A model generated the notes under the pieces. The model had not been told where the DNA came from and did no database searches. It worked only from the letters and a program-made list of their open reading frames with translations. Shown piece by piece: positions 1 through 64,000 of a stretch of 64,000 nucleotides of DNA. Both the position numbers and the translations under genes were made by a program. This DNA is from Candidatus Parcubacteria bacterium (GTDB lineage Bacteria; Patescibacteriota; Minisyncoccia; Minisyncoccales; JAGMDC01), in the NCBI GenBank assembly GCA_023130975.1, contig JAGMAD010000003.1, positions 1,109 through 65,108 on the forward strand. Direction: 5' to 3'. Position 1 is the first letter of the stretch. Every line of letters begins with the position of its first letter.

Positions 1-3
1 AAA

Positions 4-513
4 ATGAATAAAGCAATGACCTTGATTGAGGTTTTGGTTGTTATCGCTATTATTCTTATTCTTCTTTCAGTAGTATTTATTAATCCCAGACCTCAAGCAG
101 AGCTTGACCGGGCAGCTCGGCAATTAGCCAATGATCTCCGCCGCGCCCAAAACATGGCAATGGCAAGTGAAATAAGAACTATTCCTTGTGATTACATGCC
201 ATGCGGATACGGGATTAATTTTAATGATTCCGATGGTTTTTATACGCTTTTCGGTGATTTCGGAGCTATTGACTGTGCTGTTATCCCACCAGAGGTGACT
301 TGTCCGGGAAATGAACAAATGGACGGAGGCGAAAGCATTAAAACGATTGAATTTCATTTAGGCACTATCACTATAACAGGTGGTAGCGGTAATGCTATTT
401 TTTATACGCCGAGCGGAGAGGTTTCGTCTTCTGCAGATATTGATATTCAGGATTCTACTGGTGCTACAAAAAGAATTAGTGTTTCTTCAGCTGGGAAGAT
501 TGAAATAGAATAA
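4..513 (+). CDS. type IV pilin / pseudopilin-like protein (prepilin-type N-terminal domain)
   Basis: N-terminus MNKAMTLIEVLVVIAIILILLSVVF: short basic leader, TLIE with Glu5, then a ~20 aa hydrophobic helix. First gene of a pilin-like cluster. Confidence 0.75.
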   Translation: MNKAMTLIEVLVVIAIILILLSVVFINPRPQAELDRAARQLANDLRRAQNMAMASEIRTIPCDYMPCGYGINFNDSDGFYTLFGDFGAIDCAVIPPEVTCPGNEQMDGGESIKTIEFHLGTITITGGSGNAIFYTPSGEVSSSADIDIQDSTGATKRISVSSAGKIEIE

Positions 514-590
514 CTAAAAATTTCTAATTTCTAATTATTAATTTCTAATCAATTTCTAATTCTATAATTTCTAATTTCCAATTACTTACA
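514..590. repeat. AT-rich tandem repeat, unit about aatttctaat(t), ~6 copies
   Basis: Read directly: ctaaaaatttctaatttctaattattaatttctaatcaatttctaattctataatttctaatttcc. The inverse copy lies at 943-1012. Confidence 0.8.
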
Positions 591-941
591 ATGAATTACG
601 ACTTAGAGGAAAGAACAGCCAAATTTGGAGAAAACATTATCGCTCTTGCTAAAAAAGTTCCTAAAAATACTATAACTCTACCAATTATTTCTCAGTTAGT
701 AAGAGCAGGTACAAGTCCAGGCGCTAATTATTGTGAAGCAACTGGAGCGAGCTCAAAAAAGGATTTTAAGAATAAAATTTATATATGTAAAAAAGAAATC
801 CAAGAAACCAAATATTGGTTGAGAATGTTAACTAAGGCCCATTCAGAAATTAAAGAAGAAACTAGAAAATTATGGAAAGAGGCACAGGAGTTAACATTAA
901 TATTTAGTAAGATTGTTGCTACGATGGAGAAGAAGAAATAA
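591..941 (+). CDS. four-helix-bundle protein (23S rRNA intervening-sequence protein / Avd-like family)
   Basis: 116 aa. Family-typical pattern FGENIIALAKKVPKN...ISQLVRAGTSPGANYCEA...SKKDFKNKIYICKKEIQETKYWLRML. Confidence 0.8.
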   Translation: MNYDLEERTAKFGENIIALAKKVPKNTITLPIISQLVRAGTSPGANYCEATGASSKKDFKNKIYICKKEIQETKYWLRMLTKAHSEIKEETRKLWKEAQELTLIFSKIVATMEKKK

Positions 942-942
942 C

Positions 943-1012
943 TTGAAAATTGAAAATTAAAGACTTGAAAATTTAATGAAAATTAGAAATTAGAAATTGA
1001 AAATTATATTTT
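943..1012. repeat. AT-rich repeat (gaaaatt / attagaaatt), inverted relative to 514-590
   Basis: cttgaaaattgaaaatt...gaaaattagaaattagaaattgaaaatt; the reverse complement contains aatttctaatttctaatt. Confidence 0.75.
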
Positions 1013-1873
1013 ATGTTCACAACATCTTTAAAGAAAACAATATTAGATAAACTTCGCATTATAGATTGGCGTTTGAAAAAGGGTTTTTCATTGCTTGAGG
1101 TTTTGGTTGCCATTACAGTTATTACTGTTGGATTGGTTGGAATTGTGGGTTTGATTGTTTATAATATTTCTATTAGCAGGGTGAGTTCCAATAAAGTCAT
1201 TGCTGTTAATTTAGCACAGGAGGGAATTGAGGCAGTGAAAAATATTAGAGATAGTAATTGGCTGGCAAAGAAAGATTGGTATGAAGGTATAAAAGGAACA
1301 GTTGCTGGAAAAAACTATATTTTGGAACTTTCTGACCCAAATCAAAATCCTTCTACTGCGGAATGGGAATTTAGTGATGGAGGAGTAGATACGATAGACC
1401 ATCAAAAATATCAAGTTTATTATGATAAAAATGAAAAATTTTATGCTCAAGAACACGGTGCTCGTCCAGGAGATTGGGAGGAAACTCAATCTGATATTCA
1501 CCGTTTGATTAAAATAACTAAAGTAGATATAGACGCTATGAATTATTATTTAGAAGTAAAATCCAATGTTCAATGGATAGACCAGAACGGCAATTCTCAT
1601 ACAATTACCCTTGAAGACCATTTGTATGAATATGAAGTATCTAATCCTCAAAATTTATATCACTGGGAATTAGCTTCTTTGTTCATAGAGTCAAAAGGAG
1701 GTTGTGAAAAAGCATTTTGTGATACTGGTATTCTTTTTGAATGCAGTGTTGTTGCACCGCCAGGAGAAGAACTTGATGGAAAACGAGCTTTTGGTGGTGA
1801 TCCAGGTTGCGTTTATGATTGGAGCATTATAAATGATTATTCGATTTTTTTTAAAGTAAGAGATGAAATTTAA
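1013..1873 (+). CDS. prepilin-type N-terminal cleavage/methylation domain protein (minor pilin-like)
   Basis: KKGFSLLEVLVAITVITVGLVGIV motif after a long leader; Cys-containing C-terminal domain. Confidence 0.7.
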   Translation: MFTTSLKKTILDKLRIIDWRLKKGFSLLEVLVAITVITVGLVGIVGLIVYNISISRVSSNKVIAVNLAQEGIEAVKNIRDSNWLAKKDWYEGIKGTVAGKNYILELSDPNQNPSTAEWEFSDGGVDTIDHQKYQVYYDKNEKFYAQEHGARPGDWEETQSDIHRLIKITKVDIDAMNYYLEVKSNVQWIDQNGNSHTITLEDHLYEYEVSNPQNLYHWELASLFIESKGGCEKAFCDTGILFECSVVAPPGEELDGKRAFGGDPGCVYDWSIINDYSIFFKVRDEI

Positions 1874-1904
1874 AATAAGAAATTATTTTTAAACAGATTT
1901 TTAA

Positions 1905-2915
1905 ATGATAAAAAACAAACATATTACAAAAGAAAAAAGTTTTACTTTAATTGAGCTTCTTGTTTCCATAACTATTTTTGTTTTGGTCTTTCTTGCTGCT
2001 ATGGGTATTTTTGTTTCTTCATTAAAAGGAAAACAGAGGGTTAATGAACTAAAAGAAATAGAAGATAACGGCCGTTATCTCATGGAATCAATGAGTAGAG
2101 AAATCAGAATGGGAACTATTCCTGACAGTCAATCCGGCAATAATGATTCAGATTTAAGTTTTATTGACAGTGATGAAAACACTATAGTTTTTAGTTTAAA
2201 TGCAAATGATCAGTTATTAAAAAACGCTGATGTTATTAGTTCTGATAGAATTAATATTAGTAATCTTAAATTTTATGTCAATGATTTTCTAAATAATTCT
2301 ATTCAACCTGAAGTAACTATTTCAATAACTATTGAGTCGGTTGCAAATTCTTCTGTGAGTATGGATTTTCAAAATACAGTTTCATTAATGAGTAAAGAAT
2401 GTAATGAGTTTTCAATACCAATACCTCCGGGATCAGATTTGAAACGTGTATTTGTTACTTCTTCGGACTATAGCGGAGCGCTGGGAGGTTTAAATGGAGG
2501 AGATAATGAATGTCAAACGCGAGCAAATATGGCTGGCCTGGGCGGAATATGGAAGGCATGGTTGTCTGGTTCTGCCACTGATGCTAAAGATCGGATATCA
2601 GATGGTGTTTATTATGTTAAAGGACCTACTGAATCAAATATTATAGCGATGACAAAAGCAGATCTTATTGATGGAACTATAGAAAATTTAATAAAATATG
2701 ATGAAAACGGAAATTTTGTTATTGGGTATGTTTGGACAGGAACAGATGATGATGGCACAGCACATTCAAAAAATTGCAACGATTGGACATCGGATAATTT
2801 TTTTGTGGATGGACGTTACGGTCATACTATTCAAAAAAACAGGTATTGGACAGATCGGGGAAGTGATAGTTGTCATTGGTGGTACGAAAAACATCTTTAT
2901 TGTTTTGAACAATAA
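1905..2915 (+). CDS. pilin-like protein with C-terminal endostatin-like / DUF1554-type (C-type-lectin-fold) domain
   Basis: KSFTLIELLVSITIFVLVF prepilin motif. The C-terminus VFVTSSDYSGALGGLNGGDNECQTRANMAGLGGIWKAWLSG...VWTGTDDDGTAHSKNCNDWTS...CHWWYEKHLYCFEQ follows the endostatin/DUF1554 Cys pattern. Confidence 0.7.
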   Translation: MIKNKHITKEKSFTLIELLVSITIFVLVFLAAMGIFVSSLKGKQRVNELKEIEDNGRYLMESMSREIRMGTIPDSQSGNNDSDLSFIDSDENTIVFSLNANDQLLKNADVISSDRINISNLKFYVNDFLNNSIQPEVTISITIESVANSSVSMDFQNTVSLMSKECNEFSIPIPPGSDLKRVFVTSSDYSGALGGLNGGDNECQTRANMAGLGGIWKAWLSGSATDAKDRISDGVYYVKGPTESNIIAMTKADLIDGTIENLIKYDENGNFVIGYVWTGTDDDGTAHSKNCNDWTSDNFFVDGRYGHTIQKNRYWTDRGSDSCHWWYEKHLYCFEQ

Positions 2916-2920
2916 TTATA

Positions 2921-4006
2921 ATGAAATTTAATATGTTTAATTTTAATCAAAACGGCCAAATTGCTTTATTGGTTACTCTTGTCATTTTAACTGTTATTTT
3001 ATCTATTGGCGCTGGATTAACTCTTGTTACTATTAGAGAAATGGAAATGGCAAAAAAAATAGAAGAATCAGCCAAAGCTTTATCTGCTGCTGATGCCGGA
3101 ATGGAGTATGCTTTGTATAGAGTAGATCAAGATCTTATCATTGACCGGCTTTGTAGCAATGGTTGGACGTTATTAGACAATAGCAGTGAGTATTGTTTAG
3201 AGATAGTTGGAGGGACAGCTATTAAATCCATTGGCAAATTTGGGACCGTTAGAAGAGCAATTTTGTCTAATGATGAAGCAGTAATTGTTAATCCTGATCA
3301 ATATTGTAATTATTCCCATTCAGGCGACAATGTTTGTGCAGGCGGAGAATGTGGTGTGTTGCTTGGAACATGTACTGGGGTCGGAGGAGTTGGTGACCTA
3401 TTGAGTTTGGGTTTCTTTCCATCAAATATGGTGGGCCAGACCTTTAGAGTTGACACTGATGGTTATCTTTATCAGATATCAGTTTGGTCAAGTAGTTGCA
3501 CTTGTCTTGGTGATTGTTTCGCTGGCAATCCGTGCTGTTATTGGCAAATGGAGCTAAGAGATGTGGAACAAGTTGGGGTTGATGAAAGTATTAGAAATGA
3601 TCATCCCGGGGACAACGTATTAGCTGAGAGTAATATAATAGACACTCCTAGTTGTATACAACTAGGGGGTTTTTGCCAGCAGGTAGATTTTGTTTTTTCT
3701 ACTCCACATTTAGTTAACAAAGGACAGAGGTATAGTTTTGTAGTTAAGTTAACAGATATGTGGGGGAATTCTCAGGGTCCGACATGGGAACATAGGACTA
3801 GATTAAAAACAGCGGCTGATGGTCCTTATTATCCAGGTCGGGCTTGGTATACTGATGGTGGCGACACCTGGCGGGATGATTGTACTGTGATAGTGCATGA
3901 TGATTGTCCAGATTCCGGAAGTGATTTAATGTTTGAAGTTTTTATTGATCCTGATACAAGCAGTGCCGGAGTTTTATTCCGAGATTTTGAGGAAACTAGA
4001 CCATAA
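2921..4006 (+). CDS. pilus-associated protein with PilX-like N-terminal helix and Cys-rich C-terminal domain
   Basis: N-terminus NGQIALLVTLVILTVILSIGAGLTLVTIREMEMAKK resembles a PilX N-terminal domain. Many Cys in the C-terminal 250 aa. Last gene of the pilin cluster. Confidence 0.55.
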   Translation: MKFNMFNFNQNGQIALLVTLVILTVILSIGAGLTLVTIREMEMAKKIEESAKALSAADAGMEYALYRVDQDLIIDRLCSNGWTLLDNSSEYCLEIVGGTAIKSIGKFGTVRRAILSNDEAVIVNPDQYCNYSHSGDNVCAGGECGVLLGTCTGVGGVGDLLSLGFFPSNMVGQTFRVDTDGYLYQISVWSSSCTCLGDCFAGNPCCYWQMELRDVEQVGVDESIRNDHPGDNVLAESNIIDTPSCIQLGGFCQQVDFVFSTPHLVNKGQRYSFVVKLTDMWGNSQGPTWEHRTRLKTAADGPYYPGRAWYTDGGDTWRDDCTVIVHDDCPDSGSDLMFEVFIDPDTSSAGVLFRDFEETRP

Positions 4007-4101
4007 GTAAGAAAAGTAGGAATGTTTCTGACTTTTTAGCAGGCAGAGATTTATTCTCTGTTTTTCTTTTAAAAAGGAGCTATTTAAGATATAATTTAAG
4101 T

Positions 4102-6096
4102 ATGAATAAAGAACAGGTAAGAGAGAGAATTGGAAAATTGAAAAAAGTGATACAAGAAGCAAGATACAGCTATCATGTTTTGGACAAATCAATAATGTCT
4201 GATGCAGCTTTGGATTCTTTAAAGCACGAACTTTATGAATTGGAGCAGAAACGTCCTGACCTTATCACGCCCGATTCTCCTACTCAAAGGATTGGTGGAA
4301 GGCCTTTGGATGAGTTTAAAAAAGTTCATCATCTTGTTCTTCAGTGGTCATTTAATGATATTTTTAATGAGGAAGAAATAAGAAATTTTGATGAAAGAAT
4401 GAAAAGAGAACTTGGTATCAAAGAGATTGATTATACTGTTGAACTGAAAATTGATGGCATACATATTATTTTAACTTATAAAAAAGGAATATTTAAAACC
4501 GGAGCAACCCGAGGTGATGGCAAAATAGGTGAGGATGTCACTCAGAATCTAAAAACCATTGAATCAATTCCACTCCACTTAAGAGAAAATGTTGATATGG
4601 TGGCTGAGGGAGAGGTTTTTATGAGAAAATCAGTTTTTGACAAATTAAACGAAAAAAGAAAAAAATTAAATCAATCCCTGTTTGCTAATCCCAGAAATGC
4701 AGCGGCTGGCGCTATTCGCCAGCTTGATTCAAAAATTGCAGCAGAACGTTGTCTTGATTGTTATATTTATGATTATTCTTGGCCAGAAAAAGATATTCCT
4801 GAAAGCCAGTTTGAAGAATTAAAAAGATTAACAGAAATGGGCTTTAAAGTAAATAAAAAATTTCAACATTGCCAAAATATAGAAAAGGTAATTAAGTTCT
4901 GGAAAGAATGGCAGAAAAAAAAGGATTCAGAAGATTATTGGATTGATGGAATCGTGGTTAAAGTAAATAAGCGGGAACATCAGAATAAACTTGGCTATAC
5001 TGGGAAAGCGCCGCGATGGGCTATTGCTTTTAAATGGCCGGGAGAGCAAGCAACAACAATTTTAGAAAAAGTAGTTTTTCAGGTTGGCAGAACTGGAAAA
5101 ATAACGCCAGTGGCTTGGCTCAAACCAGTTAATATTAAAGGAACAATTGTTTCCAGGGCAACTCTGCATAATGCTGATGAAATTAAGCGGCTGGGAGTAA
5201 AGATAAAAGATACTGTCATTGTTGAGAAAGCTGGTGATGTTATTCCTCATATCATTAAATTTCTTTCAGAACTGAGACCCAAAAATGCTGAAAAAATTGA
5301 AATACCAAAGACCTGTCCTATTTGTGGTTCAAAAGTGATTAAATTAGAAGGTGAAGTTGCTCATTACTGCTCAAACAGAAAATGCGGAGCCAGACAAAGA
5401 AACAAGCTCTCTTGGTTTGTTTCCAAAAAGGCATTTGACATTGAAGGTTTAGGACCAAAAATCATTGACCAGTTAATGGATGAGGGTCTGGTTTCCAGGG
5501 CCTCTGATATTTTTTTATTAAAACAAGGCGACTTAAAGGAGCTGGAAAGATTTGCTGAAAAATCATCTTTTAATTTAATAAGCGCGATTGAAAAGAGCAA
5601 AACAATAACATTGCCGAAATTTATTGTCTCTTTAGGAATTAAATATATTGGAGAAGAAACTGCTGGACTGTTGGCTGAAAAAATAACAGATATTAAAAAA
5701 ATGCCCCAAGAAAATTTAGAGCAAATTAAAGGAATAGGTCCCAAAGCAACAGAGAGTATTAAGCATTGGTTTTCTCAAAAAGAAAATATTGATTTATTAA
5801 AAGAATTGGAAAAAGCAGGAGTCAGGATTGAAAAGGTTTATCCGCCAGCTGGCGGAGCGGAGAAAAGCGAAAAATTAAAAGGAAAGACATTTGTTTTTAC
5901 CGGGGAACTAAAAACAATATCCAGGGAAAAAGCCAAAGAAAAAGTAAAAGCATTAGGGGGAAAAACTCCTAATTCAATAAATAAAAATACTGATTTTTTG
6001 GTTTTAGGTCAAAATCCTGGTTCTAAGTATGAAAAAGCAAAGAATTTAGGAATAAAAATAATTTCTGAAAAAGAATTCTTAGACATTATTAAATGA
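4102..6096 (+). CDS. ligA: NAD-dependent DNA ligase
   Basis: 664 aa. KxDG adenylation motif (ELKIDG), Zn-finger CPICGS...CSNRKC, HhH region and C-terminal BRCT (GKTFVFTG). Confidence 0.97.
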   Translation: MNKEQVRERIGKLKKVIQEARYSYHVLDKSIMSDAALDSLKHELYELEQKRPDLITPDSPTQRIGGRPLDEFKKVHHLVLQWSFNDIFNEEEIRNFDERMKRELGIKEIDYTVELKIDGIHIILTYKKGIFKTGATRGDGKIGEDVTQNLKTIESIPLHLRENVDMVAEGEVFMRKSVFDKLNEKRKKLNQSLFANPRNAAAGAIRQLDSKIAAERCLDCYIYDYSWPEKDIPESQFEELKRLTEMGFKVNKKFQHCQNIEKVIKFWKEWQKKKDSEDYWIDGIVVKVNKREHQNKLGYTGKAPRWAIAFKWPGEQATTILEKVVFQVGRTGKITPVAWLKPVNIKGTIVSRATLHNADEIKRLGVKIKDTVIVEKAGDVIPHIIKFLSELRPKNAEKIEIPKTCPICGSKVIKLEGEVAHYCSNRKCGARQRNKLSWFVSKKAFDIEGLGPKIIDQLMDEGLVSRASDIFLLKQGDLKELERFAEKSSFNLISAIEKSKTITLPKFIVSLGIKYIGEETAGLLAEKITDIKKMPQENLEQIKGIGPKATESIKHWFSQKENIDLLKELEKAGVRIEKVYPPAGGAEKSEKLKGKTFVFTGELKTISREKAKEKVKALGGKTPNSINKNTDFLVLGQNPGSKYEKAKNLGIKIISEKEFLDIIK

Positions 6097-7202
6097 TAAA
6101 AACTTTTATTTGTCATCTTAGAAAGCTAGATTGGATTTTGATTATTTCGGTTATTCTTCTGGTCTTCATCGGACTTTTGTCCCTTTACAGCTCTTCATTA
6201 GGAAGAGACAGTTTTTTAAATTTTCAAAAACAAATTATTTTTTTTGCTGTAGGGTTATTTCTAATGTTCTTTTTTGCTTTTTTTGATTATAGGATTATTA
6301 AGAACAGCCCTTATCTGATTTTAATTTTTTATTCTTTTTGTTGTTTAGCTTTATTGGGCTTATTTTTTTTCGCTCCAGAAATCAGAGGGAGCAGGGGCTG
6401 GTATCGACTGGGAGGAATTTCTCTTGATCCAATAGAATTTACAAAGATTGCTTTAATTGTCTTATTGGCAAAATATTTTTCTATGAGACATATTGAAATG
6501 TATCGCTTGAAGCATATTTTGGTCTCCAGTGTTTATGTTTTAATACCGGCTTCTTTAATTTTCTTTCAGCCAGACATGGGTTCTATCTTCATTCTAATTT
6601 CTTTATGGCTCGGAGTTTTAATTATTTCCGGCATTAAATTAAAACATTTTTTAATTTTGGTTTTCTGCGGCATTTTAATTTCTATTTTGAGCTGGTCTTT
6701 TTTGCTGGAAACTTACCAGCAGGCAAGAATCTTGAGTTTTCTTGAACCGCAATTAGAACCATTAGGCGTGGGCTGGAGCCAAAATCAATCAAGGATTGCT
6801 ATTGGCTCCGGCGGCATTTTTGGTCAGGGCATTGGCAAAGGTTCTCAAACCCAATACGGCTTTTTGCCAGAGCCCCAAACAGATTTTATTTTTGCTTCTA
6901 TAGCTGAAGAAATGGGATTAATAGGGGTGGGAGTTTTATTGATATTGTTTTTAATACTTCTTTCCCGGATTTTTAAAATTGCTTTAATGGGACCAAGTAA
7001 CTTTTCCCGGCTTTTTGCTTCAGGAGTAACCATTGTTTTGGTGTCCCAGATTTTTATTAATATTGGTATGTGTCTAGGACTTTTGCCCATTATCGGTATT
7101 TCTCTGCCCTTGGTTAGTTACGGCGGCAATAACTTGGTTTTAACTCTTTTAGCTTTAGGAATTCTTCAGAATATATATTCTCAAAGAAAAAACGGTAGCT
7201 AA
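6093..7202 (+). CDS. FtsW/RodA/SpoVE (SEDS) family peptidoglycan polymerase
   Basis: 10-TM protein with PDMGS and QTDFIFA(S)IAEE motifs. ATGA overlap with the ligA stop. Confidence 0.9.
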   Translation: MIKTFICHLRKLDWILIISVILLVFIGLLSLYSSSLGRDSFLNFQKQIIFFAVGLFLMFFFAFFDYRIIKNSPYLILIFYSFCCLALLGLFFFAPEIRGSRGWYRLGGISLDPIEFTKIALIVLLAKYFSMRHIEMYRLKHILVSSVYVLIPASLIFFQPDMGSIFILISLWLGVLIISGIKLKHFLILVFCGILISILSWSFLLETYQQARILSFLEPQLEPLGVGWSQNQSRIAIGSGGIFGQGIGKGSQTQYGFLPEPQTDFIFASIAEEMGLIGVGVLLILFLILLSRIFKIALMGPSNFSRLFASGVTIVLVSQIFINIGMCLGLLPIIGISLPLVSYGGNNLVLTLLALGILQNIYSQRKNGS

Positions 7203-7206
7203 AATA

Positions 7207-7233
7207 ATCTATTGAGGTTCAACCTCAATAGAT
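7207..7233. terminator. 27-nt perfect palindrome atctattgaggttcaacctcaatagat (member of the TATTGAGGT-N3-ACCTCAATA family)
   Basis: Read directly just after the SEDS stop codon, followed by aYagatta direct repeats. Confidence 0.6.
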
Positions 7234-7307
7234 TACCTCAATAGATTAATAGATTAGTCAACAGATTAGAGCTTTAAATTTTTAAGATAAAATGATAAAA
7301 TAATAAT

Positions 7308-10300
7308 ATGAAGAACGATTCGGAAAAAGAAAAAACAAAAGAAAAAACAGCTGAAATCGGTTATGTGAAGCCCAGAGAAATTACTGAAGAAATGAAAGAA
7401 TCATATATTGATTATGCTATGTCAGTAATTGTTGCTCGGGCTTTGCCTGATGTGAGGGACGGCTTAAAACCAGTTCACCGCCGAATTTTGTATGCTATGT
7501 TGGAAGATGGCTTGCGTTATGATGCTAAATTTAGAAAGTCAGCAACTGTAGTGGGCTCGGTCCTGGGCCGCTACCATCCGCACGGCGATCAGGCAGTTTA
7601 TGATTCTTTGGTGCGAATGGCACAGGATTTTTCATTGAGATATCCTTTAATTAAAGGCCAAGGCAACTTTGGTTGTTTTACTAAAGATACAAAAGTGAAG
7701 TTGACAGATGGAAGAAGTTTAGATTTTGGAGAACTTATAAAAGAGCAAAAAGAAAACAAAAGACATTGGGGTTTTACTTTTAATCCTGAATCAAAAAAAA
7801 TTGAAATTACTGAAATAAAAAATCCTCGAAAAACTAGGATAAAAGAAAAACTAATAGAGATTACATTAGACAATGAAGAAAAAATAAAATGTACATTAGA
7901 CCATCGGCTTATGACAAGAAAAGGAGATTATAAAGAGGCGAAAGATTTGAAACCAAGAGATTCTTTAATGCCCTTATATTCCGAAATTTATAATGGAGAA
8001 GAAGATAAAAACTTAAAAGGGTATGAGAGAATTTTACAGCCAGAGCAAAACAATTGGGAATTTATTCATCATTTAGCTGATGCATGGAATTTAAAGAATA
8101 AAGTTTATAAAAAGAGCGCTGGCAGAATAAGGCATCACGTAAATTTTAATAAACTAAACAATAACCCAGATAATATTTTAAGGATTCAATGGGAGAATCA
8201 TTGGAAATATCACAAAGAAATCGCCTCTAACCGACATAAAAATGATCCAGAATATGTAAAAAATATCGCGCAAGGGAAAAAAAGGTATTGGGCGCAGAAG
8301 GAGAATAGAGAGTTACGTTCAAAACTTTTATCTGAAAGAAATAAAAAAATGTGGCAAAATCCAAAATATAGAAAAATGTGGATAGATGCTAAAAAAAAGA
8401 TGTGGCAAGATTTTGAATATAAAGAATTTATGCGAGAAGCTTCAAGAAAAAATCTTAAAAATTTATGGAAAAGAAAAGATTTTCAAGAGTTAATGAGTAA
8501 ATTGAAATCAGAAGAAATGAAAAAGAGATGGCAAAACGAGGATTACCGAAATTCTTGGAAAAAAAAGATGCGAGAAATTTCTTTAAAGATTTGGTCTAAT
8601 CCAAAACATAGAGAATATATTTCTAAGTTAGCCAAGAAACAATGGGAAAATGAAGATTATAAGAACTATATGATCTCTAAATATAAAGAGAAATGGGAAA
8701 ATGACCCGAAATTTCGAGCTAAGTCTTTGAACATTATAAGTAAAAATGGAAAATTGAATCAGAAATATAGATTCCTAAAACTCTGTAAACAAATTCTTAA
8801 AAAGAATAAAAAAATCACCCAAGAAGAATATAAAAAGCGAAGTAAAAACTACGGAGGCAGTTGTATTATAAGTTTTGAGAAAGCTATTTCTAAATATTTT
8901 AACAATAAATTAGGTAATGTTTATCAAGAAATACAACAAAGCGGACTAGTCAATCACAAAGTAATAAAAGTAAAAGTTTTAAAGAAAAAAGAAGATGTTT
9001 ATGATTTAACTACTGAACCTTGGCATAACTTTCTTCTTAATGCTGGAGTGTTTGTTCATAACTCGATTGATGGAGACCCTCCATCGGCGATGAGATATTC
9101 AGAAGCGAAACTCTCAAAAATCGGCGAAGAAACATTAAAAGATATTACTAGAGAGACAGTGAATTTTAGGGATAATTATGACGGCACTCGGAAAGAGCCG
9201 ACTGTTTTGCCGTCGCCAATGCCCCAGCTCCTATTAAACGGCTCTTTGGGTATTGCTGTAGGAATGATGACTAATATCCCTCCTCATAATTTAACAGAAG
9301 TAACTAAGGCCGCTATCTATTTAATTGATAATCCTAAAACAACCACTGAAGACCTCTTTAACTTCATCAAGGGTCCGGATTTCCCTACTGGCGGCATCAT
9401 CTATAACAGAAAAGAAATTATCAGCGCTTATTGTCAAGGTAATGGACCAATAGTGATAAGGGGGAAAACAGAGGTTTCTGAAGATAAAAAAGAGAGAAAC
9501 AGGATTTTAATTACAGAAATCCCCTATCAGGTCCAGAAATCATCTTTAGTAGAACAGTTCGCTAAGTTAGTTCAAGAGAAAAAAATTATAGGGGTAAAAG
9601 ATATTAGAGATGAATCAGATAGAGAAGGTATGAGAATTGTTATTGAGCTTCAGCGAGATGCTTTCCCTCAGAAAATTCTCAATCGGCTTTATAAATTTTC
9701 TGACCTTCAAAAGACCTTTCACTTAAATATGCTTGCCTTGGTGGACGGTATCCAGCCTAAGGTTTTATCGCTTTTGGAAGTTTTAAATTACTTTGTTTTA
9801 CACCGTAAAGAAATAGTAACAAGAAGAGCAAAATATGATTTGAAAAAAGCAGAGGAAAGAGCCCATATTTTGGAAGGGCTGCATAAATGCCTGTCAAAAA
9901 TTGATGCAGTTATAAAAACAATTAAATCATCGGCTAACAGGGAAGATGCGCAAAAGAATTTAATGAAGAAGTTTAAATTAACCGAGATTCAAGCCAATGC
10001 GATTTTGGAAACAAAACTCTCTGCTTTAGCTAAATTGGAAAGAAAGAAAATTGAAGAAGAGTTAGAAGAAAAGAAGAAATTAATAAAAGAGTTAAAAACA
10101 ATTTTGAAAAGTCCTCAAAAAGTAAAGGAAGTAATAAAAAAAGAGCTTAGGGAAGTAATAGAGAATTTTGGAGATGAAAGGAAGACCAGAGTAGTTGTTC
10201 AGAAAATTGGTGAGATTGCTGAAGAGGATTTAATTCCCCAGGAAGAAACCATTATTACTTTAACTCAAGGAGGGTACATAAAAAGAGTGAATCCTAATGT

Positions 10301-11237
10301 CTATAAAATTCAGAAAAGAGGAGGTAAAGGCATTATGGGAATGAAGACCCTGGGAGAGGACATTATTGAGCATTTTCTTTTTTGCCAAACCCATGATTTT
10401 CTGCTTTTCTTTACTGATTCCGGCAAAGTTTTTAAAATTCCGGCTTATGAAATTCCTGAAGGAACAAGAGTGGCTAAAGGCAGAGGACTTTTGAATTTCT
10501 TGGAGCTTACTCCACAAGATAAGATATTATCTATCCTTCCTTTTAAGAAACAAACCCAGGGCAATAAAGAAAACCAAGAGAATGAGATGAGGTATTTGGC
10601 AATGGCAACAAAAAATGGTATGATTAAAAAAACAGTTTTAGATGAATTTGAGAATGTCAGAAAATCAGGTCTGATTGCCATTAATCTTAAAAAAGGAGAT
10701 TTGCTTAAAAGCGTCAACAGAACTTCTGGTGAAGATGAGATGATTTTGGTGACCAAAAAAGGACAGTCAATTAGATTTAAGGAGGATAATGTTCGAGCTA
10801 TGGGCAGGACAGCTGCTGGAGTGACTGGAATAAGATTAAAGAAAGCCTCTGGCCCGTCGGGCCAACGGCTCGGAGGGGATGATGAGTTGATTGGGATGGA
10901 TGTTATAAAAACTCAAAAGATAAAAGAAAAAACACAAAACTATTTAATGGTAGTGAGTGAAAATGGGTATGGGAAGAGGACTGATTTAAGAGAATATAGA
11001 TTGCAGACCAGAGGCGGCTCAGGCATAAAAACAGCCAATGTTACCTCAAAAACAGGGGATTTAGTTGCTTCCAAAGTTCTTTTTGGAGGAGAAGAAGATT
11101 TAATTGTTATTTCCCAAAAGGGCCAAATAATTAGAACTCCTATTAATTCTATTTCCATAATTAGCAGGTCTACCCAGGGTGTGAGGATAATGCGTCTGGA
11201 AAAAGGAGATAAGGTGGCATCTGGCGCCTGCATCTAA
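7308..11237 (+). CDS. gyrA: DNA gyrase subunit A, interrupted by a 463-aa intein (mature extein about 846 aa)
   Basis: The conserved GyrA N-terminus ...RYPLIKGQGNFG and SIDGDPPSAMRYSEAKL (catalytic Tyr) are separated by a Cys...His-Asn element. GyrA C-terminal beta-pinwheel repeats are present. Confidence 0.97.
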   Translation: MKNDSEKEKTKEKTAEIGYVKPREITEEMKESYIDYAMSVIVARALPDVRDGLKPVHRRILYAMLEDGLRYDAKFRKSATVVGSVLGRYHPHGDQAVYDSLVRMAQDFSLRYPLIKGQGNFGCFTKDTKVKLTDGRSLDFGELIKEQKENKRHWGFTFNPESKKIEITEIKNPRKTRIKEKLIEITLDNEEKIKCTLDHRLMTRKGDYKEAKDLKPRDSLMPLYSEIYNGEEDKNLKGYERILQPEQNNWEFIHHLADAWNLKNKVYKKSAGRIRHHVNFNKLNNNPDNILRIQWENHWKYHKEIASNRHKNDPEYVKNIAQGKKRYWAQKENRELRSKLLSERNKKMWQNPKYRKMWIDAKKKMWQDFEYKEFMREASRKNLKNLWKRKDFQELMSKLKSEEMKKRWQNEDYRNSWKKKMREISLKIWSNPKHREYISKLAKKQWENEDYKNYMISKYKEKWENDPKFRAKSLNIISKNGKLNQKYRFLKLCKQILKKNKKITQEEYKKRSKNYGGSCIISFEKAISKYFNNKLGNVYQEIQQSGLVNHKVIKVKVLKKKEDVYDLTTEPWHNFLLNAGVFVHNSIDGDPPSAMRYSEAKLSKIGEETLKDITRETVNFRDNYDGTRKEPTVLPSPMPQLLLNGSLGIAVGMMTNIPPHNLTEVTKAAIYLIDNPKTTTEDLFNFIKGPDFPTGGIIYNRKEIISAYCQGNGPIVIRGKTEVSEDKKERNRILITEIPYQVQKSSLVEQFAKLVQEKKIIGVKDIRDESDREGMRIVIELQRDAFPQKILNRLYKFSDLQKTFHLNMLALVDGIQPKVLSLLEVLNYFVLHRKEIVTRRAKYDLKKAEERAHILEGLHKCLSKIDAVIKTIKSSANREDAQKNLMKKFKLTEIQANAILETKLSALAKLERKKIEEELEEKKKLIKELKTILKSPQKVKEVIKKELREVIENFGDERKTRVVVQKIGEIAEEDLIPQEETIITLTQGGYIKRVNPNVYKIQKRGGKGIMGMKTLGEDIIEHFLFCQTHDFLLFFTDSGKVFKIPAYEIPEGTRVAKGRGLLNFLELTPQDKILSILPFKKQTQGNKENQENEMRYLAMATKNGMIKKTVLDEFENVRKSGLIAINLKKGDLLKSVNRTSGEDEMILVTKKGQSIRFKEDNVRAMGRTAAGVTGIRLKKASGPSGQRLGGDDELIGMDVIKTQKIKEKTQNYLMVVSENGYGKRTDLREYRLQTRGGSGIKTANVTSKTGDLVASKVLFGGEEDLIVISQKGQIIRTPINSISIISRSTQGVRIMRLEKGDKVASGACI
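7674..9062 (+). mobile_element. intein (aa 123-585 of GyrA) with an HNH-type endonuclease region and about 8 basic W/Y tandem repeats
   Basis: Starts CFTKDTKVKL (Cys1). Block B is CTLDHRLMT and the end is GVFVHN followed by Ser+1. HNH-like region: GRIRHHVNFNKLNNNPDNILRIQWENHWKYH. Repeats span aa 312-472. Confidence 0.9.
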
Positions 11238-11242
11238 AAATT

Positions 11243-11758
11243 ATGAATGGTTTTATAAATCCGCAACAGATTTTGAAACAATTGAAACTGCGCAAAGATA
11301 TGACAGCAGTTGATTTTGGCTGCGGTTCTGGCAGCTGGGTTTTGCCTTTAGCTGAAAAATTAGAAGACGGCAAAGTAATAGCCATAGATATATTAGAAGA
11401 ACCCCTATCTGCCTTACAAGGCAAGGCAAAAATCCAGCATTTGGATAATATTGAAAGAGTTTTAGCTGATATAGAAAAAAGTTCTAAACTTGAAGACGGG
11501 ATTGCTGATTTGGTCCTAATGACAGACCTTTTATTTGAGGTTGATGATGTTAAGAAGGTTTTAGAAGAAGGAAAAAGAGTTCTTAAAAAAGGAGGAAGAA
11601 TTTTAGTGGTGGATTGGAGAAAAGACGTTGCTTTAGGCCCAGAACAAGGCCGGGTTTTACCAAGTGAAATTAAAAAAATTGCCAAAGATTTAGGATTAAA
11701 GTTAACAGAAGAATTTGAAGCCGGCACTTATCACTTTGCTCTGGTGTTTGAAAAATAG
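11243..11758 (+). CDS. class I SAM-dependent methyltransferase
   Basis: Motif I VDFGCGSGSW; 171 aa Rossmann-type layout. Confidence 0.8.
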   Translation: MNGFINPQQILKQLKLRKDMTAVDFGCGSGSWVLPLAEKLEDGKVIAIDILEEPLSALQGKAKIQHLDNIERVLADIEKSSKLEDGIADLVLMTDLLFEVDDVKKVLEEGKRVLKKGGRILVVDWRKDVALGPEQGRVLPSEIKKIAKDLGLKLTEEFEAGTYHFALVFEK

Positions 11759-11785
11759 TATAATGTAGTAAGATGGAAAAACAAT

Positions 11786-12121
11786 ATGAATAAAAAGACA
11801 TTATATGTATTTTTAATATTAGTAATAGGATTGATTTTTCTTCTGCCACCAAACGCCCAAATGGTAGAAATTGAAAACCCAATAAGTTCTGACAGTTTTG
11901 CAGATTTAGCTTATAATATTATAAAATTCATTTTTAATGTTGCTTTGGCTATTGTACCGATAATGTTTATCATTGCCGGCTTAGCTTTCATTACTGCTGC
12001 TGGCGATCCAGAGAAAATTAAAAGAGCTAAAGATATGGTTTGGTGGACAATAATAGGGTTTATGGTTATTTTATTAGCTAACGGAATAATCCAGGCAATT
12101 CAAGAAATTTTTGAAGAATAA
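11786..12121 (+). CDS. small membrane protein, TrbC/VirB2-like (type IV secretion pilin-like)
   Basis: Signal peptide plus two TM helices. Shares the motif AAGDPEKIKRAKDMVWWTIIG with its paralog at 12234. Confidence 0.55.
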   Translation: MNKKTLYVFLILVIGLIFLLPPNAQMVEIENPISSDSFADLAYNIIKFIFNVALAIVPIMFIIAGLAFITAAGDPEKIKRAKDMVWWTIIGFMVILLANGIIQAIQEIFEE

Positions 12122-12233
12122 TTGTATAATAATTTAAAATAAGGTATAATAATTTAAAATAACACCTGCCTTTTAGGTTATAAGAAGGGTAGGAAAAGGT
12201 CGAAAAAAATAAAAATTTTGAAAACCTAAAATT

Positions 12234-12560
12234 ATGAAAAAAATAATTTCCGCATTAGTTTTAATGAGCTTATTAGCTTTGCCAGTAATAGTGTTAGCAC
12301 AGGCAGCTCCAGAAGATCCGCCCGATGTTGAAATATGGGCAGCATTGGACACTATTACTACTTATCTTTTCGGTCTTTTAATTATAATAGCAGTTATATT
12401 TTTGATTCTTGCCGCTGTTCAGTATGTTACTGCTTCTGGAGATCCAGAGAAGATAAAATCAGCTCATCAAAAAGTTTTGTACGCTTTAATAGGAATAATA
12501 GTTGGAGTATTGGCCAGAGGATTAGTAATATTTGTGCGAGGAATGGTAGGAAACGTATAA
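12234..12560 (+). CDS. small membrane protein, TrbC/VirB2-like (paralog of 11786..12121)
   Basis: Signal peptide ending LAQA, motif ASGDPEKIKSAHQKVLYALIG, same topology as the paralog. Confidence 0.55.
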   Translation: MKKIISALVLMSLLALPVIVLAQAAPEDPPDVEIWAALDTITTYLFGLLIIIAVIFLILAAVQYVTASGDPEKIKSAHQKVLYALIGIIVGVLARGLVIFVRGMVGNV

Positions 12561-12661
12561 TAATAAGTTTTTATTTCGAAATCATTAAAAATCAACTCAT
12601 ACTGCTATTTAAAGTAGCTGGGTTGATTTTTTGTTTTAGTAAGATAGGATAATAAAGAGGT

Positions 12662-12743
12662 GTCCCTGTGGCGGAATTGGAATACGCGTAGCGCTTAGGA
12701 CGCTATCCTGAAAAGGTTGCAGGTTCGAGTCCTGCCAGGGACA
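12662..12743 (+). tRNA. tRNA-Leu (anticodon UAG)
   Basis: Hand-folded. Acceptor GTCCCTG/CAGGGAC, anticodon stem TAGCG/CGCTA, loop CTTAGGA, 13-nt variable arm, T-arm GCAGG-TTCGAGT-CCTGC. No encoded CCA. Confidence 0.92.
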
Positions 12744-12830
12744 CATTGGGTTTCAAGGACGCCGAAGGCGGACGAAGACCCCGCACCGAATTTATTCTGG
12801 TGCGGGGCAAATCCCTTCCTCGGCACAAAC

Positions 12831-12857
12831 AAAAAAAGGAGCTTAGCTCCTTTTTTT
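12831..12857. terminator. bidirectional intrinsic terminator
   Basis: aaaaaaaggagcttagctccttttttt: GC stem flanked by A and T runs, between the tRNA-Leu and the convergent hsp20 gene. Confidence 0.8.
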
Positions 12858-12863
12858 GATTAG

Positions 12864-13427
12864 TTATGTTTTTATTGCTACTTTTCTTTTTCTTTTCCTC
12901 TGAATTTTCGGAATTCTGATAGTTAAAATCCCATCTTTCATCATTGCTTCAACTCGGGAATTATCCACTTCTTCTTGCAAAATGATTCTTTTAGAAAAAG
13001 GTCCCCAATAGCATTCTTGATAAAAGTAATTTTTTTCCTCGTCTTCGTCTGGTTTTTCCCTGTTTCCTTCTATGGTTAGAATGTCATTTTCAATAACAAT
13101 ATCCAAGTTTTCTGGTTTCACTCCAGCCACAGCGGACTGAATTACTAAGTCAGTTTTGGTTTGATAAACATCAACCGCTAATTCCCCTTTCTGCTCAAAC
13201 CATTTTTCCTTGCTTGCTGAAGCAAAGGCGGGTTTTTCTTCTTTCTTTATTTCGGTTTTAATTTCCTCTTTAATTTTTACCTTTTTCTTTTTAGATTTTG
13301 GTTTTTCCTCGCTCTCCATCTTTCGCTCTACTTTCAACGGAGCTTCGGACGGCAAAGCCGAATCCTTGATGAGAGAAGGTTTTTCTTCAATCCCGATATT
13401 TTTTTTTAATTTTTCTAAAAAAGACAC
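12864..13427 (-). CDS. Hsp20/alpha-crystallin family small heat-shock protein with Lys/Glu-rich N-terminal extension
   Basis: C-terminal ACD pattern LAVDVYQTKTDLVIQSAVAGVKPENLDIVIENDILTIEGNR...DGILTIRIPK. Confidence 0.85.
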   Translation of the reverse strand: MSFLEKLKKNIGIEEKPSLIKDSALPSEAPLKVERKMESEEKPKSKKKKVKIKEEIKTEIKKEEKPAFASASKEKWFEQKGELAVDVYQTKTDLVIQSAVAGVKPENLDIVIENDILTIEGNREKPDEDEEKNYFYQECYWGPFSKRIILQEEVDNSRVEAMMKDGILTIRIPKIQRKRKRKVAIKT

Positions 13428-13536
13428 AATCTAAAAATTTCTAATTCTTAATTTTGTAATTTTTAAATAATGCTCAAATTTTATAATTTTTAAAAATTAA
13501 AAATTAGGATTTATTTATAAAATTAAAAATTAAAAA

Positions 13537-14331
13537 TTAGTTAATCTTGCATACGCTTTTCATTTTTTTGAGTTTTTTAAAAGCCAAAGAAACAAAAAGA
13601 GCAAGCGATATTAAGATAACAGCTGGTATTAAAACCTGTAAGCTTCCTTCAAGTACTATTATAGAATAATTAAATAATCCATGCAACAAAGTAGCTATTA
13701 TTAAACCAGCAAAAAGCAAGTTAAATCGGTTTTTTGCTTCAAAAATAGATAAAGCCAAAAAATAACCTATTGTTGCTGAACAGAGAGCATGTAAAAAAAC
13801 TGCTCCTAAAAATCTGATGGCAGTTATTTGAAATGTCTCGGAGAACTTAATAACAGGGAATAAATGAGGAGAGAGATATAAGATATTTTCCAGAGCAGCA
13901 AAACCCAATCCGGCAATAATCATATAAATCATAGCATCTACTGGTTCGTCAAATTCCGGGTCATTTAGAACTTTATATTTTACCACTAAGTATTTGAAGG
14001 TTTCCTCTACAAAAGCTATTCCGATAATACTGTACAAGAAAAACATCAAAAGAGCAGAGGAGCTTAAATTAGATATTTGGAGAAGCCCTTGCCTTAAAAA
14101 CTGGGAGATTTCGCTGGGAGAAGGGGAAACAGAGAACAAAAGGGATAAAACATCAAAACCTTTTGAAAAACACATTTCTAAAAAAAGAGCAGGTATAGTA
14201 ATAATTGCCCCGCAGAAAAATATCTTTAAAACCATTCTTTTTGGTTCCGGATGAACATCTTTTTGTAAGTAATATGAAAGCCAGATTATACTGGGAGCCA
14301 GACCGAAGGCTATGAGAAGAATGTAGTTCAT
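13537..14331 (-). CDS. PrsW-family intramembrane protease
   Basis: Multi-TM protein with EE..K (FVEETFKY), FLHALCSATIGY and LHGLFN motifs. Confidence 0.7.
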   Translation of the reverse strand: MNYILLIAFGLAPSIIWLSYYLQKDVHPEPKRMVLKIFFCGAIITIPALFLEMCFSKGFDVLSLLFSVSPSPSEISQFLRQGLLQISNLSSSALLMFFLYSIIGIAFVEETFKYLVVKYKVLNDPEFDEPVDAMIYMIIAGLGFAALENILYLSPHLFPVIKFSETFQITAIRFLGAVFLHALCSATIGYFLALSIFEAKNRFNLLFAGLIIATLLHGLFNYSIIVLEGSLQVLIPAVILISLALFVSLAFKKLKKMKSVCKIN

Positions 14332-14332
14332 A

Positions 14333-15454
14333 TTAATTTGTTCTTAAATTAGCATTAACTTTAATATTTTTCCAATCTTTAGCTTCTTTATTATGAAAAT
14401 AAGCTGTTAAAGCTATCATGGCAGCGTTGTCAGTGCAAAATTGGATATTAGGTGTTAGATACTGGATATTAGACAATTCTTTTTTGATTTTTTCTCCAAA
14501 TTGTTTTCGCAGTTCTTCATTAGCTACCACGCCGCCGCCGAGAATAATTGTTTTCACTTTATAGTCCTTGGCTGCTTTGATTGTTTTTTTAATTAAAACA
14601 TCAATTACTGCTTGTTGAATTTCAACAGACATTGCTTGGACATATTTTTTAGATTTTCTTGTTTTAGAATTTTGCTTTTTAAAGTCATACAGGACAGCTG
14701 TTTTTAATCCTGAAAAACTAAAATCATAATCCTTTGAGTAAATCATTGGCCTGGGCAAACTAAAATTTTTAATTTTTAATTTTAAATTTTTAATTTTAGC
14801 CGCTTCAGCGGCGATTGCCGGCCCACCAGGATAGCCAAGGCCTAAAATTCTGGCTGTTTTGTCAAAACACTCTCCGGCAGCATCATCTCTTGTTTCTCCT
14901 AAAATTTTGTATTTGCCAAAATCTCGCATCAATATTAATTGAGTATGTCCTCCAGACACAACTAAACAAATTGCTGGCAGATATTTTTGAAAATTGAAAA
15001 TTGAAAATTGAAAATTTGAGCTAACTGGCGAAAGCCAGTTAGCGAGTATATGTGCTTCAATATGATTAACTGGTATAATTTTTAAATTCCACAAATGAGC
15101 TAATGCCTTGGTAAAGTTCACACCTGTCCATAAACAGGGCTCCAGTCCAGGTCCTTTTGTTGCAGCAATAAAGTCAATTTTCGGTTTGATGAAGTTTTTT
15201 ATCCCTGCTTTTTTAAAAGCTTTTTTCAACACAGGCAAAAGATTTTTCTGATGCTCTCTTTTCGCCATTGTCGGATACACTCCTCCATATTTTTTATGAA
15301 TTTCTACCTGCGACGAAACTATATTAGAAAGAATTTTAATTTCTTTAAGTTTTAAGTTTTGAGTTGTAGCTTTGAGCTTTGAGCTTTGAACTTTGAACTT
15401 TAATATACTTATGCAGGTGTCATCACAAGATGTTTCAATAGCTAAGATAATCAT
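14333..15454 (-). CDS. tsaD: tRNA N6-adenosine threonylcarbamoyltransferase with three low-complexity insertions
   Basis: MIILAIETSCDDT..., YGGVYP, VSGGHT, GYPGGP and CTDNAAMIA motifs. The insertions are encoded by intergenic-type repeats. Confidence 0.9.
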   Translation of the reverse strand: MIILAIETSCDDTCISILKFKVQSSKLKATTQNLKLKEIKILSNIVSSQVEIHKKYGGVYPTMAKREHQKNLLPVLKKAFKKAGIKNFIKPKIDFIAATKGPGLEPCLWTGVNFTKALAHLWNLKIIPVNHIEAHILANWLSPVSSNFQFSIFNFQKYLPAICLVVSGGHTQLILMRDFGKYKILGETRDDAAGECFDKTARILGLGYPGGPAIAAEAAKIKNLKLKIKNFSLPRPMIYSKDYDFSFSGLKTAVLYDFKKQNSKTRKSKKYVQAMSVEIQQAVIDVLIKKTIKAAKDYKVKTIILGGGVVANEELRKQFGEKIKKELSNIQYLTPNIQFCTDNAAMIALTAYFHNKEAKDWKNIKVNANLRTN

Positions 15455-15666
15455 TTTTTAATTCAAGAATATATATTTATAATGCGGAGCATTTCAAGGT
15501 TCTGGCGAAGCCAGGTTCTTATACCTTAACGAATCGGAACCGTTCGCTTTGCTCACTGTAATTTGCTTCGCAAATTAAGGAGGTTCTGAGATGCGAAGCA
15601 TCTCATGGTTCTTATCTTATCATTCAGCTTGCTTTTTTTCAAATTTTAAGGTAATATTCAAATAAT

Positions 15667-15741
15667 GACCCCATCATCTAGTGGTTAGGATATCAGGTTT
15701 TCATCCTGAAAACCGGAGTTCGACTCTCCGTGGGGTCGCCA
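15667..15741 (+). tRNA. tRNA-Glu (anticodon UUC), CCA encoded
   Basis: Acceptor GACCCCA/TGGGGTC, anticodon stem TCAGG/CCTGA, loop TTTTCAT, T-arm CGGAG-TTCGACT-CTCCG, then GCCA. Confidence 0.93.
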
Positions 15742-15830
15742 CGTAAAAACGTTAATTTTGCTTCGCAAAATTTTACGTTCAACGTGGCTGGAACATTAAT
15801 TTTACGAAGTAAAATTTTACGTCCCGCTGT

Positions 15831-18008
15831 TTACTCTAAATGTATCCTTGCTTGAAATTCCTTTAATCGCTCTTCTAAAAAGGAGTGATTTTTTAATTCC
15901 GGGTCTTGTTCTAATAGTTCTTTGGCTGCTTGTCTCGTTTTTTCTATTAAAAATACATCTTTTAGAGAATCCATTATCATATCCGGGATGCCCCATTGTC
16001 TGGCGCCGGAAAAATCGCCAGGCCCCCTGATTTTTAAGTCCTTTTCAGCTAGTTCAAAACCATTTTCAGAAGAAATCAGGGCCTTGAGTCGTTGTCGTGT
16101 TTTTACTGCCCCTGATTCACTAAATAACAAACAATAGGATTGATATTTAGATCTGCCAACCCGACCTCTGAATTGATGAAGCTGGGCCAATCCAAATCTT
16201 TCTGCTCCTTCTATAACCATTACTGTTGTATTAGGAACATCAATACCAACTTCAATTACTGATGTTGAAACCAAAATGTCTGTTTTTCTGTTTTTAAAGT
16301 CCATCATTATTTTTTCTTTTTCTTTTGGTCTCATTTTTCCATGAAGCATCACGACTTTTAATTTTGGAAAAACTTCTTTTGATAATCTTTCGTATTCTTC
16401 CTTCACTGCTTTTACCTCAGCCCAAGATGATATATCTTCTTTTGAGTTTTGCTTGCCCGCCGTAGCTTTAGCAGAGGCGGGACTTTCTATCCGTGGGCAT
16501 ATCACGAAAACCTGTCTTCCCTTTTTAACTTCTTTTTTGATAAATTGATGTGTTTTTTTTCTATTTGCTGGCGCAATAACTTTTGTGATTATTTTTTTTC
16601 TTCCTTTTGGCAGTTCATCAATTAAAGATAAATCCAAGTCCCCATAAATGGTTAAAGCCAAACTTCGGGGGATAGGCGTAGCAGTCATAGAAAGCAGATG
16701 AGGAATAGTTGTTTTCGCGTCAATTTCGCGAGCAACGAGCTTTGCTCGTTGCTGAACTCCAAATCGGTGCTGTTCATCTAAAATTACCAAAGCCAATCCG
16801 CCAGGTGGCGGACCGAATTTAACTTTATCTTGAATTAAAGTATGGGTGCCGATTAAAATATCTATATCGCCCTTAATTGTTTTTTCCAATAATTTTTGTC
16901 TTGAAATTTCTATTGTTTCTTCTTTTAATTTCTTTGAAATAAATTTATCTTCTTTCCCAGTTAAAAGTCCTATATTGATATTAAAATCCTTGAATCGAGA
17001 ACTTACTTCTTTAAAATGCTGCTTGGCTAAAATTTCAGTTGGAGCCATAAAGGCAACTTGATAGCCATTTTTTATGGTTTCCAAAGCAGCTATTAAAGCA
17101 ACTATGGTTTTTCCAGAGCCAACATCTCCTTCTAAAAGCCGGTTCATTGGCCGAGATTTTTCCAAATCTTTTAAAATCTGCCAGCTTGATTTTCTTTGAG
17201 CATCGGTCAATTTAAAAGAAAGAGTTTTTACAAATTTTTTCACTAATTCAATATCCATAAGAATAGAGATTGCTTTTTCTTTATTCAGTGCCATTCTTGC
17301 TTGTAAGACGGCTAATTCAATCAAAAATAGTTCTTCAAAAGAAAATCGTTTTTGCGCTTTTTCAGCTAAATTTATTGAATCAGGAAAATGAATCTGCCAA
17401 ATGGCTTTTCCTATACTCAAAAGTTTGTTTTCTTGAATAATTTTTTGAGGGAGAATTTCCGGGATTTTATTTCCTAGATTTATTAAAAGCGGCTTAATAA
17501 TATATCGCAGCCATCGCGAAGATAATCTTTCGGTCTCTGGGTAAACCGGTACAATTCTACCAGTGTGAGTTAAATTAGATGCTGGATGCTGGATGCTGGA
17601 TTCTGGAACTTTTTCATAAGTAGGATTGGATAGATATAATCCATTGTCTCCCCTAACTACTTTTCCAGCTAAACAGACATTATCTTCTATTTTTAAAGTT
17701 TTTGTTAAATAGGGTTGGTTAAACCAAACAACTTTTATGGCGTCAGTTTTATCCTGAACAACTGCTTGGGTTAAAATCATTCTCCTTTTCCATGTTCTGC
17801 TGTTTTTAATTTCTAAGATTTTTCCCAAAATACAGCAGTTTTCATTTAACTTAATCTTGGAAATCGGTATAATATCAGAAAAATCCTCATAGCGATGAGG
17901 AAAATGATATAAAATGTCTCGTATGGTTTTAATCCCTAATTTCTTTAGTTTCTTTTGAAAAACCGGCCCAATCCTGGGTATTTGTTCAATCGAAGTTGAT
18001 AAGTTCAT
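15831..18008 (-). CDS. recG: ATP-dependent DNA helicase RecG
   Basis: 725 aa. Wedge/OB N-terminus, GDVGSGKT, DEQHRFGV, TATPIPR, QLHQFRGRVGR. Confidence 0.95.
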   Translation of the reverse strand: MNLSTSIEQIPRIGPVFQKKLKKLGIKTIRDILYHFPHRYEDFSDIIPISKIKLNENCCILGKILEIKNSRTWKRRMILTQAVVQDKTDAIKVVWFNQPYLTKTLKIEDNVCLAGKVVRGDNGLYLSNPTYEKVPESSIQHPASNLTHTGRIVPVYPETERLSSRWLRYIIKPLLINLGNKIPEILPQKIIQENKLLSIGKAIWQIHFPDSINLAEKAQKRFSFEELFLIELAVLQARMALNKEKAISILMDIELVKKFVKTLSFKLTDAQRKSSWQILKDLEKSRPMNRLLEGDVGSGKTIVALIAALETIKNGYQVAFMAPTEILAKQHFKEVSSRFKDFNINIGLLTGKEDKFISKKLKEETIEISRQKLLEKTIKGDIDILIGTHTLIQDKVKFGPPPGGLALVILDEQHRFGVQQRAKLVAREIDAKTTIPHLLSMTATPIPRSLALTIYGDLDLSLIDELPKGRKKIITKVIAPANRKKTHQFIKKEVKKGRQVFVICPRIESPASAKATAGKQNSKEDISSWAEVKAVKEEYERLSKEVFPKLKVVMLHGKMRPKEKEKIMMDFKNRKTDILVSTSVIEVGIDVPNTTVMVIEGAERFGLAQLHQFRGRVGRSKYQSYCLLFSESGAVKTRQRLKALISSENGFELAEKDLKIRGPGDFSGARQWGIPDMIMDSLKDVFLIEKTRQAAKELLEQDPELKNHSFLEERLKEFQARIHLE

Positions 18009-18143
18009 ATTGCTCTTGCTTTAATTTTATACTAAAATAAAGACTAAGGAAAGGTTAAAATCAAAATGTCGAATTTTTATCAAATTTTCTAGCAAGTTCG
18101 CATGTAACTTGTTATACAATATAGCCAACCATAAGGAATTGAA

Positions 18144-18485
18144 ATGAAAAAAATATTAATCACACTTTGCATCATTATACTATCGTTTGTATTAGGAATT
18201 CTTGCTAATTATTATGTTTCCGAATATTTCAGAAATATGCATCGTATATCGGGCGTTATTGAGTGTCAGTCCGAGTTACCCTTTTATGTTACAGGACCAC
18301 CACCGGAAGGGTATTATGTAAGCTCTTCGGTTTTTGGACGCGTATATGTCAAGCACAACTCCGTTTCTGAGTATTTGGGCAAAAATATACGAGCAGGAGG
18401 ATGGCTCAAAAATATATGTGGTGTCGATGCTATGCTTTGCTACCCATTGATAGATGCAGAATGGATTAAAATTAGTGAAGATTGA
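18144..18485 (+). CDS. hypothetical small membrane-anchored/secreted protein
   Basis: N-terminal TM helix (ILITLCIIILSFVLGILA); no recognisable domain. Confidence 0.4.
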   Translation: MKKILITLCIIILSFVLGILANYYVSEYFRNMHRISGVIECQSELPFYVTGPPPEGYYVSSSVFGRVYVKHNSVSEYLGKNIRAGGWLKNICGVDAMLCYPLIDAEWIKISED

Positions 18486-18747
18486 ATTGGTTGGCTACAT
18501 CGCCTAACGCAGCATATATGCTGCGGGCTTCGCCCTTGCCCTTTGGGACATTTGCTGTCGCAAACGTCGTATATACTGGTTCCGTTAGGCGACATATTAC
18601 TTCCGATTTTGCTTTTAGAAATTTATTTAATATTCATAAAATAAAGAATGAATATTTTTTATTTTCAGCATATTATTTAAGCAACTGGGATTATTTATCA
18701 AGCCGTAATTTTTTCCAAAGAATTTTAAAATTAAAAGTAAAAATAAG

Positions 18748-18787
18748 TCCGTCACAAAATAGGACGATCGTCCTATTTTGTGACGGA
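18748..18787. repeat. 40-nt perfect palindrome (probable bidirectional terminator or operator)
   Basis: tccgtcacaaaataggacga|tcgtcctattttgtgacgga, followed by ttttattt. Confidence 0.7.
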
Positions 18788-18864
18788 TTTTATTTAGAAA
18801 CGTCATTACAATTGCGTTTTTTGGCAAAATGCACAATTTAGAGATTGATAATATGTTTCCGAAA

Positions 18865-18883
18865 GTATACTATAATAGTATAC
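18865..18883. promoter_or_regulatory. 19-nt palindromic operator-like site overlapping the putative -10 of the mannoside operon
   Basis: GTATACTATAATAGTATAC is a perfect odd palindrome. TTGATA (18845-18850) + 17 nt + TACTAT lies inside it, about 40 nt upstream of the 18920 ATG. Confidence 0.5.
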
Positions 18884-18919
18884 TATAAGAAACGCAAGCG
18901 AATTAAGGATTAAAAAACC

Positions 18920-19681
18920 ATGACAAAACTCAAAAAAATAAAAAATAAATTTTATGTGATTTTTACTGATTTGGACGGGACTTTACTTGATAATGATTAT
19001 TCCTATAAAGATGTCTTGCCGGTTTTGAAGATTTTGAAGAAAAGAAAAGTGCCTGTAATTTTTTGTTCTGCCAAAACAAGAGCAGAGCAGGAATTTTTTC
19101 AAAAAAAGATGGGAATCAACCATCCTTTTATTGTTGAAAACGGTTCAGCCATCTATATTCCCAATAAATATTTTAAAAGAGAAAGAGGTAAGAAAATAGG
19201 GAATTATAGAGTAATTGTTTTAGATGATAAATCTGATAAAATAAGAAAAGAAATTAAAAAGCTTCAAAAAAAATATAAGATAAAGGCATTTTACGACATA
19301 ACTGAAAAGGAGATTTCTAGAATAGCTGGATTTGGTCTAAAAAAAGCAAGATTGGCAAAACTGGCAAAGATTAGAGAATTTGGAGAAACAATAGTAGAGG
19401 CAAATAAACAAGCATTAAAAGAATTAAAAAAGAAGTTTAATGTAGTAAGCGGAGGCAGATTTATTCAGGTCTTTGGCAAAAAAGCAGATAAAGGAAAAGC
19501 TGTAAGGATACTAACTCAAATGTATAAAAACGAGTTTGGAGGAGTAACGACTATAGGCATTGGAAATTCAGAAAACGACAAGCCAATGCTTAAAAACGTA
19601 GATGCGCCTGTTCTCGTTGAGCATGGTCCCAAGGACTGGGCAGAATTTATTAAAAAATTTGTCTTAAAATATGACAGATAA
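18920..19681 (+). CDS. HAD-IIB phosphatase, mannosyl-3-phosphoglycerate phosphatase (MPGP/YedP) family
   Basis: VIFTDLDGTLLD..., VIFCSAKTRAE, PFIVENGSAIYIP and GNSENDKPML motifs. Confidence 0.75.
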   Translation: MTKLKKIKNKFYVIFTDLDGTLLDNDYSYKDVLPVLKILKKRKVPVIFCSAKTRAEQEFFQKKMGINHPFIVENGSAIYIPNKYFKRERGKKIGNYRVIVLDDKSDKIRKEIKKLQKKYKIKAFYDITEKEISRIAGFGLKKARLAKLAKIREFGETIVEANKQALKELKKKFNVVSGGRFIQVFGKKADKGKAVRILTQMYKNEFGGVTTIGIGNSENDKPMLKNVDAPVLVEHGPKDWAEFIKKFVLKYDR

Positions 19682-22217
19682 AATTTATTTAGTTCCTCAT
19701 ACACATTATGATGCTGTCTGGGTTTTTACCAGAGAGGACTACTTTCATATCAATATAGATATTATTTTAAAAAAAGTTGTTGATTTGATTGAGAGAGAAA
19801 AGGACTACAAGTTTTTAATAGAGCAAACATATCTCTTAGAAGAAGTGGAAAAGAAATATCCAGAGCTTTTTAGAAAAATAAGAAAGTATATTAAAGAAGG
19901 AAGAATTGAAATCGCTGACGGAGAATATTTAATGGCAGATACAATGCTTCCCCAGGGAGAAACATTGATTAGAGAAATAATGTTTGGCAAGGAATTTGTG
20001 AAGGAAAAGTTTGATAAAGAAGTAAAAGTAATGTGGCAGGCAGACAGCTTTGGCTTAAACATCCAGCTTCCTCAAATATATAAGAAATGCGGCTATAAAT
20101 ATTTAGCTTTCAGACGCGGCTCTTTTGAAAATAAACCATCAGAGTTTATTTGGCAGGGTTTAGACGGGACAGAGATTTTATCACATTTTATGCCTTTGGG
20201 TTATAGGGCTGGTTTGAATTTAGAAAAACTTGATGAGAATTATAAAAAACTTAAGAAATTGGCTGCGACCAGCAATGTGCTGATGCCTTCTGGCAGCGGG
20301 ATAACCATGCCTCAAGAAGAAACCACAAGAAAAGTTAAGAATTGGAATAAAAACCATAAGTCCAAAATGATAATTGCTACTCCGTTAGAATTTTTCAAAA
20401 AATTAGAAAAAGAAAAAAAGAAATTATTAGTAAGAAAAGGTGAAATGTATTCAGGAAAATATTCTCGAGTTTTCCCTAATATCTCATCAACCAGAATATG
20501 GCTTAAAAAATCTCTAAGAGATTGCGAGAACAAACTGCTTAGTTTTGAAAAATTTAATTTGATCAATTCTCTTTTCAAAAATGATTATTTTAAAGGAGTA
20601 AAAGATTGCTGGAAAAAAGTTTCATTTTTAGCTTTTCATGATGTTATTCCAGGCACAGGCATTGATGCTGGATACAAAGAAGCCAGGGATGATATAAATT
20701 TTTTAAACAAGGAGCTTCCATCTTTAACATCCTATGTTTTAGATTCAATTATTGACAATGATGCCAATAATGAAGATTACGGTGATATTGTAGTTTTTAA
20801 TTCATTATCCTGGCCGGTTTCTAATTGGACAGAGATTGTTTTAAATTTTAAAGAAGGAGAGATTTTTGAGATAAAAGGGCTAAAAAGTGATAATGAAAAG
20901 AAAGAAGTTGAGATTATAGAATCATCAAAGCACAAAGATAAATCTCTAAAAAAAATAAAAATAGGTTTTCTGGCTGATGTTCCGGCAACTGGATACAGGG
21001 TTTATCAGGTTATCAAAGAAAAACCAAAAGGCAAAAGAAGTTGTTTTTTAAAAACAACAAATAATTCAATTGAAAATAAATTTTTTAAAGTTAATTTTTC
21101 CAGAGATAACGGATTGATAGAAGTTTTAAAAGAAGGCAAAAAAATATGCCAAGGAAATGAAATCGTTATTGATGATGAGGGAGGCGATCTTTACTATCAT
21201 AAAGAAAGTTTTGATTTTCCATTAAAAACAGAAAAAGGAGAAGGATTAAAATATGGCACTTTTAAGATCAAAAAACTTTGGCTGGAGGGTTCTTCTCTAA
21301 GAAAAATAATCAACATAGAAACCGATTATTATTCTTTAAGATGGCCATATAGATTAATAGACAATTTAAAGCCGCTCATTTGGAGGTATCCTTTTATAAA
21401 ATTTAAAAAGAAGATAATTATTTACAGAGATATTCCGAGGATTGATTTTTTCACTGTTGTTGAAAACAATCATCCCAGAATAAGATTAAGAGTGAAATTT
21501 GATACCAATATAAACAAACCAGAATACGTTTGCGATACTCAATTCGGTGTTATAAAAAGGAAAACCAATCAATATTACTTAGAAGGCAAGGGATGGATAG
21601 AAAAACCGTCTGGCTTGTTTCCTTGCTTAAGATGGATTGACTATAGCGGTAAAGAAAAAGGAATAGCTCTTATCAATAAAGGGAATCCTGAAAATGAAGT
21701 CAGGGATAAAACTATATATTTAACTTTATTAAGGTCAGTAGATATGCTTTCTTCTGATGGTAAAGCAGGTCCTATGATTCCAGTTTCTGATGCTAAAGAA
21801 TTTAAAAAATATGTTTTTGAATATTCTTTATATCCTCATAAAGGAGATTGGAAAAAGGCGAAGTCCTGGAAGCAGGCATACGAATTCAATAATGCTTTAA
21901 TGGCATTACCACTAGCAAAGAAGAAAAGATATAGAATTAAAAGATCATTTTTAAGAGTCAACCCTGACAATATTATCATTAGTGCCTTGAAAAAAGCAGA
22001 AGACGAAAAAAATATTATAGTTCGGCTTTACGAGACCTCTGGGAAAAAGACAGAAGCGATAATAACTTTATTCAAGAAAATCAAAGAGGCAAAAGCAGTT
22101 GATTTATTAGAAGAAGAGAAAAAAGAATTTGACAAGAGGACTATCTTGAATGAAAATAACATTAAAGTTGATGTTGAAGCGTTTGAAATTATTACTTTAA
22201 AAATAACATTGTTTTGA
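19671..22217 (+). CDS. glycoside hydrolase family 38 (alpha-mannosidase / MngB-like)
   Basis: YLVPHTHYDAVW N-terminal metal site, WQADSFG, 848 aa. Overlaps the phosphatase stop. Confidence 0.85.
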   Translation: MTDKIYLVPHTHYDAVWVFTREDYFHINIDIILKKVVDLIEREKDYKFLIEQTYLLEEVEKKYPELFRKIRKYIKEGRIEIADGEYLMADTMLPQGETLIREIMFGKEFVKEKFDKEVKVMWQADSFGLNIQLPQIYKKCGYKYLAFRRGSFENKPSEFIWQGLDGTEILSHFMPLGYRAGLNLEKLDENYKKLKKLAATSNVLMPSGSGITMPQEETTRKVKNWNKNHKSKMIIATPLEFFKKLEKEKKKLLVRKGEMYSGKYSRVFPNISSTRIWLKKSLRDCENKLLSFEKFNLINSLFKNDYFKGVKDCWKKVSFLAFHDVIPGTGIDAGYKEARDDINFLNKELPSLTSYVLDSIIDNDANNEDYGDIVVFNSLSWPVSNWTEIVLNFKEGEIFEIKGLKSDNEKKEVEIIESSKHKDKSLKKIKIGFLADVPATGYRVYQVIKEKPKGKRSCFLKTTNNSIENKFFKVNFSRDNGLIEVLKEGKKICQGNEIVIDDEGGDLYYHKESFDFPLKTEKGEGLKYGTFKIKKLWLEGSSLRKIINIETDYYSLRWPYRLIDNLKPLIWRYPFIKFKKKIIIYRDIPRIDFFTVVENNHPRIRLRVKFDTNINKPEYVCDTQFGVIKRKTNQYYLEGKGWIEKPSGLFPCLRWIDYSGKEKGIALINKGNPENEVRDKTIYLTLLRSVDMLSSDGKAGPMIPVSDAKEFKKYVFEYSLYPHKGDWKKAKSWKQAYEFNNALMALPLAKKKRYRIKRSFLRVNPDNIIISALKKAEDEKNIIVRLYETSGKKTEAIITLFKKIKEAKAVDLLEEEKKEFDKRTILNENNIKVDVEAFEIITLKITLF

Positions 22218-22243
22218 GGGTGTGGGGTTCGAACCCCACACCC
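22218..22243. other. 26-nt perfect palindrome resembling a tRNA T-arm (gggtgtggggttcgaaccccacaccc)
   Basis: Read directly, between the GH38 stop and the cupin start. No D or anticodon arms, so not a tRNA. Confidence 0.6.
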
Positions 22244-22253
22244 TTAGAAAATT

Positions 22254-22601
22254 ATGGAAAACAAAAAAGATCAAAGACCCTGGGGTTCTTTTGAAGTTAT
22301 AAAAGAAGAGAAATATTATAAAATTAAGAAACTGATTGTTTTGCCTGACAAAAGATTGAGTTTGCAAAAGCATAAGCAAAGAAAAGAACATTGGGTAGTT
22401 GTCAAAGGAACAGCTAAAGTTGTTTTAGAAGATAAAGAATTTATATTGAAAGAAGGCGAGCATGCATTTATAGATATAGAACAAAAACATCGTTTGGAAA
22501 ATCCTGAGAAATCAGTGCTTGAAGTTATTGAAATTCAAATCGGAGATTATTTAGAAGAAGACGATATAGAACGTCTTGAAGACGACTTTAACAGAAACTA
22601 A
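22254..22601 (+). CDS. cupin-domain protein, type II mannose-6-phosphate isomerase-like
   Basis: RPWGSFEVI...LSLQKHKQRKEHWVVVKGTAKV...GEHAFIDIEQKHRLENP. Confidence 0.75.
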   Translation: MENKKDQRPWGSFEVIKEEKYYKIKKLIVLPDKRLSLQKHKQRKEHWVVVKGTAKVVLEDKEFILKEGEHAFIDIEQKHRLENPEKSVLEVIEIQIGDYLEEDDIERLEDDFNRN

Positions 22602-22636
22602 AAATCGCCCCACCGATTGGCGGGGCGATTTTTTTT
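22602..22636. terminator. intrinsic (bidirectional) terminator
   Basis: aaaatcgcccc-accgattggc-ggggcgatttttttt. Confidence 0.8.
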
Positions 22637-22645
22637 ATTCTAGAG

Positions 22646-22728
22646 TGCCCAGGGCGGGACTTGAACCCGCACGCCCAAAAGGGCACGGCTCCTCAAGCCG
22701 CCATGTTTACCAATTACATCACCTGGGC
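22646..22728 (-). tRNA. tRNA-Leu (anticodon GAG)
   Basis: Reverse complement folds as acceptor GCCCAGG/CCTGGGC, D-arm ATGT/ACAT, anticodon loop TTGAGGA, 14-nt variable arm, T-arm GCGGG-TTCAAGT-CCCGC. Confidence 0.92.
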
Positions 22729-23310
22729 TTGTTTATTTTCCTCTTTTGGTTCTTCTTCGGTTTTAGGTGTCGGTTTTTCTTCAATATCTGGTTTTTCTTT
22801 AGCGACGGGTTCTTCTGTTTTTTGTTCTGATTTTGGTTCTGGTTCCCGCCCAGAGTCTTCTGGGCGAGGCTCGCTCCCTTCGGGAGCGGCAATTTTAGGT
22901 TCAGGTGTTGTTGTCACATCAGGCAGGCCTCTTCTCTTTAGACGAGCTTTTCTTCCTTTTGCCTCTCTTAAATAAAAGAGTTTTGCTCTTCTTACTTTCC
23001 CTCTTTTTATTATTTCTATTTTTGTGATAAGAGGGGAGTGAATGGGAAGAATTTTTTCTACCCCAATTCCAGAAATTACTTTTCTTATAGTAATAGTAGC
23101 GTTTATTCCTTTTCCATGCTTTCGAGCTAAAACTAAACCTTCAGAAACCTGAATTTTCTCTTTTTCTTTCTCTTTTTCTTTTATCTTTTTACTTTTAGAA
23201 CCGGATATTACTGGAATTATTTGATGAACCCGGACAGTATCACCAGGCCTGATGTCAGGCAGGTCTTTTTTTAATTGTAATTGATTAAATTTCTCTATTA
23301 TAGTTGGCAT
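22714..23310 (-). CDS. rplS: 50S ribosomal protein L19 with an internal KE-rich insertion and an ~80-aa Pro/Glu/Lys-rich C-terminal extension
   Basis: DIRPGDTVRVHQ...EGLVLARKHGKGINATITIRK...GVEKILPIHSPLITKIEII. The last 15 nt overlap the 5' end of tRNA-Leu(GAG). Confidence 0.88.
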   Translation of the reverse strand: MPTIIEKFNQLQLKKDLPDIRPGDTVRVHQIIPVISGSKSKKIKEKEKEKEKIQVSEGLVLARKHGKGINATITIRKVISGIGVEKILPIHSPLITKIEIIKRGKVRRAKLFYLREAKGRKARLKRRGLPDVTTTPEPKIAAPEGSEPRPEDSGREPEPKSEQKTEEPVAKEKPDIEEKPTPKTEEEPKEENKQAQVM

Positions 23311-23418
23311 ACTAATAAAATTTTTAATTTTTAATTTTTAATTTCTAATGAATTTCTAATTCTTTCTGAAGCTGAAAGCTTCTCCCCGTAGGGTTGCTTT
23401 TTAATTGAAAATTGAAAA

Positions 23419-24051
23419 TTATTTTAACGTTTTTATTACTTTTCTTAAGTTCTCTGACAACTCTGAACTAAACTTTTTTTTCTCTCCATTCGGTAATTTT
23501 ATAGTTAGTTCGTGGGCGTGTAAAAATTGTCGTTTTAATCCTTTTGGCGATGATTGGTTCTTGAATCCGTAGACCTTATCTCCGACAATAGGGTATCCTA
23601 AATAAGCAAGATGGCATCTGATCTGATGCTTTCTGCCAGTTTTCGGCTCTGTCTCAATTAAGGTGTAATCTTTGAATTTTTCTAAAACCCTGTACTCTGT
23701 TATTGCTTCTCTTAATCCTTTTCTTTGGCTGTCTGGTTCATTAAGTAGATATGTTTTTTGCTTTTTTCTATCTTTTAAAGACCGTCCCATTAATGTTTCG
23801 ATTTTACCAGCTTCGGAGATTGTGTCTCCGTAAACTAAAACAAGATATTTTTTGATTACTGTTCTATTTTTAAACTGTTTTTGAAAAAAATCAAGAGCTT
23901 TATCGCTCTTAGCTACTAATAAAATCCCAGATGTATCTTTGTCCAAGCGATGAACTCTCTTTTCAAAATCGTCAGAGTTTATTCCAACCGGCTTATCAAT
24001 CACTAATAAATCATTATCTTGATAAATAATTTTTAACTTTTCACCTTTCAT
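23419..24051 (-). CDS. RluA-family pseudouridine synthase (no S4 domain)
   Basis: HRLDKDTSGILLVAK catalytic Asp motif; ...HQIRCHLAYLGYPIVGD. Confidence 0.85.
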   Translation of the reverse strand: MKGEKLKIIYQDNDLLVIDKPVGINSDDFEKRVHRLDKDTSGILLVAKSDKALDFFQKQFKNRTVIKKYLVLVYGDTISEAGKIETLMGRSLKDRKKQKTYLLNEPDSQRKGLREAITEYRVLEKFKDYTLIETEPKTGRKHQIRCHLAYLGYPIVGDKVYGFKNQSSPKGLKRQFLHAHELTIKLPNGEKKKFSSELSENLRKVIKTLK

Positions 24052-24177
24052 TTTTGTAATTTGTGTGAGTAATTTGTAATTTGGGAGAAAATTCTCATAA
24101 TAAAAGATTTTCTATTCCGAAATACTAATTACAAAGTACAAACTACTTGAAAATTCGAGCAAAGCGAGAATTTTCTG
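24052..24177. repeat. ~125-nt repeat element abutting a tRNA 3' end (copy 1 of 2)
   Basis: Shares gtgtgagtaatttgtaRtt...tctattccgaa...aattacaaa and a terminal gaaaattc...gaattttc hairpin with 29762-29895. Internally inverted (gtaatttgtaatt / aattacaaattac). Confidence 0.65.
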
Positions 24178-24250
24178 TGGGCACTATAGGATTTGAACCT
24201 ATGACCTTCACGATGTCGACGTGACGCGCTAACCACTGCGCCAAGTGCCC
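24178..24250 (-). tRNA. tRNA-Val (anticodon GAC), unusual C33
   Basis: Acceptor GGGCACT/AGTGCCC, D-arm GCGC/GCGC, anticodon stem TCACG/CGTGA, loop TCGACAT, T-arm ATAGG-TTCAAAT-CCTAT. Confidence 0.9.
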
Positions 24251-24267
24251 AAATTTTGAGTTTTTTG

Positions 24268-24339
24268 TGGGCGTACCTGGATTCGAACCAGGAACCTCGG
24301 CCTTATAAGGACCTTGCTCCGCCATTGAGCTATACGCCC
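24268..24339 (-). tRNA. tRNA-Ile (anticodon UAU)
   Basis: Acceptor GGGCGTA/TACGCCC, D-arm GCTC/GAGC, anticodon loop CTTATAA (U34 A35 U36), T-arm CCTGG-TTCGAAT-CCAGG. A27:G43 mismatch. Confidence 0.85.
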
Positions 24340-24353
24340 ACCTATTCTGGCAA

Positions 24354-24389
24354 TATAAGATCAGCGCTCTACCACTGAGCTACACGCCC
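24354..24389 (-). pseudogene. tRNA 5'-half fragment (acceptor + D-arm + anticodon stem/loop up to CTTATA)
   Basis: GGGCGTGTAGCTCAGTGGTAGAGCGCTGATCTTATA, then the linker TTGCCAGAATAGGT. No 3' half. Confidence 0.75.
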
Positions 24390-24403
24390 ACCTATTTTGG
24401 CAA

Positions 24404-24422
24404 TATAAGGACCTATACGCCC
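24404..24422 (-). pseudogene. tRNA-Ile(UAU) remnant (acceptor 5' strand fused to anticodon arm 5' part)
   Basis: GGGCGTATAGGTCCTTATA followed by the same linker TTGCCAAAATAGGT. Confidence 0.7.
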
Positions 24423-24424
24423 GG

Positions 24425-26341
24425 TTATGTTTTCTTTTTTATTTTAGCTTTCTTGATTTTCTTTGCTGATTTAATTTTAGCTGGCTTAATTGGTTTTGAG
24501 GGCTTAAATAAGCTTTCAAATTCTTCTTTTTCAATTGTTTCTTTTTCGATTAAGGTCTTAGCAATTTTTTCCAAAAGCTTTTTGTTTTTAGACAAAAGCT
24601 TTTGGGCTGTAGATTCGGCATTTTTAATGAATTTGGCTATTTCTTTATCAATCTGAGCAGCTACCTTTTCAGAATAATTTCTTTGTTCAGAGATTTCTTT
24701 TCCCAAAAAGACCAATTCCTCTTTTTCGCCAAAAGAGATGGGTCCCAAAGATGACATCCCGTACTCTTTAACCAGTTTCCGAGCTAATTCTGATGCTCTT
24801 TCTAAATCGTTTGCCGCGCCAGTAGAAATTTCTTTGAATTTTAATCTTTCGGCAGTATAACCGCCTAATAAAACCGCCATTTCAGCCAAGAATTCTGATT
24901 TCGTTTTTAATCGTCTTTCTTCAGTAGGAACTTTCAAAGTATAACCGGCTGCCATTCCTCTGGCAACAATGGAAACCTTTCTTACTGGTTCAGTTCCTGG
25001 AATAATCGCAGAAACTAAAGCATGCCCTGCTTCGTGAAAAGCAGCCATTTTCTTTTCTTTTTCTGATAAAATGTGTGATTTTCTTTCTGGTCCTAATAGA
25101 ACTTTTTCAATTGAGTCCAAAAATTCTTCTTGGAAGACCTGGTGCTTGTTTTTCCGAGCCGCTAAAATAGCCGCTTCATTAACAACATTAGCCAAATCAG
25201 CGCCAGAAAAGCCAGGTGTTCTTTCTGCCACCTCTCGCATGTTTATATTTAAGGATAAGGGCTTACCGCGACAATGAATTTTTAGAATTTCTTCTCGGCC
25301 ACTGATGTCGGGTAAATCTAAAATCACTCTTCGGTCAAATCGTCCCGGCCGAAGCAGGGCAGGGTCGAGGACATCAGGTCTGTTGGTGGCCGCAAATACT
25401 AAAGTGGTAGCTTCTTTTTCAAAGCCATCCATTTCAACTAATATCTGATTTAAGGTTTGCTCTCTTTCATCATGTCCGCCGCCAATTCCAGCTCCTCTTA
25501 CTCTACCTATGGCGTCTAACTCATCAATGAAAATTATACTCGGCTGTTGCTTTTTAGCAGTAGAAAAAAGATCTCTTACTCTACTTGAGCCCACTCCGAC
25601 AAACATCTCAATAAATTCTGAACCGGAAATTGAGAAAAAAGGTACACCTGCTTCAGAAGCCACTGCTCTTGCAAGTAGAGTTTTTCCTGTTCCCGGTGGT
25701 CCCATTAATAAAACCCCTCGGGGAATTTTTGCTCCCATTTTTAAATATTTTTTTGGATTTTTTAAGAAGTCAACAATCTCTTCTAATTCCTGCTTGGCTT
25801 CTTTTAGTCCAGCTACATCTTTAAAAGTTATCTTTTCTTTGGGCTGTCCTTCAGCGCCAAAAAGCCGGGCTTTAGCTTTGCCGAAATTAAATGCCTGCAT
25901 AGCTCCTGTTTTTGCTTGGCGGAAAATCAACCAGAAGAACAAAAGGAAAAAGAGTAAAGGCAGAATAATGATAGATAAGGGTCCAAGCCAAAACAATAGT
26001 CCCCCTTCTTCTTCTATTCCAATATTGGCTTTGTTGATTTTTTCTTGGCTTAATCCGTAGTTCAGCAAAGCATCAGAAAGAGCTATTTCAGTTTCTTTTC
26101 TTGTTTTTGCTTTTGTTTCGTCAAGATAGGTTATAGATATCTCATTTCCAGAGACAATTATTTTCCCAATTTTTTCTTCTTCAATATCTTTTACCAATTG
26201 GCTGAGAGAAATTTCTTTTTCCTGCTCAAAGGGCTGGGAAAACAAAGCAAAAATAGCAGAAATAGTTAGAAAAATAAGGAAGATAAACAACAAATTTTTA
26301 GAAATACTTTTAATATCTTTTCTTTTTGGCATATTAGTCAA
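24425..26341 (-). CDS. ftsH: ATP-dependent zinc metalloprotease FtsH
   Basis: [19 protein letters not shown] region, HEAGHA. Confidence 0.97.
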
Positions 26342-27455
26342 TAAAACTTAAAGTCATTCTATGCTCTTTTGGGTCAAGAGATAAAATTTTAAAGTTATAC
26401 TCTTTTTCTGTTTCTATTTTTCTATCCATTTTTTCCTTGGTGCCGAATTCAGAAATATGGCATAATCCCTGAATTTTCGCTTTTTCCAGCTGAACAAAAG
26501 CACCGAAATTATTTAACTTTACTACCTTACCTTTAATTAAATCACCCTTTTTATGTTCTTTTTCAATATCCTGCCATGGGTCTTTTTTCAGGGCTTTCAA
26601 AGACAGGAAAATTCTACTATCAGTAATGTCAATAACCTTGGCTTTTACTTTTTCTTCTATTTTTACTATTTCTGAAGGATTTTTTACTATTTGCCAGTCA
26701 AGCTCAGAAATGTGAATCAGTCCTTCTAAATATTTTTTTGGTTTATCCGTAGAACTATCTTTCTCTTCTAATTCAGCAGCTGGAAATTTTATAAAAGCTC
26801 CAAAATCAGTAATCTTGGTGATTTCTCCTTCAATAATATCTCCCTTTTTATAATTTTTTAGGGCTTCTTTAATGCTTTCCAATTCACCAGCTTTTTCAGA
26901 AAGGACCAATTTTCCTTCTTCTAAATCAAGATTAATTATTTTTACTTCCATTTCCTGGCCAATAAATTTTTGAAGTTCTCTTACTATTTGGGACTTATCT
27001 GAACCTTCTATACGGGGATAGTGCTGGAAAGAAAGCTGGGAAACAGGCAAAAAAGCAGAAATTCCATAGAGATCTGTTAATAGTCCTCCTTTGTTGGCGC
27101 CGGTAATTTTTACTTTGATAGCTTCTTCTTTTTCTTTGATGTCTTTGAGTTTTTTCCAATTGATTTCTCTGCTTGCTTCAGAGACAGAAAGTTCAATATA
27201 GCCCCTTTCGTTATCTAAGCCAATTATTTTAGCCGAAATCTCATCTCCTTTTTTTACATCCTTAAGAATGTTTTTGGCTTCTTGAAATTCTTTTCCGAAA
27301 ATTATTCCCGTGCCTACTGAACCTAAGTCAATAAAAACACTGGAGCGCTCAATGCCCACTACTTTGCCTTCAACAATTTCTCCTGTTTTTGGAGGTTTGA
27401 CTAATTCATTTTTTATTTGGAGAAAATCAGTGTTCTTCATAACTTTAATATACAT
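26334..27455 (-). CDS. rpsA: 30S ribosomal protein S1 (four S1 domains)
   Basis: Repeated G.iveG.V..i...gafv.l S1 motifs; 373 aa. Confidence 0.85.
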   Translation of the reverse strand: MYIKVMKNTDFLQIKNELVKPPKTGEIVEGKVVGIERSSVFIDLGSVGTGIIFGKEFQEAKNILKDVKKGDEISAKIIGLDNERGYIELSVSEASREINWKKLKDIKEKEEAIKVKITGANKGGLLTDLYGISAFLPVSQLSFQHYPRIEGSDKSQIVRELQKFIGQEMEVKIINLDLEEGKLVLSEKAGELESIKEALKNYKKGDIIEGEITKITDFGAFIKFPAAELEEKDSSTDKPKKYLEGLIHISELDWQIVKNPSEIVKIEEKVKAKVIDITDSRIFLSLKALKKDPWQDIEKEHKKGDLIKGKVVKLNNFGAFVQLEKAKIQGLCHISEFGTKEKMDRKIETEKEYNFKILSLDPKEHRMTLSFID

Positions 27456-27625
27456 TATTTTTCCATTTTTTACAAGAGATAGGTTGACAATTCCTTTTAA
27501 AGGGTAGAAAATAAAATAATAAATAAAGGTTGGGGATGACCTTATAATTATTAATAATTCTACAAAATAATTTTAGTTTATATCTAATAGAAATATTTAT
27601 TAAAATTTTTTACAGAAAAAGCAAT

Positions 27626-29308
27626 ATGTCTTTCAAAAACAAATCTCTAAAAATTGTCTTAGTAGTAGTTTTTTTATTTGCTTCAATTGGATTTTTTAAT
27701 CTCAATACTCCAACTGTAAGAGCAATGACAGCCGCAGAGATTGAGGCATTAATTGCTCAGCTTCAGGTCCAGATCACTGACCTTCAGAAACAGTTAGCCG
27801 AGATTACAGGTGAAGAAATGGTTTGGTGTCACGATTTCACTTTTAATTTAAGATATGGAGACGGATATGATGTAGCTGGAGCTACCGGCAGAGAAATTCA
27901 GGCTCTTCAAACCGCATTAATAAAAGAAGGATTCAAAAATCTTTCTTCAGAAAAAGCAAATGGATATTTTGGAGATTATACTGCTTCAGCGATAGTCGGT
28001 TTTCAGGAAAAATACAAGGAAGATGTTTTAGCTCCCTGGGGATTAGCCCACGGCACTGGCTTTGTCGGCTCAACTACCAAACAGAAATTAAATGAATTGT
28101 ACGGCTACAGAGTAGTGAAACCGTATATTAGAGTTCTCTTGCCCAATGGCGGTGAGGAATGGGTGAAAGGGAATACTTATCAAATTAGTTGGGATGCAAA
28201 GGGTTTAGACAAAGTAGTTATTGAGTTAGGTGGCTATGATGAAAATGGAAATCCAATTCGGCAATGGTACACAATTAATGAAGAAATTGCAGCTTATTTT
28301 GCTTCTTTGAAATTAGGATTTTATGAATGGAGCATTCCTTATGATATTGAAGAAAAATTTCAAACTCCTCCGACTAAGTACAAAATAAGAGTGAGAAATT
28401 TTGGATTACCCATTTCAACCAGCGACGAATCCGACAATTATTTCAGTATTGTAGAAAAACTTTGTGGCGATGTTAACTGCGACGGCAAGGTGAATATGGG
28501 TGATGTTGGTGTATTACGTAATTATGTGGCTCATCCCGGACAATCCACAATCTGCAGCGAGTGGGCGGCAGATGTTACTTGTGATGGGAACATAGATATG
28601 GGCGATGTGGTACTATTGCGAAATCATATTACTTACCCGGAGAATGATAAATGTGTTTTGAAATGTTGTGAGGATATAGATGGCTTAGTTGGTTATTGGA
28701 AGTTTGATGAAGGAAGTGGGATAACTGCTAAGGATTCTTCCGGAAGTGGTAATGACGGAATTTTAGTTAATAATCCTACTTGGGTAGATGGACAAGTTGG
28801 CAAGGCTTTAAATTTCGATGGTGTAGATAATTACATTGATTGCGAGAACGATTCGAGTTTGGATATCACTGACGCCATTACGATTGAGGCGTGGGTGAAG
28901 TTAAATGCATTAGGGGCATGGCAACATATCATAGGCAAACAAGGGATGTGGAGAATTAGTGGATATGATTTTCGTGTGACAATCAATAACAAATTGCAAT
29001 TTGCAACTCTCTCTTCCTTTTATGACGTAAATAGCGCAACCGCGTTCACAACAGGTGTTTGGTATCATGTGGTGGCTGTTCAAAGTGGAACGAGTTACAA
29101 AAAAATATATTTGAATGGCGTTGAAGACGGAATAAAGACAAATCCTGGCGCAATAGTTTCAACGTTATCATCTCATTTACAAATAGGAAGAGCTCCACTT
29201 TGGGATGCAGAATATTTCAATGGCACAATCGATGAAGTCAGAATTTACAACAGAGCTTTAAGTTCTGAGGAGATATTAGCCCATTATCAGTCGGGAATAA
29301 GTAATTAG
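27626..29308 (+). CDS. secreted multidomain protein: coiled coil + peptidoglycan-binding domain + dockerin-type repeats + LamG/concanavalin-like lectin domain
   Basis: Signal peptide. PG_binding-like GREIQALQTALIKEGF...GYFGDYTASAIVGFQEKY. Dockerin pair GDVNCDGKVNMGDVGVLRNYV / ADVTCDGNIDMGDVVLLRNHI. LamG: LVGYWKFDEGSG...ALNFDG...IDEVRIYNRALSSEEI. Confidence 0.7.
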   Translation: MSFKNKSLKIVLVVVFLFASIGFFNLNTPTVRAMTAAEIEALIAQLQVQITDLQKQLAEITGEEMVWCHDFTFNLRYGDGYDVAGATGREIQALQTALIKEGFKNLSSEKANGYFGDYTASAIVGFQEKYKEDVLAPWGLAHGTGFVGSTTKQKLNELYGYRVVKPYIRVLLPNGGEEWVKGNTYQISWDAKGLDKVVIELGGYDENGNPIRQWYTINEEIAAYFASLKLGFYEWSIPYDIEEKFQTPPTKYKIRVRNFGLPISTSDESDNYFSIVEKLCGDVNCDGKVNMGDVGVLRNYVAHPGQSTICSEWAADVTCDGNIDMGDVVLLRNHITYPENDKCVLKCCEDIDGLVGYWKFDEGSGITAKDSSGSGNDGILVNNPTWVDGQVGKALNFDGVDNYIDCENDSSLDITDAITIEAWVKLNALGAWQHIIGKQGMWRISGYDFRVTINNKLQFATLSSFYDVNSATAFTTGVWYHVVAVQSGTSYKKIYLNGVEDGIKTNPGAIVSTLSSHLQIGRAPLWDAEYFNGTIDEVRIYNRALSSEEILAHYQSGISN

Positions 29309-29350
29309 GCAGGAATAAGTAATAAAGAAGAAAGTTCGGGACTAAAATCC

Positions 29351-29446
29351 ATGGAAAATCAGTTATCCTCTATTGCTGATATAGTTTCTCAATTAGCAGA
29401 AAAATTAAAAGAATTGATGAAAAAACAAAGAAACTTACGAAAATAG
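29351..29446 (+). CDS. possible 31-aa helical micro-ORF (MENQLSSIADIVSQLAEKLKELMKKQRNLRK)
   Basis: ATG-to-TAG ORF below the track cutoff; no clear SD. Confidence 0.2.
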   Translation: MENQLSSIADIVSQLAEKLKELMKKQRNLRK

Positions 29447-29450
29447 ATTT

Positions 29451-29723
29451 ATGACTAAAGATGAGTTAATTCAAACAATAAGCAAAAAAGTTGGCTTGTC
29501 AAAAAGAGATGCTGGAGAATGTTTGACAGTAATTTTGGAAGAAATTACCAAGGCCTTATCCAAAGGAGAAGAAGTTATTTTAATTGGTTTTGGAAAATTT
29601 GGAATTAGCAAAAGAAAAGAAAGGATGGGTATTAATCCAAAAACAAAAAAGAAGATTAAGATTCCAGCAATGAAAATTCCGAAATTTAAACCAGGCAAGA
29701 TTTTAAAAGAAGCAGTGAAGTAG
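29451..29723 (+). CDS. hup: HU family DNA-binding protein
   Basis: MTKDELIQTISKK...GFGKFGISKRKERMGINPKTKKKIKIPAMKIPKFKPGK. Confidence 0.92.
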   Translation: MTKDELIQTISKKVGLSKRDAGECLTVILEEITKALSKGEEVILIGFGKFGISKRKERMGINPKTKKKIKIPAMKIPKFKPGKILKEAVK

Positions 29724-29728
29724 AAATT

Positions 29729-29761
29729 AAAAAACCGCTCAGAGTTGAAGAGCGGTTTTTT
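29729..29761 (+). terminator. intrinsic terminator of hup
   Basis: aaaaaccgctc-agagttgaa-gagcggtttttt. Confidence 0.85.
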
Positions 29762-29895
29762 AATTTTGTATTAGTGTGAGTAATTTGTAGTTAGGGATAA
29801 ATTTTTCGCTTTTTCATTCTATTTTTTTATCTATTCCGAATTACAAATTACAAATTACTAATTACTCAAATTTTGAGCGAAGCGAAAAATTTATG
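29762..29895. repeat. ~130-nt repeat element abutting a tRNA 3' end (copy 2 of 2)
   Basis: Homologous to 24052-24177. Ends with the aaattttgagcgaagcgaaaaattt hairpin directly next to tRNA-Gly. Confidence 0.65.
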
Positions 29896-29966
29896 AGCGG
29901 GTGAAGGGAATCGAACCCTCATCATTTGGTTGGAAACCAAAAGCTTTACCACTAAGCTACACCCGC
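29896..29966 (-). tRNA. tRNA-Gly (anticodon UCC)
   Basis: Acceptor GCGGGTG/CACCCGC, anticodon stem TTTGG/CCAAA, loop TTTCCAA, U73. Confidence 0.92.
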
Positions 29967-29968
29967 AT

Positions 29969-30039
29969 TCGGGGCGCCGAGATTTGAACTCGAACTAAAT
30001 CCTCCCAAAGGACTCGTGCTACCGTTACACTACGCCCCG
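29969..30039 (-). tRNA. tRNA-Pro (anticodon UGG)
   Basis: Acceptor CGGGGCG/CGCCCCG, anticodon stem AGTCC/GGATT, loop TTTGGGA (G37), T-loop TTCAAAT. Confidence 0.92.
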
Positions 30040-30293
30040 TAATACTTATTTTAATAAAATTTTTCCTTTTAGTCAATTTTTTACCCCGTAAAATCCTGAA
30101 AGCTCTGGACTTTAGGCCAGAGATGAAAGAATTAGAAAATACAATAAAGAAAAAGCCCTGTTCTTTAGGGCAGGGATATACGGGGTTTACTTGCTTAAAA
30201 CCAAATATTGACCAAAAGGCCTAAAGTCGACTTTGGACTTTGTGTCAATATCTAATATAGTGTATAATTATGGAAGAAGTGATATAATAAAAT

Positions 30294-30414
30294 AATGAAC
30301 TACCCCGCCCCGCCAGCTGGCGGGGCGGGGCAGACCTTCTCGCCTCGCTGAAGCTACGGCGAAGCGGGCGGGCAAGTTCTTTCGGCGGCGGGGATGAGAG
30401 CCGCCGAAATAAAA
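30294..30414. repeat. GC-rich structured element, copy A (conserved ends, variable internal hairpins)
   Basis: aatgaactacccc-[hairpin ccccgccccgccagctggcggggcgggg ...]-gggcaagttctttcggcggc-[loop]-gccgccgaaataaaa. The reverse-complement homolog lies at 50849-50954. Confidence 0.7.
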
Positions 30415-30416
30415 GC

Positions 30417-31367
30417 ATGAAAGCCAAAAATCTTCTTCAGCAATTAAATATCTTCAGACAATGTAGAAAATACGGACTGCCTCTTTGTGAATGTCCACAG
30501 TTTCTTTTCGTCATAATGGGCATTGTTATTATTATTACTGCCATTAGCACTTATTTGATTGGTACCCGTTATTTAGATAATCCGGAAACAGTGGCTTTAA
30601 TTACTCTTGGATTAGCAATAGTTTTATTTATCATTTCTTTTGTTATCAATAAAAGTTTGGAGAGATTAGCTGAAGCCAATCGGATGAAGACAGAGTTTGT
30701 GAGAATAGTTTCTCATCAGTTAAGAGCGCCTTTAACTAATTTAAAGTGGAGTATTGAAATGATGATATCCGAAGGATTAGAAAATGTACAGAAGAAGCAA
30801 TTATTAGATTTTATTAAAGCGTTAAAAGAGAACAGCAATAGAATGGAAGAATTAATAAGTGATTTATTAATTGTTTCCAGAATGGAAAAAGACGGAATTC
30901 CTGATAAGAAAGAGAAAGTTAATTTAGAAGAATTGGTAAAGAAATTTGTTTCTGAATTTAAGTCCTTTGCTGATTCCTTAAATGTTGAATTAAAGATTGA
31001 CTGCCAGAAAAATCTACCAATAGTTTTTATTGACCCGAGCAAGATTAAATTAGTTATAGAAAATTTTATAGATAATGCTCTCCGTTATACTAAAGAAAGA
31101 GGAACAATTGAGATAAGATTGAGAGAATATAGAAATGATATTTGTTTTGAAGTTAAAGATGAAGGTGTCGGAATTCCCAAAGAAGATCAAAAATATATTT
31201 TCCAGAAATTTTTCCGGGCAAGCAATATCTTAAAACACCAAACCCAGGGAAGCGGTTTGGGGCTGTTTATTGCTAAGTCAGTTATAGATAAGATGGGTGG
31301 CAAAATAGGATTTAAATCCCAAGAGGGAAAAGGTTCAGCTTTTTGGTTTAAAATACCAATTAAATAA
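30417..31367 (+). CDS. sensor histidine kinase (2 TM, HisKA + HATPase_c)
   Basis: H-box FVRIVSHQLRAPLTNL; N, G1 (DEGVGIP) and G2 (GSGLGL) boxes. Confidence 0.88.
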   Translation: MKAKNLLQQLNIFRQCRKYGLPLCECPQFLFVIMGIVIIITAISTYLIGTRYLDNPETVALITLGLAIVLFIISFVINKSLERLAEANRMKTEFVRIVSHQLRAPLTNLKWSIEMMISEGLENVQKKQLLDFIKALKENSNRMEELISDLLIVSRMEKDGIPDKKEKVNLEELVKKFVSEFKSFADSLNVELKIDCQKNLPIVFIDPSKIKLVIENFIDNALRYTKERGTIEIRLREYRNDICFEVKDEGVGIPKEDQKYIFQKFFRASNILKHQTQGSGLGLFIAKSVIDKMGGKIGFKSQEGKGSAFWFKIPIK

Positions 31368-31387
31368 ATCTACTAATTACGAATTTA

Positions 31388-31435
31388 TACGAATATACGA
31401 ATAGATTTTATCTTTTTTTAATTCGTATATTCGTA
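31388..31435. promoter_or_regulatory. 15-bp-stem hairpin between kinase and response regulator
   Basis: tacgaatatacgaat ... attcgtatattcgta, perfect inverted repeat with an 18-nt loop. Confidence 0.55.
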
Positions 31436-31460
31436 AGTTATTCGTAATTCGTAGGAGCTT

Positions 31461-31841
31461 ATGAAAACTATTCTATTTATTGAAGACGAGTCGGCTCTTC
31501 AAAAAACTTTTGGAAGAATCTTAGAAGAAGAAGGATTTGAGGTAATTTCAGCTTTAGACGGAGATGTTGGTTTGAAATTAGCTAATCCGCCGGCCGGCGG
31601 AAAAAAACCTGATTTAATTTTACTGGATCTTATTCTGCCTAGACGCAATGGCTTTGAGGTCTTGAAAGAAATTAAAGAAGATGAAGAGACAAAAGATATT
31701 CCTATTATTGTTTTAACTAATTTAGAAACAATGGATAATGTGAACAAAGCTCTTGAACTTGGAGCTACTACTTATTTAGTGAAAGCAAATTATAGTTTAA
31801 AAGAAGTCATTACAAAAGTGAAACAAACCCTCGGAGAATAA
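31461..31841 (+). CDS. response regulator, receiver domain only (CheY-like), with PPAGG insertion
   Basis: ILFIEDE...PDLILLDLILP...VLTN...K. No output domain. Confidence 0.88.
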   Translation: MKTILFIEDESALQKTFGRILEEEGFEVISALDGDVGLKLANPPAGGKKPDLILLDLILPRRNGFEVLKEIKEDEETKDIPIIVLTNLETMDNVNKALELGATTYLVKANYSLKEVITKVKQTLGE

Positions 31842-31842
31842 T

Positions 31843-33633
31843 ATGAGAGTGGAATCCAGACAACTAAAATCTTTTCTGCTTGACGCCAATATTGTTAATG
31901 AGTCTCAGTTTAAAGAAATTAAAAAAAGAGCGGAAAAGACAGGTCAAAAAATTGGTGATATTTTAGTCGCTGAAAAATTTATCAGCGAGAGCGATTTTAT
32001 TAAACTAGAGGCCTATATTTTAGGAATTCCCTTTGTTGATTTAGAAAAAGAAAGTATTTCTCCGGATATTTTAAAGATTATCCCTGAACCTATTGCCAGA
32101 ACTCATAATATCATTGCTTTTAGAAAAAAGGACAAAGAGCTGGAAGTGGCCATGCTTGATCCAGAGGACTTACAGACCATTGATTTTATCAGAAAGAAAG
32201 CTGGTTTAAAAATTTTACCGCGGCTGACTACTCCTAAAAGCATAAAAAAAGTTTTACAGCAGTATCAAAAAACCTTAAGAGCTGAATTCGGTGATATTAT
32301 AATGACTCAAGCCAAAACTGTTGGAAAGAAAGAAGAGAAAATTAAAGGAAAAGCCGAAGTTATAAAATCAATTAAAGAAAAAAAAGAGCTCGGGGGAAAG
32401 GAAGACCTTAAAAAAACAGCTGAAGAGCTGCCGGTGATAAGAATCGTAGATACTTTACTTAAGCATGCCATTTTGCAAAGGGCTTCTGATATTCATATTG
32501 AACCAACAGAAAAAGAAGTTATCGTCCGTTATAGAATTGACGGCATTCTTCATGATGCAATGACTCTTCCTAGACAAGCGGCTTCTGGCATCGTTGCTCG
32601 AATTAAGGTTCTGTCAAATTTAAAGCTAGATGAACACCGTCTGCCTCAAGACGGTCGTTTTAAAGTTGAGACAGAGGACTACAAGTATTCCATTAGGGTT
32701 TCTATTTTGCCGATTTTTGGCGGAGAGAAGATTGTTATGCGGCTCTTGTCAGAAACATCAAAAAGTTTTAGTTTAGAAGAATTAGGTTTAAGAGGAAGCG
32801 CCTCAGAGGATATTCAGACAAATATAAGAAAGCCGGTTGGTATGATTTTAGTAACTGGTCCTACTGGTTCTGGAAAAACAACTACTCTTTATGCTATTCT
32901 GGAAATATTGAATACTCCAGAAGTTAATATCTCTACTATTGAAGATCCCATTGAATACCAAATTCCCAGAATCAACCAGACCCAGGTGAGAGCGAAAATA
33001 GGATTAACTTTTGCTAACGGCTTACGTTCTTTAGTCAGGCAGGATCCAGATATAATTATGGTTGGTGAAATCAGAGACAATGAGACCGCTGGATTAGCTA
33101 TCAATGCTGCTCTGACCGGTCATTTGGTCTTATCTACTTTACATACTACTAATGCTGCTGGTGCTATTCCCCGTCTTCTTGATATGAAAGCAGAGCCATT
33201 TTTGATATCTTCTACCTTGGATATTGTTATAGCTCAAAGATTGGTCAGGCGGTTCTGTGCTGATAAGGAAGCATATAAGTTAAATGTCTCAGAAATAAAA
33301 AATTTAGAGGAATACTGCGATTTAAAAAAGATTTTAGAAATTTTAAAAAAAGAAAAAATAATAAAAGAGGAACAAAGCTTTGAAAATATTGAATTTTATA
33401 AACCCAAGTCATCAAAAAAATGCCCGGATGGCTATCAAGGGAGGGTGGGAATTTATGAAGTTCTTTCTGTTACTGAAAGTATAAAAGAATTAATTGTGAA
33501 AGGAGCCACTTCTGATCAAATTCAGGAACAGGCTCAAAAAGAAGGAATGAGAACAATGATTGAAGATGGCTTTGTCAAAGCTGCCCAAGGTCTTACCAGC
33601 ATTGAAGAAGTCCTACGGGTAGTCAAAGAGTAA
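31843..33633 (+). CDS. type II/IV secretion system ATPase (GspE/PilB family) with N-terminal MshEN-like domain
   Basis: Walker A GPTGSGKTTT, Asp box, Walker B, His box, tetracysteine-like region. Confidence 0.9.
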   Translation: MRVESRQLKSFLLDANIVNESQFKEIKKRAEKTGQKIGDILVAEKFISESDFIKLEAYILGIPFVDLEKESISPDILKIIPEPIARTHNIIAFRKKDKELEVAMLDPEDLQTIDFIRKKAGLKILPRLTTPKSIKKVLQQYQKTLRAEFGDIIMTQAKTVGKKEEKIKGKAEVIKSIKEKKELGGKEDLKKTAEELPVIRIVDTLLKHAILQRASDIHIEPTEKEVIVRYRIDGILHDAMTLPRQAASGIVARIKVLSNLKLDEHRLPQDGRFKVETEDYKYSIRVSILPIFGGEKIVMRLLSETSKSFSLEELGLRGSASEDIQTNIRKPVGMILVTGPTGSGKTTTLYAILEILNTPEVNISTIEDPIEYQIPRINQTQVRAKIGLTFANGLRSLVRQDPDIIMVGEIRDNETAGLAINAALTGHLVLSTLHTTNAAGAIPRLLDMKAEPFLISSTLDIVIAQRLVRRFCADKEAYKLNVSEIKNLEEYCDLKKILEILKKEKIIKEEQSFENIEFYKPKSSKKCPDGYQGRVGIYEVLSVTESIKELIVKGATSDQIQEQAQKEGMRTMIEDGFVKAAQGLTSIEEVLRVVKE

Positions 33634-33690
33634 GTAAATCAAAATGTCGGGTTTTAAATTCCCAGAGCCCGACATTAAACATTTTATTAA

Positions 33691-34698
33691 ATGCCAAAAG
33701 CGAAAATAAAAAAAAGGATTTTAACAGGTGACCGGCCTACCGGCCCCCTGCATCTCGGACACTATGTCGGCTCTCTGGAGAACAGAGTAAAGCTTCAGGA
33801 CAAATATGAATGCTTTTTTATTATTTCTGATTATGCATATATCACAGATCGTTTAGTTGAAACAAAAAAACTTAATAACAATGTTAAAAGTCTTGTTCTT
33901 GATTATTTATCTGTAGGCATAGATCCTAAAAAAAGCACAATTTATGTTCAGTCAAAAATACCTCAAGTTGCTGAATTGGCATTGCTATTTTCAATGATGG
34001 TAACCCTGTCTAGATTAAAAAGAAATCCAACCATCAAAGAAGAAATAAAAGATAGAGGTATCTCTAAAGTGAGTTATGGCTTTATGGGCTGGCCTATAAT
34101 CCAAGCAGCTGATATTCTTTGCGTCAGAGCAGATTTGGTGCCAGTAGGAGAAGATCAGGTTCCCCATATTGAGCAGACAAGGGAAATAGCCAGAGATTTT
34201 AATCGTATGTTTGGCAGAATTTTCCCTATACCAGAAGTATTAACAGGCAAGGTGGCACGCTTACCTGGTTTGGACGGAAGAAAAATGTCAAAAAGCTTAG
34301 GTAATGCGATTAATCTTTCTGATTCTCCAAAACAAATAAAAGAAAAAATTAACAGAGCAATAACTGATCCTAAAAGAATACACTCCTTTGACAAGGGTCA
34401 TCCGGAAATTTGTAATATATTCCAGTATTACAAAGCATTCAACAGGGAAGAGCTAAGTGAGATTAAAGAGAAATGTCAGAAAGGCAAAATTGGCTGTGTT
34501 GCCTGTAAAGAGAAAATGACTAAAGCCATAAATGAATTTTTAGAGCCAATACGGGAAAGAAGAAATTTTTATGAAAAGAAAAAAGATATTGTTAAAGAAA
34601 TTTTAAATTCTGGAAATAAAAAAACAGAAAAAGAAACAGCCAAGACATTAACATTAGTAAAAGAAAAAATGCATCTTGATTACAAATCTTTATTATAA
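33691..34698 (+). CDS. trpS: tryptophan--tRNA ligase
   Basis: GDRPTGPLHLGHYVG (HIGH), KMSKS, 335 aa. Confidence 0.95.
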   Translation: MPKAKIKKRILTGDRPTGPLHLGHYVGSLENRVKLQDKYECFFIISDYAYITDRLVETKKLNNNVKSLVLDYLSVGIDPKKSTIYVQSKIPQVAELALLFSMMVTLSRLKRNPTIKEEIKDRGISKVSYGFMGWPIIQAADILCVRADLVPVGEDQVPHIEQTREIARDFNRMFGRIFPIPEVLTGKVARLPGLDGRKMSKSLGNAINLSDSPKQIKEKINRAITDPKRIHSFDKGHPEICNIFQYYKAFNREELSEIKEKCQKGKIGCVACKEKMTKAINEFLEPIRERRNFYEKKKDIVKEILNSGNKKTEKETAKTLTLVKEKMHLDYKSLL

Positions 34699-34742
34699 AT
34701 TTTATAAATCCATTATTATCAATAACTATCGGTTGTTTATAC

Positions 34743-34804
34743 AATCCTGCGGTAAACCGCAGGATTTTTTGTTGTTGTTTCAGAGGAAATTTGCTAAATC
34801 CCCA
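34743..34804. repeat. island junction repeat R1: hairpin aatcctgcgg-taaa-ccgcaggatt + block ttgttgttgtttcagaggaaatttgctaaatcccc
   Basis: The same composite recurs at 37476-37535 and 39370-39430, with degenerate traces at ~41868-41910 and 48335-48350. Confidence 0.75.
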
Positions 34805-34863
34805 CACCAAAATTTTGGTAAGGAGGGTTTACGGCAGACATTTACCTCTTTGTTGAAAAGCTA

Positions 34864-34920
34864 TTGACAAACTTTGTTCTATTTGATAGATTGAAAATAG
34901 AACCTTTTCAATGATATATA
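34864..34920 (+). promoter_or_regulatory. sigma70-type promoter block P1 (TTGACA-N17-TAGATT with TG extension) + conserved downstream box
   Basis: ttgacaaactttgttctatttgaTAGATTgaaaatagaaccttttcaatgatatat; paralogous blocks at 37590, 39431 and 46207. Confidence 0.6.
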
Positions 34921-34964
34921 GGAAGATGGAGAGAAGGTTTGAATGAAAAAAGGGGGTGAAAAGA

Positions 34965-35126
34965 ATGGAAAAGAAAGAGAATGAAAAAGGACAAAGAGAA
35001 AGTATGCCGAGATTAGTTACAGTTGAAGAACGGAAAGGAGTTTTGGGTACCCTACAAAAGATATCTAATGACGAAGGAATTAGTTGCGTGCACTGTCCCT
35101 GCTATACATCGTGTACTCGATGCTGA
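34965..35126 (+). CDS. Cys-rich RiPP precursor peptide candidate (53 aa)
   Basis: MEKKENEKGQRESMPRLVTVEERKGVLGTLQKISNDEGISCVHCPCYTSCTRC. GGGGGTG SD-like box 5-6 nt upstream. Lies 78 nt upstream of the rSAM/SPASM gene. Below the ORF-track cutoff. Confidence 0.6.
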   Translation: MEKKENEKGQRESMPRLVTVEERKGVLGTLQKISNDEGISCVHCPCYTSCTRC

Positions 35127-35204
35127 TATCAAAGTAATAGTGGGCTTGTTAAATAATGAAAGTCCACTTATTTTTTTCTAAGAAAGAAAAAGGAGGTGAT
35201 TCTT

Positions 35205-36617
35205 ATGAAAAAATACAGAATTTCTCGTTTTGTGAAAACTTTTCAGTATAACGAGGTAGTTGCAGTATATCATTCTACCAACATGGAACTTTTGTTTTTC
35301 GATCAAATATCAGCAGAGAAAATCATCAAGCGTTTCAAACATCCCAACGATATTAAGGACCGCATTTTTCAATCCTCAAAAGGGACAACATCTCAAGATA
35401 TAATTTCCTTTCTTATTGAAAAACAGTTCCTAGTTCCTTGGGATTACGATGAGGTTCATGTCTTTCAGAAACAAGTACAGAAACTTCAAAGAGAGCGTTT
35501 TATCCGAGTGATGTATCTGATGCTTACAGATGACTGTAATTTTCAATGCACATACTGTTTTCAGAACAAAGATGAAATACAAGACCTTCAGGCAACCAGA
35601 ATGAGAAAAGATGTCTGTCAGGCAGCTATAGAACTTTTATCTCGAATGAACCAGAAATATCCTATTAATCCGAAAAGAGAGATAACTATTGAACTTTATG
35701 GCGGAGAACCCTTGTTAAACTTTCCCGCCTTAGTTGTAGCTACACTACATACAGAGTACCTTATTAAAAAAAATCGTCTACCGGTAAATACAAAACTTGC
35801 AATGGTAACTAACGGATCTTTAGTAACTCCTGAGATAGCCGAGTTTATTGCTGAACATCAAATTTCTATAGGAGTTTCTATTGATGGTCCAGGAGAGATT
35901 CACGATGTTTATCGTATTTCTAAAAATGGGAAGGGAACATCTCAACGAGCGATTGCTGCATATAGAATGCTTCAAAAAGCTGGTGCCGAAGTAGGGATAT
36001 CATGTACACTAACTCCTTTAGTAGTGGATCACTTTACAGAGATACTTGATTTCTTTGAGTACGAACTCGGATTGCAAAATGGATTAGCGTTTAACATTCT
36101 TCACTACAATCCAAAGATACCAGTAGACAAAACTTACTACAAGAAAGCCGCTGAATGTTTACTTGAGTCATTCTCACGATTTCGGGATAAAGGAATATGG
36201 GAAGAACGGATGATGAGAAAAGCACAATCATTTGCTTATCGGAAAATTATGTTTGCTGATTGTGCTGCAATTGGACACCAATTAGTTATTTCTCCTGATG
36301 GCAAGATAGGAATCTGTCCAGATTTTATCAAATCCCGTCGATTTTTTAACAATTCGGTCTTCGATAAATCTTTTGACCCCTACCAAAACAAGGACTTTCA
36401 AGAATGGTTAAGACGTTCTCCTTTGAATATGCCACAATGTTTAGATTGTGAAGCAATCGCTATCTGTGGTGGAGGTTGCCCGGCAAGTGCAGAAGCTCAC
36501 TATGGAAGTATGTGGGACGTTGATCAAAGAATCTGTCCTCATTCCAAAAAAGCATTAGAATGGCTTATTTGGGACACCTATCAGCGAGTGAAGCAACCTT
36601 TACAAAATACTACCTAA
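35205..36617 (+). CDS. radical SAM / SPASM-domain peptide maturase with N-terminal RRE(PqqD)-like extension
   Basis: AGGAGG 8 nt before the ATG. CNFQCTYC cluster, GGEPLL, C-terminal auxiliary clusters CAAIGHQ...CPDF...CLDCEAIAICGGGCPASA...CPHS. Confidence 0.85.
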   Translation: MKKYRISRFVKTFQYNEVVAVYHSTNMELLFFDQISAEKIIKRFKHPNDIKDRIFQSSKGTTSQDIISFLIEKQFLVPWDYDEVHVFQKQVQKLQRERFIRVMYLMLTDDCNFQCTYCFQNKDEIQDLQATRMRKDVCQAAIELLSRMNQKYPINPKREITIELYGGEPLLNFPALVVATLHTEYLIKKNRLPVNTKLAMVTNGSLVTPEIAEFIAEHQISIGVSIDGPGEIHDVYRISKNGKGTSQRAIAAYRMLQKAGAEVGISCTLTPLVVDHFTEILDFFEYELGLQNGLAFNILHYNPKIPVDKTYYKKAAECLLESFSRFRDKGIWEERMMRKAQSFAYRKIMFADCAAIGHQLVISPDGKIGICPDFIKSRRFFNNSVFDKSFDPYQNKDFQEWLRRSPLNMPQCLDCEAIAICGGGCPASAEAHYGSMWDVDQRICPHSKKALEWLIWDTYQRVKQPLQNTT

Positions 36618-36655
36618 TAGCTAGAATAAGATAATATTCTAGCCGTTTTTTTATA

Positions 36656-37405
36656 ATGAAGAAAGTTAAATATCATAATGTAAAATTTCTTGTTAGGTCA
36701 GCAGAAGATATTTCTGTTTATTTTGCTTTTGAAAAAGAGGCTAAAATATTTAATAGATGGTCTACTATGGAGGATTATTTTTTTAAAAAACATCCAAAGA
36801 TTAAATCATTAAAACAAACACAAGATAGAAAAACAAAAAAGGAATTTATAGAAAGATATGTGAAAGATTATTATAAGTCTCATAAAGAATTGATTGGAAA
36901 AAGAATGAAAGAAGCCGAAACGAGATGGAAAAAAGTTGAACAGAAATTTTTTTATCTCGCTGATAAATTATTTCAAAAATATCCTTGGCCTAAGGGTGAT
37001 TATAGAGCATTTGTGACAATTTGGAATATTTTTCCAAGAGATATCTCTAAGAAAACATTTCAACTTCCTTACAAAGGTAGAATTTTCAAAAAAGTTGAGG
37101 CAATTATTGTCCACGAAATGCTTCATTTTTTATTTTACGATTATCTTTTTAAGTATTTTCCTAAATATAAAAAATCCCAATATTCCTATGCTGTTTGGGT
37201 TCTTTCCGAGGCTTTTAATGAAGTAATAATGGCAGAACCAAAATGGAGAAAGATTTTTTCTTTACAACTACAACCTTATCCAGAAACCGTAATTGTAAGA
37301 AAAAAAATTAGAGAATTAAGAAAGAATAAAAAAACAGTAAAAGAAATTTTAGAAGAATTACTTCCATTTGTAATTCAAAAATATACAAGACCCCCTTCAA
37401 AATAA
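36656..37405 (+). CDS. HExxH-motif protein (putative metallopeptidase), paralog of 41187..41798
   Basis: AIIVHEMLHFLFYDY. Shares layout (W+K.E..FF ... HExxH) with the second-locus protein. Confidence 0.5.
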   Translation: MKKVKYHNVKFLVRSAEDISVYFAFEKEAKIFNRWSTMEDYFFKKHPKIKSLKQTQDRKTKKEFIERYVKDYYKSHKELIGKRMKEAETRWKKVEQKFFYLADKLFQKYPWPKGDYRAFVTIWNIFPRDISKKTFQLPYKGRIFKKVEAIIVHEMLHFLFYDYLFKYFPKYKKSQYSYAVWVLSEAFNEVIMAEPKWRKIFSLQLQPYPETVIVRKKIRELRKNKKTVKEILEELLPFVIQKYTRPPSK

Positions 37406-37475
37406 TTATTTCAGATTTCGTAATACCTTATAAGTTTCATTGACGAATCTTTAATAATTTGAAAAAGAGAAAAAC

Positions 37476-37535
37476 AATCCTGTATTGAACTGCAGGATTT
37501 TTTGTTGTTGTTTCAAAGGAAATTTGCTAAATCCC
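37476..37535. repeat. island junction repeat R2
   Basis: aatcctgtattgaactgcaggatt + ttttgttgttgtttcaaaggaaatttgctaaatcccc. Confidence 0.75.
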
Positions 37536-37589
37536 CACCCCAAATTTTGGTAGTAGGGATTTACGGCGAGCATCTATTTTCAAAATTAA

Positions 37590-37646
37590 TTGACAAAATC
37601 TATTGAGCTTGGTAAATTAAAAACAGTACCTTTTTAGCAATATAGC
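37590..37646 (+). promoter_or_regulatory. promoter block P2 (TTGACA-N17-TAAATT)
   Basis: ttgacaaaatctattgagcttggTAAATTaaaaacagtacctttttagcaatatagc; near-identical to 46207-46263. Confidence 0.6.
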
Positions 37647-37677
37647 ATTTTTTAAATTAAATATGGATTGAATGAAT

Positions 37678-37733
37678 CTCGGATAATCTAATTCGTTTAT
37701 CAAGAGTTTGGTAGATAAATTAGGCTATCCGAG
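37678..37733 (+). ncRNA. conserved 5'-leader hairpin, copy L1 (cis-regulatory RNA candidate)
   Basis: ctcggataatctaatt...aaattaggctatccgag: ~16 bp stem, ~24-nt loop. Homologs at 39503-39552 and 46295-46358. Confidence 0.55.
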
Positions 37734-37792
37734 ACACCAGAATAGCGAGAACCTTGGATTAGCCATTGAATAAAAAGGAAGTAAAAGAAAAA

Positions 37793-38395
37793 ATGAATGA
37801 CAAGAAAAAGAAGATAGTTGAAGTAGGGGCAATAGTTGCTTTATTAATGGTAGCAATGGCCAGTGTTATGGTAGCACCAGTAATAGCGGCACCAGATGGA
37901 ATTTCAGAATATGCGGTTATCTCAGGATCCTATTCGTGGCTAGGAGTACCTTATGATTATGGCGGAGAGTCGAAAAGTGGTGTTGATTGTTCTGGTCTAG
38001 TTCGTCAAGTGTATATGCGAGCAAGTGGGCGACCTGCAAGTTGTTATGACGGAACAAGAGGATGGCATGCATGCTGTTCTAAAGGAACAGGAGCATGTTA
38101 TTATGACAGAGGAGCAGAAAATATAAGAAGAGCTTCTTACCCGGTATATCCGCCAAGACCTGGTGATGCAGTAATTTTCGTTGATAAAAAGAAAGGAACA
38201 GCAACCCATGTTGGAATCTATGTAGGGGCTAGTCCCAATGGTTATTGGGACAGTTATTTTATCCATGCTGGATATGGTCCGGGGAAAGTGGTGAAAGATC
38301 GCCTTTACTATAGCTCTTACTACGGAACAGGCTGGTGGTACAGGAACTACAATATCTACTTTGCTAGATACAATCCAGATTACTGGGTATCGTAG
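37793..38395 (+). CDS. secreted NlpC/P60 (C40) family peptidoglycan endopeptidase with shared N-terminal module
   Basis: Signal MNDKKKKIVEVGAIVALLMVAMASVMVAPVIAA. GVPYDYGGESKSGVDCSGLV (catalytic Cys), ATHVGIYVG (His), FIHAG. The track start (TTG 37766) is less likely than ATG 37793. Confidence 0.8.
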   Translation: MNDKKKKIVEVGAIVALLMVAMASVMVAPVIAAPDGISEYAVISGSYSWLGVPYDYGGESKSGVDCSGLVRQVYMRASGRPASCYDGTRGWHACCSKGTGACYYDRGAENIRRASYPVYPPRPGDAVIFVDKKKGTATHVGIYVGASPNGYWDSYFIHAGYGPGKVVKDRLYYSSYYGTGWWYRNYNIYFARYNPDYWVS

Positions 38396-38442
38396 AGGAT
38401 GTAGTGAAACGAAGATAAAAGATACTCAAAACATAAAAAATT

Positions 38443-38480
38443 AAAAGGGCAGATTTCTTAATTACTGCCTTTTTTATTTT
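38443..38480. terminator. shared convergent-gene terminator hairpin (module 1)
   Basis: aaaagggcagatttcttaattactgccttttttatttt; homolog at 47017-47057. Confidence 0.65.
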
Positions 38481-38487
38481 CTTCTGA

Positions 38488-39273
38488 TTATTTTCCTTCC
38501 AAGAGTTTATTAAGGGTTTCCTCTGAGATGCGGGGACAAACAGAAGGTGAGTTTAGTTTCCATAGTTCCTTGTCTTTTATTAATTCAAAAGTAATAGTTT
38601 CCGTTTGTGTTTCAAAGTCATATTCTATAATAGAAGAATCGGTTGATGGATTGTAAAAATAATCGCAATCAAAACTTACTAATCCAGGACCGTTGCCCAT
38701 TTCCTCAATAGAGATTTTTTCTCCTGTTTCTATGTTTCTTGCTCCTTCAATAAAGCCAGATGAAATTCCCTCTTTACAAAAATATCTTACTTTAACAAAA
38801 TACTGTTCTTTTATCATAGATGGATATTCATCAATGATTTCATATTTTTTGATAACCATTTGTAAATCTGTTTCTAATATAAAATTCTCAGTACTATATT
38901 TTTCAATCGTTGTTTCTTCATCAAATCTTTTTCCAGCAATATCCGCTTTCAGAAATCTTTCAACAACTTCTCTCGGATTTAAATCTTCTGCGTAATATTC
39001 CATTTCTGCTTCGTATTTTTCTTTTAATTCAGCGATTTCCTGTTTGTGTTCTGATTCTATTGTTGCTTGATTGAATAAATCAGCCAATCTCCAATAATCC
39101 CTTATGAGCTCCTTTCTTTCGCTTTGAAGAGAGGTGAGTTTTTTTGTAATATCTTCCTTCTCCTTTTTTATGTTTGAGATTTCTCTATAACATAAACCAA
39201 CTGTCAAGGCTAAGAAGACAATGACAAAAATAAAAATCAATTTTAGATATTTTTCTTTTTTGATTTTTTCCAT
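38488..39273 (-). CDS. membrane-anchored partner protein (N-terminal TM, coiled coil, unknown C-terminal domain)
   Basis: MEKIKKEKYLKLIFIFVIVFLALTVGL... shares its first 12 codons and promoter with 47071..48261. ATG 8 nt after TAGGAT, no SD. Confidence 0.5.
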   Translation of the reverse strand: MEKIKKEKYLKLIFIFVIVFLALTVGLCYREISNIKKEKEDITKKLTSLQSERKELIRDYWRLADLFNQATIESEHKQEIAELKEKYEAEMEYYAEDLNPREVVERFLKADIAGKRFDEETTIEKYSTENFILETDLQMVIKKYEIIDEYPSMIKEQYFVKVRYFCKEGISSGFIEGARNIETGEKISIEEMGNGPGLVSFDCDYFYNPSTDSSIIEYDFETQTETITFELIKDKELWKLNSPSVCPRISEETLNKLLEGK

Positions 39274-39369
39274 ATTAATTAATCCTATCAAAGAAAAATG
39301 GTCTGGTCAAATTCAATTCGCGGACGAATTCATTACCAAATCCCTGATAATCTGAAAAAAGAAAAAGTC

Positions 39370-39430
39370 AATCCTGCGGTTTCGCCACAGGATTGATTAT
39401 TGTTGTTTCAAAGGAAATTTGCTAAATTCC
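39370..39430. repeat. island junction repeat R3
   Basis: aatcctgcggtttcgccacaggatt + gattattgttgtttcaaaggaaatttgctaaattcc. Confidence 0.75.
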
Positions 39431-39486
39431 TTGACAGGTTTTCTTGCGTTTGATAGAAAAAGGATAGAACCTTTTCAATAATATAT
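39431..39486 (+). promoter_or_regulatory. promoter block P3 (TTGACA-N17-TAGAAA)
   Basis: ttgacaggttttcttgcgtttgaTAGAAAaaggatagaaccttttcaataatatat. Confidence 0.6.
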
Positions 39487-39502
39487 GGACAGAATATAGT
39501 TA

Positions 39503-39552
39503 GGATAGCCTAATTTGTTTATCAAAAGTTTGACAAATAAATTAGGCTATCC
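39503..39552 (+). ncRNA. conserved 5'-leader hairpin, copy L2
   Basis: ggatagcctaattt-gtttatcaaaagtttgacaaat-aaattaggctatcc (14-bp perfect stem), followed by the conserved atccgttgaaNNgaaaggagga RBS block. Confidence 0.55.
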
Positions 39553-39601
39553 AAGAAGAGCAATCTTGAGATATCCGTTGAATAGAAAGGAGGAAAAAAC
39601 T

Positions 39602-39730
39602 ATGGAAATAGAGAATGAAGCCACTATGGCTAAGTTTAGCGTCTTGAAAGAAGTTCATCCCAAAGTAGAACCGATGCAATTGCATTCGATGAAATGTCAA
39701 GGCCAGTGTACCTGTCGTTGTTGTAAGTGA
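39602..39730 (+). CDS. Cys-rich RiPP precursor peptide candidate (42 aa)
   Basis: MEIENEATMAKFSVLKEVHPKVEPMQLHSMKCQGQCTCRCCK. AGGAGG 8 nt upstream. Lies 58 nt upstream of the second rSAM/SPASM gene. The track ORF 39515.. uses an unlikely TTG start. Confidence 0.65.
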   Translation: MEIENEATMAKFSVLKEVHPKVEPMQLHSMKCQGQCTCRCCK

Positions 39731-39788
39731 ATAGAGCGGAGAGTGGAATGTAGATTTTCACTCTCCTAAATTTTTAGGAGGATATGAA

Positions 39789-40802
39789 ATGAACGAATTA
39801 ATAGCATTAAAGTCTCCCCTATCTGTAAATTTTGAAGTGACACCCGTATGTGATTTGAACTGCGAATTTTGTTTCAATGCTGAAGTGGAATGCAAAAGAA
39901 TGGAGCATCCCTCATTGAATCAAGTCAAATCTATTTTACGTGCACTTGCCAAAGCAGAGGTTTTTGAAGTTAGGCTTTTTGGAGGAGAATTTTTTATCTA
40001 CCCTTATTGGAAAGAAGTGTTGGAATATGCAGATTCTCTTGGTTTTTTTCTGTCGTTTGTATCTAATGGCACACATATAAACAAAGATGTAGTAAAAAAG
40101 ATGCTATTACATAGAATAGTTTGCGGTGCTATTTCATTACATGGCAAAAAAAGTATCCATGAGAGAATAACAGGGGTGGATGGTTCGTTTGAGGCAACAC
40201 TGAAAGGCATAAAGTCCTGCATTGATTGTGGATTGGGAATTTCTATTTTATATACCTTAACGAAAGATAACCATCGATTTATTTTTGAGACCTGCGAATG
40301 GTTAAAGATGAACGGTATCAATATAGACGAAATAAATGTGGGACGCTTAACTCCTTACGGTAGAGCAAAATCTGACTGGGATAAAGCCAAACTTTCTCTT
40401 AAAGATTACTTGATTGTTTTTTCTCAGATAGAGAAAGTTAGAAAGGAATTGGATATTTTAGCCAATTTTGGCGATGCTTTTCCTTTGTGTTTATTGCCCC
40501 AGAAATATCACGATTTTGTGGTTGGTTGTTGGCAAGGTACAGGTTTTGGGCATATTGATCACATGGGAAATGTTCGTTCCTGTCCTATCGCCAAAGGGAG
40601 TTACGGTAACATTTTAGAGACTCCGCTGATTGAAATATGGACTGATCGCCTAGCTCATTTTAGATCTTTGAAGTGGTTGCCTGCCAAGTGTCGCGAGTGC
40701 GATAATTTCTGCGGTGGCGGATGTTCTGCTTCTCGTTATAATGGCGGTATGTATGCTCCGGACGAATTCATTTCACAAAATGAGGAGGTCAAAAATGAAT
40801 GA
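39789..40802 (+). CDS. radical SAM / SPASM-domain peptide maturase
   Basis: CDLNCEFC cluster, GGEFFIYP, C-terminal CWQGTGFGHID...CPIA...CRECDNFCGGGCSASR. Confidence 0.85.
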   Translation: MNELIALKSPLSVNFEVTPVCDLNCEFCFNAEVECKRMEHPSLNQVKSILRALAKAEVFEVRLFGGEFFIYPYWKEVLEYADSLGFFLSFVSNGTHINKDVVKKMLLHRIVCGAISLHGKKSIHERITGVDGSFEATLKGIKSCIDCGLGISILYTLTKDNHRFIFETCEWLKMNGINIDEINVGRLTPYGRAKSDWDKAKLSLKDYLIVFSQIEKVRKELDILANFGDAFPLCLLPQKYHDFVVGCWQGTGFGHIDHMGNVRSCPIAKGSYGNILETPLIEIWTDRLAHFRSLKWLPAKCRECDNFCGGGCSASRYNGGMYAPDEFISQNEEVKNE

Positions 40803-41052
40803 AAAATTTGTGCCTAAAGTAAACTGTCGGTTTAAAATCAGGCAAGATATTGATGGCTATATCGGATTTTTTCAGACAAAGGGTGTTTTGACTTTCAATG
40901 AAGTTGGAGCATTCATCGTGAGCCAAATGACGGGAGATAAAAATATCCAAGAAATTGGGAAATTAGTTGGGGATAATTTTCCAAAAATGAAAAATCCTGC
41001 GGGTGAGGTTGTGTCTGTTGCTAAGCAGTTGCAAGATTCAGGATTTTTCTGA
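40795..41052 (+). CDS. PqqD-like RiPP recognition element (RRE) protein, 85 aa
   Basis: ATG overlaps the rSAM stop (ATGAATGA) and GAGGAGG lies upstream. ...LTFNEVGAFIVSQMTGDKNIQEIGKLVGDNF...EVVSVAKQLQDSGFF matches the PqqD winged-helix pattern. Confidence 0.6.
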   Translation: MNEKFVPKVNCRFKIRQDIDGYIGFFQTKGVLTFNEVGAFIVSQMTGDKNIQEIGKLVGDNFPKMKNPAGEVVSVAKQLQDSGFF

Positions 41053-41186
41053 GTGCGAATTGGCCAAGGAGATAAATTAAAATTACTTTGGCCATTTTTT
41101 TATACAATCTTTAATCACAAAATAGCCAAAATTTTAATAATAGAGTATTATAATAATAATATAAAAGAATTTAAGAATTTTGTCCT

Positions 41187-41798
41187 ATGATGATACAATT
41201 TATATATTCAAAAAAAAGAGAAAAAGAGAAATTATTACATATTCATTCGGAATATCAATGGTTTGTTGATAATAATTTTCCTATTGTATTACCTAAATTT
41301 TATAAAAAACTATACCAAACAACAAAAGGGAATAAGAAACTATTCAAAAAAGAATTAGATAAAAGGTTGGATAATATTTATGATAAAAATGTTTATAAAA
41401 AGAGAAAAGAAATAATAAGAAAAAATTGGAAAAGAAATGAAAAAGAATTTTTTAATATTTTAAGAAATTTCAATGTTAAAATAAAAGATAAATATATTTG
41501 CTATATTACTTTATATGGGCCACAAGGACAATTTGAATATCCTAATATTATTGACTTGCGAAGTAATAAAAAAATAGATATCGAAGAAGCTGATATAACG
41601 ATTGCCCATGAATTGATGCATTTAATATTGTTTGATAAATTTAAAAAATTAGGATTGAACTATAAGAAGACAGAAGGTGTAATTGATATGTTTTTTTTGG
41701 AAACAAAACTAAAAACCATCTTCTCTGGATACAAATTACAAAGTATAGCTGTTCATGATAAAAGACTATTTAAAGAAGTAAAAGATAGCCCTAAATAA
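41187..41798 (+). CDS. HExxH-motif protein (putative metallopeptidase), paralog of 36656..37405
   Basis: ITIAHELMHLILFDKF. Confidence 0.5.
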   Translation: MMIQFIYSKKREKEKLLHIHSEYQWFVDNNFPIVLPKFYKKLYQTTKGNKKLFKKELDKRLDNIYDKNVYKKRKEIIRKNWKRNEKEFFNILRNFNVKIKDKYICYITLYGPQGQFEYPNIIDLRSNKKIDIEEADITIAHELMHLILFDKFKKLGLNYKKTEGVIDMFFLETKLKTIFSGYKLQSIAVHDKRLFKEVKDSPK

Positions 41799-41955
41799 TA
41801 ATTTTGCCGACAGGCAAGATAATAGTATCCAATTCCGATATCGACATCCGATGTTGACATTGAAAACCTAATCCTGCAGCAAATCGTAGGGTTTTTTATT
41901 GTTATTTTATGTAAAATTTAGTAGAATTAAAGAATGAAATTAAAACCCAAAAATT

Positions 41956-42819
41956 ATGGCAATTGAGAAAATCCTAAAATTTACCTGGAATGAGTTTATT
42001 TACGGCGGACATTTACTTTCATTAGGAGGTGTTGCTATAGTGCTTTTTTCAGGTATTTTGCTGAATATTAAAATAACCTGGGATTGTTTGTTTGTAGTTT
42101 ATTTAATTATTTATATAGTTTATTTATACAATCGTTTCAAGGAAGTTCATATAGATTATCTAACCAATCCTCAAAGAACTAAGCATCTCAAAATCTATTT
42201 TTCTAAAATACCTAAAATTTTCTATGTTATAATTTTTATTATAATAGGAAGTTTGATATATTTTAGTAATGTTTGGGCTTTAATTTTTGGGTTGTCTTTA
42301 CTTCTACTTGGGTGGCTTTATACAATAGTTTTCAAAAAAATTACCAAAAAGATAATTATCTTTAAAAATTTATCTGTTTCCGCAACTTTTTCTTTATTAG
42401 TATTTTTTCCGCTTATTTATTATTCTTGCCCATTAACTATTTCTATTTTATCTATTGCTTTTTTAATTGTGACTTTTGTTTATTTTAAGGCGTTTACGAT
42501 GCAGGTTTTTTTAGATGTAAAGGATGTAGAAAGCGATGAGAAACAAGGCCTGCTTACTTTTCCAGTTATTTTTGGAAAGGAAAAAACACTTAATATTTTA
42601 GGAATAATAAGTTTGTTGTCTACTGCGCCGATTCCAATCATTTTCTCTCTTTATTTTAATATCTTTCCTATATCAACTTTAATGCTTTTACTAACTATTC
42701 CTTTTAATTTTTTTTGTTTTAGCCAAGCCAAAAATCAAAATTATCATTCTTACACTCTTGAAAGTTCAGAATTTATTCTCTGGCCAATTTTAATTCTAAT
42801 TGGTGAAATCATAATATGA
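41956..42819 (+). CDS. UbiA-family integral-membrane prenyltransferase
   Basis: 8-9 TM. First motif YNRFKEVHIDYLTNPQRT (degenerate NDxxDxxxD), second FLDVKDVESDEKQGLLTFPV. Confidence 0.7.
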   Translation: MAIEKILKFTWNEFIYGGHLLSLGGVAIVLFSGILLNIKITWDCLFVVYLIIYIVYLYNRFKEVHIDYLTNPQRTKHLKIYFSKIPKIFYVIIFIIIGSLIYFSNVWALIFGLSLLLLGWLYTIVFKKITKKIIIFKNLSVSATFSLLVFFPLIYYSCPLTISILSIAFLIVTFVYFKAFTMQVFLDVKDVESDEKQGLLTFPVIFGKEKTLNILGIISLLSTAPIPIIFSLYFNIFPISTLMLLLTIPFNFFCFSQAKNQNYHSYTLESSEFILWPILILIGEIII

Positions 42820-44435
42820 TAGAATTTCTTCTTATCAATAAGGTCTTAATATTTCTAATTAACGCTATAGCACTTTGGCTGGCTCTTTTAGTTTATAAAA
42901 ATAATCCTAAAGGAAAAACCAATAAATTATTTATTTTAATGACAGTTTCAATGCTTTTTTGGGTTAACTTTTCTTATTTTGCAAGATTTGTAGGGCAAGA
43001 TCAAATTTATCAATCTCTATCGTTTATCAAAATTGCCTGGTTCGTCACTCCTTTATTTTTTTTGTTCCTTTCATTAGTCGCAGTTCATATTATTCAAGAA
43101 GAAAAGAAATATCATTTCTTAAATAAAATCGTTTTATTTTTAGGAATAATCATTGCCTTTATCACTGGATTTACTAATTTAGTTATTGAGGGAATAAAAT
43201 TTGAAAATGGAAACCTGATAGTAATATACGGAAAAGGAATGATGTGGTTTCTTGCGATAGGACTTTTTTTAATGTCCGCCGCTTTATATCCATTGTTTAA
43301 AAAATATTTCAAATCTTTAGAAAAGGAAAGAAAGAAAATTGAATTTTTCTTGCTTGGAATTTTTATATTTTATTTAGCCAATATTATTTTCAATATTGCT
43401 CTTCCTATTAAATTCAAGGTCTCCCAATACTACTATATAGGTGACTATTCCACGATTTTTCTTTTAGGTTTTACTGCTTATGCTATTGTCAGGCACGAAC
43501 TTTTTGGAATTAAGGTTGTTTTAACTACTCTTTTTGTTACCCTAATTGCTATTCTGCTTTTGCTGGATATTATAGTTTTCACTCCAGAACTTCTTATTCA
43601 ACTTTTTAAAGGTTTGATTTTAGCATTCTTCCTCTACTTTGGATATTTATTAGTTAAGAGTGTTTTAGGGGAAATTGAAAGAAGAAAGGAGTTGGAAAGA
43701 TTAACTATTCAATTAGAAGAAGCCAATGTTAATCTTGAAAGACTGAGTCAATCAAAAACCGAGTTTATTTCTATGGCTTCGCATCAGTTGAGAACCCCGT
43801 TAACATCTATTAAGGGCTATAGCACAATGCTTTTGGAAGGAAGCTATGGAAAGTTTGAGAAAAAAGGAGAGAGAGTGCTAAAAAATATTTTAACTTCTAC
43901 TGACCGGTTAATTAAAATCATCAATGATTTATTGAATATTTCTCGAATTGAATTAGGAAAATTGGAATTAGAAAAAACACCTGCTCAGATTAAAGAAATT
44001 ATTGACAGTGTTTATAAGGAGATGAAACCAAAAGCTCAGGAAAAGAATCTTAAACTTATTTGGCAGAAGCCAATAAAATCTTTACCTGAAATCAATATAG
44101 ATATTTTGAAAATAAGACAGGTTATCTTGAATATTGTGGATAATGCCATTAAGTATACTGATAAAGGGAATATAACTATTAAAATCCAAAATCTAACATC
44201 CAAAATCCAAATTGTAATTTCTGATACTGGCAGAGGATTTACCAAAGAAGAAAAAAATCGTGTTTTTGAATTATTTGTTAGAGGTCGAGCAGGTATAGAT
44301 ACTTTTGTTGAGGGAACAGGGATTGGTCTTAATGTTGCCAGAAAATTTGTTGAACTCCACGACGGCAAAGTCCAAGCCGAATCCGAGGGCAAGGGCAAAG
44401 GCGCCACTTTCTATATTGAACTGCCGGTGGAGTAA
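42816..44435 (+). CDS. sensor histidine kinase with N-terminal 7-TM sensor region
   Basis: ATGA overlap with UbiA. H-box FISMASHQLRTPLTSI; N/G1/G2 boxes (DTGRGF, GTGIGL). Confidence 0.88.
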   Translation: MIEFLLINKVLIFLINAIALWLALLVYKNNPKGKTNKLFILMTVSMLFWVNFSYFARFVGQDQIYQSLSFIKIAWFVTPLFFLFLSLVAVHIIQEEKKYHFLNKIVLFLGIIIAFITGFTNLVIEGIKFENGNLIVIYGKGMMWFLAIGLFLMSAALYPLFKKYFKSLEKERKKIEFFLLGIFIFYLANIIFNIALPIKFKVSQYYYIGDYSTIFLLGFTAYAIVRHELFGIKVVLTTLFVTLIAILLLLDIIVFTPELLIQLFKGLILAFFLYFGYLLVKSVLGEIERRKELERLTIQLEEANVNLERLSQSKTEFISMASHQLRTPLTSIKGYSTMLLEGSYGKFEKKGERVLKNILTSTDRLIKIINDLLNISRIELGKLELEKTPAQIKEIIDSVYKEMKPKAQEKNLKLIWQKPIKSLPEINIDILKIRQVILNIVDNAIKYTDKGNITIKIQNLTSKIQIVISDTGRGFTKEEKNRVFELFVRGRAGIDTFVEGTGIGLNVARKFVELHDGKVQAESEGKGKGATFYIELPVE

Positions 44436-44467
44436 TCTTGTTGCTTGGCGAAGCCAAGCACAAAAAT

Positions 44468-44987
44468 ATGTATATTATTAAATCAAAAGATTTTATTTTG
44501 AGGCCTTTTAAAAAAAGCGATGAGAAATCATTAGCTCAAAATATAAATAATAAAAAAAATCTATAGAAATACTCTTGAAATTTCTTATCCTTATATCTTA
44601 AAAGATGCTAAAGAATGGATAACAGAAGATTTAAAGGAACAAAAAAAGAAAAAACCGACAATGATTAATTTTGTGATTGATATAAATGGCGAAGTTGTTG
44701 GTTCAGTTAGTTTTTCTAAAATCAAAGAATATAAAGCTGAATTGGGTTATTGGCTAGCCGAGAAATATTGGAACAAAGGCATAATAACAGAGGCAGTGAA
44801 GTTGGCAACAAAGTTTGGATTTAAAAAACTAAAATTAAAAAGAATTTATATTCCCACTTTTTCCTTTAATAAGGCTTCTATGCGCGTGACAGAGAAGAAC
44901 GATTACAAACTTGAAGGCGTTTTAAGAAAGAATGTAAAAAAAGATAATAAATTTATTGATGAATATATTTTTGCTAAAATTAAGTAA
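44468..44987 (+). pseudogene. GNAT (RimJ/RimL-type) N-acetyltransferase, frameshifted in an A8 run
   Basis: MYIIKSKDFILRPFKKSDEKSLAQNINNKK stops at 44560-44565. Removing one A of 44552-44559 joins it to ...IYRNTLEISYPYILKDAKEWI...MINFVIDINGEVVGSVSF (ORF 44661..44987). Confidence 0.7.
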
Positions 44988-44996
44988 AATAGATTT

Positions 44997-45401
44997 ATGA
45001 AAATATTTATTTCACATAAGTTTCGCGGAGTAAATAAAAAAAGTCTAAGAAAAAAATTAGAGAAAATTTCTTTTGTACTTGAAAAATCAGAGCATAAGAC
45101 ATTTATTTTTTTTCGAGATAAAAAAAACTGGGAAGAAAGAGAATTTCCATCTGGACAAGTAATTCTTGAGGCATTTTCACAAATTAAAAAATGTGATATT
45201 CTTTTTGGTTTTATTGATAACCAAAAGATGAGCGAAAGCATGCTTTTAGAAATTGGTTTTGCCAAGGCCTTAAATAAAAAGATAGTTCTGTTGATTTCTA
45301 AAAAATGCTCTTTCCCGACCTTAGAAGCTGTTTCTGACCGAGTGATTAAATTTGATGATATAAAGCAAATTGATAAAGAATTACTTAGAATCAAAGTTTA
45401 G
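44997..45401 (+). CDS. nucleoside 2-deoxyribosyltransferase-like (Rossmann) protein
   Basis: MKIFISH...CDILFGFIDNQKMSESMLLEIGFAKALNKKIVLL resembles the NDT-family Glu motif. Weak call. Confidence 0.4.
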   Translation: MKIFISHKFRGVNKKSLRKKLEKISFVLEKSEHKTFIFFRDKKNWEEREFPSGQVILEAFSQIKKCDILFGFIDNQKMSESMLLEIGFAKALNKKIVLLISKKCSFPTLEAVSDRVIKFDDIKQIDKELLRIKV

Positions 45402-45537
45402 GCTTGAGTTGAGAGAAGTTTTTAATTCAAAATAAGGAGTAGTGGTTTTATATCTGCTCTTTTTTTATTAAAATTAGAGATGTTTTGTATAAGCTTGTTT
45501 TTTAGGTAAAAAAATGATACTTTTAAATTAGTGAATT

Positions 45538-45984
45538 ATGAATAATAAAGAATTTGAAGTTTGTGTCAGGGCTATAATTCAATACCAGAACAAGATTTTA
45601 GTTTGCAAGCATAAAGAAAAAGATTATTATTTCTTTCCCGGCGGACATATTAATTTTGGTGAAAGCGCGAAAGAAACACTTTTGCGTGAGATGAAGGAAG
45701 AATTAGATTTACTGCCCGATAAATGTAAATTTATCGGTGCAGTAGAGAATTTTTTTGTTGAAGATAATGAAAATCATCATGAAATTAATTTAGTTTTTGG
45801 CACAGAGGTTGAAAAAATAAATGCCGAGAGTAAAGAAAATCATATAAGTTTTGTTTTAATGGATAGAAATCAATTTTCGCAAGAAAATATTTTACCAATT
45901 GCCTTAAAGAAAGCAATTTTAAAATGGCTAAAAGATAAAAAAATATTCTGGGCAAGCCAGATTTATAATCAATCAATTTTATAG
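45538..45984 (+). CDS. NUDIX hydrolase
   Basis: Nudix box GGHINFGESAKETLLREMKEELDL. Confidence 0.85.
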   Translation: MNNKEFEVCVRAIIQYQNKILVCKHKEKDYYFFPGGHINFGESAKETLLREMKEELDLLPDKCKFIGAVENFFVEDNENHHEINLVFGTEVEKINAESKENHISFVLMDRNQFSQENILPIALKKAILKWLKDKKIFWASQIYNQSIL

Positions 45985-45985
45985 C

Positions 45986-46133
45986 GTGAAAAAGCAATAT
46001 TCTAAAAATTTAGAGAAAAAGTGGCAGAGGTTTTGGGAGAAAGAAAAAATTTACAAATTTAATCCTCAAAAAAAAGGAAAGATTTTTTCCATTGATACTC
46101 CGCCTCCTACAGTTAGTGGTAAAATGCATTTAG
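45986..46133 (+). pseudogene. valS: valS 5' fragment (first ~49 codons), displaced by cassette insertion
   Basis: GTG 1 nt after the NUDIX stop. MKKQYSKNLEKKWQRFWEKEKIYKFNPQKKGKIFSIDTPPPTVSGKMHL is identical to valS 48405.. over 118 nt, then diverges. Confidence 0.85.
46016..46133 (+). repeat. 118-bp perfect direct repeat, left copy
   Basis: aaaaagtggcagaggttttgggag...gtaaaatgcatttag, identical to 48432-48549. Confidence 0.9.
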
Positions 46134-46144
46134 ACATAGTTTCG

Positions 46145-46173
46145 AGAATATTGAGGTCAAACCTCAATATTCT
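46145..46173. repeat. palindrome agaatattgaggt-caa-acctcaatattct at the cassette junction
   Basis: 13-bp arms. Core shared with 7207-7233 and 55023-55049. Confidence 0.75.
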
Positions 46174-46206
46174 TTTATACCATAAGGACAAAAACCGAAA
46201 TCGTCA

Positions 46207-46263
46207 TTGACAAAATCTATTGGGCTTGATAGATTAGGAATAGTGTCTTTTTAACAATATAGC
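46207..46263 (+). promoter_or_regulatory. promoter block P4 (TTGACA-N17-TAGATT)
   Basis: ttgacaaaatctattgggcttgaTAGATTaggaatagtgtctttttaacaatatagc. Confidence 0.6.
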
Positions 46264-46294
46264 ATTTTTTCAATAAAATATGGATTGAATGAAT

Positions 46295-46358
46295 CTCGGA
46301 TAACTTAATTTGTTTGTCAAAATATCAAAAGTTTGGTAGATAAATTAGGCTATCCGAG
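46295..46358 (+). ncRNA. conserved 5'-leader hairpin, copy L3
   Basis: ctcggataacttaattt...taaattaggctatccgag. Confidence 0.55.
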
Positions 46359-46418
46359 AGAACAAAATAGCGAGAACCTCGGGTAGATCCGTTGAACGAA
46401 AAGGAGGAAAAAGAAAAA

Positions 46419-46973
46419 ATGAATGACAAGAAAGAGAAAATAGTTAAAGTAGGAGTAATCGTTGCTTTATTAATGGCAGCGATGGCAAGTGTATCAGTGA
46501 TGCCGATTCAGGCAGCAAACGGTCAAATAATGAACAAGCCAGTCTATGGAACATTCACGGTTAGTCAGGAATTTGGAGTATATAACCCAACATATGGATG
46601 GCATACAGGAATAGATATTGTTCCTAAATACTATTATTGGGTTTTTGCTCCCTTAGATGGCAAAATTGAAGCAACCGGCTATGACTGGAGGGCTGGCGAC
46701 TACATTGTGATTTCCCATATACCCGGTGATTCAAATCAGTATCGTGGATATTATCCTTCGGAAGTATGGACAAAATACTACCATCTAGATGGAATTTTCG
46801 TTGAACAGGGAGAACGAGTTACGCGGGGACAAGTGATTGGACATATCGGAGACACAGGTACTTGGTGCACTGGCACGCATCTTCATTTTGAAATCCGAGA
46901 AAATGGAAGATATGGAACAGCTGTGAATCCTCGAGAATATATCAGATTTGGTGACGGAAAAGATATCTGGTGA
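46419..46973 (+). CDS. secreted M23-family peptidoglycan metalloendopeptidase with shared N-terminal module
   Basis: MNDKKEKIVKVGVIVALLMAAMASVSVMPIQAA. HxxxD (WHTGIDI) and HxH (THLHFEI) Zn ligands. AGGAGG upstream. Confidence 0.85.
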   Translation: MNDKKEKIVKVGVIVALLMAAMASVSVMPIQAANGQIMNKPVYGTFTVSQEFGVYNPTYGWHTGIDIVPKYYYWVFAPLDGKIEATGYDWRAGDYIVISHIPGDSNQYRGYYPSEVWTKYYHLDGIFVEQGERVTRGQVIGHIGDTGTWCTGTHLHFEIRENGRYGTAVNPREYIRFGDGKDIW

Positions 46974-47016
46974 ACATAGAAAGATTCCTCTGGGGGTCAA
47001 AAGATTAAAAAAGATA

Positions 47017-47057
47017 AAAGGGGCAGATTCTTTAATTACTGCTCCTCTTTTTATTTT
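47017..47057. terminator. shared convergent-gene terminator hairpin (module 2)
   Basis: aaaaggggcagattctttaattactgctcctctttttatttt. Confidence 0.6.
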
Positions 47058-47070
47058 GGGCTTATTTGGT

Positions 47071-48261
47071 TTATTTAATTGTGATTATCCAAATCTCACC
47101 TCCTCGAGCGAAAGCTATGTTTTTACCGTCAGGACTCCAAGAAGGATTAAAATCATCCATTTTATCCGTAGTTAATTGTGTTTCGTTGCTTCCATCACTA
47201 TTCATTATCCAAATATCACTATTTGTTTCACCTTCGCTCCAAATATTCATACCGTTAGTGTTGTTTTTGAATAGGCTAAAAACTATCTTTTTCCCGTCAG
47301 GGCTCCAAGAAGAATCTCTAGCGTTTGCTTCAGATTCAGTCAATTTTTTTTGATTACTTCCATTACTATCCATTGTCCAGACCTGACAAGGCCCATTACA
47401 TAAATTAAAGAGTATTTTGTTACCATCAGGACTCCAAGAGCTTTTCTTTATTGTTGACCACCAAAAAAGTCTTTCATTTTCTTCTATTTTTTTTAATGGT
47501 TTTTTATTAGTTCTGTCACTATTTATTATCCAGAGATCATAAGAAAGAGTATGACCTACGCTTCCAATATGTTCAAGTTTTAATGGAGTAGCTTCAAAAA
47601 TTATTTTATTTCCATCAGGGCTCCACGAAGGATTTCTCTTACCCCTTAAATCTTTAATTAAGCGTCTTTGATTCTCTCCATCACTGTCCATAATACATAA
47701 ATCAATGGCATTATCTTCTAACGAAACATAAACTATTTTTTTACCATCAGAGGAAAAAGATGAATTGATCGCACTCTCTTCTGGCTTAGTTAACCTCTTC
47801 TGATTACTGCCATCGCTGTCCATTATCCAAAGGTTGGATTTCCTGTCCCATTCTTCGCCTTCGCCGAACCTTTTAATTCGTTCTCCTTCTCTATTAGATA
47901 CATAAACTATTGTTTTACCATCAGGACTCCAAGAAGGATCAGAATCATCTCCCTCAGGCCCTGTTAATCTTTTTTGATTGCTTCCGTCGTTATCCATTAT
48001 CCAAATATCAAAACTTCTTTTTTTGTGATGGTCATAGTCAGAGTGAGTTACGAATACTATTTTACCGCCATCAGGGCTCCAAGAAAAACCATAAACTCCT
48101 GCTCGAAGATTGGTTAATTGTTGTTCTTTAAGGTTAACTTCTTTCTTTTCTTCTGGCTTTTTAATCTCTCTAAAAAAATAGGAGCTTGATCCAAGGATAA
48201 GAGAAATTAAAATAACTCCAAAAACTAATCTTAGATATTTTTCTTTCTTGATTTTTTCCAT
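47071..48261 (-). CDS. membrane-anchored TolB-like (PD40/WD40-like) beta-propeller protein
   Basis: MEKIKKEKYLRLVFGVILISLIL anchor, then repeated SWSPDGKKIVF...DIWIMDSDGSNQKRLT units (7-8 blades). Confidence 0.8.
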   Translation of the reverse strand: MEKIKKEKYLRLVFGVILISLILGSSSYFFREIKKPEEKKEVNLKEQQLTNLRAGVYGFSWSPDGGKIVFVTHSDYDHHKKRSFDIWIMDNDGSNQKRLTGPEGDDSDPSWSPDGKTIVYVSNREGERIKRFGEGEEWDRKSNLWIMDSDGSNQKRLTKPEESAINSSFSSDGKKIVYVSLEDNAIDLCIMDSDGENQRRLIKDLRGKRNPSWSPDGNKIIFEATPLKLEHIGSVGHTLSYDLWIINSDRTNKKPLKKIEENERLFWWSTIKKSSWSPDGNKILFNLCNGPCQVWTMDSNGSNQKKLTESEANARDSSWSPDGKKIVFSLFKNNTNGMNIWSEGETNSDIWIMNSDGSNETQLTTDKMDDFNPSWSPDGKNIAFARGGEIWIITIK

Positions 48262-48404
48262 ATTAATTAACTCTATCAAAGAAAAATGGTCTGGTCAAAT
48301 TTTTATTTTTCATTACCAAATCCCCAATCATCTGAGAATGATGAAAAATTGTTGTTGCTATTTTACGATAAATCGGCTAAAATTTAATGAGACGGTCTTA
48401 ATAT

Positions 48405-50819
48405 ATGAGGAAACATTATCCAAAAAATTTGAAAAAGTGGCAGAGGTTTTGGGAGAAAGAAAAAATTTACAAATTTAATCCTCAAAAAAAAGGAAAGATT
48501 TTTTCCATTGATACTCCGCCTCCTACAGTTAGTGGTAAAATGCATTTAGGTCATGCTTTTTCTTACACTCATTTAGATATAATAGCCAGATATCAGAGAA
48601 TGAAAGGAAAAAATGTTTTTTATCCTTTTGGCACTGACGATAATGGTTTGCCAACAGAAAAATTAGTAGAAAAAGAGAATAAAGTTAGCATTTTCAATAT
48701 GAAAAGGCAGGATTTTGTAAAATTGTGCCAAAAAACCTTAAAGAGAATAAAACCTTCTTTTGTTCAGGACTGGAAAGACATTGGAATGTCTTGTGATTTT
48801 GATCTTGGTTATTCCACTATTGATAAAGAAGTTCAGAAGCTAAGCCAGAGATTTTTTATTGAACTTTATGAAAAGAAAAGAATTTACCAAAAAGAGACAC
48901 CAACTCTTTGGTGTCCTCAATGCCGAACAGCAATTGCTCAAGCAGATTTGGAGAATAAGGAAACTGAAACAGTGTTTAATGATATTATTTTTAAATTAGA
49001 AAATGGAAAAGAGATTCTCATTGCCACAACACGCCCTGAACTTTTATCAAGCTGTGTAGCAATCTTTATTCATCCGAGTGATAAAAGATATAAAAATCTT
49101 ATTGGTAAAACAGCAGTTGTTCCAATTTTTAAACAAAAAGTAAAAATTTACAATGATAAAGGTGTAGATCCTAAAAAAGGAACAGGTGTTGTAATGTGCT
49201 GCACTTTTGGAGATACAACTGATATTGAATGGTATTTTGTCCATCATTTGCCGCTTAAGATTTCAATAAATCAAGACGGAACAATGACGAAAATCGCTGG
49301 TCCTTTTCAAGGGTTAAAAATCAAAGAAGCCCGTCAGAGAATTATTGAGGAGTTAAAAAAACAAGGATTTATTCGTAGCCAGAAAAAGATAAAGCATTTT
49401 GTAAATGTTCACGAAAGATGTAATGCAGAAATTGAAATTCTTAATACATCTCAGTGGTTTATTAAGTATTTAGATTTCAAGAAAGATTTTCTGAAAATGG
49501 GCAGACAAATAGAATGGTATCCTGATTTTATGCGAAAACGTTATGAGAATTGGGTTTCAGGGCTTCGTTGGGATTGGTGCATATCACGTCAGAGATATTT
49601 TGGTATTCCTTTTCCTGTTTGGTATTGCCAGAAATGCGGTGAAATAAGGCTAGCCAGAATTTCAGATTTGCCAGTTGATCCTCTTTATTCCAAACCGAAA
49701 ACAAGATGTTCTTGCGGTAGTAATAGGTTTATTCCTGAAACAGATATTTTAGATACTTGGGCAACAAGTTCTTTAACTCCCAAAATAACCATTGATTTAG
49801 TTAAGGATGAAAAAACAAAAAAGAAACTATTTCCAATGTCTCTTCGTCCTCAAGCCCATGATATTATTAATTTTTGGCTTTTTTATACAATTGCTCGTTC
49901 AAAACTTCATTTTAATAAAATTCCCTGGAAAGAAGTAACAATTTCTGGTTTTGTTTTAGATCCTAAAGGAGAAAAAATGTCAAAGAGTAAAGGGAATGTA
50001 GTGGCGCCTCAAGAAGTAATTGAAAAGTATGGAGTTGATGTTTTAAGGCATTGGACAGCCAAAGCAAGTTTAGGTGAGGATTTACGTTGGAATGAGGAAG
50101 AAATAAAAGCAAGCAAGAGAACTGTTATCAAAATTTGGAACGCTTTTCGATTCTCCTTTATGCATTTAGAAAGCTTCAAAAAAAACAATTTAATTATTAG
50201 TAATTTAGAGGATGAAGATAGATGGATATTACATCTTCTTGAGATGACTATTAAGGATTATAAAGTTTATTTTGAAAAGTATCAATTTAAAAAAAGTAGG
50301 GAAACCATTGATAATTTCTTTTGGAAAAACTTCTGCGATAATTACTTAGAGATTGTAAAACCGAGACTTTACAATAATGATGTTTTAAAAGAATCAAAAG
50401 AAGCGGCAAAATACACTCTTTATCTTTGCCTGTTTTCTATTATTAAACTTTATGCCCCGTTTATGCCTTATATCACTGAAGAAGTTTATCAAACTTTTTT
50501 TAGAAGACTAGAAAAAGAAAAAAGCATTCATCTAACTTTACTTCCAACAATCAATCGGAATTTAGTCAATCCAAAAATTAAAGAGAAATTCGATAATGTT
50601 ATTGGAATTATTGGTGCAATCAGAAAATACAAGAGTGAAAAAAAGGTTTCAATCAGAAAAGAGGTGAATAAATTATTTATTAAAAGTAAAAATAAAGAAA
50701 TTAAAAAATACTTTAATCTTATAAAATCAGTTATGAATATAAAATCAATTAAGATGAAAGATAAAAATGTATCTGGTTATTTTGAAGTTAATTCTTCTAT
50801 AAAAATCAAAATAATATGA
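48405..50819 (+). CDS. valS: valine--tRNA ligase (intact copy)
   Basis: PPPTVSGKMHLGHAFSY (HIGH), CP1 editing domain, KMSKSKGN, 804 aa. Confidence 0.95.
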   Translation: MRKHYPKNLKKWQRFWEKEKIYKFNPQKKGKIFSIDTPPPTVSGKMHLGHAFSYTHLDIIARYQRMKGKNVFYPFGTDDNGLPTEKLVEKENKVSIFNMKRQDFVKLCQKTLKRIKPSFVQDWKDIGMSCDFDLGYSTIDKEVQKLSQRFFIELYEKKRIYQKETPTLWCPQCRTAIAQADLENKETETVFNDIIFKLENGKEILIATTRPELLSSCVAIFIHPSDKRYKNLIGKTAVVPIFKQKVKIYNDKGVDPKKGTGVVMCCTFGDTTDIEWYFVHHLPLKISINQDGTMTKIAGPFQGLKIKEARQRIIEELKKQGFIRSQKKIKHFVNVHERCNAEIEILNTSQWFIKYLDFKKDFLKMGRQIEWYPDFMRKRYENWVSGLRWDWCISRQRYFGIPFPVWYCQKCGEIRLARISDLPVDPLYSKPKTRCSCGSNRFIPETDILDTWATSSLTPKITIDLVKDEKTKKKLFPMSLRPQAHDIINFWLFYTIARSKLHFNKIPWKEVTISGFVLDPKGEKMSKSKGNVVAPQEVIEKYGVDVLRHWTAKASLGEDLRWNEEEIKASKRTVIKIWNAFRFSFMHLESFKKNNLIISNLEDEDRWILHLLEMTIKDYKVYFEKYQFKKSRETIDNFFWKNFCDNYLEIVKPRLYNNDVLKESKEAAKYTLYLCLFSIIKLYAPFMPYITEEVYQTFFRRLEKEKSIHLTLLPTINRNLVNPKIKEKFDNVIGIIGAIRKYKSEKKVSIRKEVNKLFIKSKNKEIKKYFNLIKSVMNIKSIKMKDKNVSGYFEVNSSIKIKII
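48432..48549 (+). repeat. 118-bp perfect direct repeat, right copy
   Basis: Identical to 46016-46133. Confidence 0.9.
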
Positions 50820-50848
50820 TCATTAAAAAAAAGTTTTGTGTTTTTAGG

Positions 50849-50954
50849 TTTTATTTCGGCGGCGAGAATACCCCGCTGCAAGCAGTAGGGATGAAAGCCG
50901 CCGAAAGAACTTGCCCGAAGGGATACCACGTCCTTTAGGGTGGGGTAGTTCATT
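50849..50954. repeat. GC-rich structured element, copy B (inverted relative to 30294-30414)
   Basis: ttttatttcggcggc-[loop]-gccgccgaaagaacttgccc-[hairpins]-ggggtagttcatt, then tttttt. Sits after valS. Confidence 0.7.
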
Positions 50955-50982
50955 TTTTATGTTATACTAAAACAATAAACTT

Positions 50983-51351
50983 ATGCCTAAGATACTTTTA
51001 ATTGAAGACGAGCAAATTTTATCTGAGATGTATATAGATAAATTTTCTGAAGCAAAGTTTGAAGTAATTTCAGCTTTTGACGCTGAAAGCGGTTTAAAAA
51101 TAGCCCAGAAAGAAAAGCCAGATTTAATTGTTTTAGATATTATTTTACCTAAAAACGATGGCATTTCTTTTTTAGAGAATTTAAGAAAAAACAAAGAAAC
51201 ATCTTCAATGTTAGTTGTTGTTTTATCTAATTATGATAATCCTAAGGCAAAGAAAGAGGCACGAAGATTAGGAGCTATGGATTATTTAATAAAAACCGAT
51301 TTTACGCCAACTGGATTGACTAAAAAAATAAAAGAATATTTACCCAGTTAA
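50983..51351 (+). CDS. response regulator, receiver domain only
   Basis: ILLIEDE...KPDLIVLDIILP...VLSN...K. No PPAGG insertion. Confidence 0.88.
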   Translation: MPKILLIEDEQILSEMYIDKFSEAKFEVISAFDAESGLKIAQKEKPDLIVLDIILPKNDGISFLENLRKNKETSSMLVVVLSNYDNPKAKKEARRLGAMDYLIKTDFTPTGLTKKIKEYLPS

Positions 51352-51436
51352 AAAAGGACTAAAACGCGGCTTTGGACATTTTGATTAAGGCAAAAAATGC
51401 CTTTTTTTATTATAAATTTTAAGTTAGTATAAAATT

Positions 51437-52744
51437 ATGATAAAGGATTCAATCAAAAAATTTATTCCTGTTTTTTTACTTGATTTTTATCACTTTTCTT
51501 TAGCTGGTTTAGGTGCTTTTCTGTATGGCTTTCCTGCTAAAAAAATTAAAGTTATTGGAGTTACTGGCACTAATGGAAAAACAACAGTGGTTAGTTTAGC
51601 AGCCAAGATTTTGGAAGAAACCGGCTACAAAGTTGCTTCTATCTCCTCAATTAAATTTAAGCTTGGCGAAAAAGAATGGAAAAATGACTTAAAAATGACA
51701 ATGCCCGGCCGTTTGAAATTACAAAAGTTTTTGAGGCAGGCCGTAAAGGCAGGATGCCGGTATGTTGTTTTAGAGGTGACTTCTGAAGGAATAAAACAAC
51801 ACCGCCATCGTTTTATTGATTTTGATACAGCTGTTTTTACTAATTTAACACCAGAGCATATAGAAAGCCATGGGTCCTTTGAAAAGTATAAAGAAGCCAA
51901 GGGAAAGCTTTTTCAAGCCACAAAAAATATCCATATCATTAATTTAGATGACAAAAATGCTGAATACTTTTTGAAATTTCCAGCCAGAAAAAAATATACT
52001 TATGGATTAGAAAAAGGAGATATCAATACTAAAAATACCCAATTTAAGCTTAATTTGTTTGGGGAATTCAATATCTATAATTCGCTGGCAGCAATTTGTA
52101 TAGGATTATCGCAGGGAGTTGATTTAGAAACCAGCCAGAATGCTTTAGAAAAAATAAAAGCAATTCCCGGCAGAATGGAAAAAGTAATAGGGGAGCCATT
52201 TACCCCGCACCTTTTGCGGACTGCACCTCGTGCAAAAAAGCAAAATATGTCCGCAAAAGGTGCGGGGTTTACAGTCATAGTGGATTACGCTCATACACCG
52301 GATGCTTTAGAAAATGTTTATAAAACTATTCAAGGATCAATGGTCAATAGTCAAGAGTCAAAAGTTATATGTGTTCTCGGCTCTGCTGGCGGCGGAAGGG
52401 ATAAATGGAAAAGACCAGAAATGGGGAAAATTGCTGGCAAGTATTGCGATGAAATTATTTTAACCAACGAAGACCCTTATGATGAAAATCCGCTTAAAAT
52501 TTTAAAAGAAATTGAAAATGGCATTCGCACTAATTCGCGTTTAGATTCGCGTAGATTTACTTCTATTCATAAGATTTTAGATAGAAGAGAAGCAATCAAA
52601 AAAGCCCTGACCTTGGCAAAATTCGGGGATATAGTAATTATCACTGGCAAGGGTTGCGAACCCTGGATGTGTGTGGCTGATGGCAAAAAAATACCCTGGG
52701 ACGATAGACAGATAGTAAAAGAAGAACTTAGAGCACATAAATAA
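51437..52744 (+). CDS. murE: Mur ligase, MurE-like (UDP-MurNAc-tripeptide synthetase), carrying a 23-codon palindromic insertion
   Basis: VIGVTGTNGKTT, VLEVTSEG, DYAHTPDALENV, LTNEDP. Confidence 0.85.
   Translation: MIKDSIKKFIPVFLLDFYHFSLAGLGAFLYGFPAKKIKVIGVTGTNGKTTVVSLAAKILEETGYKVASISSIKFKLGEKEWKNDLKMTMPGRLKLQKFLRQAVKAGCRYVVLEVTSEGIKQHRHRFIDFDTAVFTNLTPEHIESHGSFEKYKEAKGKLFQATKNIHIINLDDKNAEYFLKFPARKKYTYGLEKGDINTKNTQFKLNLFGEFNIYNSLAAICIGLSQGVDLETSQNALEKIKAIPGRMEKVIGEPFTPHLLRTAPRAKKQNMSAKGAGFTVIVDYAHTPDALENVYKTIQGSMVNSQESKVICVLGSAGGGRDKWKRPEMGKIAGKYCDEIILTNEDPYDENPLKILKEIENGIRTNSRLDSRRFTSIHKILDRREAIKKALTLAKFGDIVIITGKGCEPWMCVADGKKIPWDDRQIVKEELRAHK
52203..52267. mobile_element. MITE-like 65-nt palindromic element inserted in frame in murE, flanked by TTTA on both sides
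   Basis: ccccgcaccttttgcggac (19 nt) ... gtccgcaaaaggtgcgggg perfect inverted repeat with a 27-nt loop. 65+4 nt = 23 codons (TPHLLRTAPRAKKQNMSAKGAGF). Confidence 0.7.
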
Positions 52745-52778
52745 AAATTTATGTGCTCTGATTTCAAAAATTAAAATT

Positions 52779-54233
52779 ATGATAAACAAAAAAGATTTTA
52801 TAAAGATAAGTGATTATCTTTGGGAAATTCCTAAAAGTTTCAGTCAGTCCACCAGCCGGCGGATGCGAGTGCCTGCTCGAATTTATGCTTCGGAAAAAAT
52901 TCTGGAAGATATTTTCAGAGACAGATCTATTTCTCAATTGATAAATGGAACAACCCTGCCAGGAATTGTAAGGCATGGAATTGCTATGCCTGATTGCCAT
53001 GAAGGTTATGCGGTTCCCATTGGTTTTGTCGGAGCGATTAAAATACCAGAAGGAGTTATTTCACCTGGTGCTTGCGGTTTTGACATTAATTGCGGGATGC
53101 GATTGTTAAAATCAGAACATAAAGAAAAAGAAATCAAACCTTATTTAGATGAATTGGCAACAGGAATTCAAAAACAAGTTCCCTCTGGTTTAGGCAGAGG
53201 AAGGCAAATAAAACTTTCAATTAAAGAAATTGATAAAATTTTAGAAAAAGGAGTGCCGGGATTAGTAGAAAAAGGATACGGCGAAAAAGAAGATGTAATA
53301 AATTGCGAAGCAAATGGTAAATTAGATTGGGCAGATGCTTTTGTTGTTTCAGATTATGCTAAGAATCGGGGCAGGGACCAAGTTGGGACTCTTGGAAGCG
53401 GAAATCATTTTTTAGAAGTCCAAAAAGTAGATGAAATTTTTGATGAGGAAGTAGCTAAAGTTTTTGGGTTATTTAAAAATCAAGTTGTGATAATGATTCA
53501 TACTGGAAGCCGAGGCCTTGGCCATCAAGTTTGCACTGATTATTTAAAAACAATGATTCCAGCTATGCAGAAATACAATATTAAAGTCCCGGATAAAGAA
53601 TTTGCTTGTGTACCTTTTAGTTCATCAGAAGGTCAAAGATATTTTAAAGCCATGGCTTCTGCTGCTAATTATGCTTGGGCAAACAGGCAAATGATTGTTT
53701 ATTATACTCGTCTTGCATGGAAAAAAGTTTTGGGCAAAAAAAAGAGATTAGAATTATTATATGATGTGGCTCATAATATTATTAAAAAAGAAACATATAA
53801 AATTGATGGCGCGGAAGTAAAGCTTGCTGTTCATCGCAAGGGAGCTACTCGGGCTTTTCCGCCGGGCCATCCGGAAATCCCAGAGAAATATCGCTTAGTT
53901 GGCCAGCCGGTTTTAATTCCTGGCTCAATGGGAACAGCTTCTTATGTTTTAAATGGCCAGAAAACAGGGGAGGAAGCATTTTATTCTACCAGTCATGGTG
54001 CTGGACGAACAATGTCTCGCCATCAAGCAGTAAGGCAAATTTCTGGACAAAAAGTCATAAACGAGCTAAAATCAAAAGGTATTATTGTAAAATGCCGGTC
54101 AGATAGAGGAATTGCTGAAGAAGCGCCAATGGCTTATAAAAATATTGATGAAATAGTAGAAATTGTTCACAGAGCTGGTCTTTCAAAGAAAGTTGCTAAA
54201 CTGGTGCCATTAGCTGTTATCAAAGGAGAATGA
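52779..54233 (+). CDS. rtcB: RNA-splicing ligase RtcB
   Basis: MPDCHEGY, GSGNHF, HTGSRGLG, SHGAGR; 484 aa. Confidence 0.95.
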   Translation: MINKKDFIKISDYLWEIPKSFSQSTSRRMRVPARIYASEKILEDIFRDRSISQLINGTTLPGIVRHGIAMPDCHEGYAVPIGFVGAIKIPEGVISPGACGFDINCGMRLLKSEHKEKEIKPYLDELATGIQKQVPSGLGRGRQIKLSIKEIDKILEKGVPGLVEKGYGEKEDVINCEANGKLDWADAFVVSDYAKNRGRDQVGTLGSGNHFLEVQKVDEIFDEEVAKVFGLFKNQVVIMIHTGSRGLGHQVCTDYLKTMIPAMQKYNIKVPDKEFACVPFSSSEGQRYFKAMASAANYAWANRQMIVYYTRLAWKKVLGKKKRLELLYDVAHNIIKKETYKIDGAEVKLAVHRKGATRAFPPGHPEIPEKYRLVGQPVLIPGSMGTASYVLNGQKTGEEAFYSTSHGAGRTMSRHQAVRQISGQKVINELKSKGIIVKCRSDRGIAEEAPMAYKNIDEIVEIVHRAGLSKKVAKLVPLAVIKGE

Positions 54234-54244
54234 AAAAGAAGAAA

Positions 54245-54376
54245 ATGCCAAAATCAATTCGAAAACATATTCGCAAAGAAAAATCTCGCATTCGGCGAGA
54301 AGTTTTTGATATAAAGCAACAAGAAAAACAGATGGATGAACTATACAAAAAGTTTTCAAGCAAATCAAAAAATTAA
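54245..54376 (+). CDS. possible 43-aa basic micro-protein
   Basis: MPKSIRKHIRKEKSRIRREVFDIKQQEKQMDELYKKFSSKSKN, 11 nt after the rtcB stop. Unverified. Confidence 0.25.
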   Translation: MPKSIRKHIRKEKSRIRREVFDIKQQEKQMDELYKKFSSKSKN

Positions 54377-54395
54377 AATTATGTGGATAACTTTT

Positions 54396-54424
54396 TTGAC
54401 AAATAGTTTTTAGTTTAGTATAAA
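54396..54424 (+). promoter_or_regulatory. near-consensus sigma70 promoter TTGACA-N17-TATAAA
   Basis: ttgacaaatagtttttagtttagTATAAA read directly. Confidence 0.65.
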
Positions 54425-54430
54425 GAAATC

Positions 54431-54695
54431 AGCACGTTAGTGTTTTAGGAGGTGGAATACGGGTTGCCCAATAGGAGCAAAAAAGGAACTCGCTGGCGGG
54501 TTTGAGACAATATTTGCTATTGCGGGATAATACGAAGCAAGAGTATAACAAAGAATCCGCTGACACGATTCCCGGCAGTGGATTGACCAACAAGACCAAA
54601 TTTCATTTTCCCAATTAAGAGGGGGGCATTCTTTTTTTTCGTCCTCCTATTTTTATTTCATTTTGAAATCCAACTGGCTAAAAAGCCAGTTTTTT
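54431..54695 (+). ncRNA. candidate ~265-nt non-coding RNA (unknown class)
   Basis: Promoter at 54396; no ATG anywhere in the interval. End pairing TAGGAGG (54447) / CCTCCTA (54643). Relatively GC-rich. Intrinsic terminator aactggct-aaaa-agccagtt+tttt at 54672-54695. Confidence 0.45.
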
Positions 54696-54835
54696 GATAA
54701 GATAAATTTGTGAAAAAATATTCTTCTAAGCAAGCTAAAAAAGGAAAATTGGCATATCGAACACCTTCAAAATTTATCTATAAAAAGTTTAAGCAAATTT
54801 CTAAAGAGAAAAATAAGAAGAAATAAAAGAGATAT

Positions 54836-56488
54836 TTAAAGAAATTTAACCATATAAGTGTCTTTTAATTTATATCCTGCTTTGCGAAAGAAATCTCTTA
54901 CTCCAATTCCTGAGATCACAGTAATTTTAGATAGTTTAAATTTCTCTTTTGTGATTTTTTCTGCTTCTCTGATGAGTTTTTTACCAAGTCCTTTATGTTG
55001 AGCCGCCATTAAATCTATTGAGGTTGAACCTCGATAGATTGGTATCATTTGTCCATAAGTGTGAAGCTCCCTGATAATAGCAGAATTTTTTAAAGCCAAA
55101 ATAGAATACCGAGACCCGACCCCGGGTCTGGGAGCCCGAGGTCGGGTCTCGGTGCTACTTTGAAGGGGGATACGGAGACGTAATAAACTATAAAGTTTTG
55201 TTCTGTTTTTATTTTCAAAACTCAAAAATATTTCTTTGCTATTTGACGCTTCATAGTCCTGGCTGAATAAATAGATTTTTTCTTTTGGATTGTATTTTTC
55301 TTTTACTTCTCTACATCTTATACAATGACAGGTTGAGCCTCTTTTCTTCATCTCTTTTTGAACCACTTGTCTTAGATTAGAAATTTTACTGCCAGATTCA
55401 ATATGATAAGCAGGTATGTCTCTAAATAATCGAGCTGTCCGAACCCAATATGGCAATATTTCTTTTATTTGAATTAAAAGATTGATTAACTGTTTATCAG
55501 AATACGACTTATACTTACCTTGCTTCCAAAGTTGGTAAAGTTTTGTATTTTTACAAACAACACAAGGATAAATTTTTAACCAGTCCGGCTTGAAATCCGG
55601 ATTCTGAAAAATTTCTTTAAGAGATGAAAAGTCCTTTTTTGGATTAGAGCCAGGCAAATTTGGCATTATTTGATACATTATTTTAAACCCGGTCTCTTTT
55701 AAGAGCTTCGTTGCCTTTATAGTTTCTTTTACAGAATGGCCTCTCTGGCATTTTTCTAAAATGTTATCGTATGTGGTCTGTACTCCCAATTCTACCATTG
55801 TTATTCCCAACTTTCTTAAATTAAGAATTTCCTTCTCATTAATTAAATCAGGTCTTGTTTCTATGCTTATTCCAACAATCCTATGTTTTGCTTTTTCGTT
55901 CTTCTTTTGCTCTTTTTCTAAAGATTTAATTTTTCGCGTAGTTTTGCGTTCATTTTCGCGTTGTTCTGCGTTACACGCTGCGAAGCAGCGTGTAATAAAC
56001 CAAGATTGGTATTTCTTTGGATAGGCAGTCCAGCTTCCACCGATTATTCTCAATTCAATTTTATCTGTTGGATGGCCTTGAATTTCCAAACTTCTAATTC
56101 TGTCTATAACTTGAAGATATGGATTAAATTTGTTTCTTTTTGCTCTTTCTACTGCTGGTTCTCCAGAAAGATAGCTTTTGGGCAGGCCTTTTTCTTGAGG
56201 GCAATAAATACATTTTCCCGGACAGGGATAGGACTTAGTTAAAACCGAGACCACTACTACTCCAGACAAACTCCTAATTTTTCTTTTTCTCAAGAGTTCT
56301 TCTAAAATTTCGTTCTTTTTGAGCCCTTTATTTTTTACTAAATTATGGTATGCTTTAAGTAGTTCAACATTAGAAGGACAGGAAATTTTGTATCTCTTGG
56401 CTATTTTTCTTTTAATCACAGCCAAGCCCTCCAAAGTTTTAACTTTATTTCTTAGCAGTTTTTTGATTATTAATTTCTCGATCTCCAT
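54836..56488 (-). CDS. elp3: Elp3-type radical SAM + GNAT tRNA-modification enzyme
   Basis: CPGKCIYCP rSAM cluster, TRPD, C-terminal GNAT (QHKGLGKKLI); 550 aa with palindromic in-frame insertions. Confidence 0.9.
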   Translation of the reverse strand: MEIEKLIIKKLLRNKVKTLEGLAVIKRKIAKRYKISCPSNVELLKAYHNLVKNKGLKKNEILEELLRKRKIRSLSGVVVVSVLTKSYPCPGKCIYCPQEKGLPKSYLSGEPAVERAKRNKFNPYLQVIDRIRSLEIQGHPTDKIELRIIGGSWTAYPKKYQSWFITRCFAACNAEQRENERKTTRKIKSLEKEQKKNEKAKHRIVGISIETRPDLINEKEILNLRKLGITMVELGVQTTYDNILEKCQRGHSVKETIKATKLLKETGFKIMYQIMPNLPGSNPKKDFSSLKEIFQNPDFKPDWLKIYPCVVCKNTKLYQLWKQGKYKSYSDKQLINLLIQIKEILPYWVRTARLFRDIPAYHIESGSKISNLRQVVQKEMKKRGSTCHCIRCREVKEKYNPKEKIYLFSQDYEASNSKEIFLSFENKNRTKLYSLLRLRIPLQSSTETRPRAPRPGVGSRYSILALKNSAIIRELHTYGQMIPIYRGSTSIDLMAAQHKGLGKKLIREAEKITKEKFKLSKITVISGIGVRDFFRKAGYKLKDTYMVKFL

Positions 56489-56573
56489 ACAAAGGGCCTA
56501 AAACTCGAGGTTAGTCCCTAAAATTACTATAACTTAATTGTCTTTATGCTTCAACTTACCTGGCTAAGATTTT

Positions 56574-56645
56574 GTCCCTGTGATTTAATGGATAGAATAG
56601 AGACCTCCGGAGTCTCAAATGTAGGTTCGATTCCTACCAGGGGCA
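56574..56645 (+). tRNA. tRNA-Arg (anticodon CCG)
   Basis: Acceptor GTCCCTG/CAGGGGC (U2:G71), anticodon stem GAGAC/GTCTC, loop CTCCGGA, T-arm GTAGG-TTCGATT-CCTAC. Confidence 0.9.
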
Positions 56646-56679
56646 TGTATAAAATAGTACTTAAAATTAAGAAAAAGAG

Positions 56680-57006
56680 GTGATAAAAATGGGAATGCAG
56701 TATCCTATAATTGGTAGGCTGATTTCATTAGAACTTTTAAAAAGAAAGATAGACTATACTACTCTCTTTTCTTTGGTAGGGAGCAGGATGAAAAAGGATT
56801 ATTATGAGTTAGAGTTTAACGAAGAAATTTTCAGTAATGCCCTGGGCGAACTCGGAATAAAGAAGTTAGTTACTTGTGATATCGATGAGGAAAAAGGAGA
56901 GTTTCTGTGGAGATTAACAGAGAAAGGAAACAAGATGGTTCGAGAAAAAACAAGAAAAGCCAAAGAGAATAGAGAAGCGATAGAGAAAAACACAAAAGAT
57001 AATTAA
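56680..57006 (+). CDS. hypothetical protein (possible winged-helix)
   Basis: ORF only; the start may be ATG 56689. Confidence 0.4.
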   Translation: MIKMGMQYPIIGRLISLELLKRKIDYTTLFSLVGSRMKKDYYELEFNEEIFSNALGELGIKKLVTCDIDEEKGEFLWRLTEKGNKMVREKTRKAKENREAIEKNTKDN

Positions 57007-57068
57007 AGGGAGATTTCTCCCTATTTTTTATACTTGAAAAAAATGGGTTTTATGGTAGAATTAAAAAT

Positions 57069-57695
57069 ATGAAAGTATCTATCTTGTTTAGTGGTGGGAA
57101 GGATTCTTGTTTAGCAGCGGTTTTACTATCAAAGTTTTTTGAAGTAGAATTGGTTACTTGTAGTTTTGGGATTTTATCAAACTGGAAAAAAGCAGAAGAG
57201 GTGGCTAAGAAATTAGGTTTTTCCTTCAACGAGCTCAAGACAAGCTCTTTTAAGGTCTTAAAGTTAGATAAAAAAATTTTAGAAGAAGCGGCAGAAAAAA
57301 TAATTCAAGATAGCTTCCCGGCGAATGGGATAAAATACATTCATCAAAAAGCATTAGAAACATTGGCTGAACAGACAGAGCTTATTGCCGATGGTATTCG
57401 AAGAGACGATAGAGTACCGGTTCTTTCTTTAGCAGAAGTTAAACATCTTGAGGATAAATTCAATATTCATTATATTCAGCCGTTAATGGGCTATAGCCGA
57501 AAAACAATTAACATTTTAGTAGATAAATTTTTTAAAATTAAGGAATACAAAAGCACTGATTTTGTAGGTGCAGAATACGAATTTGAATTAAGGGAATACA
57601 TTAAAAAAAAATATGGTGCTGGGAAAATCAAAGAAATTTTTCCTCAAAACCATACCCAATCAATAGTAGTAGATATAAAAGAAAAAATCTGTTAG
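57069..57695 (+). CDS. PP-loop (adenine nucleotide alpha-hydrolase superfamily) ATPase
   Basis: VSILFSGGKDSCLAA SGGKDS motif; ADGIRRDD. Confidence 0.65.
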   Translation: MKVSILFSGGKDSCLAAVLLSKFFEVELVTCSFGILSNWKKAEEVAKKLGFSFNELKTSSFKVLKLDKKILEEAAEKIIQDSFPANGIKYIHQKALETLAEQTELIADGIRRDDRVPVLSLAEVKHLEDKFNIHYIQPLMGYSRKTINILVDKFFKIKEYKSTDFVGAEYEFELREYIKKKYGAGKIKEIFPQNHTQSIVVDIKEKIC

Positions 57696-57706
57696 AATAA
57701 AAATAT

Positions 57707-58243
57707 ATGAAGCATAAAATTGCCGTGTCAGGCGCAGCTCAAACGAGCATTTGCTCAAAGAACGCTGAAAAATTGGCGAAAGAGATAGGTAAGGAAATTG
57801 CTAAGCAAGGATGTATTTTAGTGACCGGAGCCACTACCGGCATACCTTATTTTTCTGTACAAGGATTAGAAGAAGAAGGTGGGATTAGTGTTGGTTTTTC
57901 ACCTGCTGCTTCTGAAACAGCGCATAGAAAGAAATACCGTCTTCCGAGGATTTCTGATATTATTGTCCATACCGGCTTTGGCTATGCTGGCAGGAATCTT
58001 TTAATGACCAGAGCTGCAGACGCTGTAATTATAATTTGCGGCAGAATGGGAACCTTAAATGAATTCACTATTGCTTTTGAAGATCAAAAACCGATTGGTG
58101 TTTTAGAAGGCACTGGTGGAACAGCAGATATTATAAAAGATTTAATTAAGTTCCCTCATAGAGGAAAAATAAGAATTGTTTTTGAAAAAGATCCTAAGAA
58201 ATTAGTGGAAAAATTAATTAGATTAATAAAAAATTCAAAATAA
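57707..58243 (+). CDS. TIGR00725 / LOG-like Rossmann family protein
   Basis: KIAVSGAA...GCILVTGATTGIPY...AADAVIIICGRMGTLNEFTIA. Confidence 0.65.
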   Translation: MKHKIAVSGAAQTSICSKNAEKLAKEIGKEIAKQGCILVTGATTGIPYFSVQGLEEEGGISVGFSPAASETAHRKKYRLPRISDIIVHTGFGYAGRNLLMTRAADAVIIICGRMGTLNEFTIAFEDQKPIGVLEGTGGTADIIKDLIKFPHRGKIRIVFEKDPKKLVEKLIRLIKNSK

Positions 58244-58534
58244 CCCCCCACCACTTTTTATGTTTTATGTATATCTTTTGAAAAGCAAAAAAGATAAAAA
58301 GTTTTATATTGGATTAACCTCGAATCTAAAAAGAAGATTTAAAGAACATAATAATGGGTATACAAGATCTACAAAGGGCAGAAGGCCATTTGATATAATA
58401 TACTATGAGGCATATCTAAATTTTGAAGATGCGAAAACAAGAGAATCAAGATTAAAGAAATTCAAGAATTCATATACAGAGTTAAAAAAGAGAATACCCC
58501 GTAGCTTAAAAGAAGTATAAAAAGTGGTGGGGGG
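58244..58534. mobile_element. single-gene GIY-YIG cassette bounded by 16-bp perfect inverted repeats
   Basis: ccccccaccacttttt (58244-58259) abuts the ATG. aaaaagtggtgggggg (58519-58534) overlaps the TAA. Confidence 0.55.
58260..58520 (+). CDS. GIY-YIG nuclease family protein (86 aa)
   Basis: FYVYLLKSKKDKKFYIGLTSNLKRRFKEHNNG. Confidence 0.85.
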   Translation: MFYVYLLKSKKDKKFYIGLTSNLKRRFKEHNNGYTRSTKGRRPFDIIYYEAYLNFEDAKTRESRLKKFKNSYTELKKRIPRSLKEV

Positions 58535-58630
58535 AAAGGTCGAAAAAGTAGATATTAGATTTTTGATGTTGGATAATAGAAATTAAATCTAATATCTATA
58601 ATCTATTATCTAATATCTAATTCTAAATTT

Positions 58631-58903
58631 ATGCCAGAAAATAATCCTCCAGAAGAAGGAAAATTAATAGGGAAAATTAGTCATTATTTTGGAAATATTG
58701 CTGTAGCGGTAATTGAATTATCTGGTCCTCTTAAAGTAGGAGATGAAATTAGAATTGTCGGCGGCGAAGAAACTGATTTTAATCAGACCGTTGATTCGAT
58801 GGAATTTGAACATAAAAAAATTGATAAAGCGAAAAAAGGAGATAGTATTGGACTGAAAGTAAATGAGAAAATCAGGGAGGGCTATAAAGTATATAAAGTT
58901 TAA
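58631..58903 (+). CDS. translation-elongation-factor domain-2-like small beta-barrel protein
   Basis: GKISHYFGNIAVAVIELSGPLKVGDEIRIVG...KGDSIGLKV. Confidence 0.55.
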   Translation: MPENNPPEEGKLIGKISHYFGNIAVAVIELSGPLKVGDEIRIVGGEETDFNQTVDSMEFEHKKIDKAKKGDSIGLKVNEKIREGYKVYKV

Positions 58904-58973
58904 ATCTGAATAGTTGTGCTTAGCTAAACTAAGCACAAAAGCTAAGCGCAAAAACAGAAAAGGGAAGAAAAAA

Positions 58974-59255
58974 ATGAACAAGAAAATTAGAGTTCATCTT
59001 TTTATCAGTGGTAGAGTGCAAGGAGTATTTTTTCGAGAAAACACCCGGAGAAAAGCTGAAAAGTTAGAACTAAATGGCTGGGTTAGAAATTTACCTGATG
59101 GTAGAGTGGAAATCATTTTAGAGGGAGATGAAGAAAAAGTTAAAAAGATGATTAAATGGACAAAAAAAGGTCCCATTATTGCTAAAGTTGATGAAGTTGA
59201 GATTGAAGAAAAAGAATATGAAAACGAATTTAAAGATTTTAAGATAGAATATTAA
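58974..59255 (+). CDS. acyP: acylphosphatase
   Basis: VHLFISGRVQGVFFRENTRRKAEKLELNGWVRNLPDGRVEIILEG. Start taken at MNKKIRV rather than the track start 58914. Confidence 0.85.
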   Translation: MNKKIRVHLFISGRVQGVFFRENTRRKAEKLELNGWVRNLPDGRVEIILEGDEEKVKKMIKWTKKGPIIAKVDEVEIEEKEYENEFKDFKIEY

Positions 59256-59256
59256 T

Positions 59257-59544
59257 ATGTCTTTTTCAACTATTATTTTAATATATCTATTTTTATTCTT
59301 ATTGTGTTTTGTTTTTACATTGAGGTATAAAGCCCGCATATCTAAACATGACGGTGATTTCCCCGAGACCTTAATGAAAACTTTTGTTATTTTTGTGTAT
59401 TTAGGATTAGCAGTAGCAGTAGGAGTATTTCTTTCCTTGCCATTTTTAATCTCTCAAGGCCAGCAAATTACTCGATCGCTGGATTTATCATTTAATATTG
59501 CCTCTTTAGTAGATAGTTTCACAGATTTGTTAGAGTTTAAATAA
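59257..59544 (+). CDS. hypothetical 2-TM membrane protein
   Basis: ORF with two hydrophobic helices, tightly packed between neighbours. Confidence 0.4.
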   Translation: MSFSTIILIYLFLFLLCFVFTLRYKARISKHDGDFPETLMKTFVIFVYLGLAVAVGVFLSLPFLISQGQQITRSLDLSFNIASLVDSFTDLLEFK

Positions 59545-59545
59545 A

Positions 59546-60667
59546 ATGCGAAATTTTCTAAAAGCTTTGGCTGTCTTTGTAGGAACTATAATTGGAGTAG
59601 GAATTTTCGGCTTGCCTTATGTTGCTTCAAAGGCAGGTTTTTTTATTGTCTTTTTTTATTTTTTACTGATTTTAGGAATAGTAATCACTATTCATTTAAT
59701 TTATGGAAAAATTTGTTTAGGGACAAAGGGACTGCACCGTCTGCCTGGTTATGTGAATAAATATCTTGGAGCTGGCTGGAAAAATTTATCTTTTTTGCTT
59801 ATTTGGACGGGTCTTACCGGCGCCTCCTTGGCTTATTTAATTGTTGGCGGAGAGTTTTTGAAATTTCTTTTTGCTCCTTATTTCGGCGGCAGCAATTTAA
59901 TTTATACTCTAATATTTTTTAGTGCTGGCAGTTATCTGATTTTTCGAGGAATTAAGAGTATATCCCAAATTGAACTTTCTCTTTTATTTATTTTTTTTGC
60001 TATTTTAATTATTTTTTTTCTAAAAGCCCTGCCTTTTATTAACATTGATTACTTAAAAACAATTGATTGGAAGTTCTTAACTTTTCCTTACGGCGTCATT
60101 CTTTTCTCTCTATGCGGTTTGGCCATGATACCGGAGCTTAAAGAAATATTAGGAGAAGATAGACAGAAATTAAATAAAGTTATAATTTCTGGGATTTTGA
60201 TTGCAGCTATTGCTTATCTATTTTTTGTTTTTATCATTTTTGGAACTTGCGGAGTTCATACTTCAGAAGAAGCCATTTCTGGTTTTGCTTTCACCTTGGG
60301 TGATGGCATTATTGGATTGGGTTTTATTTTTGGAATTATTGCTTGCTTTACTTCCTTTCTTACTTTGGGTTTGACTCTAAAAAAAGTTTTTTGGTATGAT
60401 TTTGGATTATCCAAACATCTTTCCTGGTTTATTGCCTGTTTTTTACCTTTAGTTTTATTTTTAATAGGTATACGGGAATTTATTGATGTTATTGGTATCA
60501 CTGGCGCCTTTGCTCTTGGGGGAGAAGGAATTATTGTTGTTTTTCTTTATAAGGCCTTTTTGAAAAAGAAATTTTCTAAGAAAATGAATCCATTATTATA
60601 CTTTCTGCCCTTATTTTTTATCTTAGGATTTGGCTTAGAAATTTTCTATTTCATATTTACTAAATAA
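59546..60667 (+). CDS. amino acid permease (aromatic amino acid/APC-like, ~11 TM)
   Basis: VGTIIGVGIFGLPY N-terminal motif; polytopic. Confidence 0.65.
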   Translation: MRNFLKALAVFVGTIIGVGIFGLPYVASKAGFFIVFFYFLLILGIVITIHLIYGKICLGTKGLHRLPGYVNKYLGAGWKNLSFLLIWTGLTGASLAYLIVGGEFLKFLFAPYFGGSNLIYTLIFFSAGSYLIFRGIKSISQIELSLLFIFFAILIIFFLKALPFINIDYLKTIDWKFLTFPYGVILFSLCGLAMIPELKEILGEDRQKLNKVIISGILIAAIAYLFFVFIIFGTCGVHTSEEAISGFAFTLGDGIIGLGFIFGIIACFTSFLTLGLTLKKVFWYDFGLSKHLSWFIACFLPLVLFLIGIREFIDVIGITGAFALGGEGIIVVFLYKAFLKKKFSKKMNPLLYFLPLFFILGFGLEIFYFIFTK

Positions 60668-60672
60668 ATCTT

Positions 60673-61941
60673 ATGAAATTTATAGCTGATTTTCATCTTC
60701 ATTCTAAATATTCAAGAGCGACCAGCCCGCAAATGGATTTAGAGAATATGGCTCAATGGGCGAAAATAAAAGGTATAGATATTTTAGGGACCGGTGATTT
60801 CACCCACCCGGAATGGTTCAAAGAACTGAAAGAAAAATTAGAACCAGCAGAACCAGGACTTTTTAAATTAAAAAACAGTGATTCTGAAACTCGTTTTATT
60901 TTAACCGCTGAAATTAGTTGTATTTACTCAAAAGGCGGAAAGGTTAGAAAAATTCACATTGTGGTTTTTGCTCCTTCTTTGGAAATCGTAGAAAAAATCA
61001 ATACTCAATTGGGATGGATTGGCAATTTGAAAGCCGATGGTAGACCAATTTTGGGATTGGATGCTAAGGAATTAGCAAAGATTGTTTTAAGTATTTCAAA
61101 AGATTGCTTGATTGTACCTGCTCATTGTATGACCCCATGGTTCGGCATCTTTGGTTCTAAGTCAGGGTTTGATTCTATTGAAGAATGCTTTGAAGATTAT
61201 TCAAAACATATTTATGCAATAGAAAGTGGTTTAAGCGCGGACCCAGCAATGCTTTGGCGAATACCTGATGGCCGAAAGCTTACTATAATCTCAAACAGTG
61301 ACGCGCATAGTCCAGCTAAGCTTGGAAGGGAAGCAAATGTTTTTGAAGGCGAGGAATTAAGTTATAATTTGATAGTTCAGGCAATAAAAGCCGGGGGAGG
61401 CCCGGCCTCCCCCAATTTCTTGAAACTGATTTACACAATTGAATTTTATCCTCAAGAAGGGAAGTACCATTATGACGGCCATCGCAATTGCGGAATTAGC
61501 TTATCGCCTTCAGAGGCAAAAAAATATAATAATATCTGTCCTAATTGCGGTAAGCCATTAACTATTGGAGTTTTAAACCGAGTAGAGGAATTAGCAGATA
61601 AACCAGAGGGATTTAAACCAGAAGAAGCTATTCCTTTTAAAAGTTTAGTCCCCTTAGAAGAAGTAATTGCTGAAAGTTTGGGTCAAAATACAGGAACGAA
61701 GCAAGTAGAAGCAGAGTATAAAAATTTAATTGAGAAATTTGGTCAGGAGTTTAAGATTTTATTAGATATTTCCAAGACAGATTTAGAATCAGCAACTTTG
61801 CCAGAAATTGCTGAAGGAATCATAAGAGTAAGACAGGGAAAAGTTAATGTTGAGCCCGGTTATGACGGCGTTTTTGGCAAAGTAAGAATTTTTTCTAAAG
61901 CAGAACAAAAAGAATTACCAAACCAAAAAACTTTATTCTAA
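60673..61941 (+). CDS. endonuclease Q-like PHP-domain protein (TIGR00375 family)
   Basis: FIADFHLHSKYSRATSPQMDL...GTGDFTHPEW, Zn-finger CPNCGK. Confidence 0.75.
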   Translation: MKFIADFHLHSKYSRATSPQMDLENMAQWAKIKGIDILGTGDFTHPEWFKELKEKLEPAEPGLFKLKNSDSETRFILTAEISCIYSKGGKVRKIHIVVFAPSLEIVEKINTQLGWIGNLKADGRPILGLDAKELAKIVLSISKDCLIVPAHCMTPWFGIFGSKSGFDSIEECFEDYSKHIYAIESGLSADPAMLWRIPDGRKLTIISNSDAHSPAKLGREANVFEGEELSYNLIVQAIKAGGGPASPNFLKLIYTIEFYPQEGKYHYDGHRNCGISLSPSEAKKYNNICPNCGKPLTIGVLNRVEELADKPEGFKPEEAIPFKSLVPLEEVIAESLGQNTGTKQVEAEYKNLIEKFGQEFKILLDISKTDLESATLPEIAEGIIRVRQGKVNVEPGYDGVFGKVRIFSKAEQKELPNQKTLF

Positions 61942-62041
61942 AAAGATTTATTGGAGATACCTTCTCTGAAATGAGAAGGTTTTTTGTTTACAAAAAAAGA
62001 TTAAAGATATAGAATAAAATAATTATGTAACTAAAAAATAT

Positions 62042-63073
62042 ATGATAACATATTCAAAAGCCGGAGTTGATAGAAAAATAAGGGCTCAGGCGAAAAAATC
62101 TTTAAAGAGTTTCGAACTTACTTACAAATTAAGTAAATATGGAAAAATAATCAAAACTCCTTTTAATGTTCTTTATCCAATTGGAAACAAAAAATATCAG
62201 GTGAAAACCTGTGATGGGATAGGAACAAAAGTTCTTTTAGCTGAATGGATTAACAAACATAATACTATTGGTCAAGATGCTGTGGCTATGGTGGTCAATG
62301 ATTGTATAAGATGCGGAGCAAAACCAATAGCTATTACAGATATGATTGATATAAAAAAATCAGAGCCGAAGCTATTAAGAGAAATTCAGAAAGGATTGAT
62401 TTTTGGGGCAAAAGAAGCAGATTGTCCTTTAATAGGAGGAGAGACAGCAGATGTGCCAGAACTTTTAAACACTACTTACCATATAAATTGTGACTGTGTC
62501 GGGGAACTAAAAAAGAAAGACATAATTACTGGAGAGAAGATAAAACCCGGCAATATTATAATTGGCTTTCAAAGTTCTGGAGTTCACTCCAATGGCTTAA
62601 CTTTAGTAAGGAAAGTGCTTTTTAAAAAATGGGGCGGTAAATTTAATGCTTTTGACAAGCCAAAAGGTTTTAAAAGAGAATTAATTTTTGAGTGCCTTGA
62701 ACCAACAAAAATTTATGTCAATCCATTTTTAAAAATTGTCAAAAGGTTTGAAATCCTTGGAGTTGTTCATATAACTGGTGATGCTTATTTAAAATTTAAA
62801 AAATTAAATAGAAAAATTGGCTTTGAGTTTAATAATTTTAAACCTCAGCCAATTTTTAATTTAATCCAGAAAACAGGAAAAATCAGTTTAAAAGAAATGG
62901 CAAGTGTATTTAATTTAGGGTGGGGATTTGCAGTAATTATTGATAAGGCAAGTGTCAATGGAGTGTTGAATCTACTTAAAAAGGAGCGAATCCATACTGA
63001 AATCATTGGAAGAGTGATTAAAGAGAAAAAAATTATAATTAGATATAGAAACAAAAAGATAGTTTTAGCTTAG
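62042..63073 (+). CDS. purM: phosphoribosylformylglycinamidine cyclo-ligase (AIR synthase)
   Basis: YSKAGVD..., CDGIGTK, VAMVVNDCIRCGAKP, GGETADVP. Confidence 0.85.
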   Translation: MITYSKAGVDRKIRAQAKKSLKSFELTYKLSKYGKIIKTPFNVLYPIGNKKYQVKTCDGIGTKVLLAEWINKHNTIGQDAVAMVVNDCIRCGAKPIAITDMIDIKKSEPKLLREIQKGLIFGAKEADCPLIGGETADVPELLNTTYHINCDCVGELKKKDIITGEKIKPGNIIIGFQSSGVHSNGLTLVRKVLFKKWGGKFNAFDKPKGFKRELIFECLEPTKIYVNPFLKIVKRFEILGVVHITGDAYLKFKKLNRKIGFEFNNFKPQPIFNLIQKTGKISLKEMASVFNLGWGFAVIIDKASVNGVLNLLKKERIHTEIIGRVIKEKKIIIRYRNKKIVLA

Positions 63074-63387
63074 CATAGGTATTGACAGATTTATAAAAAT
63101 AGTTAAGGTATAAATAAAGGACAATGAAGTCCTGCCTCAAATGAGGCGACTGAGTTCTTTACCAAAAAGGAGGGATAGAAAATGATAGGAAAAGATATTA
63201 GAGAAAAAATGGAGGAATTTTTGAGATTAGATAAAAAAGCAGACGAGAATGATTAGCTCGATGAAGAAGAATGGAAAACATACGGTAAGTTAGAACTCGA
63301 AATAGCAATAGGGCTAATAAAAAAGTGTGGAGGAGAATATACGATTTTTTGTGAAAGGTAAGGATTTAGGAGGTGAAATAGAAAAAA

Positions 63388-63633
63388 ATGATAATAAAAA
63401 TACCTGATGAATTGATAGAAAAAATAATGGATGTGGCAAGAGCAGAGAAAAGAGCTGCTCCTTATTACAACCATTATCCCTATAAAGATACATCCGAAGA
63501 ACAAATTATTGCAATCTTGGAACAGGTCTGCCATAAAGAAGGTGCGCATTTTGGCTTGTTATTGGAATGGCAAGTCAAAAGAGAAAAAAATAAGAGAAAT
63601 GAAGAAAGAAAGGAAAGCGATAGTGAAGATTGA
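63388..63633 (+). CDS. hypothetical protein
   Basis: AGGAGG-preceded ORF; no recognisable domain. Confidence 0.35.
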   Translation: MIIKIPDELIEKIMDVARAEKRAAPYYNHYPYKDTSEEQIIAILEQVCHKEGAHFGLLLEWQVKREKNKRNEERKESDSED

Positions 63634-63888
63634 AACCAAAAGAAGAAAATATAGGATGGTCGGCGGCTGCCTGTTTAGAAAAGTGGAAAAAGACAAAAAG
63701 GAAAAGCCATTAAATAATAATAGCTAATTCTACGTTTATTAAAAAAGAATTAGCTTTTTTTATTTGACTAAAATTTCAAGGTGTGCTAATTCAAGGTTAA
63801 TGATGGTAAAAACCATCAAAAAGCACATTGACAATCTATAAGGATTGTCTGACTGAATGAAAAAGATTAGGAAGTGAAAAGAAAAGAA

Positions 63889-64000
63889 ATGAAAAAAATA
63901 GCTGAAGGAAAAACAAAAAAGATTTTGAAAATTGAAAATTCAGAAGGCATTGTCAAAATCGTAAGCAAAAATACAATCACGGCCAAAGACGGAGAAAAAA
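63889..64000 (+). CDS. purC: SAICAR synthetase, N-terminal fragment (runs off the window)
   Basis: MKKIAEGKTKKILKIENSEGIVKIVSKNTITAKDGEK matches the PurC N-terminus (EGKTK). Confidence 0.7.
   Translation, partial: MKKIAEGKTKKILKIENSEGIVKIVSKNTITAKDGEK

Follow-up and report, generated by a model that had tools for sequence, protein, structure and literature searches.

A small GC-rich palindrome, probably mobile, inserted in frame in murE of a Candidatus Parcubacteria genome

How can the reading frame of an essential gene contain a long perfect palindrome and still remain intact, and where did such a sequence come from? The question is raised by murE of a Candidatus Parcubacteria bacterium (assembly GCA_023130975.1, contig JAGMAD010000003.1, positions 1,109 to 65,108, forward strand). 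All coordinates given here are positions within this stretch of 64,000 nt, which is referred to as the window. The analysis favours, with a probability of roughly 0.78, a small non-coding and GC-rich mobile palindrome that was recently inserted into murE of this lineage of the CPR.

The palindrome and its insertion into murE

The features of the murE locus are listed below, with the strand where one applies and the evidence in brackets. Labels such as L016 denote loci in other genomes.

51437 to 52744, plus strand: murE ORF of 435 aa with Mur_ligase_M and Mur_ligase_C, host of the insertion (Pfam domains of homologues, MurE matches in the PDB)
52199 to 52202: left copy of the TTTA target (sequence; empty site with a single TTTA in L016)
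52203 to 52267: palindromic element of 65 nt with 55% G+C (sequence, repeat search, folding, 82.8 bits with covariance model R1)
52203 to 52221: left arm CCCCGCACCTTTTGCGGAC, containing its own 5-bp dyad CCGCA/TGCGG (same 19-mer in L005, L008 and L011)
52222 to 52234: small inner hairpin TGCAC-CTC-GTGCA adjoining the left arm (MFE structures)
52235 to 52248: unpaired A-rich loop tail AAAAAGCAAAATAT, variable among copies (comparison of copies)
52249 to 52267: right arm GTCCGCAAAAGGTGCGGGG (sequence, repeat search)
52268 to 52271: right copy of the TTTA target (sequence; empty site in L016)

The layout from 52199 to 52271 is TTTA-CCCCGCACCTTTTGCGGAC-(27 nt)-GTCCGCAAAAGGTGCGGGG-TTTA. Sequence and repeat search confirm the 65-nt element with perfect terminal inverted repeats of 19 nt and a 27-nt loop that was described in the earlier note. 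A flanking A and T lengthen the inverted repeat by one pair, so that the repeat search reports arms of 20 nt (52202-52221 and 52249-52268), which are 100% complementary and separated by 27 nt. The termini of the element read (A)CCCCGCACCTTTT, and each arm holds a small hairpin of its own, CCGCA-N5-TGCGG. Even with three mismatches allowed, the 19-mer of the arms is found in the window at these two sites only, while shuffled sequences give an expectation of 0.00. The element folds with -30 kcal/mol as DNA and -44.7 kcal/mol as RNA (z about -9.5), and none of 200 shuffled sequences was as stable. Its G+C content contrasts with about 33% for the genome. It comprises short open frames only, with neither a gene nor a transposase ORF; the window copy has stops in none of the six frames (P about 0.003-0.012 by shuffling), and in the frame of murE it encodes the peptide TPHLLRTAPRAKKQNMSAKGAGF.

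In Rfam no family reached the gathering threshold, generic miRNA-type hairpins scoring 14-28 bits against thresholds of 41-106. An intrinsic (rho-independent) terminator is excluded by the 27-nt loop, by the mere TTT that follows and by the position in the middle of an ORF; a terminator scan picked up only the 5-bp dyad within the right arm, on the minus strand.

Despite the palindrome the murE ORF is uninterrupted, and it retains every column that is invariant across 44 members of the MurE family (130/130). The nearest MurE homologues, 119 of 119 with 82-62% identity, join xP directly to F(T/K)V and lack the 23 residues in between, as do the solved MurE structures among the PDB matches. The segment is an insertion, as had been claimed. 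The junction peptides, read from the ORF, are VIGEPFTPHLLR and GAGFTVIVDYAHTPDALENVYK. In a syntenic relative (L016), whose MurE is 80% identical and free of the insert, the orthologous empty site reads ...GATAAACCA TTTA CAGTTATAGTGGATTAC with a single TTTA (CCA-TTTA-CAG). The insertion therefore amounts to exactly 69 nt, or 23 codons, with one TTTA duplicated and the ORF left intact, which bears out both the target duplication and the preserved frame proposed in the earlier note. The insert is present in two ENA and two Logan assemblies, in the NCBI contig and in one strain variant of 99% identity; as independent assemblies agree, it is not an assembly artefact.

In an AlphaFold (AF2) model of MurE the residues 254-276 are the sole stretch with a pLDDT below 50 and lie between the strands 248-251 and 279-283. 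In the model the insert forms part of a beta-hairpin turn where the C-terminal domain begins, in line with the loop position suggested earlier. Judged from the open frame, we infer that the element is translated; it would then add a basic loop of 23 residues, probably disordered, which is tolerated at the first beta-hairpin of this domain.

Alternatively, the hairpin might not be translated at all and wild-type MurE might be made, either by a ribosome bypass from TTT to TTT, for which T4 gene 60 and the mitochondrial 'byp' elements are precedents, or by excision from the mRNA and rejoining, for example by RtcB. The codon context TTT-A is the same on both sides, the RNA hairpin is highly stable (-44.7 kcal/mol), and rtcB (52779-54233) is the next gene after murE. 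This explanation is nevertheless very improbable, as no stop or rare codon follows the putative take-off codon, and neither a bulge-helix-bulge nor a ribozyme motif was found, with nothing in Rfam above threshold. Furthermore, a segment that is skipped or removed would need no frame constraint, while each of the three genic copies of the element (see below) adds a multiple of three nucleotides and stays open in the frame of its host. The order murE-rtcB is identical in the insert-free L016, so that the adjacency of rtcB is regarded as coincidental and a functional tie between the element and rtcB was dropped.

Other copies of the element

To find other members of the family, very large public collections of genomes and metagenomes were scanned for exact matches to the 19-mer. 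Three further copies with the same arms were found in unrelated loci of other CPR genomes, which together with the murE copy makes four:

L008: Saccharibacteria MAG, in frame in a gene for a PCMT-YceG fusion, whose PCMT domain is split; adds 69 nt; flanks TCAAA/TCAAA
L011: in frame in a PMT/TPR membrane protein; adds 69 nt; flanks TTTA/TTTC
L005: intergenic, Saccharibacteria; adds 86 nt, which is not a multiple of three; flanks TCAAA/TCAAA

Three of the four copies are intragenic, and all of these are in frame, so that the parallel drawn earlier to the Rickettsia palindromic elements (RPEs), which colonise ORFs in frame, holds. Each genic copy adds 69 nt, although element and repeat combine either as 65+4 or as 64+5; over the four copies the direct repeats measure 4, 3-4, 5 and 5 nt. 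A stem of other sequence with a 3-nt loop takes the place of the inner hairpin in L005, L011 and L008 (GGCGC-TTC-GCGCC in L008). The copies of L011 and L008 are open in five of six frames. At the peptide level the window copy and L011 have (T)PHLLRT...SAKGAG(F) in common, and L008 has PAPFTD...SAKGAGF. The 19-nt arms are identical between the Parcubacteria and Saccharibacteria hosts, which points to horizontal spread or to a strong constraint on the termini.

These copies also bear on the view that the segment is not mobile, being either a local lineage-specific expansion of the MurE loop with chance palindromic DNA or an assembly chimera. A single copy in 84 kb of the source genome would agree with it. 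Such a view is hardly credible, as the same arms and architecture recur in unrelated genes of unrelated genomes, the G+C content departs from that of the genome (55% vs 33%), the empty site of L016 is clean with one TTTA, and at least five independent assemblies concur.

That the element belongs to a dispersed family is supported by its copies in the three other CPR loci, but the source genome yielded no second full copy in the roughly 84 kb covered (the 64-kb window and 10-kb extensions on each side, R1 with filters off). Applied to the window, these extensions and the CPR loci, R1 returned the four known copies as well as generic GC hairpins of about 20 bits. One further hairpin of the window had been regarded as sharing the termini of the element:

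12779 to 12807: intergenic hairpin of 29 nt, 3' of tRNA-Leu, with the 9-nt tips CCCCGCACC...GGTGCGGGG (21.5 bits with R1)

The 9-nt tips are indeed shared, but nothing more, and the true site is 12779-12807 rather than 12783-12811. Its R1 score is like that of other GC-rich hairpins. It is not a copy and possibly belongs to the same broad class of hairpins; an origin as a deletion derivative is unsupported, as the loop is unrelated and the match is limited to the tips.

Matches of a single arm in GC-rich genomes (L006, L007, L009, L010, L012-L015) lack the partner arm and were rejected as chance; their number fits the estimate of about 4-7 matches that a 19-mer would give by chance in such large collections. 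As the exact scans yield only four copies, either the family is rare or its arms are more variable than such a scan detects. A protein-level search with a 68-aa composite of three arm frames gave no candidate and missed even the MurE of the window, its word index being too sparse. A profile of the frame-A peptide, forward and reverse, returned one spurious repeat protein from 1.84 billion representative proteins, a weak negative because recent insertions are masked by insert-free cluster representatives. Viral contigs contained 0 exact matches to the 19-mer, 47 loci with the tips at a spacer of 30-60 nt (all other hairpin families or GC-rich chance matches) and 115 loci with the 15-mer core (all lone arms in coding DNA). 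No meaningful match came from the plasmid and phage collections.

Candidate modes of mobilisation and a GIY-YIG cassette

The element does not appear to encode its own enzyme; a nuclease or transposase supplied in trans would move it. This enzyme may recognise the conserved termini of 19-20 nt, or the hairpin or cruciform formed by them, and make a short staggered cut at T/A-rich targets, leaving direct repeats of 4-5 nt. Inside essential genes only those insertions would survive that are a multiple of three and free of stops in the host frame, which would account for the uniform 69 nt of the genic copies and for the different length added by the intergenic one.

A single-strand mechanism of the HUH/Y1 type, similar to IS200/IS605-PATE or REP/RAYT, with insertion 3' of TTTA or TCAAA, is an unlikely alternative. 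The second flank would then be the cleavage site at the right end of the element and not a target duplication, and the mobile unit would be a hairpin plus TTTA or TCAAA of 69 nt. This would account for the 69 nt inserted in three of three genic copies despite differing lengths of element and repeat, and for the TCAAA on both sides of both Saccharibacteria copies at unrelated sites, the other two copies having TTTA on the left; the small hairpin in each arm also resembles the REP units that are paired in a REPIN. Against it stand the perfect inverted repeats at the two ends, for which Y1 systems have no need, and the absence of a conserved 5' tetranucleotide of the GTAG type. Oriented by the inner hairpin, the flank of L005 is TTTGA, the reverse complement of that of L008; as the polarity of the flanks is not fixed relative to the element, a symmetric double-strand insertion fits better. 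In an unsystematic look at the loci, which are short, no Y1 or RAYT gene was seen. The same TCAAA at both Saccharibacteria copies and the variable repeat length nevertheless argue for target specificity or a non-classical mechanism over a simple fixed stagger.

Another feature of the window may be relevant to the mobilisation:

58244 to 58534, plus strand: GIY-YIG cassette bounded by inverted repeats with the termini CCCCCCACCACTTTT, containing an ORF of 86 aa (58260-58520); candidate relative of the element

L016 lacks the cassette at the orthologous site. In many CPR genomes the same inverted repeat CCCCCCACCACTTTT brackets homologous genes for small GIY-YIG nucleases, with ORFs of 83-98 aa set exactly between the repeats. 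A description of such cassettes in CPR was not located in the literature searched. They resemble the murE element in their termini, (A/T)CCCC-N-CACC-(AC)-TTTT, in GC-rich tips within AT-rich genomes and in being present or absent among relatives; L192, one of the cassettes, shares the TTTA/TTTA flanks of the murE element, and ligA (L179-L188) contains in-frame mini-hairpins that consist of the repeats only and have tips of the cassette type. The two kinds of tip differ at the G of the element, where the cassettes have C or A. Tips of the type CCCCGCACC were found on no cassette. In the viral scan the cassette-style pattern CCCCGCACC..TTTTATGT with G-type tips gave 8 matches, all by chance, and the pattern with C-type tips gave 0. 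A long-range pair of the termini of the murE element that encloses a gene was found in none of the loci examined, and no autonomous partner was found.

The cassette at 58244-58534 can tentatively be considered a relative of the murE element or the source of its mobilising enzyme. It is possible, although rather doubtful, that the element is the ORF-less miniature of an undescribed class of prokaryotic mobile elements, whose full-length form would be this cassette type of about 290 nt with a stand-alone nuclease gene and repeats ending in (A/T)CCCC-N-CACC-TTTT. The GIY-YIG nuclease or a relative of it would in that case cleave T/A-rich targets as well as the ends of the element in their hairpin or cruciform form, and so spread cassettes and repeat-only hairpins across Patescibacteria, including in frame into essential genes. 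Should the link hold, a transposition machinery not yet described, with a minimal GIY-YIG nuclease as its basis, would be indicated.

Significance and comparison with known systems

CPR (Patescibacteria) have tiny streamlined genomes, in which mobile DNA is usually said to be scarce. In the present case an essential peptidoglycan gene contains a selfish palindrome, and sister copies occupy further housekeeping genes in another CPR class, which indicates that the phenomenon of protein-coding palindromes, best known from the RPEs of Rickettsia, extends to CPR. Some of the lineage-specific insertions in CPR proteins that so far lack an explanation might be accounted for in this way. Annotators and structure predictors should be aware that such loops may be parasitic DNA and not functional innovations. 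The element represents a new family, apparently undescribed in CPR, of the known RPE/MITE-like kind.

RPEs (Ogata et al. 2000, 2002, reviewed in PMC10969869) measure about 100-150 bp and form ten Rickettsia-specific families with tens of copies per genome. Like them, the murE element is a small palindromic selfish DNA of a reduced AT-rich genome that occurs in frame in unrelated housekeeping ORFs and also between genes; in the three genic copies a palindrome lies in frame with a conserved peptide, and the extra segment would be compatible with the fold, judging here from the open frame. In contrast to the RPEs it has 64-65 nt, is low-copy in 84 kb, resides in a patescibacterial host and combines sharp 19-nt terminal inverted repeats with a proven short target duplication; the separation from the RPE families is drawn by size and host.

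Bacterial MITEs include Correia/CREE, ERIC, RUP, BOX, Nezha and others (PMC10969869). The murE element shares with them a size below 100 nt, terminal inverted repeats, short direct repeats, here a target duplication seen against the empty site, and the lack of a transposase ORF or any capacity to encode one. In-frame fusions with host ORFs, occasional in MITEs, are another shared trait. It differs in that a parent IS whose ends match is not known, the direct repeats are not constant in length, and the arms are conserved across class-level lineages. The copy number in the host is apparently low; multiple dispersed copies per genome were not seen in 84 kb, the copies at other loci being in other genomes. 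As no autonomous partner was found, the term MITE in its strict sense is unproven.

REPINs are extragenic, high-copy, have a conserved 5' motif of the GTAG type and co-occur with a RAYT gene. As in REP, BIME and REPIN sequences, two inverted units, each with a short GC-rich dyad, form a long hairpin with a variable spacer. However, the element has no GTAG at its ends, lies within genes in three of four copies and is present as a single copy in 84 kb. The PATE elements derived from IS200/IS605 have subterminal hairpins, no terminal inverted repeats and no target duplication, and insert 3' of a fixed tetra- or pentanucleotide. The recurrent TCAAA and TTTA flanks would fit such a fixed target, whereas the perfect inverted-repeat ends and the flipped polarity of the flanks differ.

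The mobile GC clusters of yeast mitochondria are GC-rich palindromes, among them an optional cluster in frame in var1. Like the murE element they reside in an AT-rich genome, are accompanied by short A/T-rich duplications and are sometimes found in protein-coding genes that are left intact, but they are organellar and differ in sequence. The related 'byp' elements are bypassed and not translated, whereas the open frame of the murE element argues for translation.

The palindromic insertion in murE

The ORF 51437-52744 encodes a MurE ligase of 435 aa and contains a 65-nt GC-rich palindrome (52203-52267), which is arranged as follows.

52199-52271, murE element with flanks: TTTA - CCCCGCACCTTTTGCGGAC (left arm) - TGCACCTCGTGCAAAAAAGCAAAATAT (between arms) - GTCCGCAAAAGGTGCGGGG (right arm) - TTTA

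A repeat search returned arms of 20 nt each (52202-52221 and 52249-52268), 100% complementary at a spacing of 27 nt, which consist of the 19-nt repeat and one pair formed by the flanking A and T. The segment folds as a single strand at -30 kcal/mol as DNA and -44.7 kcal/mol as RNA, with a z-score of about -9.5 and no shuffle of equal stability. Its G+C content is 55% compared to a window average of about 33%. The perfect 19-bp terminal inverted repeats described in an earlier note on this DNA are confirmed by sequence, repeat search and folding, and so is the statement that the reading frame is kept: the element plus one TTTA comprises 69 nt, which code for TPHLLRTAPRAKKQNMSAKGAGF within the intact ORF. 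Within the window the 19-mer arm has no further match even at three mismatches (expected 0.00). A hairpin with the same termini had been reported at 12783-12811; it does share the 9-nt tips and is intergenic, directly 3' of tRNA-Leu, but its correct position is 12779-12807. The region 12745-12830 contains two GC-rich hairpins (CGCC-GAAG-GCG; CCCCGCACC...GGTGCGGGG) between tRNA-Leu(tag) and a bidirectional terminator, neither of which has a match in Rfam.

The 119 best MurE homologues, which have 82-62% identity and belong without exception to Parcubacteria or related CPR lineages, were compared. All of them read PGRME..xP|F(T/K)V.VDYA without a single residue between P and F, and the 23 additional residues are found only in the window protein. 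They are also missing from solved MurE structures, and the alignment proposed in the earlier note thus identifies the segment as an insertion. An empty site is present in L016 (GCA_049642725.1), a MAG of the Minisyncoccales whose genes follow the same order as in the window (UbiA, HisK, ..., response regulator, murE, rtcB, radical SAM, etc.). It reads ...GATAAACCA-TTTA-CAGTTATAGTGGATTACGCTCAT, and its flanks are about 90% identical to the window. Since TTTA occurs once at this site and twice around the murE element, the event was a clean 69-nt insertion, and the target duplication proposed earlier is borne out.

The insert is carried by two ENA assemblies, two Logan assemblies from different runs and the NCBI contig DAOVOQ010000001.1 (GCA_030629575.1, 284,771 bp), in which the window corresponds by coordinate arithmetic to about positions 15022-79021. 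A strain variant at 99% identity contains it as well. The agreement of all these rules out an assembly artefact.

None of the 130 columns that are invariant in an alignment of 44 family sequences is altered in the window MurE. In an AlphaFold2 model (mean pLDDT 75.6) residues 254-276 are the sole segment below 50. They fall between the strands at 248-251 and at 279-283, where the first beta-hairpin of Mur_ligase_C makes its turn. We infer that the element is probably translated into a disordered surface loop.

Related elements and other palindromes

Exact matches to the 19-mer arm were found at six loci in a set of one genome per species (596 Gb), at five in JGI metagenomes and at none in IMG/VR. 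Eight of these loci are lone arms in GC-rich DNA without a partner, a count close to the chance estimate for a 19-mer in such collections. The other three are complete elements with both arms.

Complete elements outside the window
L008: Saccharibacteria MAG; 64 nt; flanks TCAAA/TCAAA; genic, in frame
L011: JGI contig, 43% G+C; 65 nt; flanks TTTA/TTTC; genic, in frame
L005: second Saccharibacteria MAG; 81-nt variant with a 13-nt internal tip duplication; flanks TCAAA/TCAAA; intergenic

The host of the L008 copy is a 587-aa PCMT+YceG fusion protein, in which the element lies within a conserved ...APFD|KILAGAAA... region, contributes PAPFTDKSAGGAKRQSAKGAGFD and breaks the Pfam PCMT match in two. 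In L011 a 622-aa PMT/TPR membrane protein receives TPHLLRTDALRETEGKSAKGAGF, while the L005 copy is located between genes immediately upstream of a start codon. In the L005 element (1816-1896) the left arm is followed directly by 13 nt that repeat the terminal tip (AAAAGGTGCGGGG), an arrangement which suggests a rearranged or nested element. A local origin of the murE segment is, like an artefact, excluded by these full elements with the same arms, together with the insert-free homologues, the L016 empty site and the agreeing assemblies.

The recurrent TCAAA and TTTA flanks would also be compatible with a single-strand, HUH-type mechanism, in which the flanking sequence would combine a fixed target with the end of the element itself; however, the terminal inverted repeats are perfect and the flank polarity is reversed between L005 and L008, which makes such a mechanism unlikely.

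The added length is exactly 69 nt in all three genic copies, reached either by 65+4 or by 64+5, whereas the intergenic L005 copy adds 86 nt, which is no multiple of three. This is the outcome that selection against frameshifts would produce. All six frames of the murE copy are free of stop codons (P about 0.003-0.012, three shuffling schemes), and five of six frames are open in each of the L011 and L008 copies, which is not significant individually. Translational bypassing or RNA excision of the murE insert is very improbable, given that the genic copies are strictly three-fold in length with open frames and that the same murE-rtcB synteny exists in the insert-free L016.

Once brought into the same orientation, the four copies follow one plan: arm, inner hairpin, variable tail of about 14 nt, second arm. 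The inner hairpin has 4-6 bp and a 3-nt loop, and its sequence varies: TGCAC-CTC-GTGCA in murE, GGCGC-TTC-GCGCC in L008, ATGC-TTT-GCGT and TGGCGC-GCA-GCACCA in the remaining two. Four sequences make this covariation suggestive but do not prove it. A covariance model derived from these four sequences was run unfiltered over about 84 kb of the source genome (window plus 10 kb on each side). It recovered a single complete element, within the window, and the extensions yielded none; the remaining matches are generic GC-rich hairpins of about 20 bits or less.

Two further genes of the window contain GC-rich palindromes at in-frame length differences to L016.

54836-56488, minus strand: ELP3-like radical-SAM gene, with a 46-nt hairpin at 55108-55153 (ACCGAGACCCGACCCCGGG / CCCGAGGTCGGGTCTCGGT; +21 aa)
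60673-61941, plus strand: PHP/MJ0043_C gene, with the perfect palindrome GGGGGAGGCCCGGCCTCCCCC at 61393-61413 (+18 nt / +6 aa, AGGGPA)

For both, L016 is the one comparator, and insertion rather than deletion is judged from composition. They suggest that GC-rich hairpin insertions into ORFs recur in this lineage.

Several other features were noted. Two intergenic hairpins (about 30380-30410 and 50854-50910) have the tips TTTCGGCGGC...GCCGCCGAAA in common, the former belonging to a very GC-rich cluster of three hairpins (30287-30411, -73.8 kcal/mol) beside tRNA-Pro/Gly. An AT-rich palindrome family (TCTCGGATAA.TTAATT.GTTT.TCAAA / TTTG..A.AAATTAGGCTATCCGAGA) occupies three window sites, 37677-37734, 39503-39552 and 46294-46359. 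Low-GC viral contigs (IMG/VR L023, L029, L039, L042; 35-40% G+C) carry a separate family, AAGGTT(T/C)CCCCCGCACCCCC(C)TTCCTT...AAGGAAGGGGGTGCGGGGGAAACCTT, with two copies on a single 75-kb contig. The gyrA gene (1309 aa, about 7308-11237; L228 16718 onward) contains an intein, with Pfam Intein_splicing between two DNA_topoisoIV matches.

GIY-YIG cassettes and a possible mechanism

A stand-alone GIY-YIG nuclease ORF of 86 aa (58260-58520) is tightly enclosed by the inverted repeat CCCCCCACCACTTTTTAT / ATAAAAAGTGGTGGGGGG (cassette 58244-58534), and L016 lacks the cassette at the orthologous site. Homologues of 83-98 aa number more than 100, for the most part in Patescibacteria. The repeat (A/T)CCCCCCACCACTTTT(T) also brackets the ORF in five other protein clusters that were examined (P0139, P0129, P0137, P0153 and P0143, in the last of which the ORF runs on through the right repeat), while the neighbours differ. 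Bracketed homologues are 65-73% identical and are found in five or more further CPR genomes (L179-L201, L208-L217). The repeat of P0190 is ATATATCCCCACACCAATT, that of P0222 is unrelated, and P0156 has direct repeats. The gene with its repeats looks like a minimal mobile cassette. A full-text literature search of incomplete coverage found no description of such cassettes, which is absence of evidence only.

The murE element terminus, (A)CCCCGCACCTTTT, and the common cassette tip are one substitution and a 2-nt gap (ahead of TTTT) apart. Within the window a degenerate motif, CCCCNCACC-N0-2-TTTT, is confined to the murE element and the cassette (4 matches versus 0.01 expected, a partly circular statistic as the motif was defined post hoc). 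One cassette, L192, is flanked by TTTA/TTTA as is the murE element. Repeat-only hairpins with cassette tips and no ORF exist too. One of them, CCCCCCACCACTTTT-CGCA-AAAAGTGGTGAGGGGG (L179-L188, about 2541-2578), lies in frame in ligA (NAD-dependent DNA ligase, ORF start 2232) just upstream of the active-site KxDG motif, with a full cassette about 800 nt away. Another, ATCCCCACCTTTT-CCTTTCAGGC-AAAAAGTGGGGAT, belongs to the source genome and precedes the window start by about 1.6 kb (L228 7750-7787). It lies between T2SSF and a pilin gene, at the position at which L211/L212 have a full cassette, and may be a footprint or mini-element.

Because of the tip resemblance, the L192 flanks and these repeat-only hairpins, the murE element could be a miniature relative of the GIY-YIG cassettes, mobilised by such a nuclease. 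We regard this as tentative, at a probability of roughly 0.3. A pair of murE-type termini around a gene was found in none of the loci examined, nor was a cassette with such G-type tips found in scans of viral contigs.

The sequence AAA(A)GGTCGA directly follows the right cassette repeat in three contexts (window 58535-58545 and the right flanks of L189 and L211); it is also present at the cassette-free site of L016 (about 13290-13305) and upstream of a pilin gene (L228, about 7895-7905), and could serve as a favoured target or have a regulatory role. A 23S_rRNA_IVP-family gene (PF05635, 591-941) lies within a type IV pilus/pseudopilin cluster of the window; in other CPR genomes the cassette occupies such clusters.

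Comparison with known systems

A full-text search, again of incomplete coverage and thus yielding absence of evidence only, returned no paper joining CPR, Patescibacteria, Saccharibacteria or Parcubacteria with MITEs or palindromic elements. The RPE phenomenon is the colonisation of ORFs in frame by a selfish palindrome (PMC10969869). As the earlier note had pointed out, this is the precedent, to which the murE element is functionally equal; by size and host, however, it is not an RPE. It resembles MITEs in structure, being gene-free and having terminal inverted repeats and a duplicated target, but has neither a demonstrated parent element nor demonstrated multicopy status in the roughly 84 kb of source genome examined. 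It does not qualify as a REP/REPIN. What makes the murE element notable is its host group, the conservation of its arms across classes and the possible connection to GIY-YIG cassettes.
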